64,000 bases of DNA, taken from contig OU015568.1 of assembly GCA_907165135.1 (NCBI GenBank), positions 15,821,208 through 15,885,207 on the forward strand. The letters run 5' to 3'. Within the stretch, counting starts at the first letter, position 1; every line of letters begins with the position of its first letter. This DNA is from Oikopleura dioica (Eukaryota > Animalia > Chordata). The notes beneath the pieces are model-generated. The model did no database searches and was not told the DNA's origin. It saw nothing but the letters and a program-made list of their open reading frames with translations. This document shows positions 1 through 64,000 of the stretch, one piece after another. The translations under genes and the position numbers were made by a program.

Positions 1-596
1 TGAGCGAAGGCCGTTTTCTTACCTTTTATCAGAAATTACTTCAGTTTATCATAGCGGAAACTCCCATTAATACTGCCATATCACTATTTGACTGTCGGTT
101 ATGCATATTTGTCAGTGAAGAAATCACGACTTTGTTTTGCTTATCAGCGTCAGAACGTGTCATTAGCCATCACAATCGTTCTTGTTTCGCTAAAGTTTCC
201 GGTGGCCAAAGAGAAAAGCTGCCAGCTCGTCGACGTCCGATTCCGGCCTGAAGAAATATCGACAGTTGGCGTTTTTGATAATGTCCGGCCAAATTAAATA
301 TCGGAATAGATTTACGCGCAACAGTTGGAATTGAACAAAAGCAGCGTGCTTCCTACGACAACATTTGGCCATTAGCGGACGTCCCATTCACTGGATAAAG
401 TTCGGTGCAACGTTGAAAGGATATTTTGTTACTGGAAAATATAAAGAAAGAAGAATGGAGGCAGGAAACGGTCAAAGCTGTACTAACGCGCTTGTGTACA
501 TTTCGTACTTATTTCACATTGGAACGATTGACTTTTGTGCTTTTTAAAAAATAAAGGGTTTGGTTGGCAATCCAGGATAGGTTTAGTAAAAAAGTA

Positions 597-1860
597 GTAA
601 AGGGTAATTCTTAGAGCTGCTCCTAAGCCTAACCCGTAGAGAGGGGTTATCATTCGAGCCATCCAATATCTCTAGAATCTAGGCTAGTGGTTAGGGTTAG
701 GGACTGGGGGCTCCGGGGGACGAAGCCTCCTAGTTAAGGCCTTAGGTGGGGGGTCCCAGGGGGGGTCCCTGAGTTAGGTTGAGGGCTAGGGGCAGCTCGA
801 ATGATAACCCCTTAGTACCCCACCCCCAGTTATGGCATAAATCAGGGGGCTTTGCTGCCCATCCTCTTTCTGAGTTCCTAACCCTAACCACAAGCCCAAA
901 TTCAAGAGATATTGAATGGCACAAATCTTAGGCTTGAAGGATAACCCTTCTTTACTGGTGAAAAATATTTAGACTTCGTCAAGACCCTCTGATTGAAAAG
1001 GTGTCTGAAGCCTTCCCGTGATGTCACTCACTCCCTCGCTTTTTCTTTCATTTCTAATCTTCAGATCGAATAACTCACAGTCAGTCTACATTTGTTTGTT
1101 CGGCCCCTTTGATGTGGTGTTGAGGGACATATTTTAGCGCAATTACCTCTGTAAACTCTGAGTTGATTGACGCGTCTTCCCGTATATTTGGTATTTTTGG
1201 AGCTTGTCTAAAACATCCCTAAATCATTTTATTTACAAAAAATCGTGAACTTTGAAAATGGACCTTGCTACTTCCTTGTTGTCTTTTCCATCTTTTTTGG
1301 GCAAATTTCACCATCTTGATAATGTTGAAAAAAGTAAAAATGTCATCGAGCGTTGGAGTCAAAATCAAAATGCCACTGAACTTTCCACAGCTCTGCCGAC
1401 TGTCAACGTAAATTTTCATATTCCACCGCAAAATATACGAGCAGCATCCTGCATGGAATTTAAGCATGACAAGGTTAATGAGTTGATTTATCGAGGCAGA
1501 AGCCAAAACGAAATAAAATCAAGAATCACAATGACGGACGTGATATTTTCACAGCCACGCAGGTCCAAGATACATGTCGTTTATATTACAGACAGAACTG
1601 AATGAGAAAATACCGATGATAGCAGGCTTTTGCCCGGGATTTGAAGCTGTTCGCCACGGATGGCGAACAGGTTATCCGGTCAGCCAATCACAAGACAGGA
1701 TTCTCTTAGTGGCGGCGTAACCCCGGATTTGAGTCTGCTATCATGGTAGTAGGGGGTTACCATTCGAGCTGCCCCTAACCCTAAACCTAACCACTACCCC
1801 AGATTCTAGAGATATTGGATGGCTCGAATCATAGGCTCGAATGATAGCCCCTCTTTACGG
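597..1860. mobile_element. Composite inverted-repeat element (MITE-like) with TTAGGG-like subterminal motifs
   Basis: 634-705 (ccgtagagaggggttatcattcgagccatccaatatctctagaatct...) is the reverse complement of ~1790-1860. A second module at ~780-815 is inverted relative to ~1745-1780, with a degenerate copy at ~597-633. No convincing TSD found. Confidence 0.55.
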
Positions 1861-3121
1861 CTATTATCCGTATGTCGTCAATAAAAGACGAGGATGTCTT
1901 AGAGACACAGGCGCACATCAAAATACGGTTTACGGTGCGGAATCCGTTGGATTAAAAAATGATGCAGAAAGGAAAGAATCGCAATCTTTGGCGAATTTCC
2001 TTGGTGGAAAGAAGCACAGCTTGAATGTCAAGAAGTCACTGGATATCTGGTGACTTTCGAGTATAAAGTCACTGTCTGGCAGTCTCTAAAGTTCACCAAC
2101 TTTCACTGAAAGAAGATCCGGCAATATAGTGCCCAGTTACTGGTTTTCTTTCTTCTGTTTTTCAAAAATATATTTGACATTCTGTCTCCACCAAATCAAG
2201 ACTCATCTTCCTTTGTTTTATTTACTTCATAAAACGTCTCCATCGGAAACAAGCATTCAAGCGCGAGGGGACTTTGTGTCTGAGGCAAAATCCACATTTG
2301 TGGATTGCGTATCTTCCAATTGGTAATATAACGATTCAATTTGCGGCTTGATACTGCAATCGGCGATGCACAAGCGCGGTGACATGGGAAATTTGTGCGA
2401 AAGTCGTAATTTGCCGATGTTCGACCGCGGCTGGATGGGCCTGCCCTTTGCTCAATTCCATGTTATCGCAAACGGCCGTAAATTGTCAAACGGGGAAACC
2501 GGTCGATATACATTATCACACAGCGAATACTTCCGTTCCCCAGCTGAATTGCTTCGTAAAATTTCGCGGAGTTCATTTTGAAGAATCTTGGATTCTTGAG
2601 CCAGGGCTTTATTCAGTCAGATGGTGATTGTAAATATACAGTAGATCAGTTATCATTGCTGATTGTTAGGCAGAAACTGTCAGTTGTCATGGCCTCATTT
2701 TCCGGATTAGTAGCGATAGAAATAAGTGGAAGAACTTGATATACCGGCTATCTGCACCTGTAAGTATTCAAGACCAAAGCGACGATATCGAACTGTCGGG
2801 CTGCTTGTGACAGGCACCTGCACAAAATCGGAAAGCCCAAATATCAATATTACCATTTTACTGTACCAACATTACTGCCGACCACGCGACACACTCCGGG
2901 ACCAGAGGAAATAAGTTCCAACATATCCTTCCTTCCGGAACAATAGCGGAAGCACTCAAATGAAAATCTCAAATGTCACACAATGAATTTGCATGTTCCT
3001 ACAGTTAAACTTTCGCGATAATGTTATTCTCATCAACCACAAAGCGACGATTTATTGCCTCCATTCTAAAATATTATGAGGCGATAGCCATCTGGCCAGG
3101 AAAATAGCGCGACACTGAGAA

Positions 3122-3388
3122 AGTCGCCGAATGTCGCCAAATGTCGCTAAATGTCGCCGAATGTCGCTGAATGTCCCCGAATGTCCCTGAATATCGCCGT
3201 ATGTCGCCGAATGTCGCTGAAAGTCGCCAAATGTCGCCGAATGACGCTGAATGTCGCAGAATATCGGTGAATGTCGCCGAATATCGGCGAATATCGCTGA
3301 TTGTCGCCGAATGTGGCCGAATGTCGCTGAATGTAGCTGAATGTCGCTGAATGTCGCCGGATGTCGCTGAATGTCGCCGAATGCTGCC
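3122..3388. repeat. 10-bp minisatellite (TGTCGCCGAA/TGTCGCTGAA), about 27 units
   Basis: Tandem decamers read directly; they explain the repetitive ORFs at 3052-3427. Confidence 0.95.
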
Positions 3389-5266
3389 ACTTATTTTTAA
3401 AATTATTTTTGCATAGCTTCGAGACAAGTTTCAGCTTTTTTCTCCGAAAAATCTCATTTCCGACTTATTTTACAAAAAATTCATAACTCCATGATTCCTG
3501 CCTTATTCATTTTATTAACGAAACTTGACGTTTATTGAGTCTTTCTTTGAATCAGAGAAAGGGTCCAAATATATCGCCCAGTATTAATTAGGCTCAATAA
3601 ACGTACCTGCCCCTTTGATGATGACGCGCGGCACCCTCGACGAGCACTCGCCGGGGGCGATTTACAGCGCCCCAGGCGCGTGCTACGAGGTGTATAAATA
3701 TACTTAATTTTGAATAATATTCTGCCAGAATGATTCCGCCGTATAACTGTCGCAATAACGAGTTAATTGCGAAAGGAACAACCATTTTGACACGTTTCTG
3801 GCAAGCGCGAAATTTACGAACTGAGAAGATCTTTTTCAAATAATGCATAAAGATACCATAGTCAAAAACTGGTGTTACCAAAATTTTGTCGATTGAAGAA
3901 GATTCTCCAAGGGACTTCGAATTTCAAGAAGGGCTTGTAAAAACGGCGGTTGACCTTGAAGCTAGGCTGATCTTTCGAAAAGCGAAGGAACAAACTTGCA
4001 TTCTGTATAAGAAAATAGGTGGATTAGCCAACCCGCGCTGTGATCCTGCGCTGGGAAGGCGGAAAAGCGACGGATTACCGGACGACCGTGCGACCTGCCC
4101 AAAAAGACCCTTCTCAATAAATGTTGTTTCAACTCCTTCCACAACAATATCTGAACATACACCTGAATACACCGACTAGCGCACACTTTCTTTTGGGCGG
4201 ACCTCAACGCTAATCGCTTTACAAAACAAAATACAACTTAGTTTTCAAGTACTCGGCAAATACTAGTAATTACGCTGGGGTGGGAGTAGAACTACATATT
4301 CTCGCTTATGCTTATATACAATCTTACATAAAGTTTATATAAGTCTCTGACTAGGCGGAATGAAGTTTTTCTGCGCACATGGTCTCCGAAAGTTGAATAA
4401 ACAACCCTGACTCTGTGTTTCCGATGCTGGAAGAGGAGGAGAAGAGAATAGAAACTCTTGATTCCGTCTATGGAATCGGAACGGTTTCAAAGTTATCTTT
4501 GTTTACTTTCACCTTTTAAAATGAAAATTTTTTAGAACACCATATTTTTGGTTCTTAATGCGTCCTGAGGTTAAATTTGTTTCATAAACTTGATAAGAGG
4601 AATTTTTGACCAAGAAAAATCAATATTTTTGCCAAAATTAGAGCAAATTTGTCATTTTTCGTCAAAAAGTCCAATTTCAAACGCGATTTTAAGGGTGTTA
4701 GAGTCAAGATAGACCCCCAAAATATGAAGCCTTAAAAATCGTTTTTTGACCTGTAGAATCCATTTCCGAGGTCAAAATTTTGAAATTCCGAAATTTAATT
4801 TTTCGAAAAACGCTGACGAAGGGTCCTTAAATTTTTACCTTATTTGGTTGATTTACAAAGGTGTACAAACAGCGAGTACGCGAAACATCCTGGATGACGC
4901 GACACATAGTCGATCATTGCTTTTTGAAATATTAACAAGAATCTAAATTGGAGGGTATGAAATTGCAATTTGCTCAGCATAATAGCCTAACGAGGATATT
5001 TGTCTTGCTCCGGCAGCCTGCGAGGGTCATAAATTTGACGCCAAGTAGGTTCCATTATTCGATAATAGGTAAATATTGAGGGTAATCACGCGATACATTA
5101 TTTAACAGCAAATGCTTTTTCGCGTGTTCGGTTTGATTTACGGCGGAAATCCGAAAGGTTGAACGAGTAAATTGACAGAATTGTAAAACATAGAAAAATA
5201 GGGAATTCATTAAGGGGGTAGATATCAAGAATTGGATTTTCTTTCAGTCTTTTTTTCCTAATTTTC

Positions 5267-5379
5267 AACATAGTGACACCCATATTTTTTCTGCTCAAGA
5301 TCCATGTCAGGCAATTATCTTTTTCCTATCGAAGCCGAAAAATTAGATTTCTTGAGAAAAATATGGGTGTCACTATGTT
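5267..5379. repeat. Short inverted repeat (~29-bp arms), possible small MITE
   Basis: aacatagtgacacccatatttttt...ctcaag is inverted relative to cttgagaaaaatatgggtgtcactatgtt. Confidence 0.7.
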
Positions 5380-6318
5380 AAATTTGGGAGAAAAACCTGC
5401 AGCCAAATGGCGATTCTTGATATCTACCACCTTAAGTCCCGCTATTTTTCATAAACACCAGTCGTATTAGAGCAAAGTTTGAAATATTTAATTCACGCAT
5501 TTAGAATTGATACAGCCTGCTGTGTATCAGCTTTTGTGCCCAAATCCGCGGCGTGTCGGTGACCCGCCCGGAGTCGCTCACAATAGAGCCGCGAGCACTT
5601 CAAAAGATATATTTTCGTATATCACTCTTTGATCTGGAACATGCTAATCACGTGTTAATATTTAACTTCTTTATTCTTATTCAGTATTGTAACAGCGGCG
5701 GGACACTGGCCAGCGTTTCGGCGCCGGCTCAAGAATCTGAAACTCAAAATAAGCTTCCGCTAAATTTATCCTTCCGGAGGTGGAATGATTAGTCCTCACA
5801 AAATGGAAGTTGCGTTGGAAATTAAAATTGCGCACGAAAAGTTTTGTTATCGAAAACAAGCTTTTTTCCATTAGATTTCATAAAAACCCTGGAGAAAAAC
5901 TCTCTTGGAGAGTGTGTCCAAAAAGCAAACAGTATTTTGATAAACTGTATTTTCAAAAAAGCGCGCGGTTATGATCAAAGGGCTTTTAATTGACCCTAAC
6001 CTTCTTTGCCTTTGATACATTCTACTGTAGCGTCCTGCTGGGTGTCATCCTTCTACTTGTCAAGCTTATTGGTACCTGTTTTCACTACCTCTCTCTCTCT
6101 CACGCCTGGAGCCATGTTAGTACCAGCCTTGAGTTATCAGCCTTGATCTGTGTTTAAAATTGTATTCCTGCGGAAGTGAAGACATGAAATGCTAAACAAG
6201 AGACGATAGTAAGTGTTGTTGATCCAAACATGTCTATTTGTACAAAAAGGGGATGAACGATAAGCAGAATATGAAAAGAATAGAAGATTTTCTCTTTCTT
6301 TGAAGATCGCGTGTGAAA

Positions 6319-7593
6319 TTAGCTCGAAGAATCGTGGGTAGCGGTCGTCATTGCTCTCGACGCAGAGTACATCATTTCGTTCAGATGGCGAATGCGCTGC
6401 ATTTGAGATATTTGCGAGTGAAGAAGTTGCTGTCTGAGGAGATTTTCGTAGACAGACGCTGTTGGGAGGGGGTTTGGCTGGAGATTGCCGAAGCTCGTCA
6501 ATGCTGCGCTGGCGGCCGTGGAGAATGCACCTGCTCCGGTGAGAGCAGTTGTGGCGCCAAGCAGAGCGTTGTTTTTGTCCGCTGTCAGGCTGGGCAAGGG
6601 AGATGGAACTGAGCTAGGAGAAGTGTTGATTCCCTCCGTGCTGATGGCAGGCGGTGATGAGGAGGAAATTACTCGTCTAGGGCTCGACTCGGAAGTCGGA
6701 GCTTTGAGGATGGAATCGATGGAGAAGGAAGCTGGCTTTGTACAGGAGTTAGGCGAAGATGTGCCGCTCAGATCAACGGGCTGTTTGAGCGCAGGCTCTG
6801 GAGATACTGGAGCTGATGGCATCGGAATTATTGGCGGCTGAAATATCAAATAAGTAAATTTTGAAAAAGCTATGAAATTAGATGGAAGACCTTGAAATTG
6901 AGATTTCTACGGAACTTACCCGAACAGTTAGAGCTGGATTAAACGGAGCCCTCGCAAATGGAGGAATTAATCCAAGTCCAAGCCCAGGCGGAATTCCAGG
7001 AAAACCAGTAGACGCTACCGCCTGATGTCTGTTGTAATTCATCCAGCTGGCCAAATGGTCGTTGTATCCTCCAACTAGACACGGAATTAACAAATCTGTT
7101 GATAAAAGTGTTTTCTTACCGTTATACGGGAGAGTTGTTGGCTTTGGGCGCTTGAATCGCTTTCTTCTGCGGAGAAAACTTCCATTATCAAACATGGACT
7201 CTGCTGCTGGGTCGATTGTCCAGTAGTTTCCTTTTCCAGGATTCCCAGGCTCTCTTGGTACTTTGATGAAGCAGTCATTTAGAGACAAGTTGTGTCTAAA
7301 ATTGGAAATAAAAGGTCAATCAAAATTTCTAATGCTACCTAATCGAGTTCTGCCAGGCTGGAAAACGATCTTTGTAGTAAGGAAATTTAGCAATTATGTA
7401 ATCGCAGATTTCGCTTAGCGTGAGTTTCTTCGTTGGTGAGTTCAAAACCGCCATTGTTATTAACGCTAAAAATGGGTTGAATTCTCATTTTTAACTTTTT
7501 AAACTTACCAATATACGAATACGGCGGCTTGACGAGTCTATCTTCGCCGGATTTCGAATCCTCTGACAATCTTGATTCCTCCATAATGACCAT
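6319..7593 (-). CDS. FoxD: Forkhead box D transcription factor, 5 exons (7593-7509, 7465-7339, 7295-7120, 7074-6920, 6837-6319)
   Basis: Spliced forkhead domain [30 protein letters not shown]...[35 protein letters not shown]...[16 protein letters not shown]-terminal eh1 motif FSIDSIL. All introns GT-AG and in frame. Confidence 0.97.
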
Positions 7594-7979
7594 TCGTGAC
7601 CTCTGTGAATATTGCCGTTGGCTACAGCCACTTTTTAATTGCGCCTCTGACCAAGAGCCAGAGCGCCTTTACTTGGAGCGCCACCTGGAAAAAACACGCC
7701 CGAAGACAAGGCATTTTTCGACAATTATTTTAGCAAATGGTGGCGCTTCATATTCTTAAATAAGCGCACAAGAGCATTTGCAGCTCGCCCATTTCACGGC
7801 TAATTTGATATTAATTCGTGTATTACTATGCTTGCTGATGAAAATTATGGGCTAAAGACACGATAAATCAAACAAAGATCATTTTAGGTTTTCTATAAAA
7901 ATATTCTATTTACAATGTATAAAAATTAAAAATAATAAAAATAATAATATGTACAGGAATCAGACAAGACTGTATGTGG

Positions 7980-9791
7980 TTACATGGGAGGGTTACTCAA
8001 GTTGTTCATTGTTTCAGCTCGGTTCATTGCGTCCAGCACTGTCTGCTGCGCGTTCATCGGCTCGTTCTTGTCGTCCATGAGCATTTGCGCCAGGTTATCG
8101 AAGAGCTCTTGGTCCATTTCCATCATTGTTTTTAGAACATTGCAGACCTTCAAAATTCGTTAGAATCAACTTGTAGTGCTTTTTACTTACAAGCATGACG
8201 ATGGTTGCACTCCAGTGTGTCTTTGCCGCTTCATACAGTGACATAAAAACAATTGGCATCACCATTCGAATGTTTTCCTCGATTAAGCTTACGACGTATT
8301 CGTTGTTCCAGTAGTAAAGAGCGCGCTCCGCGACCTAAATATGGTGAAAATCGGGGCGGTCATAAGTTGACATATATGAATTCGGAAATGTGAATACGAA
8401 CCTGGAAATGCTGACTCTTCATACACAGAGCTAATCTTTGGAAAAGAGGCTCGCAGATGTTAAGAAACTCATGTGGCTCACAAACGTCAAGGATCTCTTC
8501 GATTTCCGAAAGGAACATTATTTCTAAATATGAATGGATTATGAATAGATAATATAGAATTAGTCTATATAATAGGCTCAGAAGGATCCGGATCGTTACC
8601 TTTCCAAGCCGGTTTCCACCAAATAAAGACGCTTACCTTTGCTAGTATTTGTGATGGGCCAAACTCTGAGCATTGATCCGACGACGAGCATTGTCGATGC
8701 AGATTCTTTCTCGACAAATTGAACGATACAATACGACAAATGAGGTTGAAATGAAGTATACCGAGGCGATTTGTGTAATGGGATCAAAACCTGAAAATTC
8801 TACTGAAATCAAGGAGGAGAACAGGGACTTACCTTCGACAAAAATAATTTATGCTCAGCTTTGATCGGCACTGCGAAGCCGTTAATGATCGATCCGAGGA
8901 TTTCCAGTAACTCGCCAACGCCGTTGAACGAATCGTCTTCGTACGCGAATTCGAGGAAAATATTGTTGATGGATTTCCTGATGAAGCCTCGAAGCCCCAA
9001 AAATTTACCTAGCAAAATGAGAATCAATCAATTTGAGTTACTAACAGTAAACGTACCATAAATTCGATGAAGAACAGTCTTAACAATTTCTCGCTCGCGT
9101 TCATCATGTGAATTCAGCAAGCCAAGGAGCTAGAATCATTCTTAGTCATGTTACCTTATTCATGAATTACCTGTGTGATAAACGAGGCGTCTACGTATTT
9201 CTTCATCGTGTTTGGATGGAATGCTTGGCTTTCAAGGAAATTCACAAACAAGTCGTGGACGAGGCTAACATGTTCATACTGTGGATCCTTAAATTCATAT
9301 AGCAACACGAAAGATGGAAAGAAGACTTACGTGGAAAGTATCGTCATCATTTTCGCCCCCGACTCCAGGAACAGGCCTCGGCAATGGACGAAAGACATTG
9401 ATTTCTATCATCGTCATCATATTCTTGATAACAGGCTCGCGCAATAGCTGGGGAATCGTTTGAACAGCCTAAAGTTCAAATTAAAAAATGGGACATTTAG
9501 TGGATTGCTTACCTCTCGTAACTCATGAAGCGTCTCTGTTTTATTCTTTTTTTGCCTTTCTTCCTCCATGTTAACGTACCCATCGAATGAGTAAATCTTC
9601 GAGCATATTTCGAGCTTGCGAAGCATCAAGTCAGCTTGATCTGATTCTTTTGCATCTCTAAAAAATCCTGAGTGACTGAAGCTCGTCTTAGTCACTTACC
9701 TGAGTAGAGGGAGTCTTCCACCAGGGAGTCTTGGGCCAGCTGGTCCAGGTGCCTTTTTACTTCCTCTTGGAGCTCCCCTACTCTTCCGCAT
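7980..9791 (-). CDS. PPP2R5: Protein phosphatase 2A regulatory subunit B56 (B'), multi-exon
   Basis: Motifs [65 protein letters not shown]. Start codon uncertain. Confidence 0.95.
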
Positions 9792-10044
9792 TTCGGTGTA
9801 TGCGCTTCTGCTGCACTTTACCTGCGCACTTTCAAACTGAGCGACACTGATGTTTTCATTTTTCGCGGTCTTCTGCGAAAAACATGTTCTAGAGAAAATA
9901 CCCCATTTCCTGGAATTTATCATAATAATCCCTACTTTTGCCAGATCGTGATAATTCCATCAAATCAATCAAAGAAGAATTGTGCCATTTTTTTTCAAAA
10001 AATAACATTTTATTTTATAAAAAAGTTGCAGTACAATGAAGTGT

Positions 10045-11521
10045 TTATTCATCAAGAAGGGTGAAGCTGTGCTGACTGTACGATCCAGCATGAATTCCTT
10101 TGATGGTAAAATCTTCCTCCTCCTCTTCGCTGCTGCTGCTCAGCAAGTCGATCGTGTCGATAATAACTTGCTTTTTCGCTAGCATTTCGATAATATCTCA
10201 CTTTCAACCCTCCTACTTACGTTTTATCGGCACACCAGGCTCAGTTTTAATCGTCCGTTTTCTTGGTCCATTATTTTTACGAACGTATTTTCTTTTCGGT
10301 TTTGTTGCTGGCGTCTCGGATATTTTAACCGGTTCTTGAACACCTTTTGGTTGCGTTCTTTTAACTTTTGACTGCGTGAGATTTAAAGATGGCTTTAAAA
10401 CATTTGGACGAAGAGGATCTTTTTTTCAAGCTGAATATTTTATTGAATGATTCTGTGGTTTTATACTTATCATTCATATAAATGGAAATTTATATAGAAA
10501 TGTTCATGAGTGACTTTTGTGGAAACTATAAGCTTTATTCTTGCCAGATGATGGTCTACGCTCCACATTTGCTAGAGATTCCTTTCTAGGAGCATGTGTA
10601 GACATTTCCATTTGAAGAGTTTTGACATCAGCAGATGAAGACGTTGAATAAACAGTTGACATACTTTCTGACTCATTTTCTGAGCGTGCTTGAGTAAAAT
10701 CGAATGGATTCTCTTGCGAGAAAGTTGTTGAGCATCGAAGGGGAGTTTGAGAAGGGATCTCGCTGGTGAAGGTAAAGTTGAGGGAGGACTCGTCCTCAGC
10801 GCGCTCTGTTTTTGTCTTGACGCCGGCTAAGAAACTAGATGGAAATTGAAATCTTTATTTTAAGAAATTCAAAAAGCCGGCTCCTGCGAAAGAAGCTCAC
10901 TCAGCGGCCGGTCGTCTTCATCATGTCTCGTCTCGGTGAATGAATCGCTCGAATGGAAAGAACTCGGTTTTGTAGCGGAATTTGCCCACGGTGGTCGGAA
11001 AACTTTCTTAGATGGCACTTTGAAGACTGGCCTACGACATCCTGTCGATTCCGGTTCAGTTTTTATCATAGATGAAGTAGGAGTTGAAACTGGTTGTCTA
11101 AAAGTAGTGCTAGAAGCACTGAATGTTGGTCGACTTGGTACTGCAGTTTGAGGTCTTTGAACAGGCACATTTGGTTCTATAAACATTTCTCTTGTTGAAG
11201 CGAAAATAAAGCCTACCTGTTTTGAGTTCAATCTTGACAATGGGCTCAGGAGTGTCGACTCTTTCGTTGAAAATGACATCGTATCCTCCGACGTTTATTT
11301 CAAGATCTTCCCTTGGAATAAGATCCTTTGGCGTGAAAAATGTGTAGATCTTTTTGCACTGAAGTGTGTACAATGCTGCTCGATTTCCTTCCGCAGGAAC
11401 TGAAAAATTGATGATCATGATGTCTCAAGGGACTTTTCTTACAGTTAACATATCCATCTGACCAGCGTTTCACTTGTATTTTTTGAGTTTGGTGCGTGTA
11501 GACGACTTCCCACGTACTCAT
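10045..11521 (-). CDS. Stand-alone DUF2439-domain protein (ZGRF1 N-terminus / yeast Mte1-like) with low-complexity tail
   Basis: After removing the first intron the N-terminus reads MSTWEVVYTHQTQKIQVKRWSDGYVNFPAEGNRAALYTLQ...DLEINVGGYDVIFNE, resembling the DUF2439 pattern VLYTHQK.KK.K.WQDG...NKAILYD...DLESDRYLI. Ends VIIDTIDLLSSSSEEEEED...LLDE*. Confidence 0.7.
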
Positions 11522-11762
11522 CGTTGATTCCTTTTTAAAAACCATAAAGTGAAAAAATACATAGATTCAAATGTATTCTAGAACTATCTCATAGATATGG
11601 CAAAGCATGTAAATCTGCCGGAAAATTAAGTTCTTCTTTGTTAATTACAAGCAAAAATTCAAAACGCTGCAATAAAGATTCATTATTGAAAAGCTCAATG
11701 ATTTATTTCTACATCTACGACATGTCAGGATTTCAGATAAAGATTTTACTCTGCTTCTTAGA

Positions 11763-12858
11763 TCATCGGATTCGTTCCAATGCGGACATTTCATGGAACG
11801 CAGTGAAATGTTTCGCGTTTCGTCTTGCAAATCTGAACTTTCGCCTCGTTACACCGCCTTTGATTTTCTTGAGCTCGTCGATGTAGTTTACGCAGGAATG
11901 AGTTGGAATCGAGAAAATGCTGTCATCAGTTATTGGAAAATCCTCGGCAGAGTCGTTTTCGCACGTATGTCTGTTTAGTGTTCAGTGCGAGTTTTATATA
12001 AATTCACAAAAACGTGACGACTGAACCGATCCTAAACCAGTAGAATAGCGGTGGAACTTTCGTTATGGGATCTTTAGTTACTCTGACTCTCAGATGCTCC
12101 TTGATCCTAGAAATTCAAGAATAAATTAAATAATTAAAAAAAAGAAAAGCAAAAAAAAAAACCTTCTTTGAAAAAATTCTTGGAATTTCGAATTCCCTGG
12201 TTTAGGGCAACCAAAAGTGACAACTCGAAAATTTTGTCCCTCAAACTTTGTCGGCAAGGAAGCGCCAAACATTGCAGAAACAGCGCCACCAAGAGAGTGA
12301 CCGGTTATGATTATTTCATCCACCGAATTGTCCTTCAAGATTATTTGAAGAATTGACTCGACTCTGACTTTTAGTGCTTTGAATTGAGCGTAAAATCCGC
12401 TATGAACTTTTGCGTCCGTGTCTTCAAAATTCGTCTGGAAGACTTTCAGATCTTGAGCAACGTCGCCAAGTTCATAAGTTCCAGCGACTCCGATAACGAT
12501 GAAAGTTTTTGGTTTCTGATTCGATCCAAGGTCGCGGATGTCTTTCTCTGTGGCGAGGAAAATTATTGCGTCTGCACTTGTGTCATCGTCCCGAATATGC
12601 TGAAATTTAGTAAATTATCAAACAATAAAAGCCTTCAACCTTAAATTTTATGTTTTCGAATCTTCGAAAAAGCATTTTTTGCTCGTTTCTAATGAAACTA
12701 TCGTTGTGCGGTCGATGGCCAAGTTTTTCTTGTTCAACCTCTTTTTGTAATTGCTTCAAACTTTCTACAGACTCGTAACTACACGAAGCGAATCTTGCAG
12801 ACATTAGAATCTTATTGATTCTATCGATGGATAGCTGTTCATAATTTTCTTCTCCCAT
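11763..12858 (-). CDS. Class-3 lipase (alpha/beta hydrolase), multi-exon
   Basis: GHSLGGA nucleophile motif, VTFGCPKPGN, DPITKVPP (Asp) and THSCVNYI (His) complete the catalytic triad. Confidence 0.9.
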
Positions 12859-13319
12859 TTTTTCTAGCAGCGGTCTCTCTCTTTATTTGAGCTATTCACG
12901 TAATCATGGTCGGCTAAATATGAAAGGCTATTTGCTCAAGGAAAAGGGAAAGAAAACGGTTTGAAAGGAAGATGTTGTCCAAAGTCATGAATATAATAGT
13001 CGGTAAGTACGGTCAAATTAAAGACAAAGAACAAAGCCTCAGAGGATAAATTTAAATGAAACAAAACATGTTTGAAAAATACTCAATAAGGATATTCTTG
13101 TATTTTTTATTAACGAAGCGAACAGACGTCAAACATACTTTTAAGTCAATCAATCAGTCATAAGAGACACTATTTAGGCTCAAGTTCCTGTTATTAGTTT
13201 CTGCGGATTTTGCGTTTGAGAAATATCGAAAAACAAAATTAAAGATGATTTTTATTCAATGCGTCAATGGCATTTTTCTACAACAACGACGGGTCAGGAT
13301 TACAGATTAATATACAGAT

Positions 13320-13843
13320 CAGTGTTTGAAAAAATGGCCAAAACTCTCGTGAGCGAGTGAGCGCGAGCAGAGGCCACCAGATTTTTAACATGAGTGAGCG
13401 AGCGCGAGTAGACCCTTTTGATTTTTTTTCGTGAGCAAGCTAGCGCGAGCGCAGCTACCGTAATTTTTCTATGAGTGAGCGAGCATGAGCGCTCACTCGC
13501 TCGCTCGCGCTCACTCACAGCTTTTAAACAACGTTTTGATTGAGTGTTTTTCTTAAAAATTCTTGTACTTTTATATTTGAATGACTTTTAACTATAATTA
13601 GTCAATAATGACTACTCTAACGTGGCTGAAAGATAATATCCAGATAAATTTATAACTATTTAATGACTCTGTGTGATGAGTTGAGCGAGCGCGAGTGAGC
13701 GCAAGCAGGGACCTTTGAATTTTATGGTGAGTGAGCGAGTGCGAGCATAGGGTTCTCGAAATCACATGAGTGAGTGAGCATGAGCGCTAGCTCACTCGCT
13801 CGCGCTCGCTCGTGGCTCGCGCTCACCATTTTTTCAAACAATG
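13320..13843. mobile_element. hAT-type MITE, 524 bp
   Basis: TIRs CAGTGTTTGAAAAAATGG / CCATTTTTTCAAACAATG; exact 8-bp TSD ATACAGAT at 13312-13319 and 13844-13851; subterminal GAGCGAGC repeats. Confidence 0.92.
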
Positions 13844-13871
13844 ATACAGATTAATAGGATGTAGGGAAATG

Positions 13872-16800
13872 TTAGGGGTTTTGTCTTGCATTTGTGAACT
13901 TTCGCTTCGTTTTGCTGGAATCTTCGTAACAAGATCGTTTTCTGCCCTTACTCTCAGATGTTTCTGAAACTTCTTGAGTTGGAGTAAGAGTAATTGAATA
14001 GGCTTGAGGCAGGAGATACCATCTTTCTTTTTTCATATTGAAATTCTCGTTGACTAAAGCGAGAAACTCGTTGTTCTCTCCGTAATAAACGAAATCTTTG
14101 TAGCAATTGTAGCATTCCTTCATCATTTCGTCAGAAGCGTAGAACTCGCGAAAAAGAGGAATTCTGATTTGAGAGCCGGAAAGGTCGATGAGCGTGTTTT
14201 GGAGAATGAATTCGGAGTTTTCGATTCGATCGAGAACCATTTGGTGGAAAAATATTGAGCCGTCGGGATTAAGGTAGGCGCCGGTGACGGTTAAGGGGCG
14301 GGAGAATGAAAAGTTGGGATGTAGGAGGACTAAAAAGATTAGTGGACATTTCAAGAAAAGTAGACATTTCAAGATAACGGACATTTCAAGAAAGTGGTCA
14401 TTTCAAGAAACTATTGAAATGTCCGCTTTCCTTGAAATGTCCGTTGCTCTTGAAATGTCTGCTTTACTTGAAATGTCTATTTCGATTGAAATGTCTCTTT
14501 TTCTTGAAATGTCCCCATTTGATTTCATCAATTTTATTGTTGCGGTGATGCAAAATGAAAACTGCTTTCCCCCCACTCAGATCAAAAATTTTAAAATTTT
14601 GAAAAAAAATATTTTCCATTAAATATTTCAAATTTGCTTTTTGATGATTCAAAACCTTCATTGCAAGTAAGGCAGGCATAGAATCCGTCAAAAAACTTTC
14701 TCTCAGATTCAAAGTAAAGTTAATTTTGATTGAGGATGTGTGTGAAAAGGTAGTAGACAAAAATGCCGAAAAGGTCGATGATTATTTTCTGATTTCCTTT
14801 TCGGCACCTTGCCGAAAAGTATTTCCATTTTCAAGCCTTTTTCAGGAAAGAAAGGGAATCATTATCTAACCTTACGACCACAAACGGGAATTACCCCCAC
14901 CGACCACAATGTGTCATATATGACACATCCCCTTTACTGCCCTCTGGAGGCTAGTTTATAGGTCAAACCCGAGCATCTGGGCTCGGCAACCTGACCTGAG
15001 AAAAACCCTGAGTCAGGCCCCTGAGTACTGAGTACACAGGCCCTGACCTGTGTGCCTGAGTAAAATCGAGACTCGAGAAAAAACCCTGAGCCTGACCCTG
15101 ACCTGAGTTTAAGGACAGGCCTAAGTTGCTCACACAGGGCCTGAGTTACTGTATAAAAGTACTAAAAATGCTCAATTTACAACGCCAGGGGGTCAAATTA
15201 CACTGATTTTCCATCATCAGGGCGATTTTCTGATAACAGAATTGTCAGATTGAAAGCGATCTTCGCTATCTCAACTCGATCTCCGGGAAATTGCGACTAA
15301 AAGTGCAGAAAATTAGTGTATTTTGAAAGTGAACCCAATATTATGAAATTTTAACACTTTACAATAGCTGCATATGATACATTTTTGGAAAGCTTACATT
15401 CAGCACATTCATTTAGGATACGGCTGAGGGCGTCTGGGCTATGCCCGGAAAGCAATTTATAGGAATGAATAGTCAAATATAGGTACCTTGGTTAGCTAAC
15501 CCTTGGTTTATTGAAAAAAATTCCTAAGAAAAAGTTATCAAATAAAAAAAAGCTTCTGTAAATTTTAAGATTAGGGTCTAAGAAACCTAAAAAGAGTAAG
15601 AGTTGATAAGACCATTATGCAAACTTTGGAGTTTTGGAGCCCTGAAGATGGGCTATTTTCGCGATTTTAGCCGAGATGTCAACTTTGAAGCCGCCGGAAG
15701 TAGATTTTTCCTTGGGATTACGGAAAAAGCTTCTGTAATTCAGGAGATCTAAGATAGATCTCTATTAAAAGCTATTATGGGGTACTCTGGCATTCACAAG
15801 TCCAGAGTTTATGAGGCTTGCTTTGGGGAAAATCGACCACCCTAGCCTGTGAATTTGGTCGAAAAAAATCCAGTGTTTACCCTGAGTCAGGCCCCTGACT
15901 CTAACCTGAGTACCTGAGTCTGAGCAGGCCTGTTTTCCTGAGTACCTGACTGAGTGAAAAACCCTGACCTGAGTTCCTGAGTGAATTTCGAGAAATAATT
16001 TTCGAACCCTTACCCTGAGCCTGACTCTGTACTCAGGTTGCCGAGCCCAGCCGAGCATCATCCAGAACCTGAACCAAGATGCCGAAATAAAAATCATTTT
16101 TGTATGAATGCAAAGTGCCGAAATGGAAATCAAAATTTGGGGTAAACTTTTCGGCAAGCTTATTCATTCAAATTTATATGAAACGCTCTTTCTAGATAAA
16201 AAATTATCAACCCTAACCCTAACCAGAGTTGCAAATTTGTCAAAAATTTCTCGAAGCTGAGATAGCGGAGCCGACCTGAACATTTAGCTAAGCGGAGCTG
16301 AGCAGATCAAAAAATTTTTCTCCGTAGCTGAGCGTAGCGGAGCTGGGCAAAATTTTCTTCGCCGTAGCTGAGCGTTTCGGAGCTTACCAATTTTTTTTCC
16401 ACCGTAGCTGAGCGAAACTAGCTGGCCAAATGTCTTCCAGCCGTAGCTGAGCGTAGCGGAGCTGGACAAAATTTTCATCGCCGTAGCTGAGCAAAGCGGA
16501 GCTGACCAAATAATTTTTTCCAGTAGCTAAGCTAAGCTAAGCCTCAGCTCCGCTTCGCAAATTTGCAACTCTGACCCTAACCCTTAACCTGAACCTAATA
16601 TTTCAAGAAGACCTAAATTTATGTTCCGACCTTGGTTGGTGCCCACCTTCGACGGTGGGCTGATTTCTACGGTCCCTAAGACTCAGTTATTACCGTAGAA
16701 AAGAATGCATTAGTAGCAATTGAGGGAAAACTGTAGAAAAAGATGCGCATCTGGAAGATTCAACCATAATATGGTGCTTCTAGCTGGTACCGCAGAAAAT

Positions 16801-19379
16801 AAACTCGACAAAAATTTTTGATCGTTTTAGGACCAGTTGACTGAATGTTTTTCCCTTAATTGTTTAAATCTTTTAGTGCAAATTTAGGGAATATCATCCC
16901 ATCATTGCTACTTTATATTTAAGGAAACATCAGAGATCATGAATATATCAATTGCTTGAATCTTTATGTTTTTCAAAAATTTTAATTTTTGTTCTGAGTA
17001 GGGGGTCAGATATTATTAGTTTGAGTATGTGCAACAATTAAAATTAGAAAAAATAAAAAGTACATTTCAAGAAAAAGGGCCATTTCAATCTAAAAAGACA
17101 TTTCAAGAAAAGAGGACATTTCAATCAAAACAGACATTTCAAGAAAGTGGACATTTCAAGAATTATATTTTTTGCTTGAAATGTCTCTTTTTCTTGAAAT
17201 GTCCGCTTTCTTGAAATGTCCCTTTTCCTTGAAATGCCCACTAATCGACTAAAAAATGTTAAATGCAGAATTTGGCTATTTTAAAAACCCTTTTCAAAAT
17301 CGAAGTTCGCTTCTATGAAGGTGCCATATCTGATAATATCCCATCCACTTTCATTCAAATAAGTTCTGAATTTCATTCTTCTGAGAAGCAATTCAATTTT
17401 GTTTGTTTGAAATTCTTGTTCTTCTTTTTTAGGGTTAAGATTGAAGCCAGCCAAACTGCGTGGACAGACTATCATTGTTAATTGAATGAAGATCTTTTCG
17501 AGAGAAAAATAATATTTCATTTTCCAATCATCAACTTTCCAAACATTTTTGATTGCCCATCTCTAGGCCTCGGACGTAAAAATCCATCACCATCATCGGA
17601 GCATCGTATGGGATTGAGAATAGGCTCATTCGAAAGCTCTTGGAGAGGGCTTTCTTATGAGCAAATGAAAAAATTGGACCCTCTCTCCCAGTTTTGGGTA
17701 ATCTGCCGTTAAAGATAAAGTCGAAAAACATTTTTACGAAATAACTTGAAACAGGGAGACAGGGTCCAATTTTTTTATTTGCCGTCAAGAAAGTTCTCTT
17801 TAAGAGCTTTCGAATGAGCCTACTCTCGTCCTCATACGAAGCTCCGATGGTGAAAATCGATATTTTTACGTCCGAGGCCTACCCATCTCAAAAGAACGGA
17901 AACAGAAATGGGAACACAAAGATCGCTTTCTTTTTGATTTAAAACATTTTTTGTCACATTTTTGAAGTCGAAATTAATCTGTCTTGTCAGTTTTTGCTTG
18001 AGATTTGCCATTGCCGAAGATTTTGTCAAATTTGGATCGTCCAGGCAAAAGTCAGGAGCCACGTTTTTAAGAGAAATTATTTTTGACAAGTTTTCAATTT
18101 TTTCGGATAAGGGAGGGTAGATTGGGAGCCACTCAGCATGACATTCCTTGAAATATTTTTTCATCAGAAAAAAGAAGCTCTTACCTTTAGTTCTTCTTTA
18201 ATTTTCTCTCTTTCGTCTTCTTCGATCGGTTTGAAAAGAAGGCTCCACGCTGTTTCCCAATCACAAAGAATCAAAACGTGGAGTGGTGATCCTAATCCGT
18301 TTCCAACTTCTCCACAAACTTGCAAACTGTTTGAGAATGCAGCAGATCCAGCATCTTAGAAAAGATAGACGAGGTAATAATTATCAAAAAACTTCAATTC
18401 AAAACTTACATAAATATCTAAAATTTCTATATTTGCTCCCTTTCCTCGTGAAGCCCATTCTTCGGTAGCTCTTCCTTCCAGTTTTTTCATAAATTGTCCC
18501 GAAATCGATCCATTTACATTCTTTATTTTTTAATAAAATGTTTTCAGGCTTCTGATCTTGATGCAAAATTCCAATGCTCCGCAAATACTCTTCTCCCTCT
18601 TTCACTCCAATCGCAATTTTCTTTCTCTCTTCTAAATTCAAATCTTCCTTTTTCAGTCTGTTTCTCAAATCGGAGTCACATTTTTCCATAATCGTTATCC
18701 ATCCAAGGCAGTCCTCTCTTTTTTCGTCTTTGCTCGAGAAAATTTCGATGTTGCCGAAGTTTTTGATGACGTTTGGATGAAAAGGGATAACTTGAGCGTC
18801 GCCTTTTTTGTCGTTTTCAGCGATCTCGTAATCTTGAATTTAAAAATCAAAATTCATAATGACTTACAATTTGTTGAAGTAAGAATCTTACTAGGTAATA
18901 CCTTTCGAAAGATGAATCTCAAAGTCCAACGTCTCTTTCTTCGCAAAAAGCGCCGAGTCAAAAGCCTGAACTCGAACAGCAACTTCCAATTCATGGAATT
19001 TCTCTTCGAAAACAATCGCTTCTCCCCCAGAAGAAATAACTTTTTGCCCAAGACATTGATCGAGAATCCATTCACCAGTTTCTTCTTTCAGTTCTGACCG
19101 CTTAATCTTCCTTCCTTCGAGTACCGGATTTTCGTCGAGGATCATTTTTTGAAATGAAGTTATCGCCCATTTTTCTGATGTGTATCCTTCTCCATTTTTA
19201 AAAATAACCGCCTCCCAGCCACCGTTATAATCATATATAAAATCTCTTCTCTCGATCGACAAAATCAGCCTATCTAAATCATCCCTGCTCGTCGTTCTTT
19301 TCAATTTCTTTTTAAAATCTTCCAGCCAATTTTCAACGGCTTCTCTTGTCAATTCTTTTGGATGCGAAGAAACTTTCAT
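13872..19379 (-). CDS. Protein-kinase-like domain fused to a C-terminal papain-like (clan CA) cysteine peptidase domain; interrupted by two transposon insertions
   Basis: Kinase motifs VISSGGEAIVF, VAVR, HPNVI, HQDQKPENILL, WIDFG. Peptidase motifs NFDFKNVTKNVLNQKESDLC, RPLTVTG, FHQMVLDRIENSEFILQNT. Exons 19379-18900, ~18834-18404, ~18353-18185, ~18147-17883, 17562-17289 and 14329-13872 join in frame via GT-AG introns. Confidence 0.75.
14977..16050. mobile_element. hAT-type MITE (CTGGGCTCGGCAACCTGA family), nested in the Foldback element
   Basis: 18-bp TIRs; exact 8-bp TSD CCGAGCAT at 14969-14976 and 16051-16058; subterminal CCTGAGT repeats. Confidence 0.92.
16224..16573. mobile_element. hAT-type MITE (CAGAGTTG family), nested in the Foldback element
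   Basis: TIR CAGAGTTGCAAATTTG; exact 8-bp TSD ACCCTAAC at 16216-16223 and 16574-16581; internal AGCTGAGCGTAGCGG repeats. Confidence 0.93.
17564..17881. mobile_element. hAT-type MITE, 318 bp, inserted in a coding exon
   Basis: ~90-bp inverted arms starting TAGGCCTCGGACGTAAAAAT; exact 8-bp TSD CCCATCTC at 17556-17563 and 17882-17889. Removing the element restores the frame ...LLRWAIKNVWK... Confidence 0.95.
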
Positions 19380-20320
19380 TTTTCAAATATAATGTTGAAT
19401 GTCCAAGAAGTGAGAGCCTTGAAAATTTCTGGACTAGAATTATTTGGTAGTAAGTTTCTGCAAGAAATATTAACTCATTGGGCGAGTCTCAGTACACAAT
19501 CTGCAATTTTCGTTTGCTCTATTACAACATCAAACTAGCGTAGAAATTCCCCATCATACTTGAGGCTTTCTGTCTGGAATTATATTTTCCTGAAAACTTT
19601 TTTAAAAAATAGTCATGTTTATTTAGAATTTCAATATGTCTGCGCGCTTGAAGAAAGCTGTTGTCATCTTTGACTCAATATTCGGGTCAGACAGGGAGAT
19701 CTAGTTCAAGGTCATCATTAACAAATCGTAATAGTCGGTTAATGCAGTCAAAGGCTAAGTATATGAACAACTGATAACTTATCAGTGATCAGTCTATTTA
19801 CAATATCCCTCCGGAGCAAAAAAAGTAACGCATCGCCCGCGGCCGAGCCAGGTGTTCTATTTTGAATTCTAAATCTCCATCGACCGCCAACAACACTCGT
19901 AGGCTACCATTAAGCTCTTAAAAGATAGAGATTCAAGGTGAAGAACTTTCTCAGAACTGACCGAAGGTCTAAGCTTTAACCATTCGACATGGACGCAGAA
20001 ACCAGGTACTAAATACGACTAAAGAACCCTTTTAAAATGAGTTCGAACTTCGAAGAGACTTTGATGCATTTATTTTAACTGTTGTTTTCTCAATTGCGAA
20101 TTTGTTTAATTGCTCCAGTGAGTGAGTCACCTTTTTGTAAACGAAAGGGCTCTTAAAAATTCACCGTCGTTTGAGCGCTCTGCTCCAAAGAATAATAGAG
20201 AGCTGCCTCCTTATGACAAAAGGCATTTACCGACTAAAACAACCTGCTGAACGAGCTCGAGCTTCTTACCAAACTAAACGCTGGTTTCAGGGAGAAAATA
20301 ACGACTGTGCTGCGCTAGAG

Positions 20321-20539
20321 ATGGAAGAGATCACGGACCAAAGTCCGATCGAGACGAACTTTGGGATGGACAATGCGCGCCTCTCGCTGACACGGTCCTT
20401 TGGTTCTCAAATCTCGCGTTCGCGGAAATCAGGTTGGGCTCCTGCTTCCGACCCAGCCATGTGGTCCATGTTTATGCTGTGCTTTCTCACCATACTGGGT
20501 CTCATGCTTTATACAATCATCTTAGGAACTGCTAAATAA
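20321..20539 (+). CDS. Small putative tail-anchored membrane protein
   Basis: ORF ends in a single hydrophobic helix WSMFMLCFLTILGLMLYTIILG followed by TAK*; AATAAA downstream. No family recognised; start uncertain. Confidence 0.4.
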   Translation: MEEITDQSPIETNFGMDNARLSLTRSFGSQISRSRKSGWAPASDPAMWSMFMLCFLTILGLMLYTIILGTAK

Positions 20540-20636
20540 TCTTCCAGACGTATTAACAAAAAAGCACTGCAGTAATATTAAACTCGCCTATCTTCATTTA
20601 AACTGTAAATAAATACAACATTTACTATTCAAAATT

Positions 20637-23600
20637 TCAAATAATCAAAGAATTTCTATTGGAGTTTCGTCCGGAGGAGCACTCGGACTCGAATTCAGGA
20701 TGAGATGTTGTCGTTGTTGTCCGCTTCTGTCTCCTTTTTGATGCTTTCTGATAGGCGCTAGAAAAAGATAAGACTCTTTCTCACCTGTTAAAAAAACTGG
20801 GCTCGGCAACCTGAGCTGAAAACCTGAGTCAGGCTCTGGAAGACCTAAAATGAAAAGCCGCGTAGCGGCTTTTTTTTTAGAAACAAAGCCGCAGAGCGGC
20901 TTCACAAATAAACCTTATAAATTTTCTTTAAATTCGTGGGGAAGCCGCTTTGCGGCTTCGTTTCTAAAAAACAGCCGCTACGCGGCTTTTCATTTTAACG
21001 CTTCCAGAACCTGACTCAGGTTTTCTACTCAGGTTGCCGAGCACTGTTAAAATACCGTCTGAAACCGTCACACCATATCTGCTGCTCAGAGTGAGATTCC
21101 AGATAGAAGGTCACTAAATATAGATAGTAAAGTAGCCGGCATAAAAAAATTCGGAAACCTCTATGCTGAGGACTACAGTAGGAAAATTCCTTGGAGCTTT
21201 TCTCTTGCTTGAATTCCGTCTCTGGCCGGATTTCGCTCACAAAAACGTCGAATTTAGGATGATCGCCCGGCGAATTTCGAATTAAAACTGCCCAGAAAGA
21301 GTTGATCCCGTCGTTTGTGTAGTCTAGTAAAGCAATCCATCTCTTAATTTTTAGATCAGATAAGCCAAAAAAGAAAACCTGCCTTGGAGAATTTGAAGGA
21401 TGAAAGATGAAGTTTGTTGGTCGATGGAGACGATATTCTTACTGGAACTATGCCACAGCACTCTGCTCGCTCAAACATCTCGTCGTAGGGCATTATGTAG
21501 TCATGTTTGATGTAAATTGAGAGAGCCTCATTTCGATCATTATTTTCATATCGTTCAAAAAGACGCGCTCTTTCTGATCAATTTCCTGGGCCTTTTGAAG
21601 AGTCGCCATTCCAATCACCTCAAATGCTTTAATTTTTTCACTACAAGAGGCGCAAATCATGTTGGTATTTTTTCAGTCTCGAAGACAAGCCTCGTGACTT
21701 CGATCAGAGGACATTTGTGACATTGAGATCCTCCACAGCAATCACAAACTGCGAACGATTCGCTTTTCTCCCCACAAGCCCAGCATTTCGAAACGGTACA
21801 TGGCCACACAGCTCGTGGGGCAACTTTTCCGACGATTCCGGAATTTGCTACGTCTCATTCATGGTTTATCAAGAAGTAGAAAATCTTCCTAAAGGGATAG
21901 TTTCTTCATATAAAAACCATTTTCATGTGATATTTTTTCGAGAAAGAGCTCAGACTCAAAAACACGAATCCAGTCATTATAATCGCTCGCAACGAGGTCA
22001 AGACAAATCTCCTTAGATCTTATTCGAAAACCTTTGCGTTCGCAATTCGTGTGATCGAAGACTTCGATCTTTCCGAAGTTTTGACTTGTGTATGGCTTCC
22101 CAATCAAAACTTTCGGGAAATCGGACTTTTCGTATTTCAGTGACGAAGGTTTGACCGAAGCTCTTAAAATGCATGTTCCAGGAAGAGAGAGATGAGTTTT
22201 TTGGTGTTTTCGAGTCGCTTCTCCGAGGAAAACGATCAGATCTTCGTCGGGGACTTCGTTGGAAGAAGTTCTAGTGAAAAAGTCCCCAGAATCGCGATGA
22301 TTTCGCGGCTGTATTATAATCAAGTCGACGTTGGTCTTATTTATGCTCGGGCAGTCGACCTTTCCGTATTTGTAGAGCTCCCAGCGCATTATTTCTTGAA
22401 CTTTATTCTTGTTCGGCGCCAGTATATGCCCGTACTTTTCGATCAAGATCTTTTTGTGCTCGTGATGTTGCTCTACTCGAACTAACTCGTTGATTTTCTT
22501 GACCATTTTTCTGATCTTCTCTAGCGCTTCTTCTGCCTCTTCGTGATCGAAGTGATCTTCGGGAAGACATTTGAGATAGTCGCGGAATAAGAGATCGTAG
22601 CGAGTGAGCCGTTGCATCAAAACGATAATTTTCGAATTCAAAGTCATCAGATTCTGCTTCGAAAAGCCATCATCTTCACGAACTTCGTCGAGAAGTCTTT
22701 CGATGATTTTTGACCGGTCATTTTGCTGAACGATTCCCGAAATCAACAAAGAAAGAAACGTTTTGGCGTACCTGTTTGAAAAAATCTTCGTAAATTGAAA
22801 AGACGTACTCATCTGGTTTCAGCACTGAAAATAATCGGCCCATGACGAATCCATTTGTATCAATCTGAGAGACGGCGATTTTCATTAGTGGTTCAACAAT
22901 GCCATCATGGAGGAGTAGAATTCTTTCCAAGGATCCAGGCGCCCCGAAGAGAATTCTTGTTTCATGCGAGTTCGTCATTTTCCGATGCTTTTCGAACTTT
23001 CTTTTCAATTTGCAGATTTCTGTCAAATCGGAGATGTACTTCTTTTCGGTCGCCAAAATTTCCTTGCAAAGTTTTTCACAGTGAGATCGTCTTTTGATGT
23101 AAATATCGCCTGATGCTGGCTTGAATGCAATTTCTTCAATGAAATCTCGGAGTTTGCTTTTTTCCCGCCGCAAAAATCCGAAATCGTCGATTCTTTCGTA
23201 AAGATTGTCTCTTCTATCTTCCAAATGGACATTGCCAAAGACATCGATTTCAACGATATCTTGGTTGTTGAATTTAAAAGCTTTGAAGCGAGAGAAAGTT
23301 TCCAAAAGATCGACAACAGAATTGAAAGTTGAGAGCTTTAGCGGATCATTTTTGTCGATGTTCTCGGAAAGACGAAGAAAACATCCGAATAAGTGGTCAA
23401 TATTCTCGTCAAATTTGCTCAGAAAGTCATTCAATTTCTCAATAAGCTTCGTTCTTAATTCAAGTGTTATTGGGAAAAAGTAATCCGCATATGCGACCAC
23501 TTCCTCGGTGGAATTTTATTAGCAAAAAAAGTGTCACATTTCTTATGATGCCTTAGCGCAATATTTTGAAAAAAGAAATCTATAGATAGGACATACAGTT

Positions 23601-25110
23601 ACTTCCTCAGTGGAATTTTATTACTACACAATTTGTAAAAATTGAGTTAAACTTATGCCATCTTAGCATAAGATTTTGAAAGTCACCACTTCCTTGACTG
23701 AAGTGGAATTTTATTACTCCGCAAAGTGTAAACCTTGAGTAATCTTACCTTTGCGCAATATTTTCTTCAATATATTCAAATCGATAAAGTGATACTCTGA
23801 AAAACGATGACCCCGGTTCACGTAGAAGTTCCCTCAAGTTCTCTGCAATCTCCTTGACCCCGCAAAATGAAAGCTTGAGGACTCCACAAGCTCTTATAGA
23901 AGGCTCAAGCCAGCATCGAAACAGAACAGCAAGTTCTTCGACAGCAGTTTCATGCGTCTTTGATTGACCAAAAAGAGTCGATCGTATTCTCGGATCGAGA
24001 TCTGGAATGTGCCGCTTTATAAAACAAAGATCGAGAAGGCTTTCAGTAACATCGTGAGCTGCGAGCAATAGGTCTTTGAGCAGGCAGCCTTCGTTAGAAT
24101 CAGTCGACTTTTACTGGGCAATTTACATTCTCGGGTTCAAAGGTAAATTGATGTAAATTATCGCTTTTCCTGTTCAATTTGCAAAAATGATTTTTCATTA
24201 ATTTTTTCCGATAGAAAAAGAGTCCTGAAGCTTGATAGATATTTATCATTCAAATTGTCGTCATAGCCTTCTTTTAAAAATCTTAACTTTCCTCACTACC
24301 AAATTTTTATTACTGAAAAAAATTTTAAAAGTCGAAGAAAGATTTTCCTTTCCTAAAGACCCGCCGCCGGAATTTTGCAAAATCGACTGCAAGTTTGTTG
24401 AATTTTTCAGCCGAAGCAAGTCAAGAAATGCAAGTGCCGATTTCAATTTATCCGGATGGCCGGCAGGAATGAGTTTGAAATAATGATGAGCGAAATCGGT
24501 ATAGTCAACGAGTCGTCTTTGCACTTGTCTGTGGAACTCTTTGTAGCTCTCTAGCTGCGTTTTTGAGAAGCCGGGAGCATCTCCTTGTCTCAAAAGCTCT
24601 TTAACATGAGATCTTCTTTTTGAAGCCTCTGCAATAAATCGCCTGTATGAAGTGTAAGCCGTGGAAGAAAGCTCAAGTGCATAGAAAAGATTCCCAAAGG
24701 CAAGTCTTTCATACTAAACGACAACGAAATCGGGACTTTTTCTCCTGAAATTGGTCTACCTGGTCACATGTTTGGACAGTCCGAAGAAGAGGAAGGAGAT
24801 AATTCTGGTGAAGCTTGTAAATTGGCATCAAAAATGAGGGGCTTTCGAAGAGTAAATTGTTTCTTTGGCTGAAGGGTACGTCCATTCGATAGACATCTTC
24901 CATGTGGAGAAAGTCTTTCAGCATTTGCACGTATTTTACTTCATCATTTATGAGCTCGGTTATCAGGGATTCGAGCTCAGGCGGAATCGAAGAGCGGACT
25001 GATGGAATGCGCCTTTTACTCTGTCTTCTTCTCCTGCATTTGTGGACCGTTACTTTATTGCATTCTCTGCACAAGTTATCCATATTGCACTTGTCATGCA
25101 CTTCTCTCAA
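20637..25110 (-). CDS. RhoGEF with two DH domains, PH, FYVE-like finger and second PH (FGD-like), multi-exon
   Basis: DH motifs ELINDEVKYVQML...QRRLVDY...HPD and EILATEKKYISDL...MQRLTRYDLLFRDYLKCLPEDHFD. PH-like ends ICLDLVASDYNDWIRVFE and TFYLESHSEQQIWCDGFRRAYQK. Cys pattern CWAC..CDCC..CHKC..CASC. The frame breaks near 21540-21670; could be one or two genes. Confidence 0.65.
20797..21046. mobile_element. hAT-type MITE, 250 bp, same TIR family as 14977-16050, in the last intron of the RhoGEF gene
   Basis: Ends CTGGGCTCGGCAACCTGAG / CTCAGGTTGCCGAGCACTG; imperfect A-rich TSD (TTAAAAAAA vs TTAAAATA); internal palindrome AGCCGCGTAGCGGCT. Confidence 0.85.
23498..23720. repeat. Three degenerate copies of an ACTTCC..GTGGAATTTTATTA unit at ~100-bp spacing (intronic)
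   Basis: Copies near 23498, 23600 and 23686 read directly. Confidence 0.7.
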
Positions 25111-25396
25111 TTATCGAAAGAAAAATCTTTTTGAAAGGACGAAGCCTCTAGCGGAAATGAACACTCATTTCACAGAAAAAAATACACGAAAGGAGTTTTT
25201 TCAAATTTTATTTATTTAAATATAGACACCTTGATCAGATCCACAACTACTAGCAAGATAAGGGTTGTAGTCTGATGGTCAGCCCGACCGCAAACTTTGA
25301 ACAGAATAGAAAAAAAAACCTAGAACATCTTTCGCACGCAAAGCAGTCACATTTACATAACCAGGCAGAGCATTCAAAATCGTCTTGTCGTCCAGG

Positions 25397-27821
25397 CTAG
25401 TGCGACACATGACCTGGACTAATGAAGAAGTTCTTGAAGCAGGGTGGCTTCATTTCAAAGCCAGAAAGGACGGCCTTATTCGCCGATATGACTCCGCCAA
25501 TCACTCCGATAACCATAATGATTCTAATAAAAAGTAAGTTAAATCCAGTTAAATCTGGTTTCGCGCAGCTTACATGTGGAGAGCGTATTCTGCTTTTCCG
25601 ATGGAAACCGTCTCAGCATCTGCATGATTGCTGACCTTCAACTCTCCTTTATATTTCCTTACCAAACTAGAAGAAACATAACGATGGACAGATGATTACA
25701 AAGGTAATCTTACCTCATATAGAAAAGCGAAGGGAAAATAAAGGTGTTTAATGTCACAGTTGTCGATCCAACCAAATCAAGGATGACACCAAAATCGGGA
25801 ACAAGCAGAGCCGAGAAGATCACTAGAATTCACCATAAAAGCAGGAATCTCTACTCTTGTCCTACCGATTCCCATGATTGTCAATCTAACAGCGATGCAT
25901 TTTTTCTTTTGATTTTCGGGATCAAGTCCAAGCGCCGCTTCAGCACCTTGATGAAGTGGATTCTGGACGATGGCGAAGGCGAATAATAAATGAAGAGTAA
26001 TGAGTACGTTGGCGACTTGTGTCATCCAGGAGTGCCCGTCAAGCTGATCAAGAATGTTGTTTTCAACATCACTGCCGTACACGGCGTATCCAGCGATTGA
26101 TACAGGCAGCATCATGAGGACGATGGAAGTGAGAGAGACAATCACAACTGTCGAAAATTTCTGAGGGCGTTTCATGTCTGTCTGGATAGTAGGGAACACT
26201 AATCATGGTTCAGAGAAAAGCAAAGTATTGGAAAAAATACCAGACATGCCACCATAGCAAAAGAGGATTTTTCCGAAAGCGCTGGCCACAGAGCTTACGC
26301 ACGGGGTCATAAAAACTGGCTCAGGAGGAGAGCACTCGTCACTGTGGTTTTCTAAGTACGTCGTATTCCATTCATGATCCTTTCCCTCCTCGGCCGTCTG
26401 AATTCAACTGTAGATAAAGGTCCAAAAAGCTTGGCATACTTGTGTAACGATGAAAATGCACGCAATGAAGGTTGTCGCTGAAGCGGTGTACGCCACCCAA
26501 GGCATATCTGATGGAGTTGAGAAGAAGCCAAAAGGTGCAAGCAAGAATCCAATGATTAAGATTATTCCACAGAAAGGAATCGCCGGCGACTCGGTAAAGA
26601 ATGCAATGAAGTTGTAGACATTGTCCGCGCTCAAAATAAGGAGCACCAATGTAACGCTGAAATAATGATGAAATGAAAAATCATGGAAGACATCAAATAC
26701 CTGAAAAGCGTTATGTAGACAGTAACTTTAACAACTTTCTCCATCGTCGGTCCCATACTCTCCCTTGCTATCACTGGGTAGGGATCTCGTACTTCACGAA
26801 GTTCAGGAAATTTGTAAAGAATATATTGCCATGCTTTTCCCAGTTTTACTCCCTTAAATCAAGATAAGATAGATAAATCATTGAATATATGTTTATAATA
26901 AAAAAATTTGAAGAATGTCTTGAGAGAAGAGAACATTGAAAAAGTTTTATGTGAACGGTTCCGTATTGTCTTCACTAATGTTATTTATGACACCAGATTT
27001 AGTTGTAAAACCTGACCGCAGTTGAGCGGGCATCAGGCCATTCTTGTCTAGTAGAACTAAATAATCTGCCTATGAGAATGAATCTTGGGAACTAAACCAC
27101 AAAGCAGTATCATATCATTGATGTCCTGATGATGTCTTTTGATAACAACAATCAGATTCTACTTAAAAGAAAAAAAGCTAAAAGAATCTGGTTTTGAAAT
27201 TAACGACTTTACCGGACAATCAATGTAATAAAAGTCTATCAATCTCATACCTCAAAACCCGCAATCGCACAGCATACTATCAGCATTGGTATTCCAATCC
27301 ACCCTGCATTGGAAAATGCTTTTGGCAAAGCAAGAATTCCGGAACCAGCCATTTCCCCGATGATGAAGAAAATGGCGCCAGTGATTGTGAGACCATCGGT
27401 TTTTGTAACAGTCTGTCTACAAAAACATTTTGAAAGTTTGCGATCAGTTGCTTGAATTTCAGTGTCAGATGATGATTCTTTGTAGCGTTTAGACGCAAGC
27501 GAAGAATTGGAACAGCCGCCTCCTTTACTGTCCCTCCGAAATTTTAGACTACTCGAACTCATCGCCAATTTGTTCAAAACAAACTAACATGAACGAACTT
27601 CTGATAAAAATCATAAAAATAATTTTTTGATATTCTAGAAGGGCGTTTTGGACAGATAGTTCTTACCTTGCTTCTCTGAATTTCTTTCTCTCTTCAAAAT
27701 CAAACGTCGAGTATCCAACCTTCCCCTCATTGGAGTCCAGGAAACTGACTCTTGACTCTGTTTCGTGGTTTAGAAACTCATCAATCGAATCATTGAGGGA
27801 CTGGTATTTAAAGCGAAACAT
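25397..27821 (-). CDS. Amino-acid transporter (Aa_trans; SLC32/36/38-like), multi-exon
   Basis: GLTITGAIFFIIGEMAGSGILALPKAFSNAGW, FPTIQTDMKRPQKF, GYAVYGSDVENNIL, ITLHLLFAFAIVQNPLHQ; multiple hydrophobic helices. Confidence 0.9.
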
Positions 27822-28671
27822 TTTTGATGCCTTTTGGAAAATGAAATGTCTATTCGAGTTCATTGTGATGATGCAACACCTTGGAGGGTTGATTTGAGTT
27901 CACTTGCACAAGTCTGCCCTGAGCCTCAGGCGAAAATTGTGAACTTGATCCAAGGCTCAACTAGAATTCTTGGTTGATGTTTTCTGGCAAACTTCTCATT
28001 TTCAAAATCTCTGACTCTGTTTACAACTGTAAATCTCAGTCATCTGTCTACTCTGATTTTCTTTCCGATTCATATCTCGATAAACTAACCCATTCCGGTT
28101 TTATACGAACAATTGTAAACATAATTTTTACTACGTTCCCATTCTGCATACGTACATTTAACATAAATGCTTCTTTGAAATTCTACCGCGCTAAATTTCA
28201 TCCTTGGCGACAAAAAAAAGTTGTTCTCTAAACCAATTCCTGTAAGTTCTCCGCTATCTCTTGAGCTAGATCTGCTCATTTTATCAGGTAAATACTAAGT
28301 CACAATTATTAAATCAGAAGAATGCTCCGTTCATTGTTCATAGCTGCAATATAAATGTATTATAAAAGTAGTTGTTGCCCACAGGTTGTGGGAGTGGCGT
28401 CGATACGAACCAGTTCTGACCAAGAGAATAAGTTTTTACAGCTTTATTGGTATGCTTACCGGAGTGAATTAAAAAATAAGCTTATTTATAAGTGTATATT
28501 GATGAAATGAGAGCCAGTATTAAATCATAAGAGAGCTGTGATTCTCTTATTGATGATTATTTGGATTTTTATAAATATTTTATTGAATGTTTGACAGTGA
28601 TTTACAGCCAAGGAAAGTTTTTGAATGAAATTTGAATAAAATTGGTATAAAAGCGTACTAACTTTGCGAAT

Positions 28672-30943
28672 TTACAAGTCAAAGCGCTCGTTCTCAACTC
28701 GCTCGTCAGCTTCTGCCTCTATGCTTCGATTCTGACGAGAGCCAAACAGCTCGAGAACTTGAGGGTTGTCAATAACAGCTACACCAGCATAGCTAAAAAC
28801 TGATGAAAAACGAGTTTTCGAAAGGGGTTTTTGAAACCTTCGCTCGACTTCCATGGTCGATTCGAGCCATTCCCAAGTGTCAGTTTGCGGGTTGTAAAAC
28901 TCAACAGTGTTGAGATTTGTTGTTCCATCATCGCCGCCAACAACGTAAATGAAGCCATTGACAGCGGCGACTCCAGCGTTGCGACGACGATTGTGCATGT
29001 CAGCGATCTGGGTCCAGCTATTGCACTTGAAGAGAAAATAACGAAATGAACGAAATAATTGAAAGTTACCTGAGGGTTATAAACTTCTGCAGACTTTCTG
29101 ACTTTAGGACCGTCATGACCACCTACTGCGTACAAGAGTCCATCAACAACGCCTACTCCAGCGCCTGATCTTCTTGTTGTCATGTCCGCCACTAATTTAT
29201 TGAAATACCGTTATGGGAAATTTCACATGACCTACCTTTTGACCACTCGTTAGCGTCAGGATCGTAGCGCTCGACAGAACTAAGACACTGTCGCTGAGCT
29301 CCGTCGTAACCGCCGACAGCGTAGAGGAAGGACCCGACGACTCCAACGCCCACAGATGATCGCCGCGTCGTCATGTCCGCGATACGACACCAACACTCTT
29401 TCTTCTCAGAGTAGACTTCAGCGGTGTCGAGCCCAGATGCACCGTCAAAGCCGCCCACAGCGTAAAGATTATTGTTGAGAACTGCAGCTCCGAGTGTTGA
29501 TCTCCTTGCGTCCATTGGTGGACCTGGATTCCACTCGCCCTTCACAGGGTCGAATATATCTACCGTTCGCACGCGCTGTAGTACGCTTTGAAAAGGGCTT
29601 ATTATCAATTATTCCTTCCTAAAGTTCAAATCATTCCTGTGAGCCGTTGAAGCCGCCGACAGCCCAAATAAAGCCTTTATAATTCGCTACGCCTGCGCGA
29701 CATCGCCTTGTGGTCATATCAGTAAGTCGCGTCCAACATTCATTTTTGAAATCGTGCGCTTCGACTTTCTTGATTGCCTTTGGAGCTTGTCCGCCAACGA
29801 TGATCAGTACTTTTGAAAGGCCTAGTGGAAGTCTTGGACGAGTTCTTGTCGAACCGCCTAACAGAAAAGTTAATAGAGACGAAATTGAGAATTTTGTTTT
29901 CTTACCTCGTTTGGCTTTCAGTTCAATAGGCAGTAGATGATAAGTAAGGGCTTCAATGATGAGATCTTTGCAGTCCTTGTCGGCATCTTTGAGCAGATCG
30001 TTCTCCTGGCTTATACTTACCAAGAATTCTAAAGGATTATAACGCAGAACTCGACATTGAAAATAAACCTTTGGTAAGAAGAGGAAGTCGGACGTTTTCA
30101 AGTAGCGCCCGAAGAGATTTCTTCCTCTCCAAAACATCAAAACGGACCCATTCCATAGCAGCATCAAAAACCTTTTCCTCCGAAATTACGCTCAGCTGAT
30201 CGGAGGAAAAGAGCGCACAAACATCAGCTTCGCAAAGGCTCAAGAATTCGTCGCCTTTGACGACTTCGGCGAAGTTTTCTTCTGTAAAATTGGTCGAGGC
30301 AAGCAGCAAATCAGAACAAGAATGAACATCAGCTAATTTGAGATCATAATTTGAATATTTTTTTGGCAAATTACCAAATGAGCGGATTCCGAGACAGTTT
30401 GAAGGATGAAGGTGAGATTGAAGAAATCGACAACATGAATCGCGGACCCAAGACAGTTGCAATAAATTAGCCGCAGGCAACAAGCTCTGTACATTTTCCT
30501 CAGTCACTTCGACCTCACCTGAATAAATGTATTCGATGAGCTGGCGAAGTGCTGTTGCTTGGACGCCGGCGAGATTGACGACATCTTGAGAGGATTCGGA
30601 CATGGTGCCGTTGAACATGGCACGGAAGTAGGGCGATGAAGAAACGAGGATGATCTTGTGGACGGGGAATTGGCGGCCTTCAGCAACGAGTGTTACGTCG
30701 CAGAGACTTCCTTGCTTGCGCAACTCGTTCATGACGCTGTAGCCGTCCTTTGGATGCGCTGAAATTCGGTGTTAGCGGTTAGGCACTGGTGAAAATTATC
30801 AATTAGCTACCATCATTTTTAAACTTGTTGACGTTGGCGGCGGTGGAGCCTGCCCAAGCACCAGGCGCCATGCTCTCGCTGCAGCTCTCCATTTCGACTT
30901 CATTCTTCGCCGAGTCCATTGTACTTGGCTCTTCGTGCGACAT
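28672..30943 (-). CDS. KLHL2/3: Kelch-like protein (BTB-BACK-6xKelch), KLHL2/KLHL3 group
   Basis: BTB start LCDVTLVAEGRQFPVHKIIL; group-typical IIVGGQAPKAI; repeated YAVGG kelch blades. Confidence 0.93.
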
Positions 30944-31214
30944 GATCGGAAGTAGCAGCTAGCAAGGCCTGCACCGCTTTCTCGGAGCGTTTTATACCGG
31001 TACGATCATACAGAAATAACTGTTTCTAAATAAAATCGTATTTATTTCTCTGTTCAAAATTGGTGAGGGCGCAAAGATACTTTTCGCTATTTTTCAATTT
31101 GCAGTTTTCAAGAGGAAAGAATATTTTTATCGAAGAAACAATTAATCTAAGCTGAGTGATGAATAGGGAGTCCTAGAGAGGAGTAGGGGCAGTGCAATTA
31201 ACAAGAGACAATGA

Positions 31215-32183
31215 TTACTCTTCCATTTTCTCTTCTTCTTCTTCCTCTTCTTCCTCCTCTTCCACGTCAGGATTTGAAGCCTTTTTCGCTTTTTTGCCCG
31301 GAACAATGCCTAAAAAGAACGGTAGGAACCTGTATTTCCTTCAAGAAACGAACCAGCTTGGAGCTGTTGCTGCAACATTTCAACTTCTTCCAACGTCTTT
31401 GCTTTCAAAATTGCCTCTTTGATCCTCTCCCTATCCGCAGCAGGCATTTCATTCTCTCTGAAAATCATTTTAGCGCTTGAAAAATGTGTCTTCAAACTTT
31501 CTCTTCTGCAACTCCTCCAGTTCGCCGCCAGGTACGAAGGTATTGGCGATTTCTTTCAAGAGCTTATCTCCCTTCTTTCCAGAGAACAGTTTGTTTGCTG
31601 CTTCGCGCTCGGCCTTTTTTACTCTTCGGTAGTCAAGTACTCTTACTTGTTTCAGCTAAATACGTTTATTACAAGATGTCATAAGATTTGGGTCTCGGCA
31701 ACCTGTATGGAAATAACTGTACCTTGAAGATAACGTAGAGTCTGTAGTTGGTAATTGCACACATCGGACAGCCCAGAAGTGAGAGATATTCGAGCTTCGT
31801 AAGTTCCGACAGGGCATCAATATCAGCAAGATCTTTTAATTCGTTATTGGTCAAGACAAGCTCCTAGAAACAATAGTTGCTTATCAGATAAAAAAACATT
31901 GAAGGGTCACCTCCAGATTCGGGAGATTGTGAGCAATATCGGCTGAAATCTTTCTGATTCGATTGTTGGCGAGGTAGAGAATCTTCAGTCGCTGGAAGTA
32001 AGGAAAGTTCTCGAGCTTTTTGATGTCGTTGTCGTTCATGTTGATCGTGTCGAACTGGTCGAGAGTGGCTCCCAGGTTCTCGACGACGGAGAACTTGTAG
32101 CTGCGCAGGTTGAGTTCGCGCTCTCTGCAGGGATTCACCAACTGCGCGGCTTCGGCGATCACGTCTGCGGTCAGTTTTACCAT
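31215..32183 (-). CDS. SNRPA1: U2 snRNP A' (leucine-rich repeat)
   Basis: MVKLTADVIAEAAQLVNPCRERELNLRSYKFSVVENLGATLDQFD; LRVLDY LRR cap; acidic tail. Confidence 0.96.
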
Positions 32184-32650
32184 TCTGAAAAAGGTAGATT
32201 GTGGAATTTATAGGAAATTATCCAACACACTGACGGCATAAATTCCTATTTTACGAAAAGTCCAATTTTTGGTACTTTTTATGAGAGTTACAGTAAATTT
32301 TGTATAAAGTGCTCTCTATAGGAATATTACAGTAATCCACTCTAGAATTGACTAAAAATGAAAAATCTACAAATTAAGACCATTCAGAAAACTTAAAATT
32401 GTTAAAAATGCCGCGATAAGGGAAGATTTCTCTGTGAAAGAAAGTAGAATTGATTTTAGACCTTCCTAAAGAAGGAGCGAGAGGAGAAAAAAGTGAGAGC
32501 TGCCCGATTGGCCGCGCCAAGCGCTGACGCAAAATCGCGGGGCGATAAATTTTTCAAGAACAGGCGAAAAAGCGCGTTTTTGTAGAAACAGGAGAGAAAG
32601 AATAAGAGAAAAGGAATAATGGCCGAGGGAAAATTGAAGAGATAATGACG
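32184..32650. promoter_or_regulatory. Probable bidirectional promoter between SNRPA1 and BBS2
   Basis: Head-to-head starts about 470 bp apart; GC-rich patch with an inverted CCAAT (gattggcc) near 32500-32545. Confidence 0.5.
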
Positions 32651-34996
32651 ATGAGTGGGCTTGTAAGGTAAGTTTCTCATAAAAAATTTCGCTGAAAGAG
32701 TTTATCAAAAAAATGTTTTAATTTATTCGGATTTATTGCTGAATATTTGTATTTCAGTCATTTATCAACGTCCATTGGACAGGATGTTGTTCCTGGCTGC
32801 ATTGTTATTGCAAAATTCAACCCTGAAGAAAAACGCGACCAAATCGCCGTAGCCTGTCGCGGTGGAAAAGTATGCGTTTACAATCTCTCCGAGTTAGCAG
32901 CCAACACGACGAGCTATTACAAGCCAGTGACAGTAATCGACGTCAAGGATGAAATCGTTTCGATCGCTTCTGCTCCTTGGAAGCCAGAGTCGAAATACGA
33001 GCTCCTATTGATCGCTTCTTCTTCGACGATTCAACTATACGACATTTACGAGAATCACTCGCTTTTCCATCGTATCTTGCCGGATGAGATTCGCACCATT
33101 TCTGTCGGCTGTGTAGCCGAAAAGACAGAGCCCTGGATTCTCACTGGTGGCGAAAGTTCCATCACCGGCTTCGACAAAAATGGTGGCGAGGTGTATTGGA
33201 ACGTCTCTTCCGACGCTGTCAACTCGATTTGCTTCGTAGATTTGATTGGAAAGGCTTACGATCAAATCGTTGTTGGAACGCTGGATCAAGAAATAACGAT
33301 TTTCGATCACGAAGAATTGATAGATTCCAGGACGGAGGTTTCGCCAATCGTTCTTTTGACGAAAGTTGGGCCAGATCAGATGGCATATGCGCTGGAAAAC
33401 GGGACGATCGGCGTTTATCAGAGGCTCAATCGACTCTGGAGAGTAAAATCGAAATCAACGGCCACTTGTCAATGCTTTTACAAACCGAATCAAAGTCTTC
33501 TGACCGGCTGGGAATCTGGACGATGGGAAATGCGAAAGATGGCCACGGGAGAGATCATCTACAAGGCGCAAATTGATTGCCCCGTTGCAAATGTAATTGC
33601 CCATTCCTTTTCGACTTCTGGGGACGATCTGCTGGTGTTTGGACAAAATGGTTCGATAGAAGTTTTTCTACCGCCGACCGAAGTTGATAAAAAGAAACGA
33701 AAAGCGGTTGATGAAAATGAAGCTCTCAGAAAGGTAAAAATCGCAAGCAGAATTCGCAAACTGATTCTCTTTTAAGATCGAACACAGACGCCAAATACTG
33801 AAAAAAGAACTCGATCACGTGGAAAATGCGCCAAAGAATCTTTCTGTTTCTGAGAGAATCGAGCAGAGGTAAAAATGATCAACAACGATCTATTTTCTCA
33901 CCCCGAATTTTAGTATTATTCCACGAACTGCGAAACTATCAGTCAACCTTTCGAACTCCTCGGATGGCCTGTATCTCCAAGTTTCCGTCGACTCTGAACT
34001 AAAAATATTCCTCCTCGTTTTTCTTTCCGAAGGTTTGTTCGGCAACGACGAGGCGAAAACTGAAGTGTATCCAACCGGGAAGCAAGAGTTGCGAGTCCAT
34101 CTGGCCGAGTCTGTTTCTAGCGTCACAGCTCTCGGAATCAAGGCCGGAGTCGGCTACACAGGAGCCAAGACGCTTCATGTTTTGGAAGAAATGGTCGAAA
34201 TTCCCATATTCTCGCATTTTATGATCAACGAGGCGAAGCAAATGCCAATTGGGAAGGTCGAATTCCAATTCACTGAACGACCCCAGCGACTTTTCCTCTG
34301 GCTTCAGGAAAACTTCCTTTTGAAGAAAGATAAAGGGCCGATAAGCAGCGATACTTTTTGCTTCAAAAGCCCGAGCGGAGAGAAGGTCTGTTTCCATCTC
34401 GCCGGGGACAGATTGTATATCTACGCAGATACAGTAAAATGGGCGGCAGATGCAGTTCAGTCGCTCGCATCGTATTTTGGAATAAATGATATGTCTTCGA
34501 TCTGCGACTTTCCGGAAATCAAGGACATTGAAGGCTTATTTCAGGAAATTGCAGATATTCAAGGTAAAAATTGATTCTTTGTTGAAAATTCTAAAATCTC
34601 TTTTTAGCTTCACTGGTGCGAATTGACTCTGACATAGCGGAGATAACTCAAGGGCTGATGTCGAGCTTGGTCAGATTGGAAGACTCGCGAATTCTCGAAG
34701 ACTGGAAGAGCATGGAGCAAGTCCAGTCAAACATTATGAATGCCGACAGTGACCTGATGCTCAAGCAACGTGTTCGCCACGCGAATCGAGACAATTTGAC
34801 GAAAATTCTGAAGAAGCTCAACCATTACATCGATAGTGGATCCAAACTAAGGTGATTACCTTCCCAAGAAATTTAAATAAGCCGTCTTTCTAGGGTCGGA
34901 AAAGAGCCTGTTAAAATACTCAATGTCTGCCGCCAAGCTGTGAAAACAAAGAAGCCCAAAGTTATCGTTCGAACGCTCTTACATGGGGCCAATTAG
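32651..34996 (+). CDS. BBS2: Bardet-Biedl syndrome 2 protein (BBSome), multi-exon
   Basis: YDIYENHSLFHR, YWNVSSDAVNSI, MAYALENGTIGVYQRLNRLWRVKSK and C-terminal RLRVGKEPVKILNVCRQAV match the BBS2 layout. Confidence 0.92.
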
Positions 34997-35105
34997 ATTT
35001 TTTTTCTGTACAGTTATTTTTCTAAAATCATTTTCATTTTTCTACGAATGCCTTTATTTTTGTCTAGCACTTTTCCACACTATTTATTCATTTTCTATCA
35101 GTAGA

Positions 35106-36417
<1,312 letters not shown>

Positions 36418-36870
36418 TAAAAATGTGTGTTATTCTTGTTGAAGACGATGAGAATAAACAAGTGTTTATTTTTTGAACTTGAGCTGGGCAGAGACAATAG
36501 AATTCATGAGAATAGATCATTTGAAAGATGGATTCTTCTGCTTTAGTTGAAGCGCGTTGAGATAGAATCCCTCTACGAGTCTCCTAATTATTTAGGATTG
36601 AAGGCATTGGAGTACAAGAGCAGAAAACAAACCTGAGCTCGTGTAATTCTTCCTGCGTTTTCGCGTGTTTCCCCTCCAAAATCTCGTATTTTCGTTTCCA
36701 CTCTAATAATTTGTAATGAAAATTCAAAAGAGATTCTCACCAAGTGCAGTTTTCTTCCAATCTTCCTCATCCTTCTGTAAATTATTTGAAATCTCTTCAT
36801 GAGGTCTTTTATGATTAGTAAGCGGAGAGGGAGAGCTGGAAGAATCTTCGTTTTCACAGTTGAATGCAGA

Positions 36871-37153
36871 TGTTTCTACTAGTTGCCTCTTCGAGTTACT
36901 GTACTACGCGACAACCGCTTCATCTCACTGGTCTAAGCTATCAATAAACTGCAAAGAAAGACACGAGGATTCTCTATGTGAAGATTTATTCTCTGGCTTG
37001 GACGGAAATAAATCTATGTAAAAATGTATCTATGCCGGTCCTGACTCGAGTGATGATCGAGGTACCGGTGGCGAGTATTTATGGCACGGTGGCGTTGTGG
37101 GTCAACGCCCCCGCGCGAATCATGTTAACAATGGCACAAAGGGGCAACTATCA
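36871..37153 (-). repeat. Putative 3' LTR (~280 bp) preceded by a polypurine tract
   Basis: Minus strand: GAGGGGGT (37161-37154), then TGATAGTTGCC...GGCAACTAGTAGAAACA with short terminal inverted repeats; internal CATAAATA and AATAAA. No second LTR in the window to confirm. Confidence 0.6.
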
Positions 37154-37311
37154 ACCCCCTCACATGGTAAGCACGGTAGCAGGGCATTGTAAATACGAAG
37201 TGGCAGGTTTGAAAAGAGGGAGAGAGCAATCTTCGTGATTTTTCTAAGCAGGAATCGGAGTGAAGGCGAATTTGGCAGGGAAGTGAAGATTGCTGAGCAC
37301 GATACGATGAT

Positions 37312-38550
37312 CTACCATCGAATGCGGTAACCACGGCCGCGACCAAAGTTGCGCCCTCGTTGAGCTCCGCGGCGGGGTCGGTCGGAGCCGCCGTTTTTCA
37401 TTTCTTTTCGGAGAGCGTCCAGTTGCTCCTGCAAGGATGCAATCTTAGAAGCTGTAGCGCCCTCGTCCTGAGTTGAAGAAGCCGGCTTCGGGTCCGCCGG
37501 CGTGTTCCATCCAGTAGAAGTCGTAGTAACCGGCTGGGACCAGTCTGTGGAAGAACTAGAGCCCCAGCCATTGTCATTGGAAGCTGGAATCGACCAGCCA
37601 GAGCCAGATGAAGTCGTCTGGGTGGATGATCGATGGGTAGGCGTAGCTGTGAGCGGCCGAGGAGCCACTAACGGTGATGCTGAGCCAGAAGAGGACTTCG
37701 ACGTCGAAGCCTCCTCCTGGATGAGTCTGCACTGGGGATTCCAGAAGGTCTTGCCGGGCAGAGCAGCGGGTTTTGCGTCGGCTTTTGGAGCACGGTCAGC
37801 CGGCGGAGTGTCTTTGATGACAACACTGGGTTCTTTACCCTCGTAAAACCGGGCTTGACGTTTTTCGACGCTGTCAAGGCTGCTTTTCAGCACATGGTGC
37901 GCTACGCTGGAGTACTTACTCTCGCTGTGGTATAGGAGCTGAGCGATGCCGATAAGATTTTTCATCTTATCGGATTCTCGGAAAGTCTTAGTATGCAGAA
38001 CGTCCGCATTTTCAGCGAGAATTGAGAGAACTCTGTGCGAAAGCACCTTGCAGCGATCGTTCGCTGCACCGGTGGCGCATACTCTGCCGTTAAGGACAAG
38101 TAATTTTCGTGCGTCCTTCGCTTTTTTCACTAGATCAGCTCGGACGGCAGTTGGAACCGGGTCCGGCTCAGTGGCGATCAATTCATTGTGATTTCCGGCC
38201 GAGTCAGACCACAACTTCGGCCAGTCGAGAGATTTTTCTGTCTGAGTAGCCGCCGATGATCGAGCAGGCTCCACAGACGGTGGCGTAGTTTCTGAGGTAC
38301 TTGGACCCCCATTTTGGGAAGATGGTGATGACGTCATCACCAAGTCTTCCACGGGAGTCATTGGCTGAGGTTCGGCAAGTTCGTCGACCTCACCGGTATC
38401 CATTTTTCGATCCGAGCTGTCCTGCGGAGGGTCATCTCGGGTTAAAGTTCCGGAAACTTCCTCGGTGAGGACAACATCGTCCGTGTTCGGTGTTGCAAAG
38501 TCAATTAAGTCACTGACGCATTCTTGACCGAGGTCAATTTCATTTGCCAT
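37312..38550 (-). CDS. 412-aa accessory ORF of the retrotransposon (no TM helix; GW-rich segment, coiled coil, RG-rich tail)
   Basis: Intact intronless ORF between pol and the PPT; polypyrimidine/TTCAG acceptor 15 nt upstream of the ATG. Confidence 0.8.
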   Translation of the reverse strand: MANEIDLGQECVSDLIDFATPNTDDVVLTEEVSGTLTRDDPPQDSSDRKMDTGEVDELAEPQPMTPVEDLVMTSSPSSQNGGPSTSETTPPSVEPARSSAATQTEKSLDWPKLWSDSAGNHNELIATEPDPVPTAVRADLVKKAKDARKLLVLNGRVCATGAANDRCKVLSHRVLSILAENADVLHTKTFRESDKMKNLIGIAQLLYHSESKYSSVAHHVLKSSLDSVEKRQARFYEGKEPSVVIKDTPPADRAPKADAKPAALPGKTFWNPQCRLIQEEASTSKSSSGSASPLVAPRPLTATPTHRSSTQTTSSGSGWSIPASNDNGWGSSSSTDWSQPVTTTSTGWNTPADPKPASSTQDEGATASKIASLQEQLDALRKEMKNGGSDRPRRGAQRGRNFGRGRGYRIRW

Positions 38551-39675
38551 TTTCCGAGATCAAGTCTGAATGTATAAAAACGTTAGAAAGAGATAAAACT
38601 ATGAGCTGAACGTACAAAAAGTACAGAGAACCTAATCCAGTAGAAGCCGTAGTTACGGGCTGGGACCAGTCTGTGGAAGAACTAGAGCCCCAGCCGTTGT
38701 CATTTGAAGCTGGAATTGGCCAGCCAGAGCCAGATGAAGTCGTCTGGGTGGATGACCGATGGGTAGGCGTAGCTGTGAGCGGCCGAGGAGCCACTAATGG
38801 TGACGCTGAGCCAGAAGAGGACTTCGACGTCGAAGCCTCCTCCTGGATGAGTTTGCACTGGGGATTCCAGAAGGTCTTGCCGGGCAGAGCAGCGGGTTTT
38901 GCGTCGGCTTTTGGAGCACGGTCAGCCGGCGGAGTGTCTTTGATGACAACACTGGGTTCTTTACCCTCGTAAAACCGGGCTTGACGTTTTTCGACGCTGT
39001 CAAGGCTGCTTTTCAGCACATGGTGCGCTACGCTGGAGTACTTACTCTCGCTGTGGTATAGGAGCTGAGCGATGCCGATAAGATTTTTCATCTTATCGGA
39101 TTCTCGGAAAGTCTTAGTATGCAGAACGTCCGCATTTTCAGCGAGAATTGAGAGAACTCTGTGCGAAAGCACCTTGCAGCGATCGTTCGCTGCACCGGTG
39201 GCGCATACTCTGCCGTTAAGGACAAGTAATTTTCGTGCGTCCTTCGCTTTTTCACTAGATCAGCTCGGACGGCAGTTGGAACTGGGTCCGGCTCAGTGGC
39301 GATCAATTCATTGTGATTTCCGGCCGAGTCAGACCACAACTTCGGCCAGTCGAGAGATTTTTCTGTCTGAGTAGCCGCCGATGATCGAGCAGGCTCCACA
39401 GGCGGTGGCGTAGTTTCTGAGGTACTTGGACCCCCATTTTGGGAAGATGGTGATGACGTCATCACCAAGTCTTCCACCGGAGTCATTGGCTGAGGTTCGG
39501 CAAGTTCGTCGACCTCACCGGTATCCATTTTTCGATCCGAGCTGTCCTGCGGAGGATCATCTCGGGTTAAAGTTCCGGAAACTTCCTCGGTGAGGACAAC
39601 GTCGTCCGTGTTCGGTGTTGCAAAGTCAATTAAGTCACTGACGCATTCTTGACCAAGGTCAATTTCATTTGCCAT
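38540..39675 (-). pseudogene. Tandem copy of the accessory ORF, 3'-truncated and frameshifted
   Basis: Near-identical to 37507-38632. One T fewer in a homopolymer near 39248-39252 shifts the frame. Junction at ~38632 removes the coiled-coil/RGG tail. Confidence 0.8.
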
Positions 39676-39858
39676 TTTCCGAGATCAAGTCTGAATGTAT
39701 AAAAACGTTAGAAAGAGATAAAACTATGAGCTGAACGTACAGAAAGTACAGAGAACCTAACGAATTCTAGAGATTTCGATGAGACACTCAACTTCTCGCC
39801 CATAGTTTATCATACTGTCTATCAGAGTATAACCCCCCTCGACAGGAGGATACACTTT

Positions 39859-40913
39859 TTATTTTCTAGAGAAGGGATTCGAATCAGGGAACTGAATACC
39901 ACATTTTCTAGCGGATTTTCTACGCTCAGAATTCTGTAAACTCTGCGCGAGAGCTTCATCTTCGCGCGAACGTTTTTGCTGTAGCCTAGCACTAAAACGC
40001 TTCGGCGATACTTTCACTCGTGCACTTTTTGGTGCGCTTCTCGATTTCTTGGACCCGGGAACTTCGGGAACCAAGAAGTCGACTGGTCGATTACGTTTCA
40101 ATGGGGCTAGAATACGATCGTTTCTAGAGATCTGATCGCTCTGAGCTCCGTTTTCAATGGAATTTTTGATCGGAGAGTCAGATTGACCGCCACGTGGCGC
40201 ATCAATTTGACTCGGATTTTCACTTGGATTCAAGTTTTCACCCGTGGGTCGATTTTCGCCAGCACTCGCCTCAGGGCAAGTCTGATCCGAAACCGCGTTT
40301 TCGCTATTTTCGAGCTCTGGAGACGGAGTACGTTCTTCGGGAACTCTCTCAATCAGCGGTTTTTGCACGACTGGTTGCGCTGGCAAAGTCTGGGGAAGCG
40401 GAATTCTCAGATTTGGAAAGTAGGGCACATCGCCCAACGTTGGGCGGCGCTCTATTTTCTTGAGAATGTCGCTCCGATGGAACCAATCAAGGTTTCCGTG
40501 CAGATCACTAAGTTGAACCACGTGATTATTTGATTTGTTAACCACGTACGGCCCAAGCCATTTTAAATGTTTTGACTTTGCGATAGCAGAGTTCTCGCGT
40601 TTCAAGAAAACTTCGTCTCCTGGTTCTAAGGTTTCTGGAGTGAAACGCGGACGATTCGCGAGTAGCGTATTGTCAGCGTTCCTCTGGCAGATTTCCATCT
40701 TTTTGAATAGAAGATTTGTGACACGCGCCCTGTTACGCAAAAAATCTGGAATATTTTGCCCAGACGGCGCTTCAAAATCTTTGTCGAACTCACTTAGCTT
40801 AGCTGGTCGACCAAAGACAACCTCGAATGGGGTCGCTTTGGTCGTGCGATTCTTGGATGCATTCATTATGTAAACAACTCGTTTTATAACGCTGGGCCAG
40901 TCAACATTGTAAG
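39859..40913 (-). pseudogene. C-terminal half of a Ty3/gypsy pol (integrase)
   Basis: DWPSVIKRVVYIMNASKNRTTKATPFEVVFGR (integrase core end) and KWLGPYVV (GPY/F module). Confidence 0.88.
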
Positions 40914-41540
40914 AAACTCTGCGCGAGAGCTTCATCTTCGCGCGAACGTTTTTGCTGTAGCCTAGCACTAAAACGCTTCGGCGATACTTTCACTCGTGCA
41001 CTTTTTGGTGCGCTTTTCGATTTCTTGGACCCGGGAACTTCGGGAACCAAGAAGTCGACTGGTCGATTACGTTTCAATGGGGCTAGAATACGATCGTTTC
41101 TAGAGATCTGATCGCTCTGAGCTCCGTTTTCAATGGAATTTTTGATCGGAGAGTCAGATTGACCGCCACGTGGCGCATCAATTTGACTCGGATTTTCACT
41201 TGGATTCAAGTTTTCACCCGTGGGTCGATTTTCGCCAGCACTCGCCTCAGGGCAAGTCTGATCCGAAACCGCGTTTTCGCTATTTTCGAGCTCTGGAGAC
41301 GGAGTACGTTCTTCGGGAACTCTCTCAATCAGCGGTTTTTGCACGACTGGTTGCGCTGGCAAAGTCTGGGGAAGCGGAATTCTCAGATTTGGAAAGTAGG
41401 GCACATCGCCCAACGTTGGGCGGCGCTCTATTTTCTTGAGAATGTCGCTCCGATGGAACCAATCAAGGTTTCCGTGCAGATCACTGAGTTGAACCACGTG
41501 ATTATTCGATTTGTTAACCACGTACGGCCCAAGCCATTTT
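40914..41540 (-). repeat. Duplicate of the integrase C-terminal region (~39938-40565)
   Basis: Near-identical sequence; same peptide VVNKSNNHVVQLSD...EDEALAQS. Confidence 0.92.
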
Positions 41541-42727
41541 AGGTGTTTGTATTATAACTTGCACTGATGGTCGAAGAGAAAGAAACTGTCGGCTCAGGAG
41601 TAGTAGAAATAGGTTGCGATTGATCAGCTAAGTCGTCGAAAGTGGCAAATATCTGGCGGGCGCCGCCTTCGCAGTGCCGGCGGTTGTGGTGCTTGCGGAA
41701 CGAGTTTTTGTGGGGCGTGTTGGAGACATTGAAAAAGGCCTTGAGATATCTGGAGGTGGTGCCGACGCACTTGGGATGATCGCAGCTGAGAAATGTTGTC
41801 GGCTTATTATCGATATAGACACGGCCTAATGAGATAGCAAATAGTGCATGAATGAATTAAAATTACAAACCAATTGTAAATTCACCATCAATAGGATTCG
41901 CCATTGTTCGATAAGTAATTCGATGCATCTGAGTCTCGACAATTTCTAGCATTTGCTTTCGATGAAGATCATACACAGTGGGTCTTTTACGCCAGGTTAA
42001 ACATGTCTTTTCCAGAACTAGAATAATGATCATTTGCCAACCTCCCTTGGGCCTGAACCAGTCTTATTGACTGATTTCTTAGTTGTTTCGTCAGCAATCG
42101 CGATGCCTATGTGATCCAAGTTCTCCCCGAGATCTAATTTGAACTTCTTCGCTTCAGTAATTCCATCTTCCTGTGACGCAGTCTCGATTTCCTCAACCTC
42201 GTCACCGTTAATTGCTTCAATTTCTTCGGGTGGAACAAACTCGGGCGACAAAATCTCTGATATTTCTGACATTTATCAACGCTAGCACTGTGTCGGACCG
42301 CGAATACAAGCACCCCCTTCTCGAGGAAGCGTGGTGAGAAGTCAATAAGTCCGTCCGGTCCATGAGAGCCCAGCACGGGCCAATTGGGACGCCCCCGAGG
42401 CGCACCGGCCTACGTTGGTCGTCCCGTCCCGCCCCACAAAGACAACGACGAAAACAAGCTGCTACCTCACGTTCTCAAGCTCTGCGTTCAATTCAAACTA
42501 TTGGGATTTTCCCTGATGCTTATACGCTCTCATATCGGAACAGTAAACAAGAATGAATCTGGACCGATTTTCCACATTCAAATGACTCTTCTTTGATTTA
42601 GAACTGGAATTTTATTCAGTTTCGCAGTGTTTTATTGAAGGGAATGTACAAAAGTGAACGTGAAAATGGTGTGGTGAAAAAGGAATGGATATAAGTGAGT
42701 AGGTTCGTGAAGGGGTGTTGACGGTGA

Positions 42728-45700
42728 TTAAAAGTACATGCTTCCATTGCAGCCATATACAGATTTGTCGAAGTTAATTGTTTTATCCATGACTGGCGGG
42801 GGCTAAATTTGACCCTTTAGAAATTGAAAACGAAGGGTTGAAGAGTACCTCAATCATGGTCGTCCACTGGCCGGAGCTTCTTCTAGGTTGACGATATTTC
42901 ATTCGAGCACGATCGCCGGCGATGTGGTCGAAGATGTGTTGAAGCTTGATCTCGCCGTCAGGGTTGATTGCAAAGAACACTTTTTCCTGCATGTTCTCGA
43001 CGCTAAATTTTTGCTAGTTTCTTCGCGAAAGGCAGTTTAGGCTACTCACGATCTTTCGTAGTCGAAATATTGGTCGCGCAGTGCAGCTTTGAGCGGCTTC
43101 GACCAGAGTTGTAAAATACTTTACCCTAGCCTCAAAGTAAAGTAAAGTATGGTAAGGTAGAAGCTATTTTTCAGTTTCACTTTACTTTACTTTACTTTAA
43201 GATTTTGAAAGTGATCTCTACTTTGCCAATACTTTACCATGAAAGATAAAAGTGCTTTCTACTTTACTTTACTTTACTTTATGATTTTCAAAATGAACTC
43301 TACTTTACTTTACTTCACTTAAGATTTTTAATAATGATTTTACTTTACTTTGCTTTATGTTGGAGTTTTCTCTAGAAAAATCTATTGATATTTATGAAAT
43401 CTTATTTTACGCTTAACAAGCGATTATTTCTCTAGACTTGCTATTTTCGCAAGCATTTTTCAATAAATTTTCATAACACGATGCCGCCTAAGCGCAAAAG
43501 AGATTCCTTGGAGGTTTTTCAAGCCCCAACTGATGAAAAAACGAAGAAAAGACTCAAAACAATCTTGGAGCATGACGATATTGCCCCATATAATCTCGGG
43601 TCGTTGGAACTCGGATACATTGAAGGAAAGCCGACTGGCCTAGTGCTTTGCGAATGTGGAGAATATTTTGTCGCTGGTTCAAACGGAGCTCTTCATCTCG
43701 ACAAAAGTATTTATTTACAGGATAATTTTTAGTCATATTTTTATTCTAAGTAAGAATACATTTGGGTCGTAACCACGCATCTCGATCATCCCCATGGGAT
43801 AAAAAATTGAAACAAATCCCTGAAGACCTTGTCAATGATGTTCATCGACAAAACGCTGTTTGCATCGCAACACACAATCTCCCGATGAATATATTTTCTG
43901 AGTAAGATTAAAATGATTGTGTTGAAAATAAACATAAATAAGGAAAGCATTTGTGGAGCGCGATCGAATCCTGTTGAAAGGACTGTCACATGACCCTGAA
44001 GGGGCTCAAGATCTCAAAATGAGCAGATATCTACTCCGAAAAAGAATCCGTGATAATGCAATATCGATGAAAGAACACCTTGGAGGAAATTTCGTTCTTC
44101 TGGCAAACAAAGGATTTATTTCCTTACTATACGATCACAAGACTGTGGGAAACAAGACCTCCGATTACCAGGATAATATTCTGTCCTTGGTATGTCTTAT
44201 TCATCTTGGAAATCGATCCAAGCCGTATACGCTTTTCTTCGAGCCTGTTGATTCTCTAACGAAGCTGGACACTGTACAAACGATTCGAGACGCCCTCATG
44301 AAAGACTACGGTATCAACCTTGATGAAATAACAACTCCGTTGCCAATAACAGTCGACGGTGGCGAATATCACAGCGCTAAAACGCTGTCTGTCGCGTTCA
44401 ATGTATGCCTCGCACATTCAATGAATGTTGCTTCAAAGGTTTGAAATTTTTTGGCAAAAGTGCGCTCATAGGTTAATATGCCAATTTTTTGGCACAAGTG
44501 CACTCATGGGTTCACATGCCAATTTTTTGGCATAAATGCGCTCATGGGTTAACATGCCAATTTTTGGCATAAATGCGCTCATGGGTTAACATGCCAATTT
44601 TTGGCACAAATGCGCTCATGGGTTAAAATGCTAATTTTTGGCACAAGTGCGCTCATGGGTTAATATGCCAATTTTTTGGCACAAGTGCACTCATGGGTTA
44701 AAATGCCAATTTTTGGCACAAGTGCGCTCATGGGTTAACATGCCAATTTTTGGCACAAATGCGCTAATGGGTTAATCCGCAATTTATTATAACTTAAAAA
44801 CCTTTACAGGTTAAGGAATATTTTTAGGGCGCTGTAATTTATGCGCAACGGTATTTCGACCTGGAAAATGAAGAAAAACGAATTGACAATTTTCTTTTGA
44901 AAGCACGAAAGGGTCTGAGCAAGGAAGAACTCAAAATCATGAAGAAAGAAGGCATGCCACAAAGCCTCGCGGATTATTTCTACGATCTTCCAGTAACAGA
45001 AAAAGATTCCGTGAAAATCTTCAATATGAGGAATCCGGAGTCAAAACTAGAAGGCGATGCGCTCAAATCGATGGCGGGAAAAAGATCACCCAGTATCCAA
45101 TGCCGGCGAATCTTAACAAAATAAGATTCAACAGAATGGATCAGCATCTTGACTTACTTCTCTGCTGGGAAGGTAGAAAGACCGTTATTTTTTCCTACAA
45201 AAATTGTAGATAACATGCTGATGATGGACTCCGCCAGCTCCAAATACAGATATCTTATAACTTCACTTGCCGATGATTATCCAAATATGGCCTATGTTCG
45301 CGCGCACAAATTGGTCACAACGATATTTAGGAAGCATATTCTCCGTGCAGAGAAGAACTCTACTAGGGTGCCAGATGTATCTCAAATTTTCGAAGATTGT
45401 TTTCGAGACATTTTGAGTCTCAATTTGACTGCGCATAACTATGATCTAGAGACTGCTGACAATATAAACAGTCTTTGCAAAGGTAAATTTTCAGAAAAAA
45501 GAAATATTATTTTTCATTATTTCCAGGCGCAACTTTAAAAATGATGATGATGGTCTTTGGCTCGGCGCGTGTGCCTTTTGAAGGCTCATTTACTTTGAAG
45601 AATGGAGACGAACCACCTAGAATGACTTTGGTCAACAAGGCGTCAATGTTTATTGACTTCAATCGCCAAAAATGCAATTTTTGGCGGCTAAGAGAGGCTT

Positions 45701-48626
45701 ACAGAAATTCAAAAGGAAGGATTAAATAAAATTTTTAAAGAAAATTTTATCTTTATCAAAATAATATTATAAAGATCCATTAAAAGACCCGTTTTTGTAG
45801 CTCAGGAGCTCGTCATTTGCAGTGTCACTACCGATTGGCCAAATGAAGCTCGGGATTTTGTTGTTCAACTATCTCAAAAGCTTGAAACGGAACCAGAAGA
45901 ACTAATCATGGACGAATTGGTGATCGAGGAGCGAAACTCGGATATTGATCCAGATGTTCTGAGACAGTCACGAGGATCTCAGCCAAGAATCAATTCACCA
46001 TCAGTTGAAGGTAATTTACTTCTATCGAAAAATTATTCAAAAAAATAACAAGGCGAAATCGAGCGATTCAAGAATTCCGGGGAGAATATGTGGAGGGCTG
46101 CAATAAAGGCAGTTGAAAAAATGGGTGCGCAAGTTACTGCCAGCTCATGCTTACGGTCTTTCTACAAATTGTACCGGAAAGACTTTCCAAGATTAGGAAA
46201 GATTGCTGATTATGTAAGTTGACGCATGTATTCAAAATTATACTGTAACTTAAACTTTTAAGTTATGCGCAATGAATGGTTCTGCGAGCGAGATTGAGAG
46301 GAGTTTCGCTAGTACTACGGCGCAGGTCCAAGATCCAAAGAAAAATAGAACGAAAGCTGCGAAAATTGAGGAAACACTTCAGTTCAAGCAGTCCAAAGAG
46401 TTCTTGGACATGATGAATGAGGCGCTCAAAATGGTCAAAAAGGGCTTATAAGGCTATTTTTTTATAATCAGATTTTATTTTAATAAAGCTTAAATTTATT
46501 TTCTTTACTTTGAAATATTACTTTACGTTTCTTTGCAACTGGCGAAGTGGAGTCAGTTTCACTTTACTTTGCTTTACTTTAGAAAAAAAAAGTGAAGTCT
46601 ACTTTGCTTTACTTTACTTTAAGATCATGATGGTGGGTTTTACTTCACTTTACTTTACTTTAAGATCAATGCTGTCACTTTAACTTCACTATACTTTACT
46701 TTAAAATGGCCGAGACAATTTTCACTTTACTTTACTTTAGAAAATTTTAAAGTAGATTTTTGTCACTACTTTACTTTATGGCAAAGTAAAGTATTTTACA
46801 ACTCTGGCTTCGACTCTGCCCAATACGGAATCTTCTTCCTGGGCGCTTCGTCGTCGTCTGTCTCGTCTCCTGACTCAAGATCGTCGATGTTGTAGTTGTC
46901 TTTCGTCGAGGGGTTCATCTCCCACTTGTCACAGCCTTGAGGAGTCATTTCGTAGTTTTGGCTGCTAGGAACCGGCATTGATTTCAGTGGCGTCGTGTAA
47001 CTTGGCTATAAATATTTGATAAGAATTCATTTACTTGAAAATGTTGCTAACCTCTGGATGATGAACATTTTTGATTTCGACCTCGTCGTCACTCTCGACC
47101 GACTGCATTCTAATGGGCATCGACTGCGGCTGTTGAATCGGCGTCTCAGGAGGAGCGAATGCAGGAGCTTTGATTGGAGTGTTGTTCTTCTTTTGCATCG
47201 CCTCAATTTTCGAGCGCAGATTACCGATTTTTTCACCGGCTTGCTCGACTTGGCAGGTGTCTTTTTCAACTGCATTTCTCGCTTTTTAGCCTGCTCCTCT
47301 TCCCGCTTTTTCTGAAAGCAAAAATCGTTGGAATCGAAAGTTGAAAATGGGGAATTACCTTGACAGCGGCTAATTTTTCTGCCTCTTTCTTTTTCTTTTC
47401 TTGACGCTCTCTTTCTTTCTCTTTCTTCATTTCCTCGATTCTCTTCGCTCGTTCGTCCTCTTTCGCCTTTAGATCGGCCTTGCTTGGCGTCTTCGTGAGA
47501 AGGGTCTTACTGGAGGAGCTCGTCAACTTGCTCTTAGATGGAGTCTTGAACAATGGCCCTCGAGGAGAAGCAAATGGGCTAGCAATCTTGGACGCAAACT
47601 TTTTGAAGCTGGGTGTTCGGCTGAAGTTAGAAGCCGAACTGCTCGTCGTCGAGTTCGCTGACGCTTTGACGGAGCTAGAAGACATCGTAGACTTCTTCGA
47701 GGCTGTCGATAGATTTGATCTAATCGATGACTGGGAACGCGTCGAACTTGTCAGGTTCGATCGCGTCAGTGATGTCGGCTCAGGCTTCAGAGGCGCTGCC
47801 ATTGCGTTCTGATAAGATTGTCGCATTCGTGGAGAACCGTACTCGATTTTGAGCTCTTAAAAATAAAGTTAGCATTTGAAAACATGGAAGAGTACTCACT
47901 GTTATCGACGAGTCGATTGACAATATCCGCTTTTCGCCCAACTTTTGGCAAGTTTTCTTTGTCGCAGATCTTCTTGAGTTCAATGACTTTCAAGCTCGAG
48001 TATCGCTTCTCATACTCGACTCTCGAGCTATCGATCTGCTCGAAGAGAATCTGCTCGCTGGAAGGGCCCTCCGGTGTCTCCTCCCCTTCCTCTGGTTCTT
48101 CTTCGACTGACTCCATAGTCGGAACCTCTTTGGCGCTCTCAGTGCTTGGCTTCTCGTTTTGTACGGCGAGAGAAGGTCTGGAAGCTTCGGCCTGGCTCTC
48201 GTCGACGTCGAGGCAGATCGTCGGCACTGATTCGTCGAGCGACTCTTCGAAAAGCCGCTTCGCGCGCTCCTTCATCGGCGTCTTTGGAACTGTGTCAGTT
48301 TCCAAGAACGCCAAGATGTCAAGCTCGATTTGGCGGGTCTCGTAGAGGAAATCGACGAACTCGTTATCAAACTCCGTTGGTTTGATGACGAACTTTTCGT
48401 TCGGCTTCATCTAAAATCACAAAAGTTAGAAATAATCCTTCAAAATAGATATTACCGTCACTGGAGCGCGTATTGGAAGTGGCGGAGCCTTCTTTGACGC
48501 AGATAGGTCGACGATCTTCTCAAGATCTGTCGACCAAATCTTTCGCTTTCGCCCGAACAACGTTTTGTCGCTCGTGGCGTTCATGTCCCGCAGAACCGAT
48601 TTCGCAAGTCTTTGAATTTCATCCAT
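42728..48626 (-). CDS. INCENP: Inner centromere protein with SAP domain, charged SAH helix and IN-box; IN-box exon interrupted by a hAT transposon
   Basis: IN-box DNYNIDDLESGDETDDDEAPRKKIPYWAES continues on the other side of the transposon as KPLKAALRDQY...KLQHIF...RRSSGQW. SAP-like LKVIELKKICDKENLPKVGRKADIVNRL. 3' end approximate. Confidence 0.85.
43481..46451 (+). pseudogene. Intron-containing hAT transposase with an in-frame stop
   Basis: BED-like CEC...HLGRNH, LLYDHKT, ITVDGG, CLAH, TEWIS, and hAT C-terminal FPRLGKIADYLCAMNGSASEIERSF. In-frame TAA at 45122-45124. Confidence 0.85.
44446..44785. repeat. ~38-bp minisatellite, about 8.5 units, inside a transposase intron
   Basis: Unit TTTTTTGGCACAAGTGCGCTCATGGGTTAACATGCCAA read directly. 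Confidence 0.95.
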
Positions 48627-48835
48627 TTTCAATGTTCTAAAAACATAAAATGTCAGTCGACTAATGTATCCATTATTATTAATAGTTAGAGTCGGTTCAT
48701 ATATTTTCAAAATATATGACCGATTCTATAAGTTGGTTAAGTGAATGGGTTAAAACAGGAGCGGTCAAAAGTGAAGTAAGTCGGTGTAAATCAATCTCTG
48801 TAGTCCCTTTCGTCTTCTCTCTATTTCGTCACGGC

Positions 48836-50423
48836 TTACTGTGGTGGTCCACCCATATTCTGGAACATTTTTCGCATTTCCTCGACCTGCTCTGGGTTGT
48901 TGCGCATCATTTCTTGTGCCATCTGCATACCCGCCTGCATCGCAGCTAGATTTGTTTTCAAGATACCGTTTGGCCGTTAAAATGATGACATAAACAAGTT
49001 TGATAAAATATCTAACGTAAAAAATACCTGGGTTGAAGCCGCCCGCTCCCATGTCAGGGAGACCGGCAGGAGGGCCACCTTCTTCTCCACCCATGGGAGG
49101 CATGGGCATGCCCATTTGGCCCATCATGTTCTGCATCATATTTTGCATCTGAGGGTTCTGCATCATGTTTTCAGCCATCTGACGCATCTGAGGATTCTGC
49201 ATCATTTGCTCCATGGCAGCTCCCATTTGGCCGAAGTCGGGCATGCCGCCGGGTCCCAAGCCAGCAAGACCACCGGCAGGGGCTTCCTTGAGCTTTTCTT
49301 TCACGATCTATAATTCGGTTTTATTGCCCCTGTAAACCAATCGATGAGTGAATGGTTTAATAACTGTTGTAATTATGGTGCAATATTGATTTATTACCTC
49401 GAGGTTCTTTTTGTAGCTTTCATTATCCGGCTCGAGCTTGAGCGCTTTCTCGTAGCAGTTCTCTGACTCAGCGTACAATTTGATCTTTGAATAAATAAGA
49501 CCCATTCGGGAGTAAGCCTTTGAGTAGTCTGGCTCAAAGGAGATGGCCTTCTTGCAATCCTGGAGAGCTTCTTCATAGTTCTCGATAGAAGTCTTTTAAT
49601 CGTTTTACAAAAAGAGAAATTCAAAAAGTTTACTTTTCAGTATAAAAAGAGCGTGCGGTTGCTATTGGCCCTATTTGAAAAGTGCGCGGCGATGCGTGCT
49701 CAAGTTCACGCCAAAAATGCGCGCACCAATGAGCGCAGCTGCACGGACCGAACCAACTCGCTTTGAAACGGGCTAAAACTGATCGATGGGAACGGGCCTT
49801 ATTAGGCAAGGCGACGACATCTGAGGTCACCCGCAGAGGAGAATCGGCAATTTTGAAACCTGTCAATGCAGGTGACCTGCATGGGAAATTATGCATCATT
49901 TTGTAAAACCTGCATAAGCGGCGGCTCTGTTGCAGTAGTAAATAGCGCTTTCTTGAACCTTGATGGCTTCGGAGTACTTTGCGATAGCATCTGAAAAATA
50001 AACGGTTTTTTAAACGACCTTGAGAGTATAACTGACCTTCGAATTTTTTGTCTTTCATGAGTTGATTTCCTTCACTCTTCAATTTGTTGGCGAGTGATAG
50101 TTCTTCCTCAGTCACTTCTCGTTGGTTCATGACTGATAAGAAAAATTGGACTATGTGCAATTGAATGAATACGCTTACTATCAGGAGCAGCATCAGTAAG
50201 AAGCTCGAGAATACAGGGAAGTCCTTCAGCATCTTCCGGAGTGGTGTTGAAGGCCATCGCAAGGCACTGAGAAGCGACGTTGAGGGATTCCTCCTGATCG
50301 GGGGTGATCATCTTGCCTAAAAAGCGGTAAAACGCAAGAATATCCACTGTAGCTCTTACCATCAATCTCCGACTTGAGGTATTTGAGAACCGAGGCGATG
50401 AGAAGCTTACGGTTGTTCGACAT
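48836..50423 (-). CDS. SGTA: Small glutamine-rich TPR co-chaperone, multi-exon
   Basis: N-terminal dimerisation motif QEESLNVASQCLAMAF; TPRs (ANKLKSEGNQLMK, CNRAAAY, PDYSKAYSRMG); Q/M-rich C-terminus. Confidence 0.95.
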
Positions 50424-50510
50424 AACGATTAAGCTTTCTGAAGATTGGAAAAATAAGTGATTGCGAAGCGGCAGAATGTGGGTGAATTTTCAGATCAGTA
50501 GAAGGCAGTT

Positions 50511-52704
50511 TTAAGGATTGTTATGAACTTTGTCAGTGACTGCTTTACATAAGCAAGAGAGCATCAGATCCATTTTACCAACGAAGTTTGCGCCTGCGAG
50601 TTTTTCCCAGTCGACTTCGCGCCACTAGAAAGACAGTTAGTCTGCGGAAAAGATTATCTGCTGAATCACCTCATTGTCGGTAAGGACTTTCCATTTTGGA
50701 TCCAGCAATAAATCGGAAGAGGGTGTGCTGTTCGTCGTTTTTTCCTCGATATAAACTCGAATTTTCCTATTTTCTGTTCGTACGGATACACGGCCAGTAA
50801 TTGATTGTGATGAGGATGGAGGTGCCAGAAGCAGACATCCCTTCGATGAGCTCAAGACGGTCCAGTCGATGATCCTGGAATGTGATTCACATTCTCTTCC
50901 TTGATTTCTCTCGCTTACCTAACAAGTCCGGCGAGGCAAGCAACTTGGAGCGACAGTAGTTCACCTTCTATGACACGTCTCATCTCTGCAGTGTCTGTAC
51001 CAAGCTCGACGATATTTCCATCGCGCTGAATAGCGGTGCACCCGTTAATGCCAACATTGAGCAACATCGAATGCATGCCAAATTGTTTCGTGCACATTTC
51101 ATAACCAGCAACACTTGGATTCCGATTAAAAAATGAAGATAAAGATTGAAAGCACCTGAAGTGGACTTTGATCGACGTATGCACAGGGTTCTGAATGATG
51201 GGCCAGTGAATGTGAATGTTCGGCTCTGCGATCTCCTTCGCAATGCTGTCGAGCTCCTCCTCAACTCGACGCAGAAGCTCTGCGTGCTTGGCAGCTTCGA
51301 TAATTTTGTGTATCATTGGCACTAGAAAGAGTTCCAATATCTGAAGAGAAAGATGAGATTTGTACCTGTTTTTCTCATTCGCTCTATTCTCGGTAAATTA
51401 TACGGCTTTGTCGCTGCGATCCTCTGTTTTTTCGTCATACCCATTGTTGCGATCGTCGGATGAGGCGCGGGGCATGATTTGGACGCCGCGTGATGTTCTC
51501 GCAAAAGTTTGGTTAGATGTTGCTCCAAGCTAGAGACACGTGTAATAAGAAGATCTAGAACATTCTCGATTACCAGAACCACCGTCTTTCAGACGATCTA
51601 TCGAAGGGCATTTCATCGCCAGCTTTGAATGGTTTCCGACAAAGTTCGATGATTAGCTTCGTATCTGGGAATATTTGAGTGGAAATATGGTCGCCGATCA
51701 TGTAAATTGGAACGATAGGCCGGTAACAAGACACTTCTCTGCACAATTGACTGAAAGAAAAATTAAAACGGAATCAAGCCGCTTCTGATTTACCTAAATA
51801 ATTCTCTAGTGAATAGGCTGTGCTGCGCTTGACGCAATTCCTCAAGATATCCTTTTTGCTTGTATTTAGTTGAAATGACATGATGATAGGTTGACACGGT
51901 CTCTTCTTTCGTTACTTTTGACAGGTCCACTTTCAAGGAATCGTTGATATCGCAGCGAACCAGCTTTATGCTCAACCAGGCCATGTTCTGAAGCTCGTGC
52001 GGAAGTCTGATTTTGAGTGGACAGTTTTCTCGCGAACAGTCGGCATCGCGTATGACTTCGAACTCTCCCAAAGCAGGGTAGCTTGATCCCGCAGTTCTGA
52101 AGCTCAAGTCTCCGAGGATCTTTTCGCCCTTTCTTCGCAATCTGTAATGTTGGCGCAGATACTGTAGCTCCTGATGAAAGTCAGGTTGTTTTTCGTTTCG
52201 CTCCAGACGCTCGGCTCCTTCTTTAATGACTTTGGAGGCAAGAAGGAAGCTCTTCTTCTTTGCCGCTACTGATGAGGCTCGCAATTGCTCGGTCGACGAT
52301 GACGCTGGGCCGGAAATACTTGCCAATTGTAAGATCTTCTGTGGAGGTTGTCCAGGCTGTTGTTGGGGATTCGCAGGAGGCGCTGGGTTCGTGTTGTGAT
52401 TGAGAACAGCGAGCACGTCGTGGAGAACTCTTACTTCTGTTAGCGCTTCGAAGATGCTTTTTCTAACTTCGTCCCAGGGATTTTCCTTTGGCTCAGCTTT
52501 GGTCGGAGACGCTTCTACTTCCTTTTTGACTTCAACTTCGTTGTTGTCTTGCAGCTCTTTACCGAAGTCTATTCGCTGAGTAGCCCGTCCAAATTGCTCC
52601 GACATAGACATCGGCTGGATCCATGTCTCTTGGCCGTTGAGGGCAATCTCTTGGATGAAACATTCTTTTTGCCCCTCGATGGCAAGCTGCACATCATTTT
52701 GCAT
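50511..52704 (-). CDS. MED17: Mediator subunit 17, multi-exon
   Basis: IQEIALNGQETWIQPMSMSEQFGRATQRIDF, EALTEVRVLHDVL, GDLSFRTAGS, C-terminal WEKLAGANFVGKMDLML. Confidence 0.92.
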
Positions 52705-52866
52705 GATTACTACTCGATTTCTGAATGATGAACTCAGATTTTCATGTCGTGTGTTTGGGTGAACTTTTAGAATTGTTTGTTAGGCAGTGAGAGATGAGTG
52801 GAAGAATAGCTTGAAGATAGAAGCTCAGGGACTTTGATGAAAGAGAATGAAATTTCATGTTAAAAA

Positions 52867-53879
52867 TTAATAGAAGAGTCCACCGAAGTAGTTGGACTGC
52901 TGTGATTGGTGCCGAGCGTTGAACGAGTCGAATGCTGTTCGTTTCTGCTCCTCTAAAATATTATTTTTTTCTCCTGGAAGAAATGGCAATTACGAACCGA
53001 GTGATTCTAGCGCCACTCTGTACTCGTATCCAAGCGTATCCGTCAGTTGAACGTTGGTGCAGCCAACGCTTGAAGTTGGAGCGTATCGATGATAGTCGCT
53101 CTGCATGAGCTTTGTACCAGGGTATTGAATCACTAGACGATTTTGATAAAGAAATCAATTTACGGATGAATACCGAGTTTTTCGATAGAGTTGTGGACAT
53201 CATCTTGGCCGTGGTGAGAAGCGCGCAGCAGTCGAGCCTGAATAGGCTTCAATTCAGACGACAAAACGTCGAGCTTCTCTTTCCAATCGGCGAAGAAAGT
53301 CATCCCGGGAGCTTGAAAATGGCCGATGTGCATGTTTTTCGTTGGCTTGGATGCGTCCAAGCAAAGCGTTGTTGCCCCGGAAAGAGACATTCCGTAGCCA
53401 AATGTTGGTTGACTAGATTTGAATAAGAATTTTATTTGCTTGAAGATTTGTACCGTTTGATATAGACTGATGGAATCGTAAGCTGAAAAACCTGATTGAT
53501 AAGAGAGTGTCCCTGGTAGATAATCTCTTCGATTTCGTTCAGATCATAGTCATGAAGAACAGCGAGATTTTCGAGCCAGCACTTTGATGATCCTGTCTCC
53601 ATATCTTGAAAGAGAAGCTCGCAGTTTTCAAAGATGATTAGCCGCTTGTTTTGATCTTCCCAATCGGCTAGCTTTTCGCTAGATACTTATTGAAAATGTT
53701 GTTCTCGGAGAGTTCGCCTACCAAAGAAAGTTCAATTCGTCAAATATTGAAGGATTCTTGGGCGTATGCTTGTGTGGCTTCCACGTGACAACCCCAGCTC
53801 CAGCCTTTTCCATCAAATTAAGCCTCGCAGTTTGTCGCGCCGAAGAGCGAAATGAAAACTTCATTCCAGACGCGAACAT
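52867..53879 (-). CDS. Hypothetical protein, 5 exons (~280 aa), no family recognised
   Basis: Four short GT-AG introns join an uninterrupted frame MFASGMKFSFRSSARQTARL...SNYFGGLFY*. Confidence 0.65.
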
Positions 53880-54022
53880 TTTTCGCAGAATTGTTCTAAT
53901 TTAGAACTTCTAAATGGACACTTTTAAATTCAAGAGGATGTAAAATGCATTGAACTCAGCACACATGTTTCATACTTAATTGGCAGTAGGGGTAAAATTA
54001 AACTAAATCAGTAATAAAGTGG

Positions 54023-57000
54023 TTATGCGCGGTTCAATTCGACAATTTTCTGAATACGGTAGGCTACAGGATGGATGAAGTCGCGGCTGACATTCTCATC
54101 AGCTCCCTTGGCCTGGAAATACTGGACTTCAGCATCGGTCAATCGCTAAATATTTGTTGAAATCAAGGAAGAGATTCAGATCAATAATCACCTTGATTGT
54201 CGTTTCATTCAAAGCGGAAGAAAGGCCTTGCTTCAACTCAGTCAACTGGGCATTTGTCAGTCCTTTTGCGCTCATATTTGCGTCTCCTGTATCCGAGTTG
54301 CCGAAGAGAATTGAACGATTCTTCTTCGGCGCTTTCGACAGATAAAACTCAACATGTTTCCAGACAATAAAGGATGCGGACTCAAGCTGCATATGCTGGA
54401 TTTGCATGATTTTCTCGCTAAATAAACAATTAGGCTGAATTATTAGATATGAAACAAACCTCAAAGAGAGCTGCTTCTGAAGACAGTCCTTGGCTTTTTG
54501 TTGCTTTTGAGCAAGCGACAAACGTTCGCCACTTTCTAGCGTATCGTTCGAAACTCCGGCCAGCTCGTCGAGGGTGACTGAAGCATTGAAAAACAAGGTA
54601 AATTTAAATGACTCACCAGCAGGAAGTGCTGCCACATTTTCCAAGTTTCGCTGCTTCAGCGTAAACGTCTGAATGGTCTCAACGAAATCCGCGGTCGCTT
54701 CTTTTAGAAGCTTGATGATCACTCCGAGGGGCAAGTCTTCACTAGTGGACAGCGTCTCCGGAGAGAGAATTGGACTCAAAACGATATTGACACTGCTGCC
54801 TTTGTTCTTGTAGTAGGTGTTCAAGATGATCTGTGTGATCATCATCGTGATGTTCGCCGACGTTCTCTGGGCAGCGAGATATGCTGATCTTTCAGTCTTC
54901 TCAACCCAGGACTCTGTAAGAATGTAAGTCGACTGAAGTGCGAATAAAAGCCGTCGGATCTTGTTTTGCTGCATCTCAAGATTAGTGATCGAGTCGGAAT
55001 CATCGATATCCTTCTTGGTATCGTGAAAGTCATGGCCAGCGACGATACAGAGGACGGATGTGATCAGATGGATCTCTTCAAGAGACTCTTTGTCGGTGCT
55101 TAGGTTGTTGTAGGCGAAGATCACATTGGTGAGTGCGTCGAAGTGTTTGTAGACAAAGTAGAACACATGTTGCTGGATGTTGTCGTTACCAACGCCTGGA
55201 AACGAGTAACAAAATGAAGCAAAACGAAGCTTTACCTAGTGTGCTTTGAAGACACATAATCAGACGCAAGACAGGGAAAAGGAGCATTCTGTATCGATGG
55301 ATCTTCTCCTCATTGCCTTGCCCGTCGCCCATGTTCGAGACAACCGGTCGCATGTCAAGAAATTTAGCATCTGAGAGCTGCTGAATGATGCCAGTTTCGA
55401 CTAGTGCTCTAGCACCGACTCGATGCCTCGCGAGAGTGCTGAGGAGTGACATTCGGGACTCGTGGACGTAGACTGAAGCGAGATTTCCGTTGCCTTGAAG
55501 GGACTCGACAAGAACAGCATCTTCGAGAAGCAACGATGAAATGACCTGCTTTAGGTATCCCTTCTCTCGCATAAATGTGAGCCACTTTTTATCACCATCG
55601 CGTCTCATGATCGAATCGAGAAGCGCGTAAGCGAGAGTCCGTGTCACTGAGTGACCGTCAACTGCATCTTGACAGGTTATTTGCATGATGCTTGTTCCAT
55701 AAAGGTTCAAAATCCTCGCGGCCGAGTTTGAAATGGGCCCAGAATTAACGATCGTATCGTTGAAAAGTCGGGAAGCATGCATGTCCGTTTGAACTAAAAA
55801 TATCATTTGGCAAGGATGAATTCTGTTTTTGAATACCTTGGAAGTCAGGTTGGAGCTGGAAGTAGTTGAGAAGTGAGGCGTAGAGATGGGATCTGACGCG
55901 CTGACTTTGCGCACCAATAGCCCATTGAATCAACCCCTCGCCAATACTGGGCAAGAGTGTTGACGATGGGATGATTGGCGTTGCAGTCATCTCACTTAAA
56001 GTTCCATCCAAAAATGTTGCCGACGAAGTCTCATGAAGAGCGTTCGGGTCTTGTTGCTGCTTCAAAGAAATTCTGAGGTGAGTCATGATCGCCATCGCTA
56101 ATGTCGACAGCATAGACGTGAGTGAAGTCATTGACTCGGGACGATTAACGCAGCTCAAGATTTCCTGCAGGATTTCCTGCAAAATTGACACTCTTACTGC
56201 TCCTGGGACAATTTCCATGGGCCCAGCGATGCAGACCTCGAGAAGCTGTCGCCATCCTTCCAAGAAATGTACTTTTGCTATGGTCAGTTTTTGGTTGATA
56301 TTAATCCTTTGTAGCCATCGTAAAACTTCAGTGACTTCGGCTTCCAGTCTTGCAGGGATTTGGCCGTTAGAGTCGACTTGTGATGTGAGTTCGCCTTGAA
56401 GTGAGTTGTGAACTTTGAGTAAATTAATAACGCCGTCTTCTTTTGACTGAGTTGCCAGTTGTTCGACAACGCCGATGTCTAGGAGATCAAAATTTGGCGG
56501 TTCGGGATAAGCGTCGGTGAGATCTAACACACGGAACATTGACATGATTGCAAGTGAAGTTGAGTGATCTGCGCCAAGAGCGGATAGTTCTCCAATCGTC
56601 AGAGTCGTATTCTTCGTCTGTCCGATGCGCCTGACATCTCCTCGCTGCAAAATTAGCTGGACAAGTCGTGCTGTTATACTTCTCTGTTTCGCCTGATTTG
56701 TGCAGTGTAGCTCAAGAGCAGAGAGCTTCAAAAGCCAACCAATGCTTCTGAGCTTCTCAACAGAGATCTCCTCAAGAGGTTCCTTGAATCCTTGCAGTCG
56801 ATCAAACACAAAGTCATATGTCGATCTCAAATATCTGAGCACAGGAGCAGATGTTTCCGTATTCGAGCAAAGTCTGTAAATAGTTTCATACCCAAGTTCA
56901 AGTAGCTCTTCGTTTTCATCATCATCAGAACTCGACAGGAGTGCGAGAAGCGCATGCAATACAGTCTTCGGAGCGTTGAGGATTCCTGGATCTTGAAGAC

Positions 57001-59811
57001 TGGCGGTGGAAAGAGGAGCTTGAAGAGGATAACCAAGGAGGAAATGACTAAAGGAAATCGATCGACAGTCAATGTACTGCAGGATGAGTTTCAAGACAGT
57101 GATCCGACAGGAACCGGCTTCCTCTTCAGTGAGCTCCAAGCATTGCCAGAATGATTTCATCAACTGTTCTCGATGTGAAGTTGTCCCAGAAACCATCAGA
57201 CTCAGCATGTCGCCAGAAGAATATCGCTTGGACAAGTCGAGAAGGATTTCTAGTGCACTTTGAGCAAGAAGAGGTTGATCAGACGCGAATCCAACGAGTT
57301 TTGCGATCTGTCGAATAAAATCGGCCTTTTGTGTTTTTGGATTGATTGAAGCAAGTAGCTGGTGAATTGGAGTGAGAATGATCCCTGCGCCAGCGTCGCG
57401 GCAGTTGTTCATGAACACTTTTGATCCTCGAATAGCTGTAGACAGGATCCCAAGCGATTTTTGACCAGCTTTGAGAAGTCCCTCGTTGTACGATGATGGG
57501 TATTCCTCGAGATGTGAACCCGTCTCGCTCATAATATCGATAAGCTTTCGGAAAAGAGCAGAGTCTGATAATAGTTTTCTGAAAATGCCGAATCCTGGGT
57601 GCGTTGTTGACTCGGTGTTGAAATCATCTTGCGAAGGAGAATACGAAGCGAGCAACAGAGAGATTGTGTCCAGTACTGCGATGGTGATCTCCCATTTTTG
57701 CGACGGTTCTTTGTAAGAAAATGAGTCTAGGCGAAGTAGGACGTTGCTCAGTGCGAAATCAATGTAAGCTGTGACTCCAGGTGAGCGAGCTCCGGCGCCG
57801 AAGTTAAGTGGAAGTGGATACTCGCAAAGTTTCTGGATCAAATTGCAGAAGGCGATGGTCAAAGGATATCGCTCTTCTTGTGACTCGATTCGCTCGACTT
57901 CTTGAATGATTCCTTGAAGCACGTGATCACCGTCCATCGATACCCAAAGAGATGCCGCTGCACCTTCGTTTCCGATAAGTGTGCGAAGACAATCGAAGCA
58001 GGCAGCTTTCAACGACGGAGCAATGCCACACCGGAAAAGCTGCATCAAATAAATCGGAACGCGCCACGCCTGTTGTTCCAAAATAACCTGTCGTGAACTG
58101 GGGTCATTTTCCGCAACTGTAGAAGTTAATTTTATCACTGCAATCAATGCTGACGTTTCTTCAGGACTGATGCCAGCTTGTTGCGACCAATTAGTGTTCT
58201 CAGGCCCTGTCTCAACTCTCAAATGATCAGAGTATTGCTTCAACGATTCAAATATTCGTTCCCAAGATAGATTTCCAGCTGCTTGTCGGAGTAAGCGGAA
58301 ACAGGAAGAGCTCGAAATTTCATCTTGAGATAGAGCTTCCAACATTTTCACAGTTGGAACATATAATTCTGCGGAAACCATGTCGATTCTGATGAAATCT
58401 TGAAGTGCAAGACAACGATGGGTCGGTTTCAGGCCTTGGAAAGCGTTCCAAAACTCAGCGTGGAATCCAAACGAGCTAAATTTCTTGTAAAAAGCAGTGA
58501 TCAGATCGGCGAGCTCAATCCATAGTGATGGCGTTGAGCCTTTTCGGAGCTCCTTCAGTTTCAGAGGCATTAGAACAATGATATCTGTGATGAGTTTGTG
58601 AATTTGGCGAATGACAAGCTCGTTTTGAGGCTGAATTGCGTCGGAGTCGACAAGTTTTTTCAGGAATGTGAAGGCGCCAGCTTGAAGAGCCTTGTCCATG
58701 CACTGATCATCGCATTCAGTGAGTGTTTCAAGATTTGCGCTCAATGGTAGCTAAGGAAGAATTTAAATGGACAGAAACATAAAATGTTTACCTGAGTAAG
58801 GCCGCTCAAAGTCATCGACCAGGCCAACTGAACGATGCTCAAAATTTGCGCATTCTTGAAGTCAGGTGACTCATAAATTTTCGTGTGCAGCAGGGATATC
58901 CTCGTTGTATCCGAAAGAATCGGCAGAGCGGAGAGTGAGTCCATGTGATCCGTGTGCTCCACTTCGATCATGTGAATAACTGTAAAGAGCAGGGTGCAGT
59001 CGGACTCGCTTATCGTCCCCTCTCCATTTGGCTCCATTTTGGCAATGAATTCGACCAGTTCTTTCATGTTGCTTTTTGACATTCGCTCGTGGAAGGCCAA
59101 GCAGTAGATGCTCTCAGCAAGGAGCATTTTTGTGCTGACTATCAAATTTCTCACGGATCGCTTGTGCTCGGCATCGCCAAGTCCTCTTTGCTTGGCTAAC
59201 TTATCCAGTTCGCCCTCGATACTCAAACTAGAATAAGCCTTCATCAAACTGCCGAAGATGTTCTCGTTCCAAAGCGAGTCCAAAAACTGCGCCGCCACAT
59301 GATCGATTCCAGCGTTCATATTCGTATTCCCAAAGCTAGACTGGCACAGGTTCTTGAGCGAATGCAGAAGATCATTCCTGCCATCCCAATAAAGCAAAAC
59401 GGCCACGAGGCCACGCGTTAAACCGGGAAACTGCGCAAGTCGATGCTCAGCTGACCAGAGAAGCTCGAGCGCACGATGCTCGTCCAAGTCGTAGAGCGAC
59501 GAAATAATCCCAATTTCCGCAATAATGCTCTTGCTCAGTGTCTTTGGTCCCTCATCCGTCTCGATTGGCTCGCAATCACCCTTGTTGATTTGCGATTTCT
59601 TTGATGCATTGCTTGGACTGCCTGCTAGGGGCGTAAGCAGGTATTTTCTGTTTCTCTCTGAACACAATCTTTTGAAAAACAAAAAACGGGATGAAACCGT
59701 ACCTAATAATTGAGCCACCTCCGCAGCATTTCCAGACTGTAACGCTTTTAAAAGATCTTTGAAGTTTTGCCAAACTACCGAAGTCGAGCAGCTAACTGTA
59801 GACACAGTCAT
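54023..59811 (-). CDS. NUP205: Nucleoporin Nup205
   Basis: FPGLTRGLVAVLLYWDGR, QEERYPLTIAF, NFGAGARSPGVTAYIDF, SFIVWKHVEFYL and C-terminal DFIHPVAYRIQKIV; long exons. Confidence 0.96.
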
Positions 59812-60046
59812 CTGAAAGTAAAAGGGGTGAGTCACAACTAACAGTTTAGTATTTGGCCTTTTTTGAAAGTAGAGAATACATACATAAAAATACAATTGGG
59901 CGAACAGTTCGAAAAAAGAATAATGTTTCAGTATGGTACTAAAGTAGAGCGGTTTCGGCAGTTTATGATTTAAAGCATGAGGTTTGAAAGCGTGATGAGC
60001 AGTTAAAATGTACAGTAGTAGTTAATGACTGTTGATAGGGTTAGGG

Positions 60047-63000
60047 TCATCTATCTTTTATTTCAGGGCCCTGTATCAGATAACGGGAATCGATGTTTAT
60101 CCGCCTTTTTTGTTCAATACAAGTTATGAACCAATTAAGCGTTACATTTGAGGCGCCACGCACTTTGCTTGAGTGCTTCTTGTCATAATGAACTAAAAGA
60201 AAGTTGCAATAGCTTCATAATGATGGCTAGGGTAAATCACTAATATTTGAGCTCTTTTTTGGGCTTTGTAGAAGAGGCATATAATACCTTTTTATAATCC
60301 CCAGAAGCTGAGGATCATTTTGACTATTGATAGTGGGGGGTCATCTCGTACCCTGAGGCCATTTTGGTACCCCGGAAGTCCCAAAATGTGGCCAACTTCG
60401 GAAATTCGAATTTTCGAGGCCGTAACTAAGCTTTTTAGACGGAGCTATCTATACCAGCTTGTAGCTCAGGCTCTGACGGTTATTTTGAGGGGTAGAAAAG
60501 TATGTCCCGGGCTACTCTAGAAAGTGGTGGAGGTGGTGCAAAGCTGGGGTCAAGACCAAAAGTCCAGCTAAAATGAACTCTTATATGATTTAAATACAGT
60601 AACACTTTAAAAAAGCAACTGTAAATACATAATTGGTCACCCGAGGTCAACTTGGGGTCACTCAGGGTCATCTGGGGTCATGTTGGGGGTGTTATTTAAT
60701 TCAAGACGTATTTTTTAAATCTTGACCTTAGATGACCCCGAGTGACCCCAAGTTGACCTAGGTGACCAATTATGTATTTACAGTTGCTAAAGTGTTACTG
60801 TATTTAAATCACGTAAGTTCATTTTAGCTGGACTTCCGGTCTTGACCCCAGCTTTGCACCACCTCCACCTCTTCTAGAGTAGCCCGGGACATACTCTACC
60901 CTCAAAATAACCGTCAGAGCCTGAGCTACAAGCTGGTATAGATAGCTCCGTCTAAAAAGCTTAGGTACGGCCTCGAAAATTCGAATTTCCGAAGTTGGCC
61001 ACATTTTGGGACTTCCGGGGTACCAAAATGGCCTCAGGGTACGAGATCACCCCCCACTATCAATAGTCAAAATGATCCTCAGCTTCTGGGGATTATAAAA
61101 AGGTATTATATTCCTACTCTACTTAGCAAGAAAAAAAGTGGAAAATATTAGTGATTTACCCTAATGATGGCGAAGGGTCTTACTGGCAATATAGTCGACG
61201 AATGTATCAATAGCCTCGTCTGAAACATCTTTGTCCGTGCAAATTGCGCCAAGTCGAATGGCGATGCGCGTCATTTTGTTGCGATGCTGCGGCTTCATGC
61301 AAAATTTGATTAAATATCCTTTCAGAATCGTTGATAAATTTCTCAGGTTAGGCTCGAAGATATAGTCTCTTTTCCCGAGCGCGCGTTTCCTCTTCGTTCT
61401 AAGGCACTTTTCAAGCCATTCTATCGAGACAATCGGAATATCGCTGGCCAAACAGAAGAGACCGATCGAACTGTAGCCCCTGACAAAATGAAAACATGGA
61501 AGATAATCGTTGGTCTTACTTGAGTGTTTTTCCTTTATCCTCTGCAATACACAAAATTGTCTTTGAAAAATCATGTTCGTTGACGTCCAATTTGTCGCAG
61601 ACTTCTCCTCCCATCACGTGCTCGATTTGCATTCTGTATTTATCCGCCAGCTTTGATGGAGCAAAATCTAGTCAGGGTTATTTAGAGAACGGTGGCTTGA
61701 GCTTTGGTTGCTTACGAAAAACATGACGGTAAAAGGGAAACTTGTCGAGCAAGGTATCCACAGCACTGGTTTTGCGAACTCGAGGCGTGAAGGGATTGTA
61801 ATTTAGTTCTTAAACTCCAGTAAGCACTTTTATAAATTTGAGCGAAAACAACCATAAGTAGGAAGAGGATTGTCCGGCATTCGTATACTATAATCTCTGA
61901 TAATATTCTCGTTGACGACAATTGCGCAGTCGGTCATTTGAACAAGCCTGACTGTATCGTCGTTCAAGTCTTGGCATTCGTAGCCCGACCATTTAGTTGC
62001 CATACTCATTACATCCTTGCTATCGACATCCGGTTTTCGACGGCCCCAGAGGCCAATCACTTGAGTTGGTAACCACCTGTCGTTGCTAAATATCATGTGA
62101 CTTTCTCATCAATAGGATCATCCTATAATAGGATGGTCAGATACACCTAATTAATCAAGAATTAACTATCGAGTTAATCTAAGCTGTTAAAACAATGATT
62201 CAATGGCAATCGAGATGCTAGCACCAAATGTTATATTTAGCGTTTATACCTGCAGTTCATATTTGCGTCACTAGAAAAAGTATTAAAACCAGATAATGAT
62301 ACGTACCAGGAAGGAAAGGTGACAAGGGAAAGAGGGAGGATGAATATGACGGACACCAGAATGAATGAATTCTTTTTGCAGTCAACCGATCGACCCGATG
62401 TACTTACGTTTCCGTCACTCTGCGATAGAATTTTATATCAGACTTTCTAATTCTATCTTCGCTGAGAAGCAACACATGTGATTTCTTGATAGTGACAGTT
62501 TTCATGAAGTCAGCGTCGAGATAGACGACTTTTATGTTCGCGCTAGAATTGGAGGTTAGAATCTGGGAATCAGCATTTGATACCTTCTTTGATCGAGTAT
62601 TTGCTTGATAAGCGCGGGGTAGAAAAGTTCTTCTTCTTGTTCTTTCGGAGCGTCGCCGATGAACTTGGCCCAAACGAGAGAGCCAACACTCAAATCGACC
62701 ATGGCATCACAAGACATAGACGTGCTCGTCGACGACGGGGAGTTCTGAAAGGACGAGCAGGAACCAAAGAAGTTGTAGTCGGTGCCGTTGCTGTTTTGGT
62801 TTGAAAACTGGTTCGAAATGGTGCTGGTCGGGGTCGGATCGTCGTCGATTTCTTGCTTCACTTCGTTGCAGTAATCTTGCGCTGTTTCCATCACTGGTTG
62901 CGGTAGATTTTCGCTGGTTTCTGCAGAATGCATCGTTAGCTCGTCCATCGTCGGCGGGGTATTTATATAATCGGAAATGCTCATCTACGAAAAAACGATA

Positions 63001-63684
63001 GAAAAAAATAACAAAATTGCCAATTTACCTTCGATCGAAAATTTGAGACTGGCAAATTGTCATCTTCTTCATCCGCCGGTTCCGATTTAACTTTCTCTAG
63101 CTCCATTTGCTGTTCTCTAAGAGCAATAAGATCCGAAAGTCTCTCATCGTCATGTGCGTCGTTTTCTCTATTTTTAATAATACGCAGGCTGCTTTGCACT
63201 TGCGTCTCTATCTGATTTTGCTCTGACTCGGCTTCAACGACTTTTGGCTTCTTTTTTGCTCCGGGCTGACTTTCCATTCTGCTCGCCGGAACTCGCCGTT
63301 TCGAAAATAGCTTCGCGTGGAGATGGCTGGCCAGAGTTGGAAGACCAGGATTGAATGTTTTTGACGCGCTGTTGCATTCGAATATTAGTTGATCAAGGGA
63401 AATCTTCTTTTCTACAAGAAAACTCAGTTAGATCTACCGAAATTGCCGAATTTACCTTCGGTGTGAATATCTTCAAGCCTGACATCTTCTTCCTCTCGGT
63501 GATAAAGAAGCCCGTCAGAGCTCGAAGTGTCCCTGAGAACGAGGTATTTCTCCTTGACCTCGACGATCTTTCTCCGATGAATCGTTCGAACGCGGACGTA
63601 CTCATTCAATTCTTCATCAGAAATACTCGGAGGGGTAAGAACTTCTTGGGGAGGCGTCAAAGTCTCCTCGGCGATGGTTTCCAT
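60047..63684 (-). CDS. TP53BP1: Compact 53BP1-like protein (oligomerisation domain, Tudor, tandem BRCT)
   Basis: OD-like VRVRTIHRRKIVEVKEKYLV; Tudor VGSLVWAKF...FYPALIK...YQ/VVYLDAD..KSHVLLL; BRCT ends PIVSIEWLEKCL and VTLNWFITCIEQKRRI. Start codon tentative. Confidence 0.7.
60228..61163. mobile_element. hAT-type palindromic MITE, 936 bp, in the last intron of the 53BP1-like gene
   Basis: TIR TAGGGTAAATCACTAATATT; exact 8-bp TSD ATGATGGC at 60220-60227 and 61164-61171; arms complementary almost to the centre (~60690). Confidence 0.95.
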
Positions 63685-64000
63685 TTTTTAAATACCGAAT
63701 ATCGACTTAAAGTATCTGAAACAGGGCCAGTCAGTTTCGAATTTATTCCATTTTGAGTCGTCTTGATAATTGAAAGTGTGAATACTTTTTTCAAAGTGTT
63801 AAAAGTTTTCAGTGGTGTTGCACTGTTGTTGAAAGCAATAAAGCAGGTATGGGGATATAAAAACTGACATCGATAAAGAGAAAAAAAGATGAAGAGGAGG
63901 GACATAGAACGAAACATCGAAAACCTAAATTGGGGAAAAAAAAAGAAATAAAAAATTCATCATAAGTTTCGACTGGTTGGACCAGAATTCTTTTTGATAT

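What the first reader, a model, noticed from the sequence alone, without database searches (positions are those of the whole stretch)
13872..19379. Kinase fused to a papain-like cysteine peptidase with an intact catalytic set
Once two transposons and the short introns are removed, the scattered ORFs form one ~690-aa frame. The C-terminal half mirrors papain: NFDFKNVTKNVLNQKESDLC aligns with the C1A consensus (S)FDWR..VTPVKNQG.CGSC, with Gln-to-Cys spacing of 6 as in papain Q19/C25. RPLTVTG matches the PV.V strand. FHQMVLDRIENSEFILQN has His-to-Asn spacing of 16 as in H159/N175. There is no signal peptide or propeptide, so it would be cytosolic. The kinase is atypical (VAVR for VAIK, HQD for HRD, DFG kept) and may be a pseudokinase. 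I know of no standard metazoan family with this architecture. It could be a lineage-specific switchable protease (defence, cell death or deconjugase-like); that role is pure inference.
Basis: partly seen in the sequence, partly recalled or inferred. Interest (0 to 1): 0.88.

Follow-up and report, generated by a model that had tools for sequence, protein, structure and literature searches.

The report
Transposon-hit kinase–papain-fold peptidase fusion gene
This is one copy, interrupted by two transposons, of a large unstudied Oikopleura gene family whose protein joins an unusual kinase-like domain to a papain-type cysteine peptidase domain with all four catalytic residues kept; the family is interesting, but this copy showed no transcripts.

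Summary
On the minus strand, six exons (19379-13872) give one 688-aa frame once a 318-bp exonic MITE and a 2.9-kb element in the last intron are removed.

- **Kinase-like half:** the N-terminal half is a real but atypical protein-kinase fold. It has VAVR in place of VAIK, it keeps HxD, N and DFG, and it lacks APE.
- **Peptidase half:** the C-terminal ~230 aa match no sequence family. AlphaFold models of two paralogs are confident (pLDDT above 90). An unbiased search of 48,161 solved chains returned only clan CA (papain-like) cysteine peptidases in its top 50 (Z up to 9.2).
- **Catalytic set:** Gln428, Cys434, His565 and Asn581 sit where papain's set sits. They are kept in 95-97% of paralogs.
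- **Family:** the gene belongs to an Oikopleura dioica family with more than 50 annotated kinase-peptidase proteins of about 700 aa, some in tandem. It evolves under purifying selection (dN/dS 0.2-0.3), and paralogs are transcribed.
- **Membership:** it is not a C1A member (no Pfam match, no signal peptide, no propeptide). It is best seen as a new clan CA family in a new architecture.
- **This copy:** it needs exact splicing of the MITE and use of a distal acceptor, and it got no RNA reads.

This scan already noted the same family at another locus of this genome (s1-330350).

The parts
18902..19379 (-). Exon 1 (residues 1-159 and the first base of codon 160). It holds the family-specific N-terminal domain and the kinase N-lobe, with a degenerate Gly loop (SSGGEA) and VAVR (Arg136 at 18974-18972) in place of the beta-3 lysine.
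   Evidence: family alignment; the AF2 full-length paralog has helices and strands at 1-120, then a kinase fold.
18410..18832 (-). Exon 2, the kinase core: HQD (Asp252), Asn257, DFG (Asp269) and the conserved activation segment GRxSYRxMGFxRKGSKYR.
   Evidence: Pfam Pkinase 5.6e-11, 42.8 bits, above the 31.7 cut-off. The frame is confirmed by paralogs L001 and L002 and by the family alignment.
18185..18354 (-). Exon 3, a short remnant of the kinase C-lobe (AGSAAF..., CDWETAWSLLFKPIEE). There is no APE motif.
17883..18146 (-). Exon 4, first part. It holds the predicted disordered linker with the near-invariant DDPNLTKS motif, then Gln428 (17936-17934) and Cys434 (17918-17916) at the start of the peptidase helix.
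   Evidence: Paralog fragments P0001-P0004 are 72-98% identical.
17564..17881 (.). 318-bp MITE inserted in coding exon 4. It has perfect 20-nt terminal inverted repeats (TAGGCCTCGGACGTAAAAAT) and an 8-bp target duplication GAGATGGG at 17882-17889 and 17556-17563. Together with the flanking G of each target-duplication copy, its ends give a GT (17882-17881) ... AG (17564-17563) pair, a 320-nt span that would splice in frame and add Arg-Trp.
   Evidence: (I24, I1). Paralogs are uninterrupted at this site.
17289..17562 (-). Exon 4, second part: the helical (L) lobe of the peptidase domain. This copy has Cys for the near-invariant Tyr of YPRS, and Val-Trp for Asp-Leu next to the MITE.
14337..17246 (.). 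2.9-kb foldback-type element with nested repeats, inserted at the 3' end of an intron that was originally about 40 nt long. It has 19-nt terminal inverted repeats (GATTAGTGGRCATTTCAAG). Its target duplication TTTTTAG|TC duplicates the 3' splice site, and the proximal copy reads into the element and stops after two codons.
   Evidence: (I5).
13872..14329 (-). Exon 5: the beta-sheet (R) lobe of the peptidase domain, with RPLTVTG, His565 (14246-14244), Asn581 (14198-14196) and WYLLPQAYS, then a Ser/Lys-rich tail and the stop codon at 13874-13872.
   Evidence: 91 representative clusters hit it; His 56/58 and Asn 59/62 conserved.

Best explanation
The locus is a transposon-interrupted member of a large gene family known so far only from the larvacean Oikopleura dioica and from unlabelled marine-metagenome fragments.

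The family protein is about 700 aa and has four parts:
- a family-specific N-terminal domain;
- an atypical protein-kinase-fold domain, in which the beta-3 Lys is always Arg, the catalytic-loop Asp and Asn and the DFG are kept, APE is absent and the C-lobe is shortened;
- a disordered linker carrying an almost invariant DDPNLTKS motif;
- a papain-fold (clan CA) cysteine peptidase domain with the Gln, Cys, His and Asn set.

Shown: the architecture, both folds, the conservation of the catalytic residues, purifying selection, and transcription of paralogs.

Inferred: the C-terminal domain is an active thiol peptidase or isopeptidase. The kinase-like domain acts as a nucleotide-binding regulatory or targeting module rather than a conventional kinase. 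The conserved linker may be a docking or self-cleavage site.

This copy encodes the full protein only under two conditions. The exonic MITE must be spliced exactly at its GT...AG ends, and the spliceosome must skip a duplicated proximal acceptor for one 2.9 kb away. No reads of it were seen, so it is most likely a recently disabled or silent copy.
For: - **Gene model:** a 688-aa frame. It is collinear with annotated 692-720-aa paralogs over residues 1-651 and with contigs L001-L003.
- **Family size and range:** 51 proteins at E up to 1e-3, and every named one is O. dioica. Most carry Pkinase. There are 91 clusters at 50% identity for exon 5. All named members looked up are O. dioica. One tandem pair was seen.
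- **Kinase:** Pfam match, fold match, and the motif pattern across 21 paralogs.
- **Peptidase fold:** the AF2 domain model has pLDDT above 90 over residues 90-316. The full-length model has pTM 0.82. All top-50 hits are clan CA in the Foldseek-seeded search and in the unbiased search (9 chains at Z of 8 or more, 54 at Z of 5 or more out of 48,161). ESM Atlas shape hits are C39-like, C10 and C70, and most nearest clusters by language-model features are Peptidase_C1.
- **Catalytic set:** Cys is the first residue of a helix. His lies in a strand, and Asn ends the next strand. Conservation is Gln 38/40, Cys 38/39, His 56/58 and Asn 59/62.
- **Constraint:** dN/dS is 0.20-0.27 between this copy and three relatives.
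- **Expression:** reads piling at 18019-18050 carry flanks that translate to P0108-like paralog sequence. This copy is otherwise uncovered, and no listed RNA run holds exon 5.
- **Transposon anatomy:**
Against: - No sequence similarity to any peptidase family was found. Z of about 9 is middling on the tool's own scale.
- No coordinates were available, so the geometry of the Cys-His-Asn set was not measured.
- The structures are of paralogs 46-49% identical to this copy, not of this copy.
- No biochemical data exist.
- Arg at the beta-3 position argues against normal kinase activity but does not prove inactivity.
- The RNA runs may come from another O. dioica lineage, because their reads match the Bergen-assembly paralogs. 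Absence of reads is therefore weak evidence that this copy is silent.
- This copy differs at 33 of 177 family-conserved positions, though many changes are conservative and it belongs to a divergent subgroup.
Confidence: 0.72

Rival explanations
1. The C-terminal domain has the papain fold and a working Cys-His-Asn set, but it is not a protease in the usual sense. It would remove or transfer a modification, as a ubiquitin-like isopeptidase, amidase, transglutaminase or acyltransferase, as many clan CA relatives do.
For: The fold matches include Atg4, UfSP1/2, ZUFSP, RavD, phytochelatin synthase and PeiR alongside the cathepsins. This copy has no signal peptide or prodomain. Both points fit an intracellular conjugate-processing enzyme.
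Against: The best Z scores go to true endopeptidases (xylellain, Der p 1, PCAT1, staphopain). Nothing in the data separates the possible substrates.
Confidence: 0.25
2. The papain-fold domain is a non-catalytic binding module, like the C39-like domain of HlyB. The protein would then be a pure scaffold built from two dead enzyme folds.
For: The HlyB C39-like domain is among the best structural matches (Z 8.0-8.8). The kinase half already looks degenerate.
Against: Gln, Cys, His and Asn are each kept in 95-97% of more than 38 diverged paralogs. That is not expected for a dead site, since the HlyB C39-like domain lacks the catalytic Cys (my own knowledge of that family).
Confidence: 0.08
3. This copy is still functional. 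The MITE is a newly born intron that is removed exactly, the distal acceptor is used, and the gene is expressed only in a stage, tissue or strain that was not sampled.
For: The frame stays open through all six exons, with canonical GT-AG at the MITE ends. All four catalytic residues are intact. Pairwise dN/dS is no higher than between its relatives, and its distance to outgroups is not raised.
Against: RNA coverage was zero in three poly(A) runs in which paralogs are seen. The duplicated proximal acceptor sits 40 nt from the donor and leads to a stop after two codons. This copy has unique non-conservative changes at near-invariant sites: Asp to Val and Leu to Trp beside the MITE, and Tyr to Cys in YPRS.
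Confidence: 0.25
4. The 13872-14329 exon belongs to a different gene, and the fusion is an artefact of joining ORFs.
For: About 3 kb separate it from the previous exon, and no read joins them.
Against: The gap is a transposon with terminal inverted repeats and a target duplication. Contigs L002 and L003 join the same two exons across 40-90 nt. More than 20 annotated proteins carry both halves.
Confidence: 0.02

Closest known systems
Papain family (MEROPS C1A; Pfam PF00112)
   Same: The order Gln-Cys-His-Asn is the same. Gln-Cys spacing is 6, His-Asn spacing is 16, and Cys-His distance is about 130. Cys sits at the N-terminus of a helix, and His and Asn sit on neighbouring strands. The best structural matches are C1 members (xylellain Z 9.2, Der p 1 and Der f 1 Z 9.1, cruzain and cathepsins Z 8-8.7). 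Language-model neighbours are mostly Peptidase_C1 clusters.
   Different: There is no detectable sequence similarity. There is no signal peptide, no I29 propeptide, and no Trp after the Asn. The domain is fused behind a kinase-like domain.
Peptidase C39 / C39-like (PF03412, PF13529), e.g. PCAT1, ComA, HlyB N-terminal domain
   Same: It has the compact papain fold and a Gln six residues before the Cys. Structural matches are Z 8.0-8.8 in solved structures and TM about 0.5 in ESM Atlas. One paralog cluster is auto-named 'Peptidase C39-like' in AlphaFold DB.
   Different: No Pfam match was found. It is not attached to an ABC transporter. The third catalytic residue is Asn here, against Asp in C39 (my own knowledge). 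The helical lobe is larger.
Pseudokinases with Arg at the beta-3 lysine position (mammalian KSR1/2; from my own knowledge)
   Same: It has a kinase fold with Lys replaced by Arg in the VAIK motif, while the catalytic-loop Asp and the DFG are kept. This suggests nucleotide binding with scaffold or allosteric use.
   Different: It has no sequence kinship beyond the kinase superfamily. The nearest solved sequence match is TTK at E 2e-4 over 60 residues. It has no APE motif, a shortened C-lobe and a fused peptidase.

Membership tests
Peptidase family C1A (papain) | Significant match to the family profile (Pfam PF00112 Peptidase_C1) | tested here: not met
   No Pfam hit at E up to 10 for the window's three peptidase exon pieces or for seven paralogs. 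The family profile found nothing in PDB sequences at E up to 10.
Peptidase family C1A (papain) | Gln, Cys, His, Asn in that order with papain-like spacing | tested here: met
   Gln428, Cys434, His565 and Asn581, with spacings 6, 131 and 16. They are conserved in 95-97% of paralogs.
Peptidase family C1A (papain) | Secretory signal peptide and an I29-type inhibitory propeptide | tested here: not met
   This copy's N-terminus is hydrophilic and is followed by 350 aa of N-terminal and kinase-like domains. No Inhibitor_I29 hit was found. No dedicated signal-peptide predictor was available.
Clan CA (papain-like fold) | Two-lobed fold with the nucleophile Cys at the start of a helix, facing His and Asn/Asp on a beta-hairpin | tested here: met
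   AF2 models of paralogs P0111 and P0108 show Cys as the first residue of a helix, His in a strand, and Asn at the end of the next strand. All top-50 structure matches are clan CA. Inter-residue distances could not be measured.
Clan CA (papain-like fold) | Thiol-dependent catalytic activity | not testable with these tools
   This needs recombinant protein and probes or substrates.
Peptidase C39 / C39-like | Match to PF03412 or PF13529, and an N-terminal position on an ABC exporter or a double-glycine leader substrate | tested here: not met
   No Pfam match. The architecture is kinase-like domain plus peptidase. There is only shape similarity.
Eukaryotic protein kinase superfamily | Match to Pkinase (PF00069) above the gathering score, and a kinase fold | tested here: met
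   Exon 2 alone scores 42.8 bits against a 31.7 cut-off. Paralogs score 34.6-44.8 bits. Fold matches to solved kinases reach E about 1e-6.
Eukaryotic protein kinase superfamily (catalytically competent) | Beta-3 Lys (VAIK), a GxGxxG loop, HRD Asp, Asn, DFG Asp and APE | tested here: not met
   The Lys is Arg in this copy and in all 21 aligned paralogs. The Gly loop is SEGGEA. HxD, Asn and DFG are kept, and APE is absent.

The most novel reading that the evidence does not exclude
The family is a fast-diversifying intracellular surveillance or genetic-conflict system. In this reading the degenerate kinase domain is a bait or sensor, modified or bound by a pathogen or selfish-element factor. Its state would switch on the fused papain-fold peptidase, perhaps after cleavage at the conserved DDPNLTKS linker, to trigger a defence or cell-death response. 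That would be an animal analogue of plant kinase-decoy guarding, built on a previously unrecognised peptidase family.
Probability: 0.1. Interest if true: 0.85.

Novelty: new variant of a known kind. Interest (0 to 1): 0.58.

Why it matters
Oikopleura has one of the smallest and most streamlined animal genomes. Even so, it maintains more than 50 copies, some in tandem, of a 700-aa protein that no one has described, under purifying selection and with transcription.

The protein couples two enzyme folds that are central to signalling and proteolysis, in an arrangement not found in Swiss-Prot or among solved structures. The peptidase half would be a new clan CA family recognisable only by structure.

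Working out its substrate, and how the Lys-to-Arg kinase module controls it, could reveal a new type of regulated protease. It could also hint at what replaces lost immune or cell-death machinery in larvaceans.

For this locus, the value is mainly as a clean natural example of transposon damage: a coding-exon MITE with splice-competent ends, and a duplicated acceptor, in a member of that family.

Tried and rejected
- **Direct join of 17885 to 14329 (596 aa).** Rejected. It needs a non-GT donor and skips exon 4b, and paralogs show the continuous exon.
- **Frameshift in the kinase activation segment.** The alternative frame reads LEGRATEEWAS...DIY. Rejected, because paralogs conserve the model frame GRxSYRxMGYxRRGSKYR.
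- **Paralogs in the window.** None were found.
- **Sequence searches for the peptidase half.** All were blank: Pfam on exon pieces and on paralogs, NCBIfam, and the family profile against PDB sequences.
- **ESM Atlas features on exon 5 alone.** This gave LptF/LptG clusters at 0.89 with low recognition, which I treat as chance.
- **Foldseek against PDB.** It gave only weak E-values (0.02-0.3), although the hits were enriched in clan CA. VIA-align was needed.
- **False hits.** P0051 and P0083 from the representative search are VCBS-repeat bacterial proteins.
- **Conservation count from A2.** This was spoiled by misplacement of the exon-1 fragment. I redid it with the full model.
- **Literature.** Two searches found no description of the family.
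- **Not possible here.** I could not fold the window's own spliced protein, because there is no reference for a spliced sequence. I could not get model coordinates to measure active-site distances.

Full report
**1. Anatomy of the locus**

The minus strand between 19379 and 13872 carries four long ORF pieces. Reading the sequence and testing splice joins gives six exons: 19379-18902, 18832-18410, 18354-18185, 18146-17883, 17562-17289 and 14329-13872. All are bounded by GT...AG, and together they translate to 688 aa without a stop. Three introns are 38-69 nt, as expected for a larvacean. The other two gaps are transposon insertions.

The first is a 318-bp MITE at 17564-17881. It has perfect 20-nt terminal inverted repeats, a 117-nt internal inverted repeat and an 8-bp target duplication, GAGATGGG. 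It lies inside a coding exon. Paralog fragments read straight through the site as LLRWAIKND. Taken with the flanking G of each target-duplication copy, its ends supply a GT (17882-17881) and an AG (17564-17563). Splicing there would restore the frame with two extra residues, Arg-Trp.

The second is a 2.9-kb foldback-type element at 14337-17246, with 19-nt terminal repeats and arrays of a GACATTTCAAG unit. It landed in the last few bases of an intron that was originally about 40 nt long. Its target duplication, TTTTTAG|TC, contains the 3' splice site, so there are now two acceptors. The proximal one reads Val-Asp-stop inside the element. Only the distal one, 2.96 kb away, gives the full protein.

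**2. The join is real**

The 688-aa model aligns over residues 1-651 with annotated Oikopleura dioica proteins of 692-720 aa at 45-48% identity. Short metagenome contigs L001-L003 carry relatives that are 50-88% identical. They have the same exon order, the same reading frame in the kinase activation segment, and a 40-90-nt intron between the exons that are 3 kb apart here. The idea that 13872-14329 is a separate gene is therefore excluded.

**3. The family**

- A word-indexed search with the peptidase region of paralog P0070 found 51 proteins. Every named one is from O. dioica, and most are annotated only as 'protein kinase domain-containing' or 'uncharacterized'.
- An exhaustive HMMER scan of 1.84 billion representatives with exon 5 found 91 clusters at 50% identity. 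Apart from two false VCBS hits, these are O. dioica entries or unlabelled marine metagenome ORF fragments.
- Two members lie head to tail about 1 kb apart on one scaffold, each in about 2.2 kb.
- No paper describing the family was found.

**4. Kinase half**

Exon 2 alone passes Pfam's Pkinase gathering score, and so do the paralogs. The full-length AF2 model of P0108 (pLDDT 79.7, pTM 0.82) matches many solved and Swiss-Prot kinases at E about 1e-6, without pointing to a subfamily. The best sequence match among solved structures is TTK, at E 2e-4 over 60 residues.

Across 21 paralogs and this copy:
- the Gly loop is S(E/S)GGEA;
- the beta-3 lysine is always arginine (AVR);
- the catalytic loop keeps H-x-D-x-K-x-x-N, and DFG is kept;
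- the activation segment is a conserved GRxSYRxMGYxRKGSKYR;
- there is no APE, and the C-lobe ends soon after a CDWxTxWSL helix.

Retention of the metal- and phosphate-binding residues suggests that nucleotide binding is kept; this is my inference.

**5. Peptidase half**

No sequence method recognises it. I aligned 68 family sequences and fragments (A1) and predicted the structure of P0111 residues 354-669. Residues 90-316 are modelled at pLDDT above 90. The 90 residues before them, which include DDPNLTKS, are disordered in this model and in the full-length model.

- Foldseek gave only weak hits, but they were enriched in clan CA peptidases.
- Against AlphaFold DB clusters, the family's own entries came first and bacterial 'Peptidase C39-like' proteins came next.
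- VIA-align on Foldseek's top 1000 chains returned clan CA cysteine peptidases in every one of the 50 listed entries.
- VIA-align without Foldseek, on 48,161 representative chains, gave the same result. Matches include xylellain, Der p 1 and Der f 1, cruzain, cathepsins B, K, S, L, X, H and C, falcipain, staphopain, streptopain, PCAT1, ComA and HlyB C39 domains, Atg4, UfSP, IdeS and AvrRpt2.
- Z reaches 9.2, with 113-172 aligned residues spanning model residues about 85-316. Z of 9 is middling by the tool's own note. What carries weight is that all 50 listed matches of an unbiased search belong to one clan.
- ESM Atlas shape searches gave C39-like, C10 and C70 clusters.
- About three quarters of the nearest named clusters by language-model features were Peptidase_C1.

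**6. Catalytic set**

In the models the conserved Cys is the first residue of a long helix (P0111 domain residue C92, helix 92-108; P0108 C450, helix 450-466). The His lies in a strand (H222 in strand 219-230; H580 in 577-588). The Asn ends the next strand (N240 and N596). From my own knowledge, this is papain's arrangement.

In the family alignment Gln is kept in 38/40 sequences, Cys in 38/39, His in 56/58 and Asn in 59/62. I could not obtain coordinates, so the side-chain geometry is untested.

**7. Selection and expression**

For exon 4 (the linker plus the helical lobe), dN/dS between this copy and L003, L001 and L002 is 0.27, 0.26 and 0.20. Between L003 and L001 it is 0.37. This copy is no further from outgroups than its siblings are. 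It does differ at 33 of 177 family-conserved positions. Three of these are non-conservative changes unique to it: Asp to Val and Leu to Trp next to the MITE, and Tyr to Cys in YPRS.

Three poly(A) RNA runs and one single-cell run gave essentially no coverage and no splice joints over 13750-19500. No listed RNA run holds exon 5. The only pile of reads, at 18019-18050, covers the DDPNLTKS codons. The non-matching ends of those reads translate to IISLPNVSNS and CQMSSLKQK, which is exactly the flanking sequence of paralogs such as P0108.

So family members are transcribed in those samples, while this copy is not seen. The samples may be of another O. dioica lineage, so this is weak evidence that the copy is silent.

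**8. Verdict**

- The domain is a new, structure-only member of clan CA, not a C1A peptidase.
- The architecture belongs to a large O. dioica family rather than to this locus alone.
- This copy is probably a recently disabled or silent member.

Function beyond 'regulated thiol peptidase or isopeptidase' is inference. The size of the family and its transposon-damaged copies fit a conflict or defence role, but nothing here tests that.

Noticed in passing
window 17556-17889: With the flanking G of each target-duplication copy, the exonic MITE's ends give a GT...AG pair that would splice in frame (plus Arg-Trp). This looks like an 'introner-like' birth of an intron. It was already noted by the scan as s1-348293, and no RNA reads were available to test the splicing.
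   Followed up: partly
window 14328-17254: The 2.9-kb foldback element is built from arrays of GACATTTCAAG units in both orientations at each end, and it holds other repeat-rich inserts (TTAGGG-like runs and CAGG/CTCAGG-rich stretches around 15000-16600). Its target duplication duplicates the 3' splice site (scan note s1-348377).
   Followed up: partly
paralogs P0109, P0114, P0122 and P0140 (residues 1-25); P0108 and P0100 (residues 1-12): Many annotated paralogs begin with a hydrophobic stretch (MLEFSILAILATCIAGM... or MLTEFCFLAALT). This could be a signal anchor. The window copy starts 10-30 residues later, with a hydrophilic sequence and an in-frame stop two codons upstream of its ATG.
   Followed up: no
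P0009 (O. dioica E4XUR1), 290 aa: This annotated protein holds two tandem copies of the beta-sheet lobe. The second copy has Tyr in place of the catalytic His (FYKM for FHQM). It may be a degenerate internal duplication or a merged gene model.
   Followed up: no
L001 about 1090-1100: The closest full exon-4 relative, on a metagenome contig, has an in-frame stop (QEN*IELLL).
   Followed up: no
window 21889-25110 (minus strand): The next gene upstream appears to be an unrelated multi-exon gene with long ORFs of 307 and 260 aa. Its identity was not examined.
   Followed up: no

What the first reader, a model, noticed from the sequence alone, without database searches (positions are those of the whole stretch)
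43096..46814. 3.7-kb hAT transposon inserted inside the Aurora-B-activating IN-box of INCENP
The TSD GCTTCGAC lies within codons E-S-K of the IN-box: PYWAES on one side, KPLKAALRDQY on the other. Unspliced, the protein ends WAESKPEL* and loses the second half of the IN-box including the RRSS (TSS-equivalent) motif. INCENP is normally essential. As I recall O. dioica has two paralogs with distinct roles, so this is either a heterozygous null, a dead copy, or splice-rescued. One in-frame rescue exists using only TIR sequence: donor GTAAAA at 46799 and acceptor AAG at 43120-43119 give +10 aa (ESKPEFILQLWSKPLK). However, two nearer upstream AGs would give stops.
Basis: partly seen in the sequence, partly recalled or inferred. 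Interest (0 to 1): 0.78.

Follow-up and report, generated by a model that had tools for sequence, protein, structure and literature searches.

The report
Transposon splitting Oikopleura INCENPb IN-box
A 3.7-kb cut-and-paste (hAT-type) transposon really does sit inside the coding exon for the Aurora-B-activating part of one of the two essential INCENP genes of the Okinawan Oikopleura dioica reference genome. Wild relatives carry the uninterrupted exon, so it is most likely a broken allele carried in single dose, though removal by splicing is not excluded.

Summary
Window 43104-46806 is a 3,703-bp element with perfect 21-bp terminal inverted repeats and a perfect 8-bp target-site duplication (GCTTCGAC). 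A second copy on chr 1 has its own 8-bp duplication.

Its 670-aa public gene model matches only the Hermes hAT transposase by fold and has a sub-threshold hAT dimerisation hit.

The genome is O. dioica OKI2018_I69, PAR scaffold. The host gene on the minus strand is the ortholog of the Norwegian 626-aa INCENP that lacks the S-S-P site, so it is INCENPb (inferred). The insertion falls between K and P of WAESK|PLK, inside Pfam IN-box PF03941.

As assembled, the protein ends WAESKPEL* and loses the activation segment and the RRSS site. A 94%-identical TARA contig and eight contigs of other lineages aligned here have the empty site.

Zygosity and splicing could not be tested. I favour a loss-of-function allele in single dose (about 0.55), kept when the haplotypes were merged. 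Splice removal is about 0.25.

A second frame break, an A6 run at 47228-47233, is unexplained. The scan has noted similar transposon-in-exon cases in other genes of this genome, so this is one more instance, not a unique event.

The parts
43096..43103 (.). Left copy of the 8-bp target-site duplication (GCTTCGAC on +; GTCGAAGC on the coding strand, covering the last base of a Glu codon, the Ser and Lys codons and the first base of a Pro codon)
43104..46806 (+). hAT-superfamily DNA transposon, 3,703 bp, with its transposase gene on the + strand (antisense to the host gene)
43104..43124 (.). Left terminal inverted repeat, 21 nt, starting CAGAG
46786..46806 (.). Right terminal inverted repeat, a perfect complement of the left one
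43131..43357 (.). Left subterminal array of AAAGT/ACTTT pentamer clusters, about 41-bp period. Probably transposase-binding repeats (inferred).
46558..46793 (.). Right subterminal array of the same pentamer clusters
43481..46451 (+). Transposase gene, multi-exon. The public model is CAG5091254.1 (OKI2018_I69.PAR.g12937, 670 aa). The 163-aa core ORF is at 43953-44444. The C-terminal hAT-like motif exon is at 46272-46451.
44448..44775 (.). 37-bp tandem array (8.8 copies) inside the element, between transposase exons
45073..45078 (+). A-run (A5) one base shorter than in the chr 1 copy. This shifts the transposase frame that is conserved in that copy and in distant relatives L008/L009.
46807..46814 (.). 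Right copy of the 8-bp target-site duplication
46807..47005 (-). 5' part of the interrupted INCENPb exon (PSYTTPLKSMPVPSS...RKKIPYWAESK). It holds the first half of the IN-box, including the conserved Trp.
43050..43095 (-). 3' part of the interrupted exon (...PLKAALRDQYFDYER + 2 nt)
43003..43049 (-). 47-nt GT-AG intron
42849..43002 (-). Exon encoding the second half of the IN-box, including the RRSS (TSS-equivalent) site
42728..42802 (-). Last coding exon (PPPVMDKTINFDKSVYGCNGSMYF plus stop), after a 46-nt intron at 42803-42848
47031..48626 (-). Upstream INCENPb exons (N-terminal region, SAP domain, Ser-rich and Lys/Glu-rich helix regions), colinear with the Norwegian ortholog P0020
47228..47233 (-). 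A6 run on the coding strand where the conserved frame (…KPVKK | IGNLRSKIEAMQKK…) needs one more base. It is either a second frame break in this allele or a homopolymer error.

Best explanation
A low-copy hAT-superfamily DNA transposon inserted by cut-and-paste into a coding exon of INCENPb, on the pseudo-autosomal scaffold of the O. dioica OKI2018_I69 assembly. It duplicated 8 bp and split the IN-box between WAESK and PLK.

Read as assembled, the allele makes a protein that stops 3 codons into the inverted repeat. This product keeps the N-terminal, SAP and helical regions and the Trp that contacts Aurora B. It lacks about 92 C-terminal residues, including the activation segment and the RRSS phosphorylation site, so it should not activate Aurora B (inferred from the known role of the IN-box).

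INCENPb is essential in the Norwegian strain, and the locus is diploid in males. The most likely state is therefore a loss-of-function allele present in single dose (heterozygous, possibly germline-mosaic) in the sequenced male. That allele entered the reference when the two haplotypes were merged into one unphased mosaic. The functional allele is the uninterrupted exon seen in wild relatives.

Shown: the insertion, its family, its position, the truncation and the existence of the empty site. Inferred: loss of function, single dose, and the identity as INCENPb.
For: - **A true transposition event:** perfect TIRs and TSD. The second copy has the same termini and a different 8-bp TSD. Only these two copies carry the TIR.
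- **hAT family:** Foldseek's top 12 PDB hits are all Hermes transposase (E 1e-5 to 2.5e-3; the next hit is E 0.09). PF05699 matches at the C-terminus with E 0.01. Distant relatives in the genome have PF05699 hits over the cut-off.
- **Position:** PF03941 matches the 5' piece. The window's exon pieces tile the C-terminus of ortholog P0020, with SK duplicated. The paralog on C2 is colinear across the site.
- **Empty site in nature:** L016 has 94% nt identity; its 7 coding differences are all synonymous and none changes an amino acid. L017-L023 and L027 also have it. The cluster of 73-aa uninterrupted ORFs is indexed in 36 blocks of the collection.
- **Essentiality:** INCENPb RNAi arrests more than 95% of embryos and INCENPa cannot compensate (PMC6681789).
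- **Diploid, unphased reference:** C1 = 17,092,476 bp = PAR. Heterozygosity is about 3.6%. A 99-Mb Canu assembly was merged by HaploMerger2 into reference and allelic sub-assemblies (PMC8008620). These sub-assemblies are not phased (PMC5870766).
- **No full-length public model:** no Okinawan INCENPb model is in the protein collection, although the element's own model from the same annotation is there.
- **Weak in-frame acceptor:** the best-looking acceptor (pyrimidine-rich tract, first AG) gives a stop.
Against: - No reads or RNA could be examined, so single dose is an inference.
- Other notes of this scan (unchecked by me) report transposons in exons of essential genes on the single X of this same male (CKAP5, UNC79), and an eIF5B insertion seen without an empty allele. 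Heterozygous sheltering cannot explain those. They raise the chance that O. dioica removes such insertions from RNA.
- Several in-frame splice options exist, some leaving only +1 or -3 residues if non-canonical GA donors are used.
- A second frame break in the same allele (A6 at 47228-47233) is unexpected for a young recessive lethal, unless it is an assembly error.
Confidence: 0.55

Rival explanations
1. The element is removed from the pre-mRNA as a newly born intron, so the allele still makes a working or near-working INCENPb.

Candidate junctions:
- GT donor at 46799 with the AG before 43118 (+10 aa);
- GA donor at 46804 in the inverted repeat with the AG of the duplicated target site before 43096 (+1 aa);
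- GA donor at 46816 with the same acceptor (-3 aa).
For: In-frame, stop-free combinations exist. Unchecked scan notes report many transposon-in-exon cases in this genome, including genes on the single X of the sequenced male and one with no empty allele found. Larvaceans are known for transposon-derived and non-canonical introns (reviewed in PMC11282704). That G*-AG introns are common in O. dioica is my recollection of Denoeud et al. 2010, not checked here.
Against: - The in-frame GT-AG option needs the third of three closely spaced AGs. The first follows the best pyrimidine tract and gives a stop.
- Skipping the whole 245-nt exon shifts the frame (derived from the exon coordinates read).
- The family has only two copies and the other is not in an exon, so there is no sign of an introner-like habit.
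- No full-length Okinawan INCENPb model or transcript-derived protein was found.
- Any scar lies in the segment that wraps the Aurora B N-lobe.
Confidence: 0.25
2. The assembled haplotype carries a longer-standing dead allele. It would be sheltered from homozygosity, for example by linkage to the sex-specific region that adjoins this end of the pseudo-autosomal scaffold, and it would be accumulating lesions (a frameshift plus the transposon).
For: - Two independent frame-breaking features lie within about 420 bp of each other.
- The window is at PAR 15.82-15.89 Mb of 17.09 Mb, on the long arm to which the X- and Y-specific regions are thought to attach.
- Neighbouring genes show no frameshifts in the ORFs compared, so homopolymer errors are not everywhere.
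- Other transposon-hit genes are noted within this window and 75 kb upstream.
Against: - The IN-box coding sequence is identical in protein to the TARA relative, with only synonymous changes.
- Every other exon examined (all but a short, poorly conserved stretch after the 47350s intron) is intact and colinear with orthologs.
- The A6 run and the A-run break in the transposase are both the kind of error Nanopore assemblies make.
- There is no evidence here for suppressed recombination 1.2 Mb from the boundary.
Confidence: 0.1
3. The insertion is not part of the animal's inherited genome. It would be an assembly chimera, or a rare somatic or germline-mosaic transposition event that deep long-read coverage assembled and haplotype merging promoted.
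For: Nanopore depth of 221x and a 99-Mb pre-merge assembly allow minor variants to be assembled.
Against: A perfect 8-bp duplication and intact inverted repeats at exact element ends are the signature of real transposition, not of a mis-join. A mosaic event would still be a true insertion.
Confidence: 0.07

Closest known systems
hAT superfamily DNA transposons (hobo, Ac, Tam3; Hermes is the structural reference, PDB 2BW3/4D1Q)
   Same: - 8-bp target-site duplication and short inverted repeats starting CAG.
- Subterminal short repeats.
- A single transposase gene with an RNase-H-like core: a near-invariant D-H in LLYDHK, a CLAH (CxxH-like) motif, and a C-terminal ...SASEIERSFS... motif.
- Fold search returns only Hermes at E below 0.01.
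   Different: - Very divergent. No Pfam hAT, BED or DUF659 model reaches its cut-off; PF05699 scores 16.1 against 21.4 bits.
- No PDB hit by sequence or profile.
- The gene has several short introns and an internal 37-bp tandem array.
- Only two copies in the genome and no miniature derivatives.
O. dioica INCENPb (Feng et al. 2019, Cell Cycle, PMC6681789)
   Same: It is one of two IN-box genes in the genome. It is the ortholog of the Norwegian 626-aa O. dioica INCENP (the window's exon pieces are 76-91% identical to it). It lacks the S-S-P Plk1-docking site, which the paper says marks INCENPa. The other paralog, on C2, has S-S-P near residue 205-210.
   Different: This allele is interrupted in the IN-box and may also be frameshifted upstream. 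The a/b assignment rests on the S-S-P criterion only, because the paper's accession numbers were not available.
Transposon-derived introns: introners (Huff et al. 2016; Gozashti et al. 2022), MITE-derived non-canonical introns of Fritillaria borealis (Henriet et al. 2019), and maize Ds/dSpm elements spliced from exons (Wessler and colleagues, recalled from memory)
   Same: A DNA transposon sits in a coding exon, with potential splice donors in its inverted repeat and an AG in the duplicated target site. A larvacean host has a permissive spliceosome.
   Different: Splicing is not shown. The element is a 3.7-kb full-length copy, not a short multi-copy introner. The family shows no preference for genes.

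Membership tests
hAT superfamily transposon | 8-bp target-site duplication | tested here: met
   GCTTCGAC flanks the window copy. CTTGCGCC flanks the chr 1 copy.
hAT superfamily transposon | Short terminal inverted repeats with (C/T)A(G/A)NG termini | tested here: met
   21-nt perfect repeats starting CAGAG. The same ends are found in the second copy.
hAT superfamily transposon | Transposase with the Hermes-like fold (RNase-H-like core with an inserted helical domain) | tested here: inconclusive
   The AlphaFold model of the 670-aa public protein is poor (mean pLDDT 46; residues about 125-260 reach 50-78, with a beta-beta-beta-alpha-beta order). Even so, Foldseek's 12 best PDB hits are all Hermes (E 1e-5 to 2.5e-3, probability 0.93-1.0) and the next hit has E 0.09. 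TM-scores are only about 0.2. This is supportive but rests on a low-confidence model.
hAT superfamily transposon | C-terminal hAT dimerisation domain (Pfam PF05699) | tested here: inconclusive
   16.1 bits, E 0.01, at residues 590-645 of 670, against a cut-off of 21.4. There is no hit on single exons. An in-genome relative (L009) has a PF05699 match over the cut-off when summed with its neighbours in the same frame (27.1 bits); the matches near L008 (17.6 bits) and L011 (16.2 bits) stay below it.
hAT superfamily transposon | N-terminal BED-type zinc finger | tested here: not met
   No BED model hit at E up to 0.1 on the 670-aa protein. Only a CxC...H-rich stretch is seen by eye. This feature is not universal in the superfamily.
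INCENP | C-terminal IN-box (Pfam PF03941) with the conserved Trp | tested here: met
   25.1 bits against a cut-off of 22 on the 5' exon piece alone; 27.3 bits in the genome scan; the ortholog P0020 scores 32.8 bits at residues 511-544.
INCENP | Aurora B phosphorylation motif (TSS or equivalent) after the IN-box helix | tested here: met
   RQPRRSSGQW lies in exon 42849-43002. It aligns with the RRSS of orthologs, and a distant relative has RTSSAHW. In this allele it lies downstream of the insertion.
INCENP | N-terminal CEN module that binds Survivin/Borealin | not tested
   The N-terminal exons are present and colinear with the ortholog. No model or assay was applied.
O. dioica INCENPb (as opposed to INCENPa) | No S-S-P Plk1-docking site (S209 in INCENPa) | tested here: met
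   There is no SSP in the window's exons or in ortholog P0020. The C2 paralog has VSSPALP about 103 residues into its second exon, after a first exon of about 100 aa. The criterion comes from PMC6681789. No accession numbers were available to confirm it.
Introner / transposon-derived intron | Removed from mRNA by the spliceosome | not testable with these tools
   No RNA reads were available. No transcript-derived Okinawan INCENPb was in the protein collection.
Introner / transposon-derived intron | Many near-identical copies within genes | tested here: not met
   Two copies in 64 Mb. The other is nested in a palindromic repeat, not in an exon.

The most novel reading that the evidence does not exclude
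The hAT element is tolerated in an essential mitotic gene because O. dioica's permissive spliceosome removes it as a brand-new intron. One route would use a GA donor in the inverted repeat and the AG of the duplicated target site, leaving a one-residue scar. Together with the other transposon-in-exon cases noted in this genome, this would show intron birth by autonomous DNA transposons happening now in a chordate.
Probability: 0.22. Interest if true: 0.75.

Novelty: new member of a known kind. Interest (0 to 1): 0.42.

Why it matters
- **For users of the reference:** the OKI2018_I69 locus for INCENPb, a gene studied functionally in this species, is represented by an interrupted allele and has no usable full-length public model. 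Orthology, primer or knock-down design based on it would go wrong.
- **For transposon biology:** it documents a very divergent, low-copy hAT family that has moved recently in one of the most compact animal genomes.
- **For intron evolution:** it is a well-defined test case, with known essentiality, a known empty site and explicit candidate junctions. It can help decide whether exonic transposon insertions in O. dioica are sheltered nulls or nascent introns.
- **If it is a null allele:** it would be a natural INCENPb truncation that keeps the Aurora-B-contacting Trp but lacks the activation segment.

Tried and rejected
- **Pfam on single transposase exons:** no transposase-family hit; only unrelated matches below their cut-offs. 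Relatives L008, L010 and L011 also gave none.
- **PDB by sequence or profile:** the transposase gave only spurious hits, namely TAL-effector repeats and a ribosomal protein.
- **Protein Atlas:** gave only leads, DUF659 and ZBED1 RNase-like at 0.86-0.88.
- **Finding the paralog with the 3' IN-box exon:** this found nothing. The Pfam family scan of the genome did find it.
- **INCENPa/b accession numbers:** not in the paper's text, and no supplements are held.
- **Okinawan full-length INCENPb model or transcript:** two searches found none.
- **The look-up of encoding contigs:** The TARA contigs carrying the same-lineage N-terminal exon (P0022) could therefore not be fetched, and no Okinawan-lineage DNA covering 47228-47233 was obtained.
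- **HaploMerger2 and longer alleles:** I could not confirm from the paper my recollection that it favours the longer allele. It says only that the 'better-quality allele' is chosen.
- **Bacterial promoter/terminator scan:** irrelevant to this eukaryote and ignored.
- **Joined spliced models:** Exons were searched separately by reference. Hypothetical junctions were only translated inside scripts, and only short junction peptides were printed.
- **Exon skipping as rescue:** rejected, because the interrupted exon is 245 nt.

Full report
**Where the window comes from.** G000 has 64,281,565 bases in 19 contigs. Contig C1 is 17,092,476 bp and C4 is 14,533,022 bp. These are exactly the lengths given for the PAR and chr 1 scaffolds of the Oikopleura dioica OKI2018_I69 assembly (PMC8008620). 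The element's own gene model is in NCBI as CAG5091254.1, 'Oidioi.mRNA.OKI2018_I69.PAR.g12937'. The window is PAR:15,821,208-15,885,207. It lies on the long arm, about 1.2 Mb from the end to which the authors think the X- and Y-specific regions attach.

**The element.**
- The repeat finder gives arms 43103-43124 and 46786-46807, 22 nt, 100% complementary. With CAG...CTG termini the element is 43104-46806 (3,703 bp), flanked by GCTTCGAC on both sides.
- A second copy at C4:11612356-11616004 shares the same first and last bases. Its own 8-bp duplication is CTTGCGCC. It differs by 169 substitutions and a few indels.
- A scan for the 21-nt repeat with up to 3 mismatches finds only these four ends plus chance-level hits. 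The family therefore has two copies and no miniature derivatives.
- Both ends carry arrays of AAAGT/ACTTT pentamers with a 41-bp period.

**The transposase.**
- The + strand holds a split transposase gene. A 163-aa ORF (43953-44444) has distant relatives elsewhere in the genome at 24-33% identity. A relative's locus (L009) has a Pfam hAT-dimerisation match over the cut-off when summed with its neighbours in the same frame.
- The exhaustive representative search found the 670-aa public model (99% identical) and a 611-aa Norwegian O. dioica protein.
- On the 670-aa protein PF05699 scores 16.1 bits (E 0.01), below the cut-off but at the expected C-terminal place.
- An AlphaFold model built on 11 sequences is poor, with mean pLDDT 46. 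Yet Foldseek's twelve best PDB matches are all Hermes transposase, and nothing else is below E 0.09.
- Together with the 8-bp duplications and CAGAG termini, I accept hAT superfamily membership. It is a very divergent lineage.
- The window's copy has an A-run one base shorter at 45073-45078 than the chr 1 copy. This breaks the frame that the chr 1 copy and relatives L008/L009 keep. The public model steps around the break with a frame-switching 'intron'. This copy may therefore be defective, or the base may be a homopolymer error.

**The host gene.**
- On the minus strand, the exon piece 46807-47005 ends ...RKKIPYWAESK and scores above the Pfam cut-off for the INCENP IN-box.
- The genome has exactly two IN-box matches: this one, which reads into the inverted repeat and hits a TAA, and an intact one on C2.
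- A 373-aa ORF from a related contig retrieved the Norwegian 626-aa O. dioica INCENP (P0020), a 628-aa JGI protein and a 558-aa transcript-derived protein.
- The window's four 3' exon pieces tile the last 157 residues of P0020, with only the residues S-K present twice, as expected from the duplication. The insertion corresponds to about residue 534 of 626, inside the Pfam match at 511-544.
- Feng et al. (PMC6681789) report two paralogs. INCENPa has an S-S-P Plk1-docking site (S209) and INCENPb lacks it. Both are required: INCENPb RNAi arrests more than 95% of embryos at cytokinesis and INCENPa does not compensate.
- Neither the window gene nor P0020 has S-S-P. The C2 paralog has it at roughly residue 205-210. 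I therefore call the window gene INCENPb; this is an inference.

**The empty site exists.**
- A protein search with the 60-aa interrupted ORF returned a 73-aa ORF (P0001). It is identical up to WAESK and then continues PLKAALRDQYFDYERS.
- It is encoded on TARA Oceans contig L016. This contig aligns to both flanks of the element at 94.4% identity, with a 9-base overlap at the junction: one copy of the target 8-mer and no element.
- In the coding parts, L016 differs from the window at 7 positions, all synonymous. The 47-nt intron has 6 differences.
- The eight contigs of other O. dioica lineages aligned here (69-74% identity) break at exactly the same bases. The 90% cluster of uninterrupted ORFs has nine variants from ENA, JGI and Logan.
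- The insertion is therefore derived and not general. The gene was under purifying selection up to the recent past.

**Consequence as assembled.** The ORF ends WAESKPEL*. It keeps the Trp that the paper marks as the Aurora B contact. It loses the downstream Phe-containing activation segment and RRSS.

**Why I favour a single-dose null.**
- The locus is pseudo-autosomal, hence diploid in the sequenced male.
- Heterozygosity was about 3.6%. A 99-Mb diploid assembly was merged by HaploMerger2 into reference and allelic sub-assemblies. These are not phased and take the 'better-quality' allele.
- No full-length Okinawan INCENPb model exists in the protein collection, although the element's own model does.
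- Splicing would need poor sites. With the best GT donor (GTAAAA at 46799), the first AG after the pyrimidine-rich tract (exon resuming at 43130) gives a stop. The second (43125) shifts the frame. Only the third (43118) is in frame, adding 10 aa.

**What keeps splicing alive.**
- With non-canonical G*-AG introns there are shorter scars. A GA donor at 46804 with the target-site AG (exon resuming at 43096) gives +1 aa. A GA donor at 46816 with the same AG gives -3 aa.
- Notes from other agents of this scan, which I did not test, describe transposons in exons of CKAP5 and UNC79 on the single X of this male, and of eIF5B with no empty allele seen. They also describe CPSF2, 75 kb upstream of this window, with empty alleles in all samples.
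- The X-linked cases cannot be sheltered by heterozygosity. They moved my estimate for splice removal from about 0.1 to about 0.25.

**An unexplained extra.** At 47228-47233 the coding strand has A6 where the conserved protein frame (…KPVKK followed by IGNLRSKIEAMQKK…) needs A7. If this is real, the allele is broken twice. That would fit a longer-lived, sheltered dead allele better than a young lethal. If it is a Nanopore homopolymer error, it means nothing. Neighbouring genes show no frameshift in the ORFs compared. The 1-base indels between the two element copies mostly lie in A/T runs. I cannot decide between the two readings.

**Limits.**
- No reads or RNA were available.
- Exons were handled separately by reference.

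**Verdict.** This is an ordinary kind of event (a transposon insertion allele) in an unusually interesting place, and one of many similar cases in this assembly. Whether it is a null allele or a nascent intron remains open and is easy to test with the existing reads.

Noticed in passing
window 47228-47233 (minus-strand coding): An A6 run in an INCENPb exon where orthologs and the flanking conserved residues require one more base. This is a second frame break in this allele or a homopolymer assembly error.
   Followed up: partly
window 47889-48410 (minus strand): The N-terminal half of INCENPb carries a SAP domain (PF02037, E 1e-9 here; 24.1 bits, just over the cut-off, in the Norwegian ortholog P0020). 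The text of the INCENP paralog paper does not mention it.
   Followed up: no
window 45073-45078 and public model CAG5091254.1: The public 670-aa gene model of the transposase avoids a 1-base frame break by switching frame through a predicted intron. It replaces a conserved segment (VTEKDSVKIF...) with out-of-frame residues. This is probably an annotation artefact.
   Followed up: partly
window 44448-44775: A 37-bp tandem array (8.8 copies, 91% matches) lies inside the element between transposase exons. Its copy number differs from the chr 1 copy by two units.
   Followed up: no
L002 about 1400-1500 and 5150-5230 (G000:C4 around 11.612-11.616 Mb): The second copy of the element is nested inside a palindromic (foldback or MITE-like) sequence. 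Its two flanks are inverted complements of each other, and no long ORF crosses the site.
   Followed up: partly
L031:1590-1910 (unnamed ENA assembly, distant animal): In a distant INCENP homolog, a phase-1 GT-AG intron of about 300 nt sits right after WAQ(G), one to two codons from where the hAT element landed in O. dioica. O. dioica has no intron there.
   Followed up: partly
G000:C2:5450040-5450183 (L014/L028): The other paralog (INCENPa by the S-S-P criterion) lies on the 12,959,145-bp scaffold. [quoted passage not shown]
   Followed up: no
G000:C1:636914-637105, 641782-641973, 732634-732825, 737494-737685; C5:13847453; C4:380299, 393172: At least seven loci carry the same PF05699 (hAT dimerisation) match at 38.7-39 bits inside identical 177-aa open frames. 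This is a different, multi-copy hAT family in the same genome.
   Followed up: no
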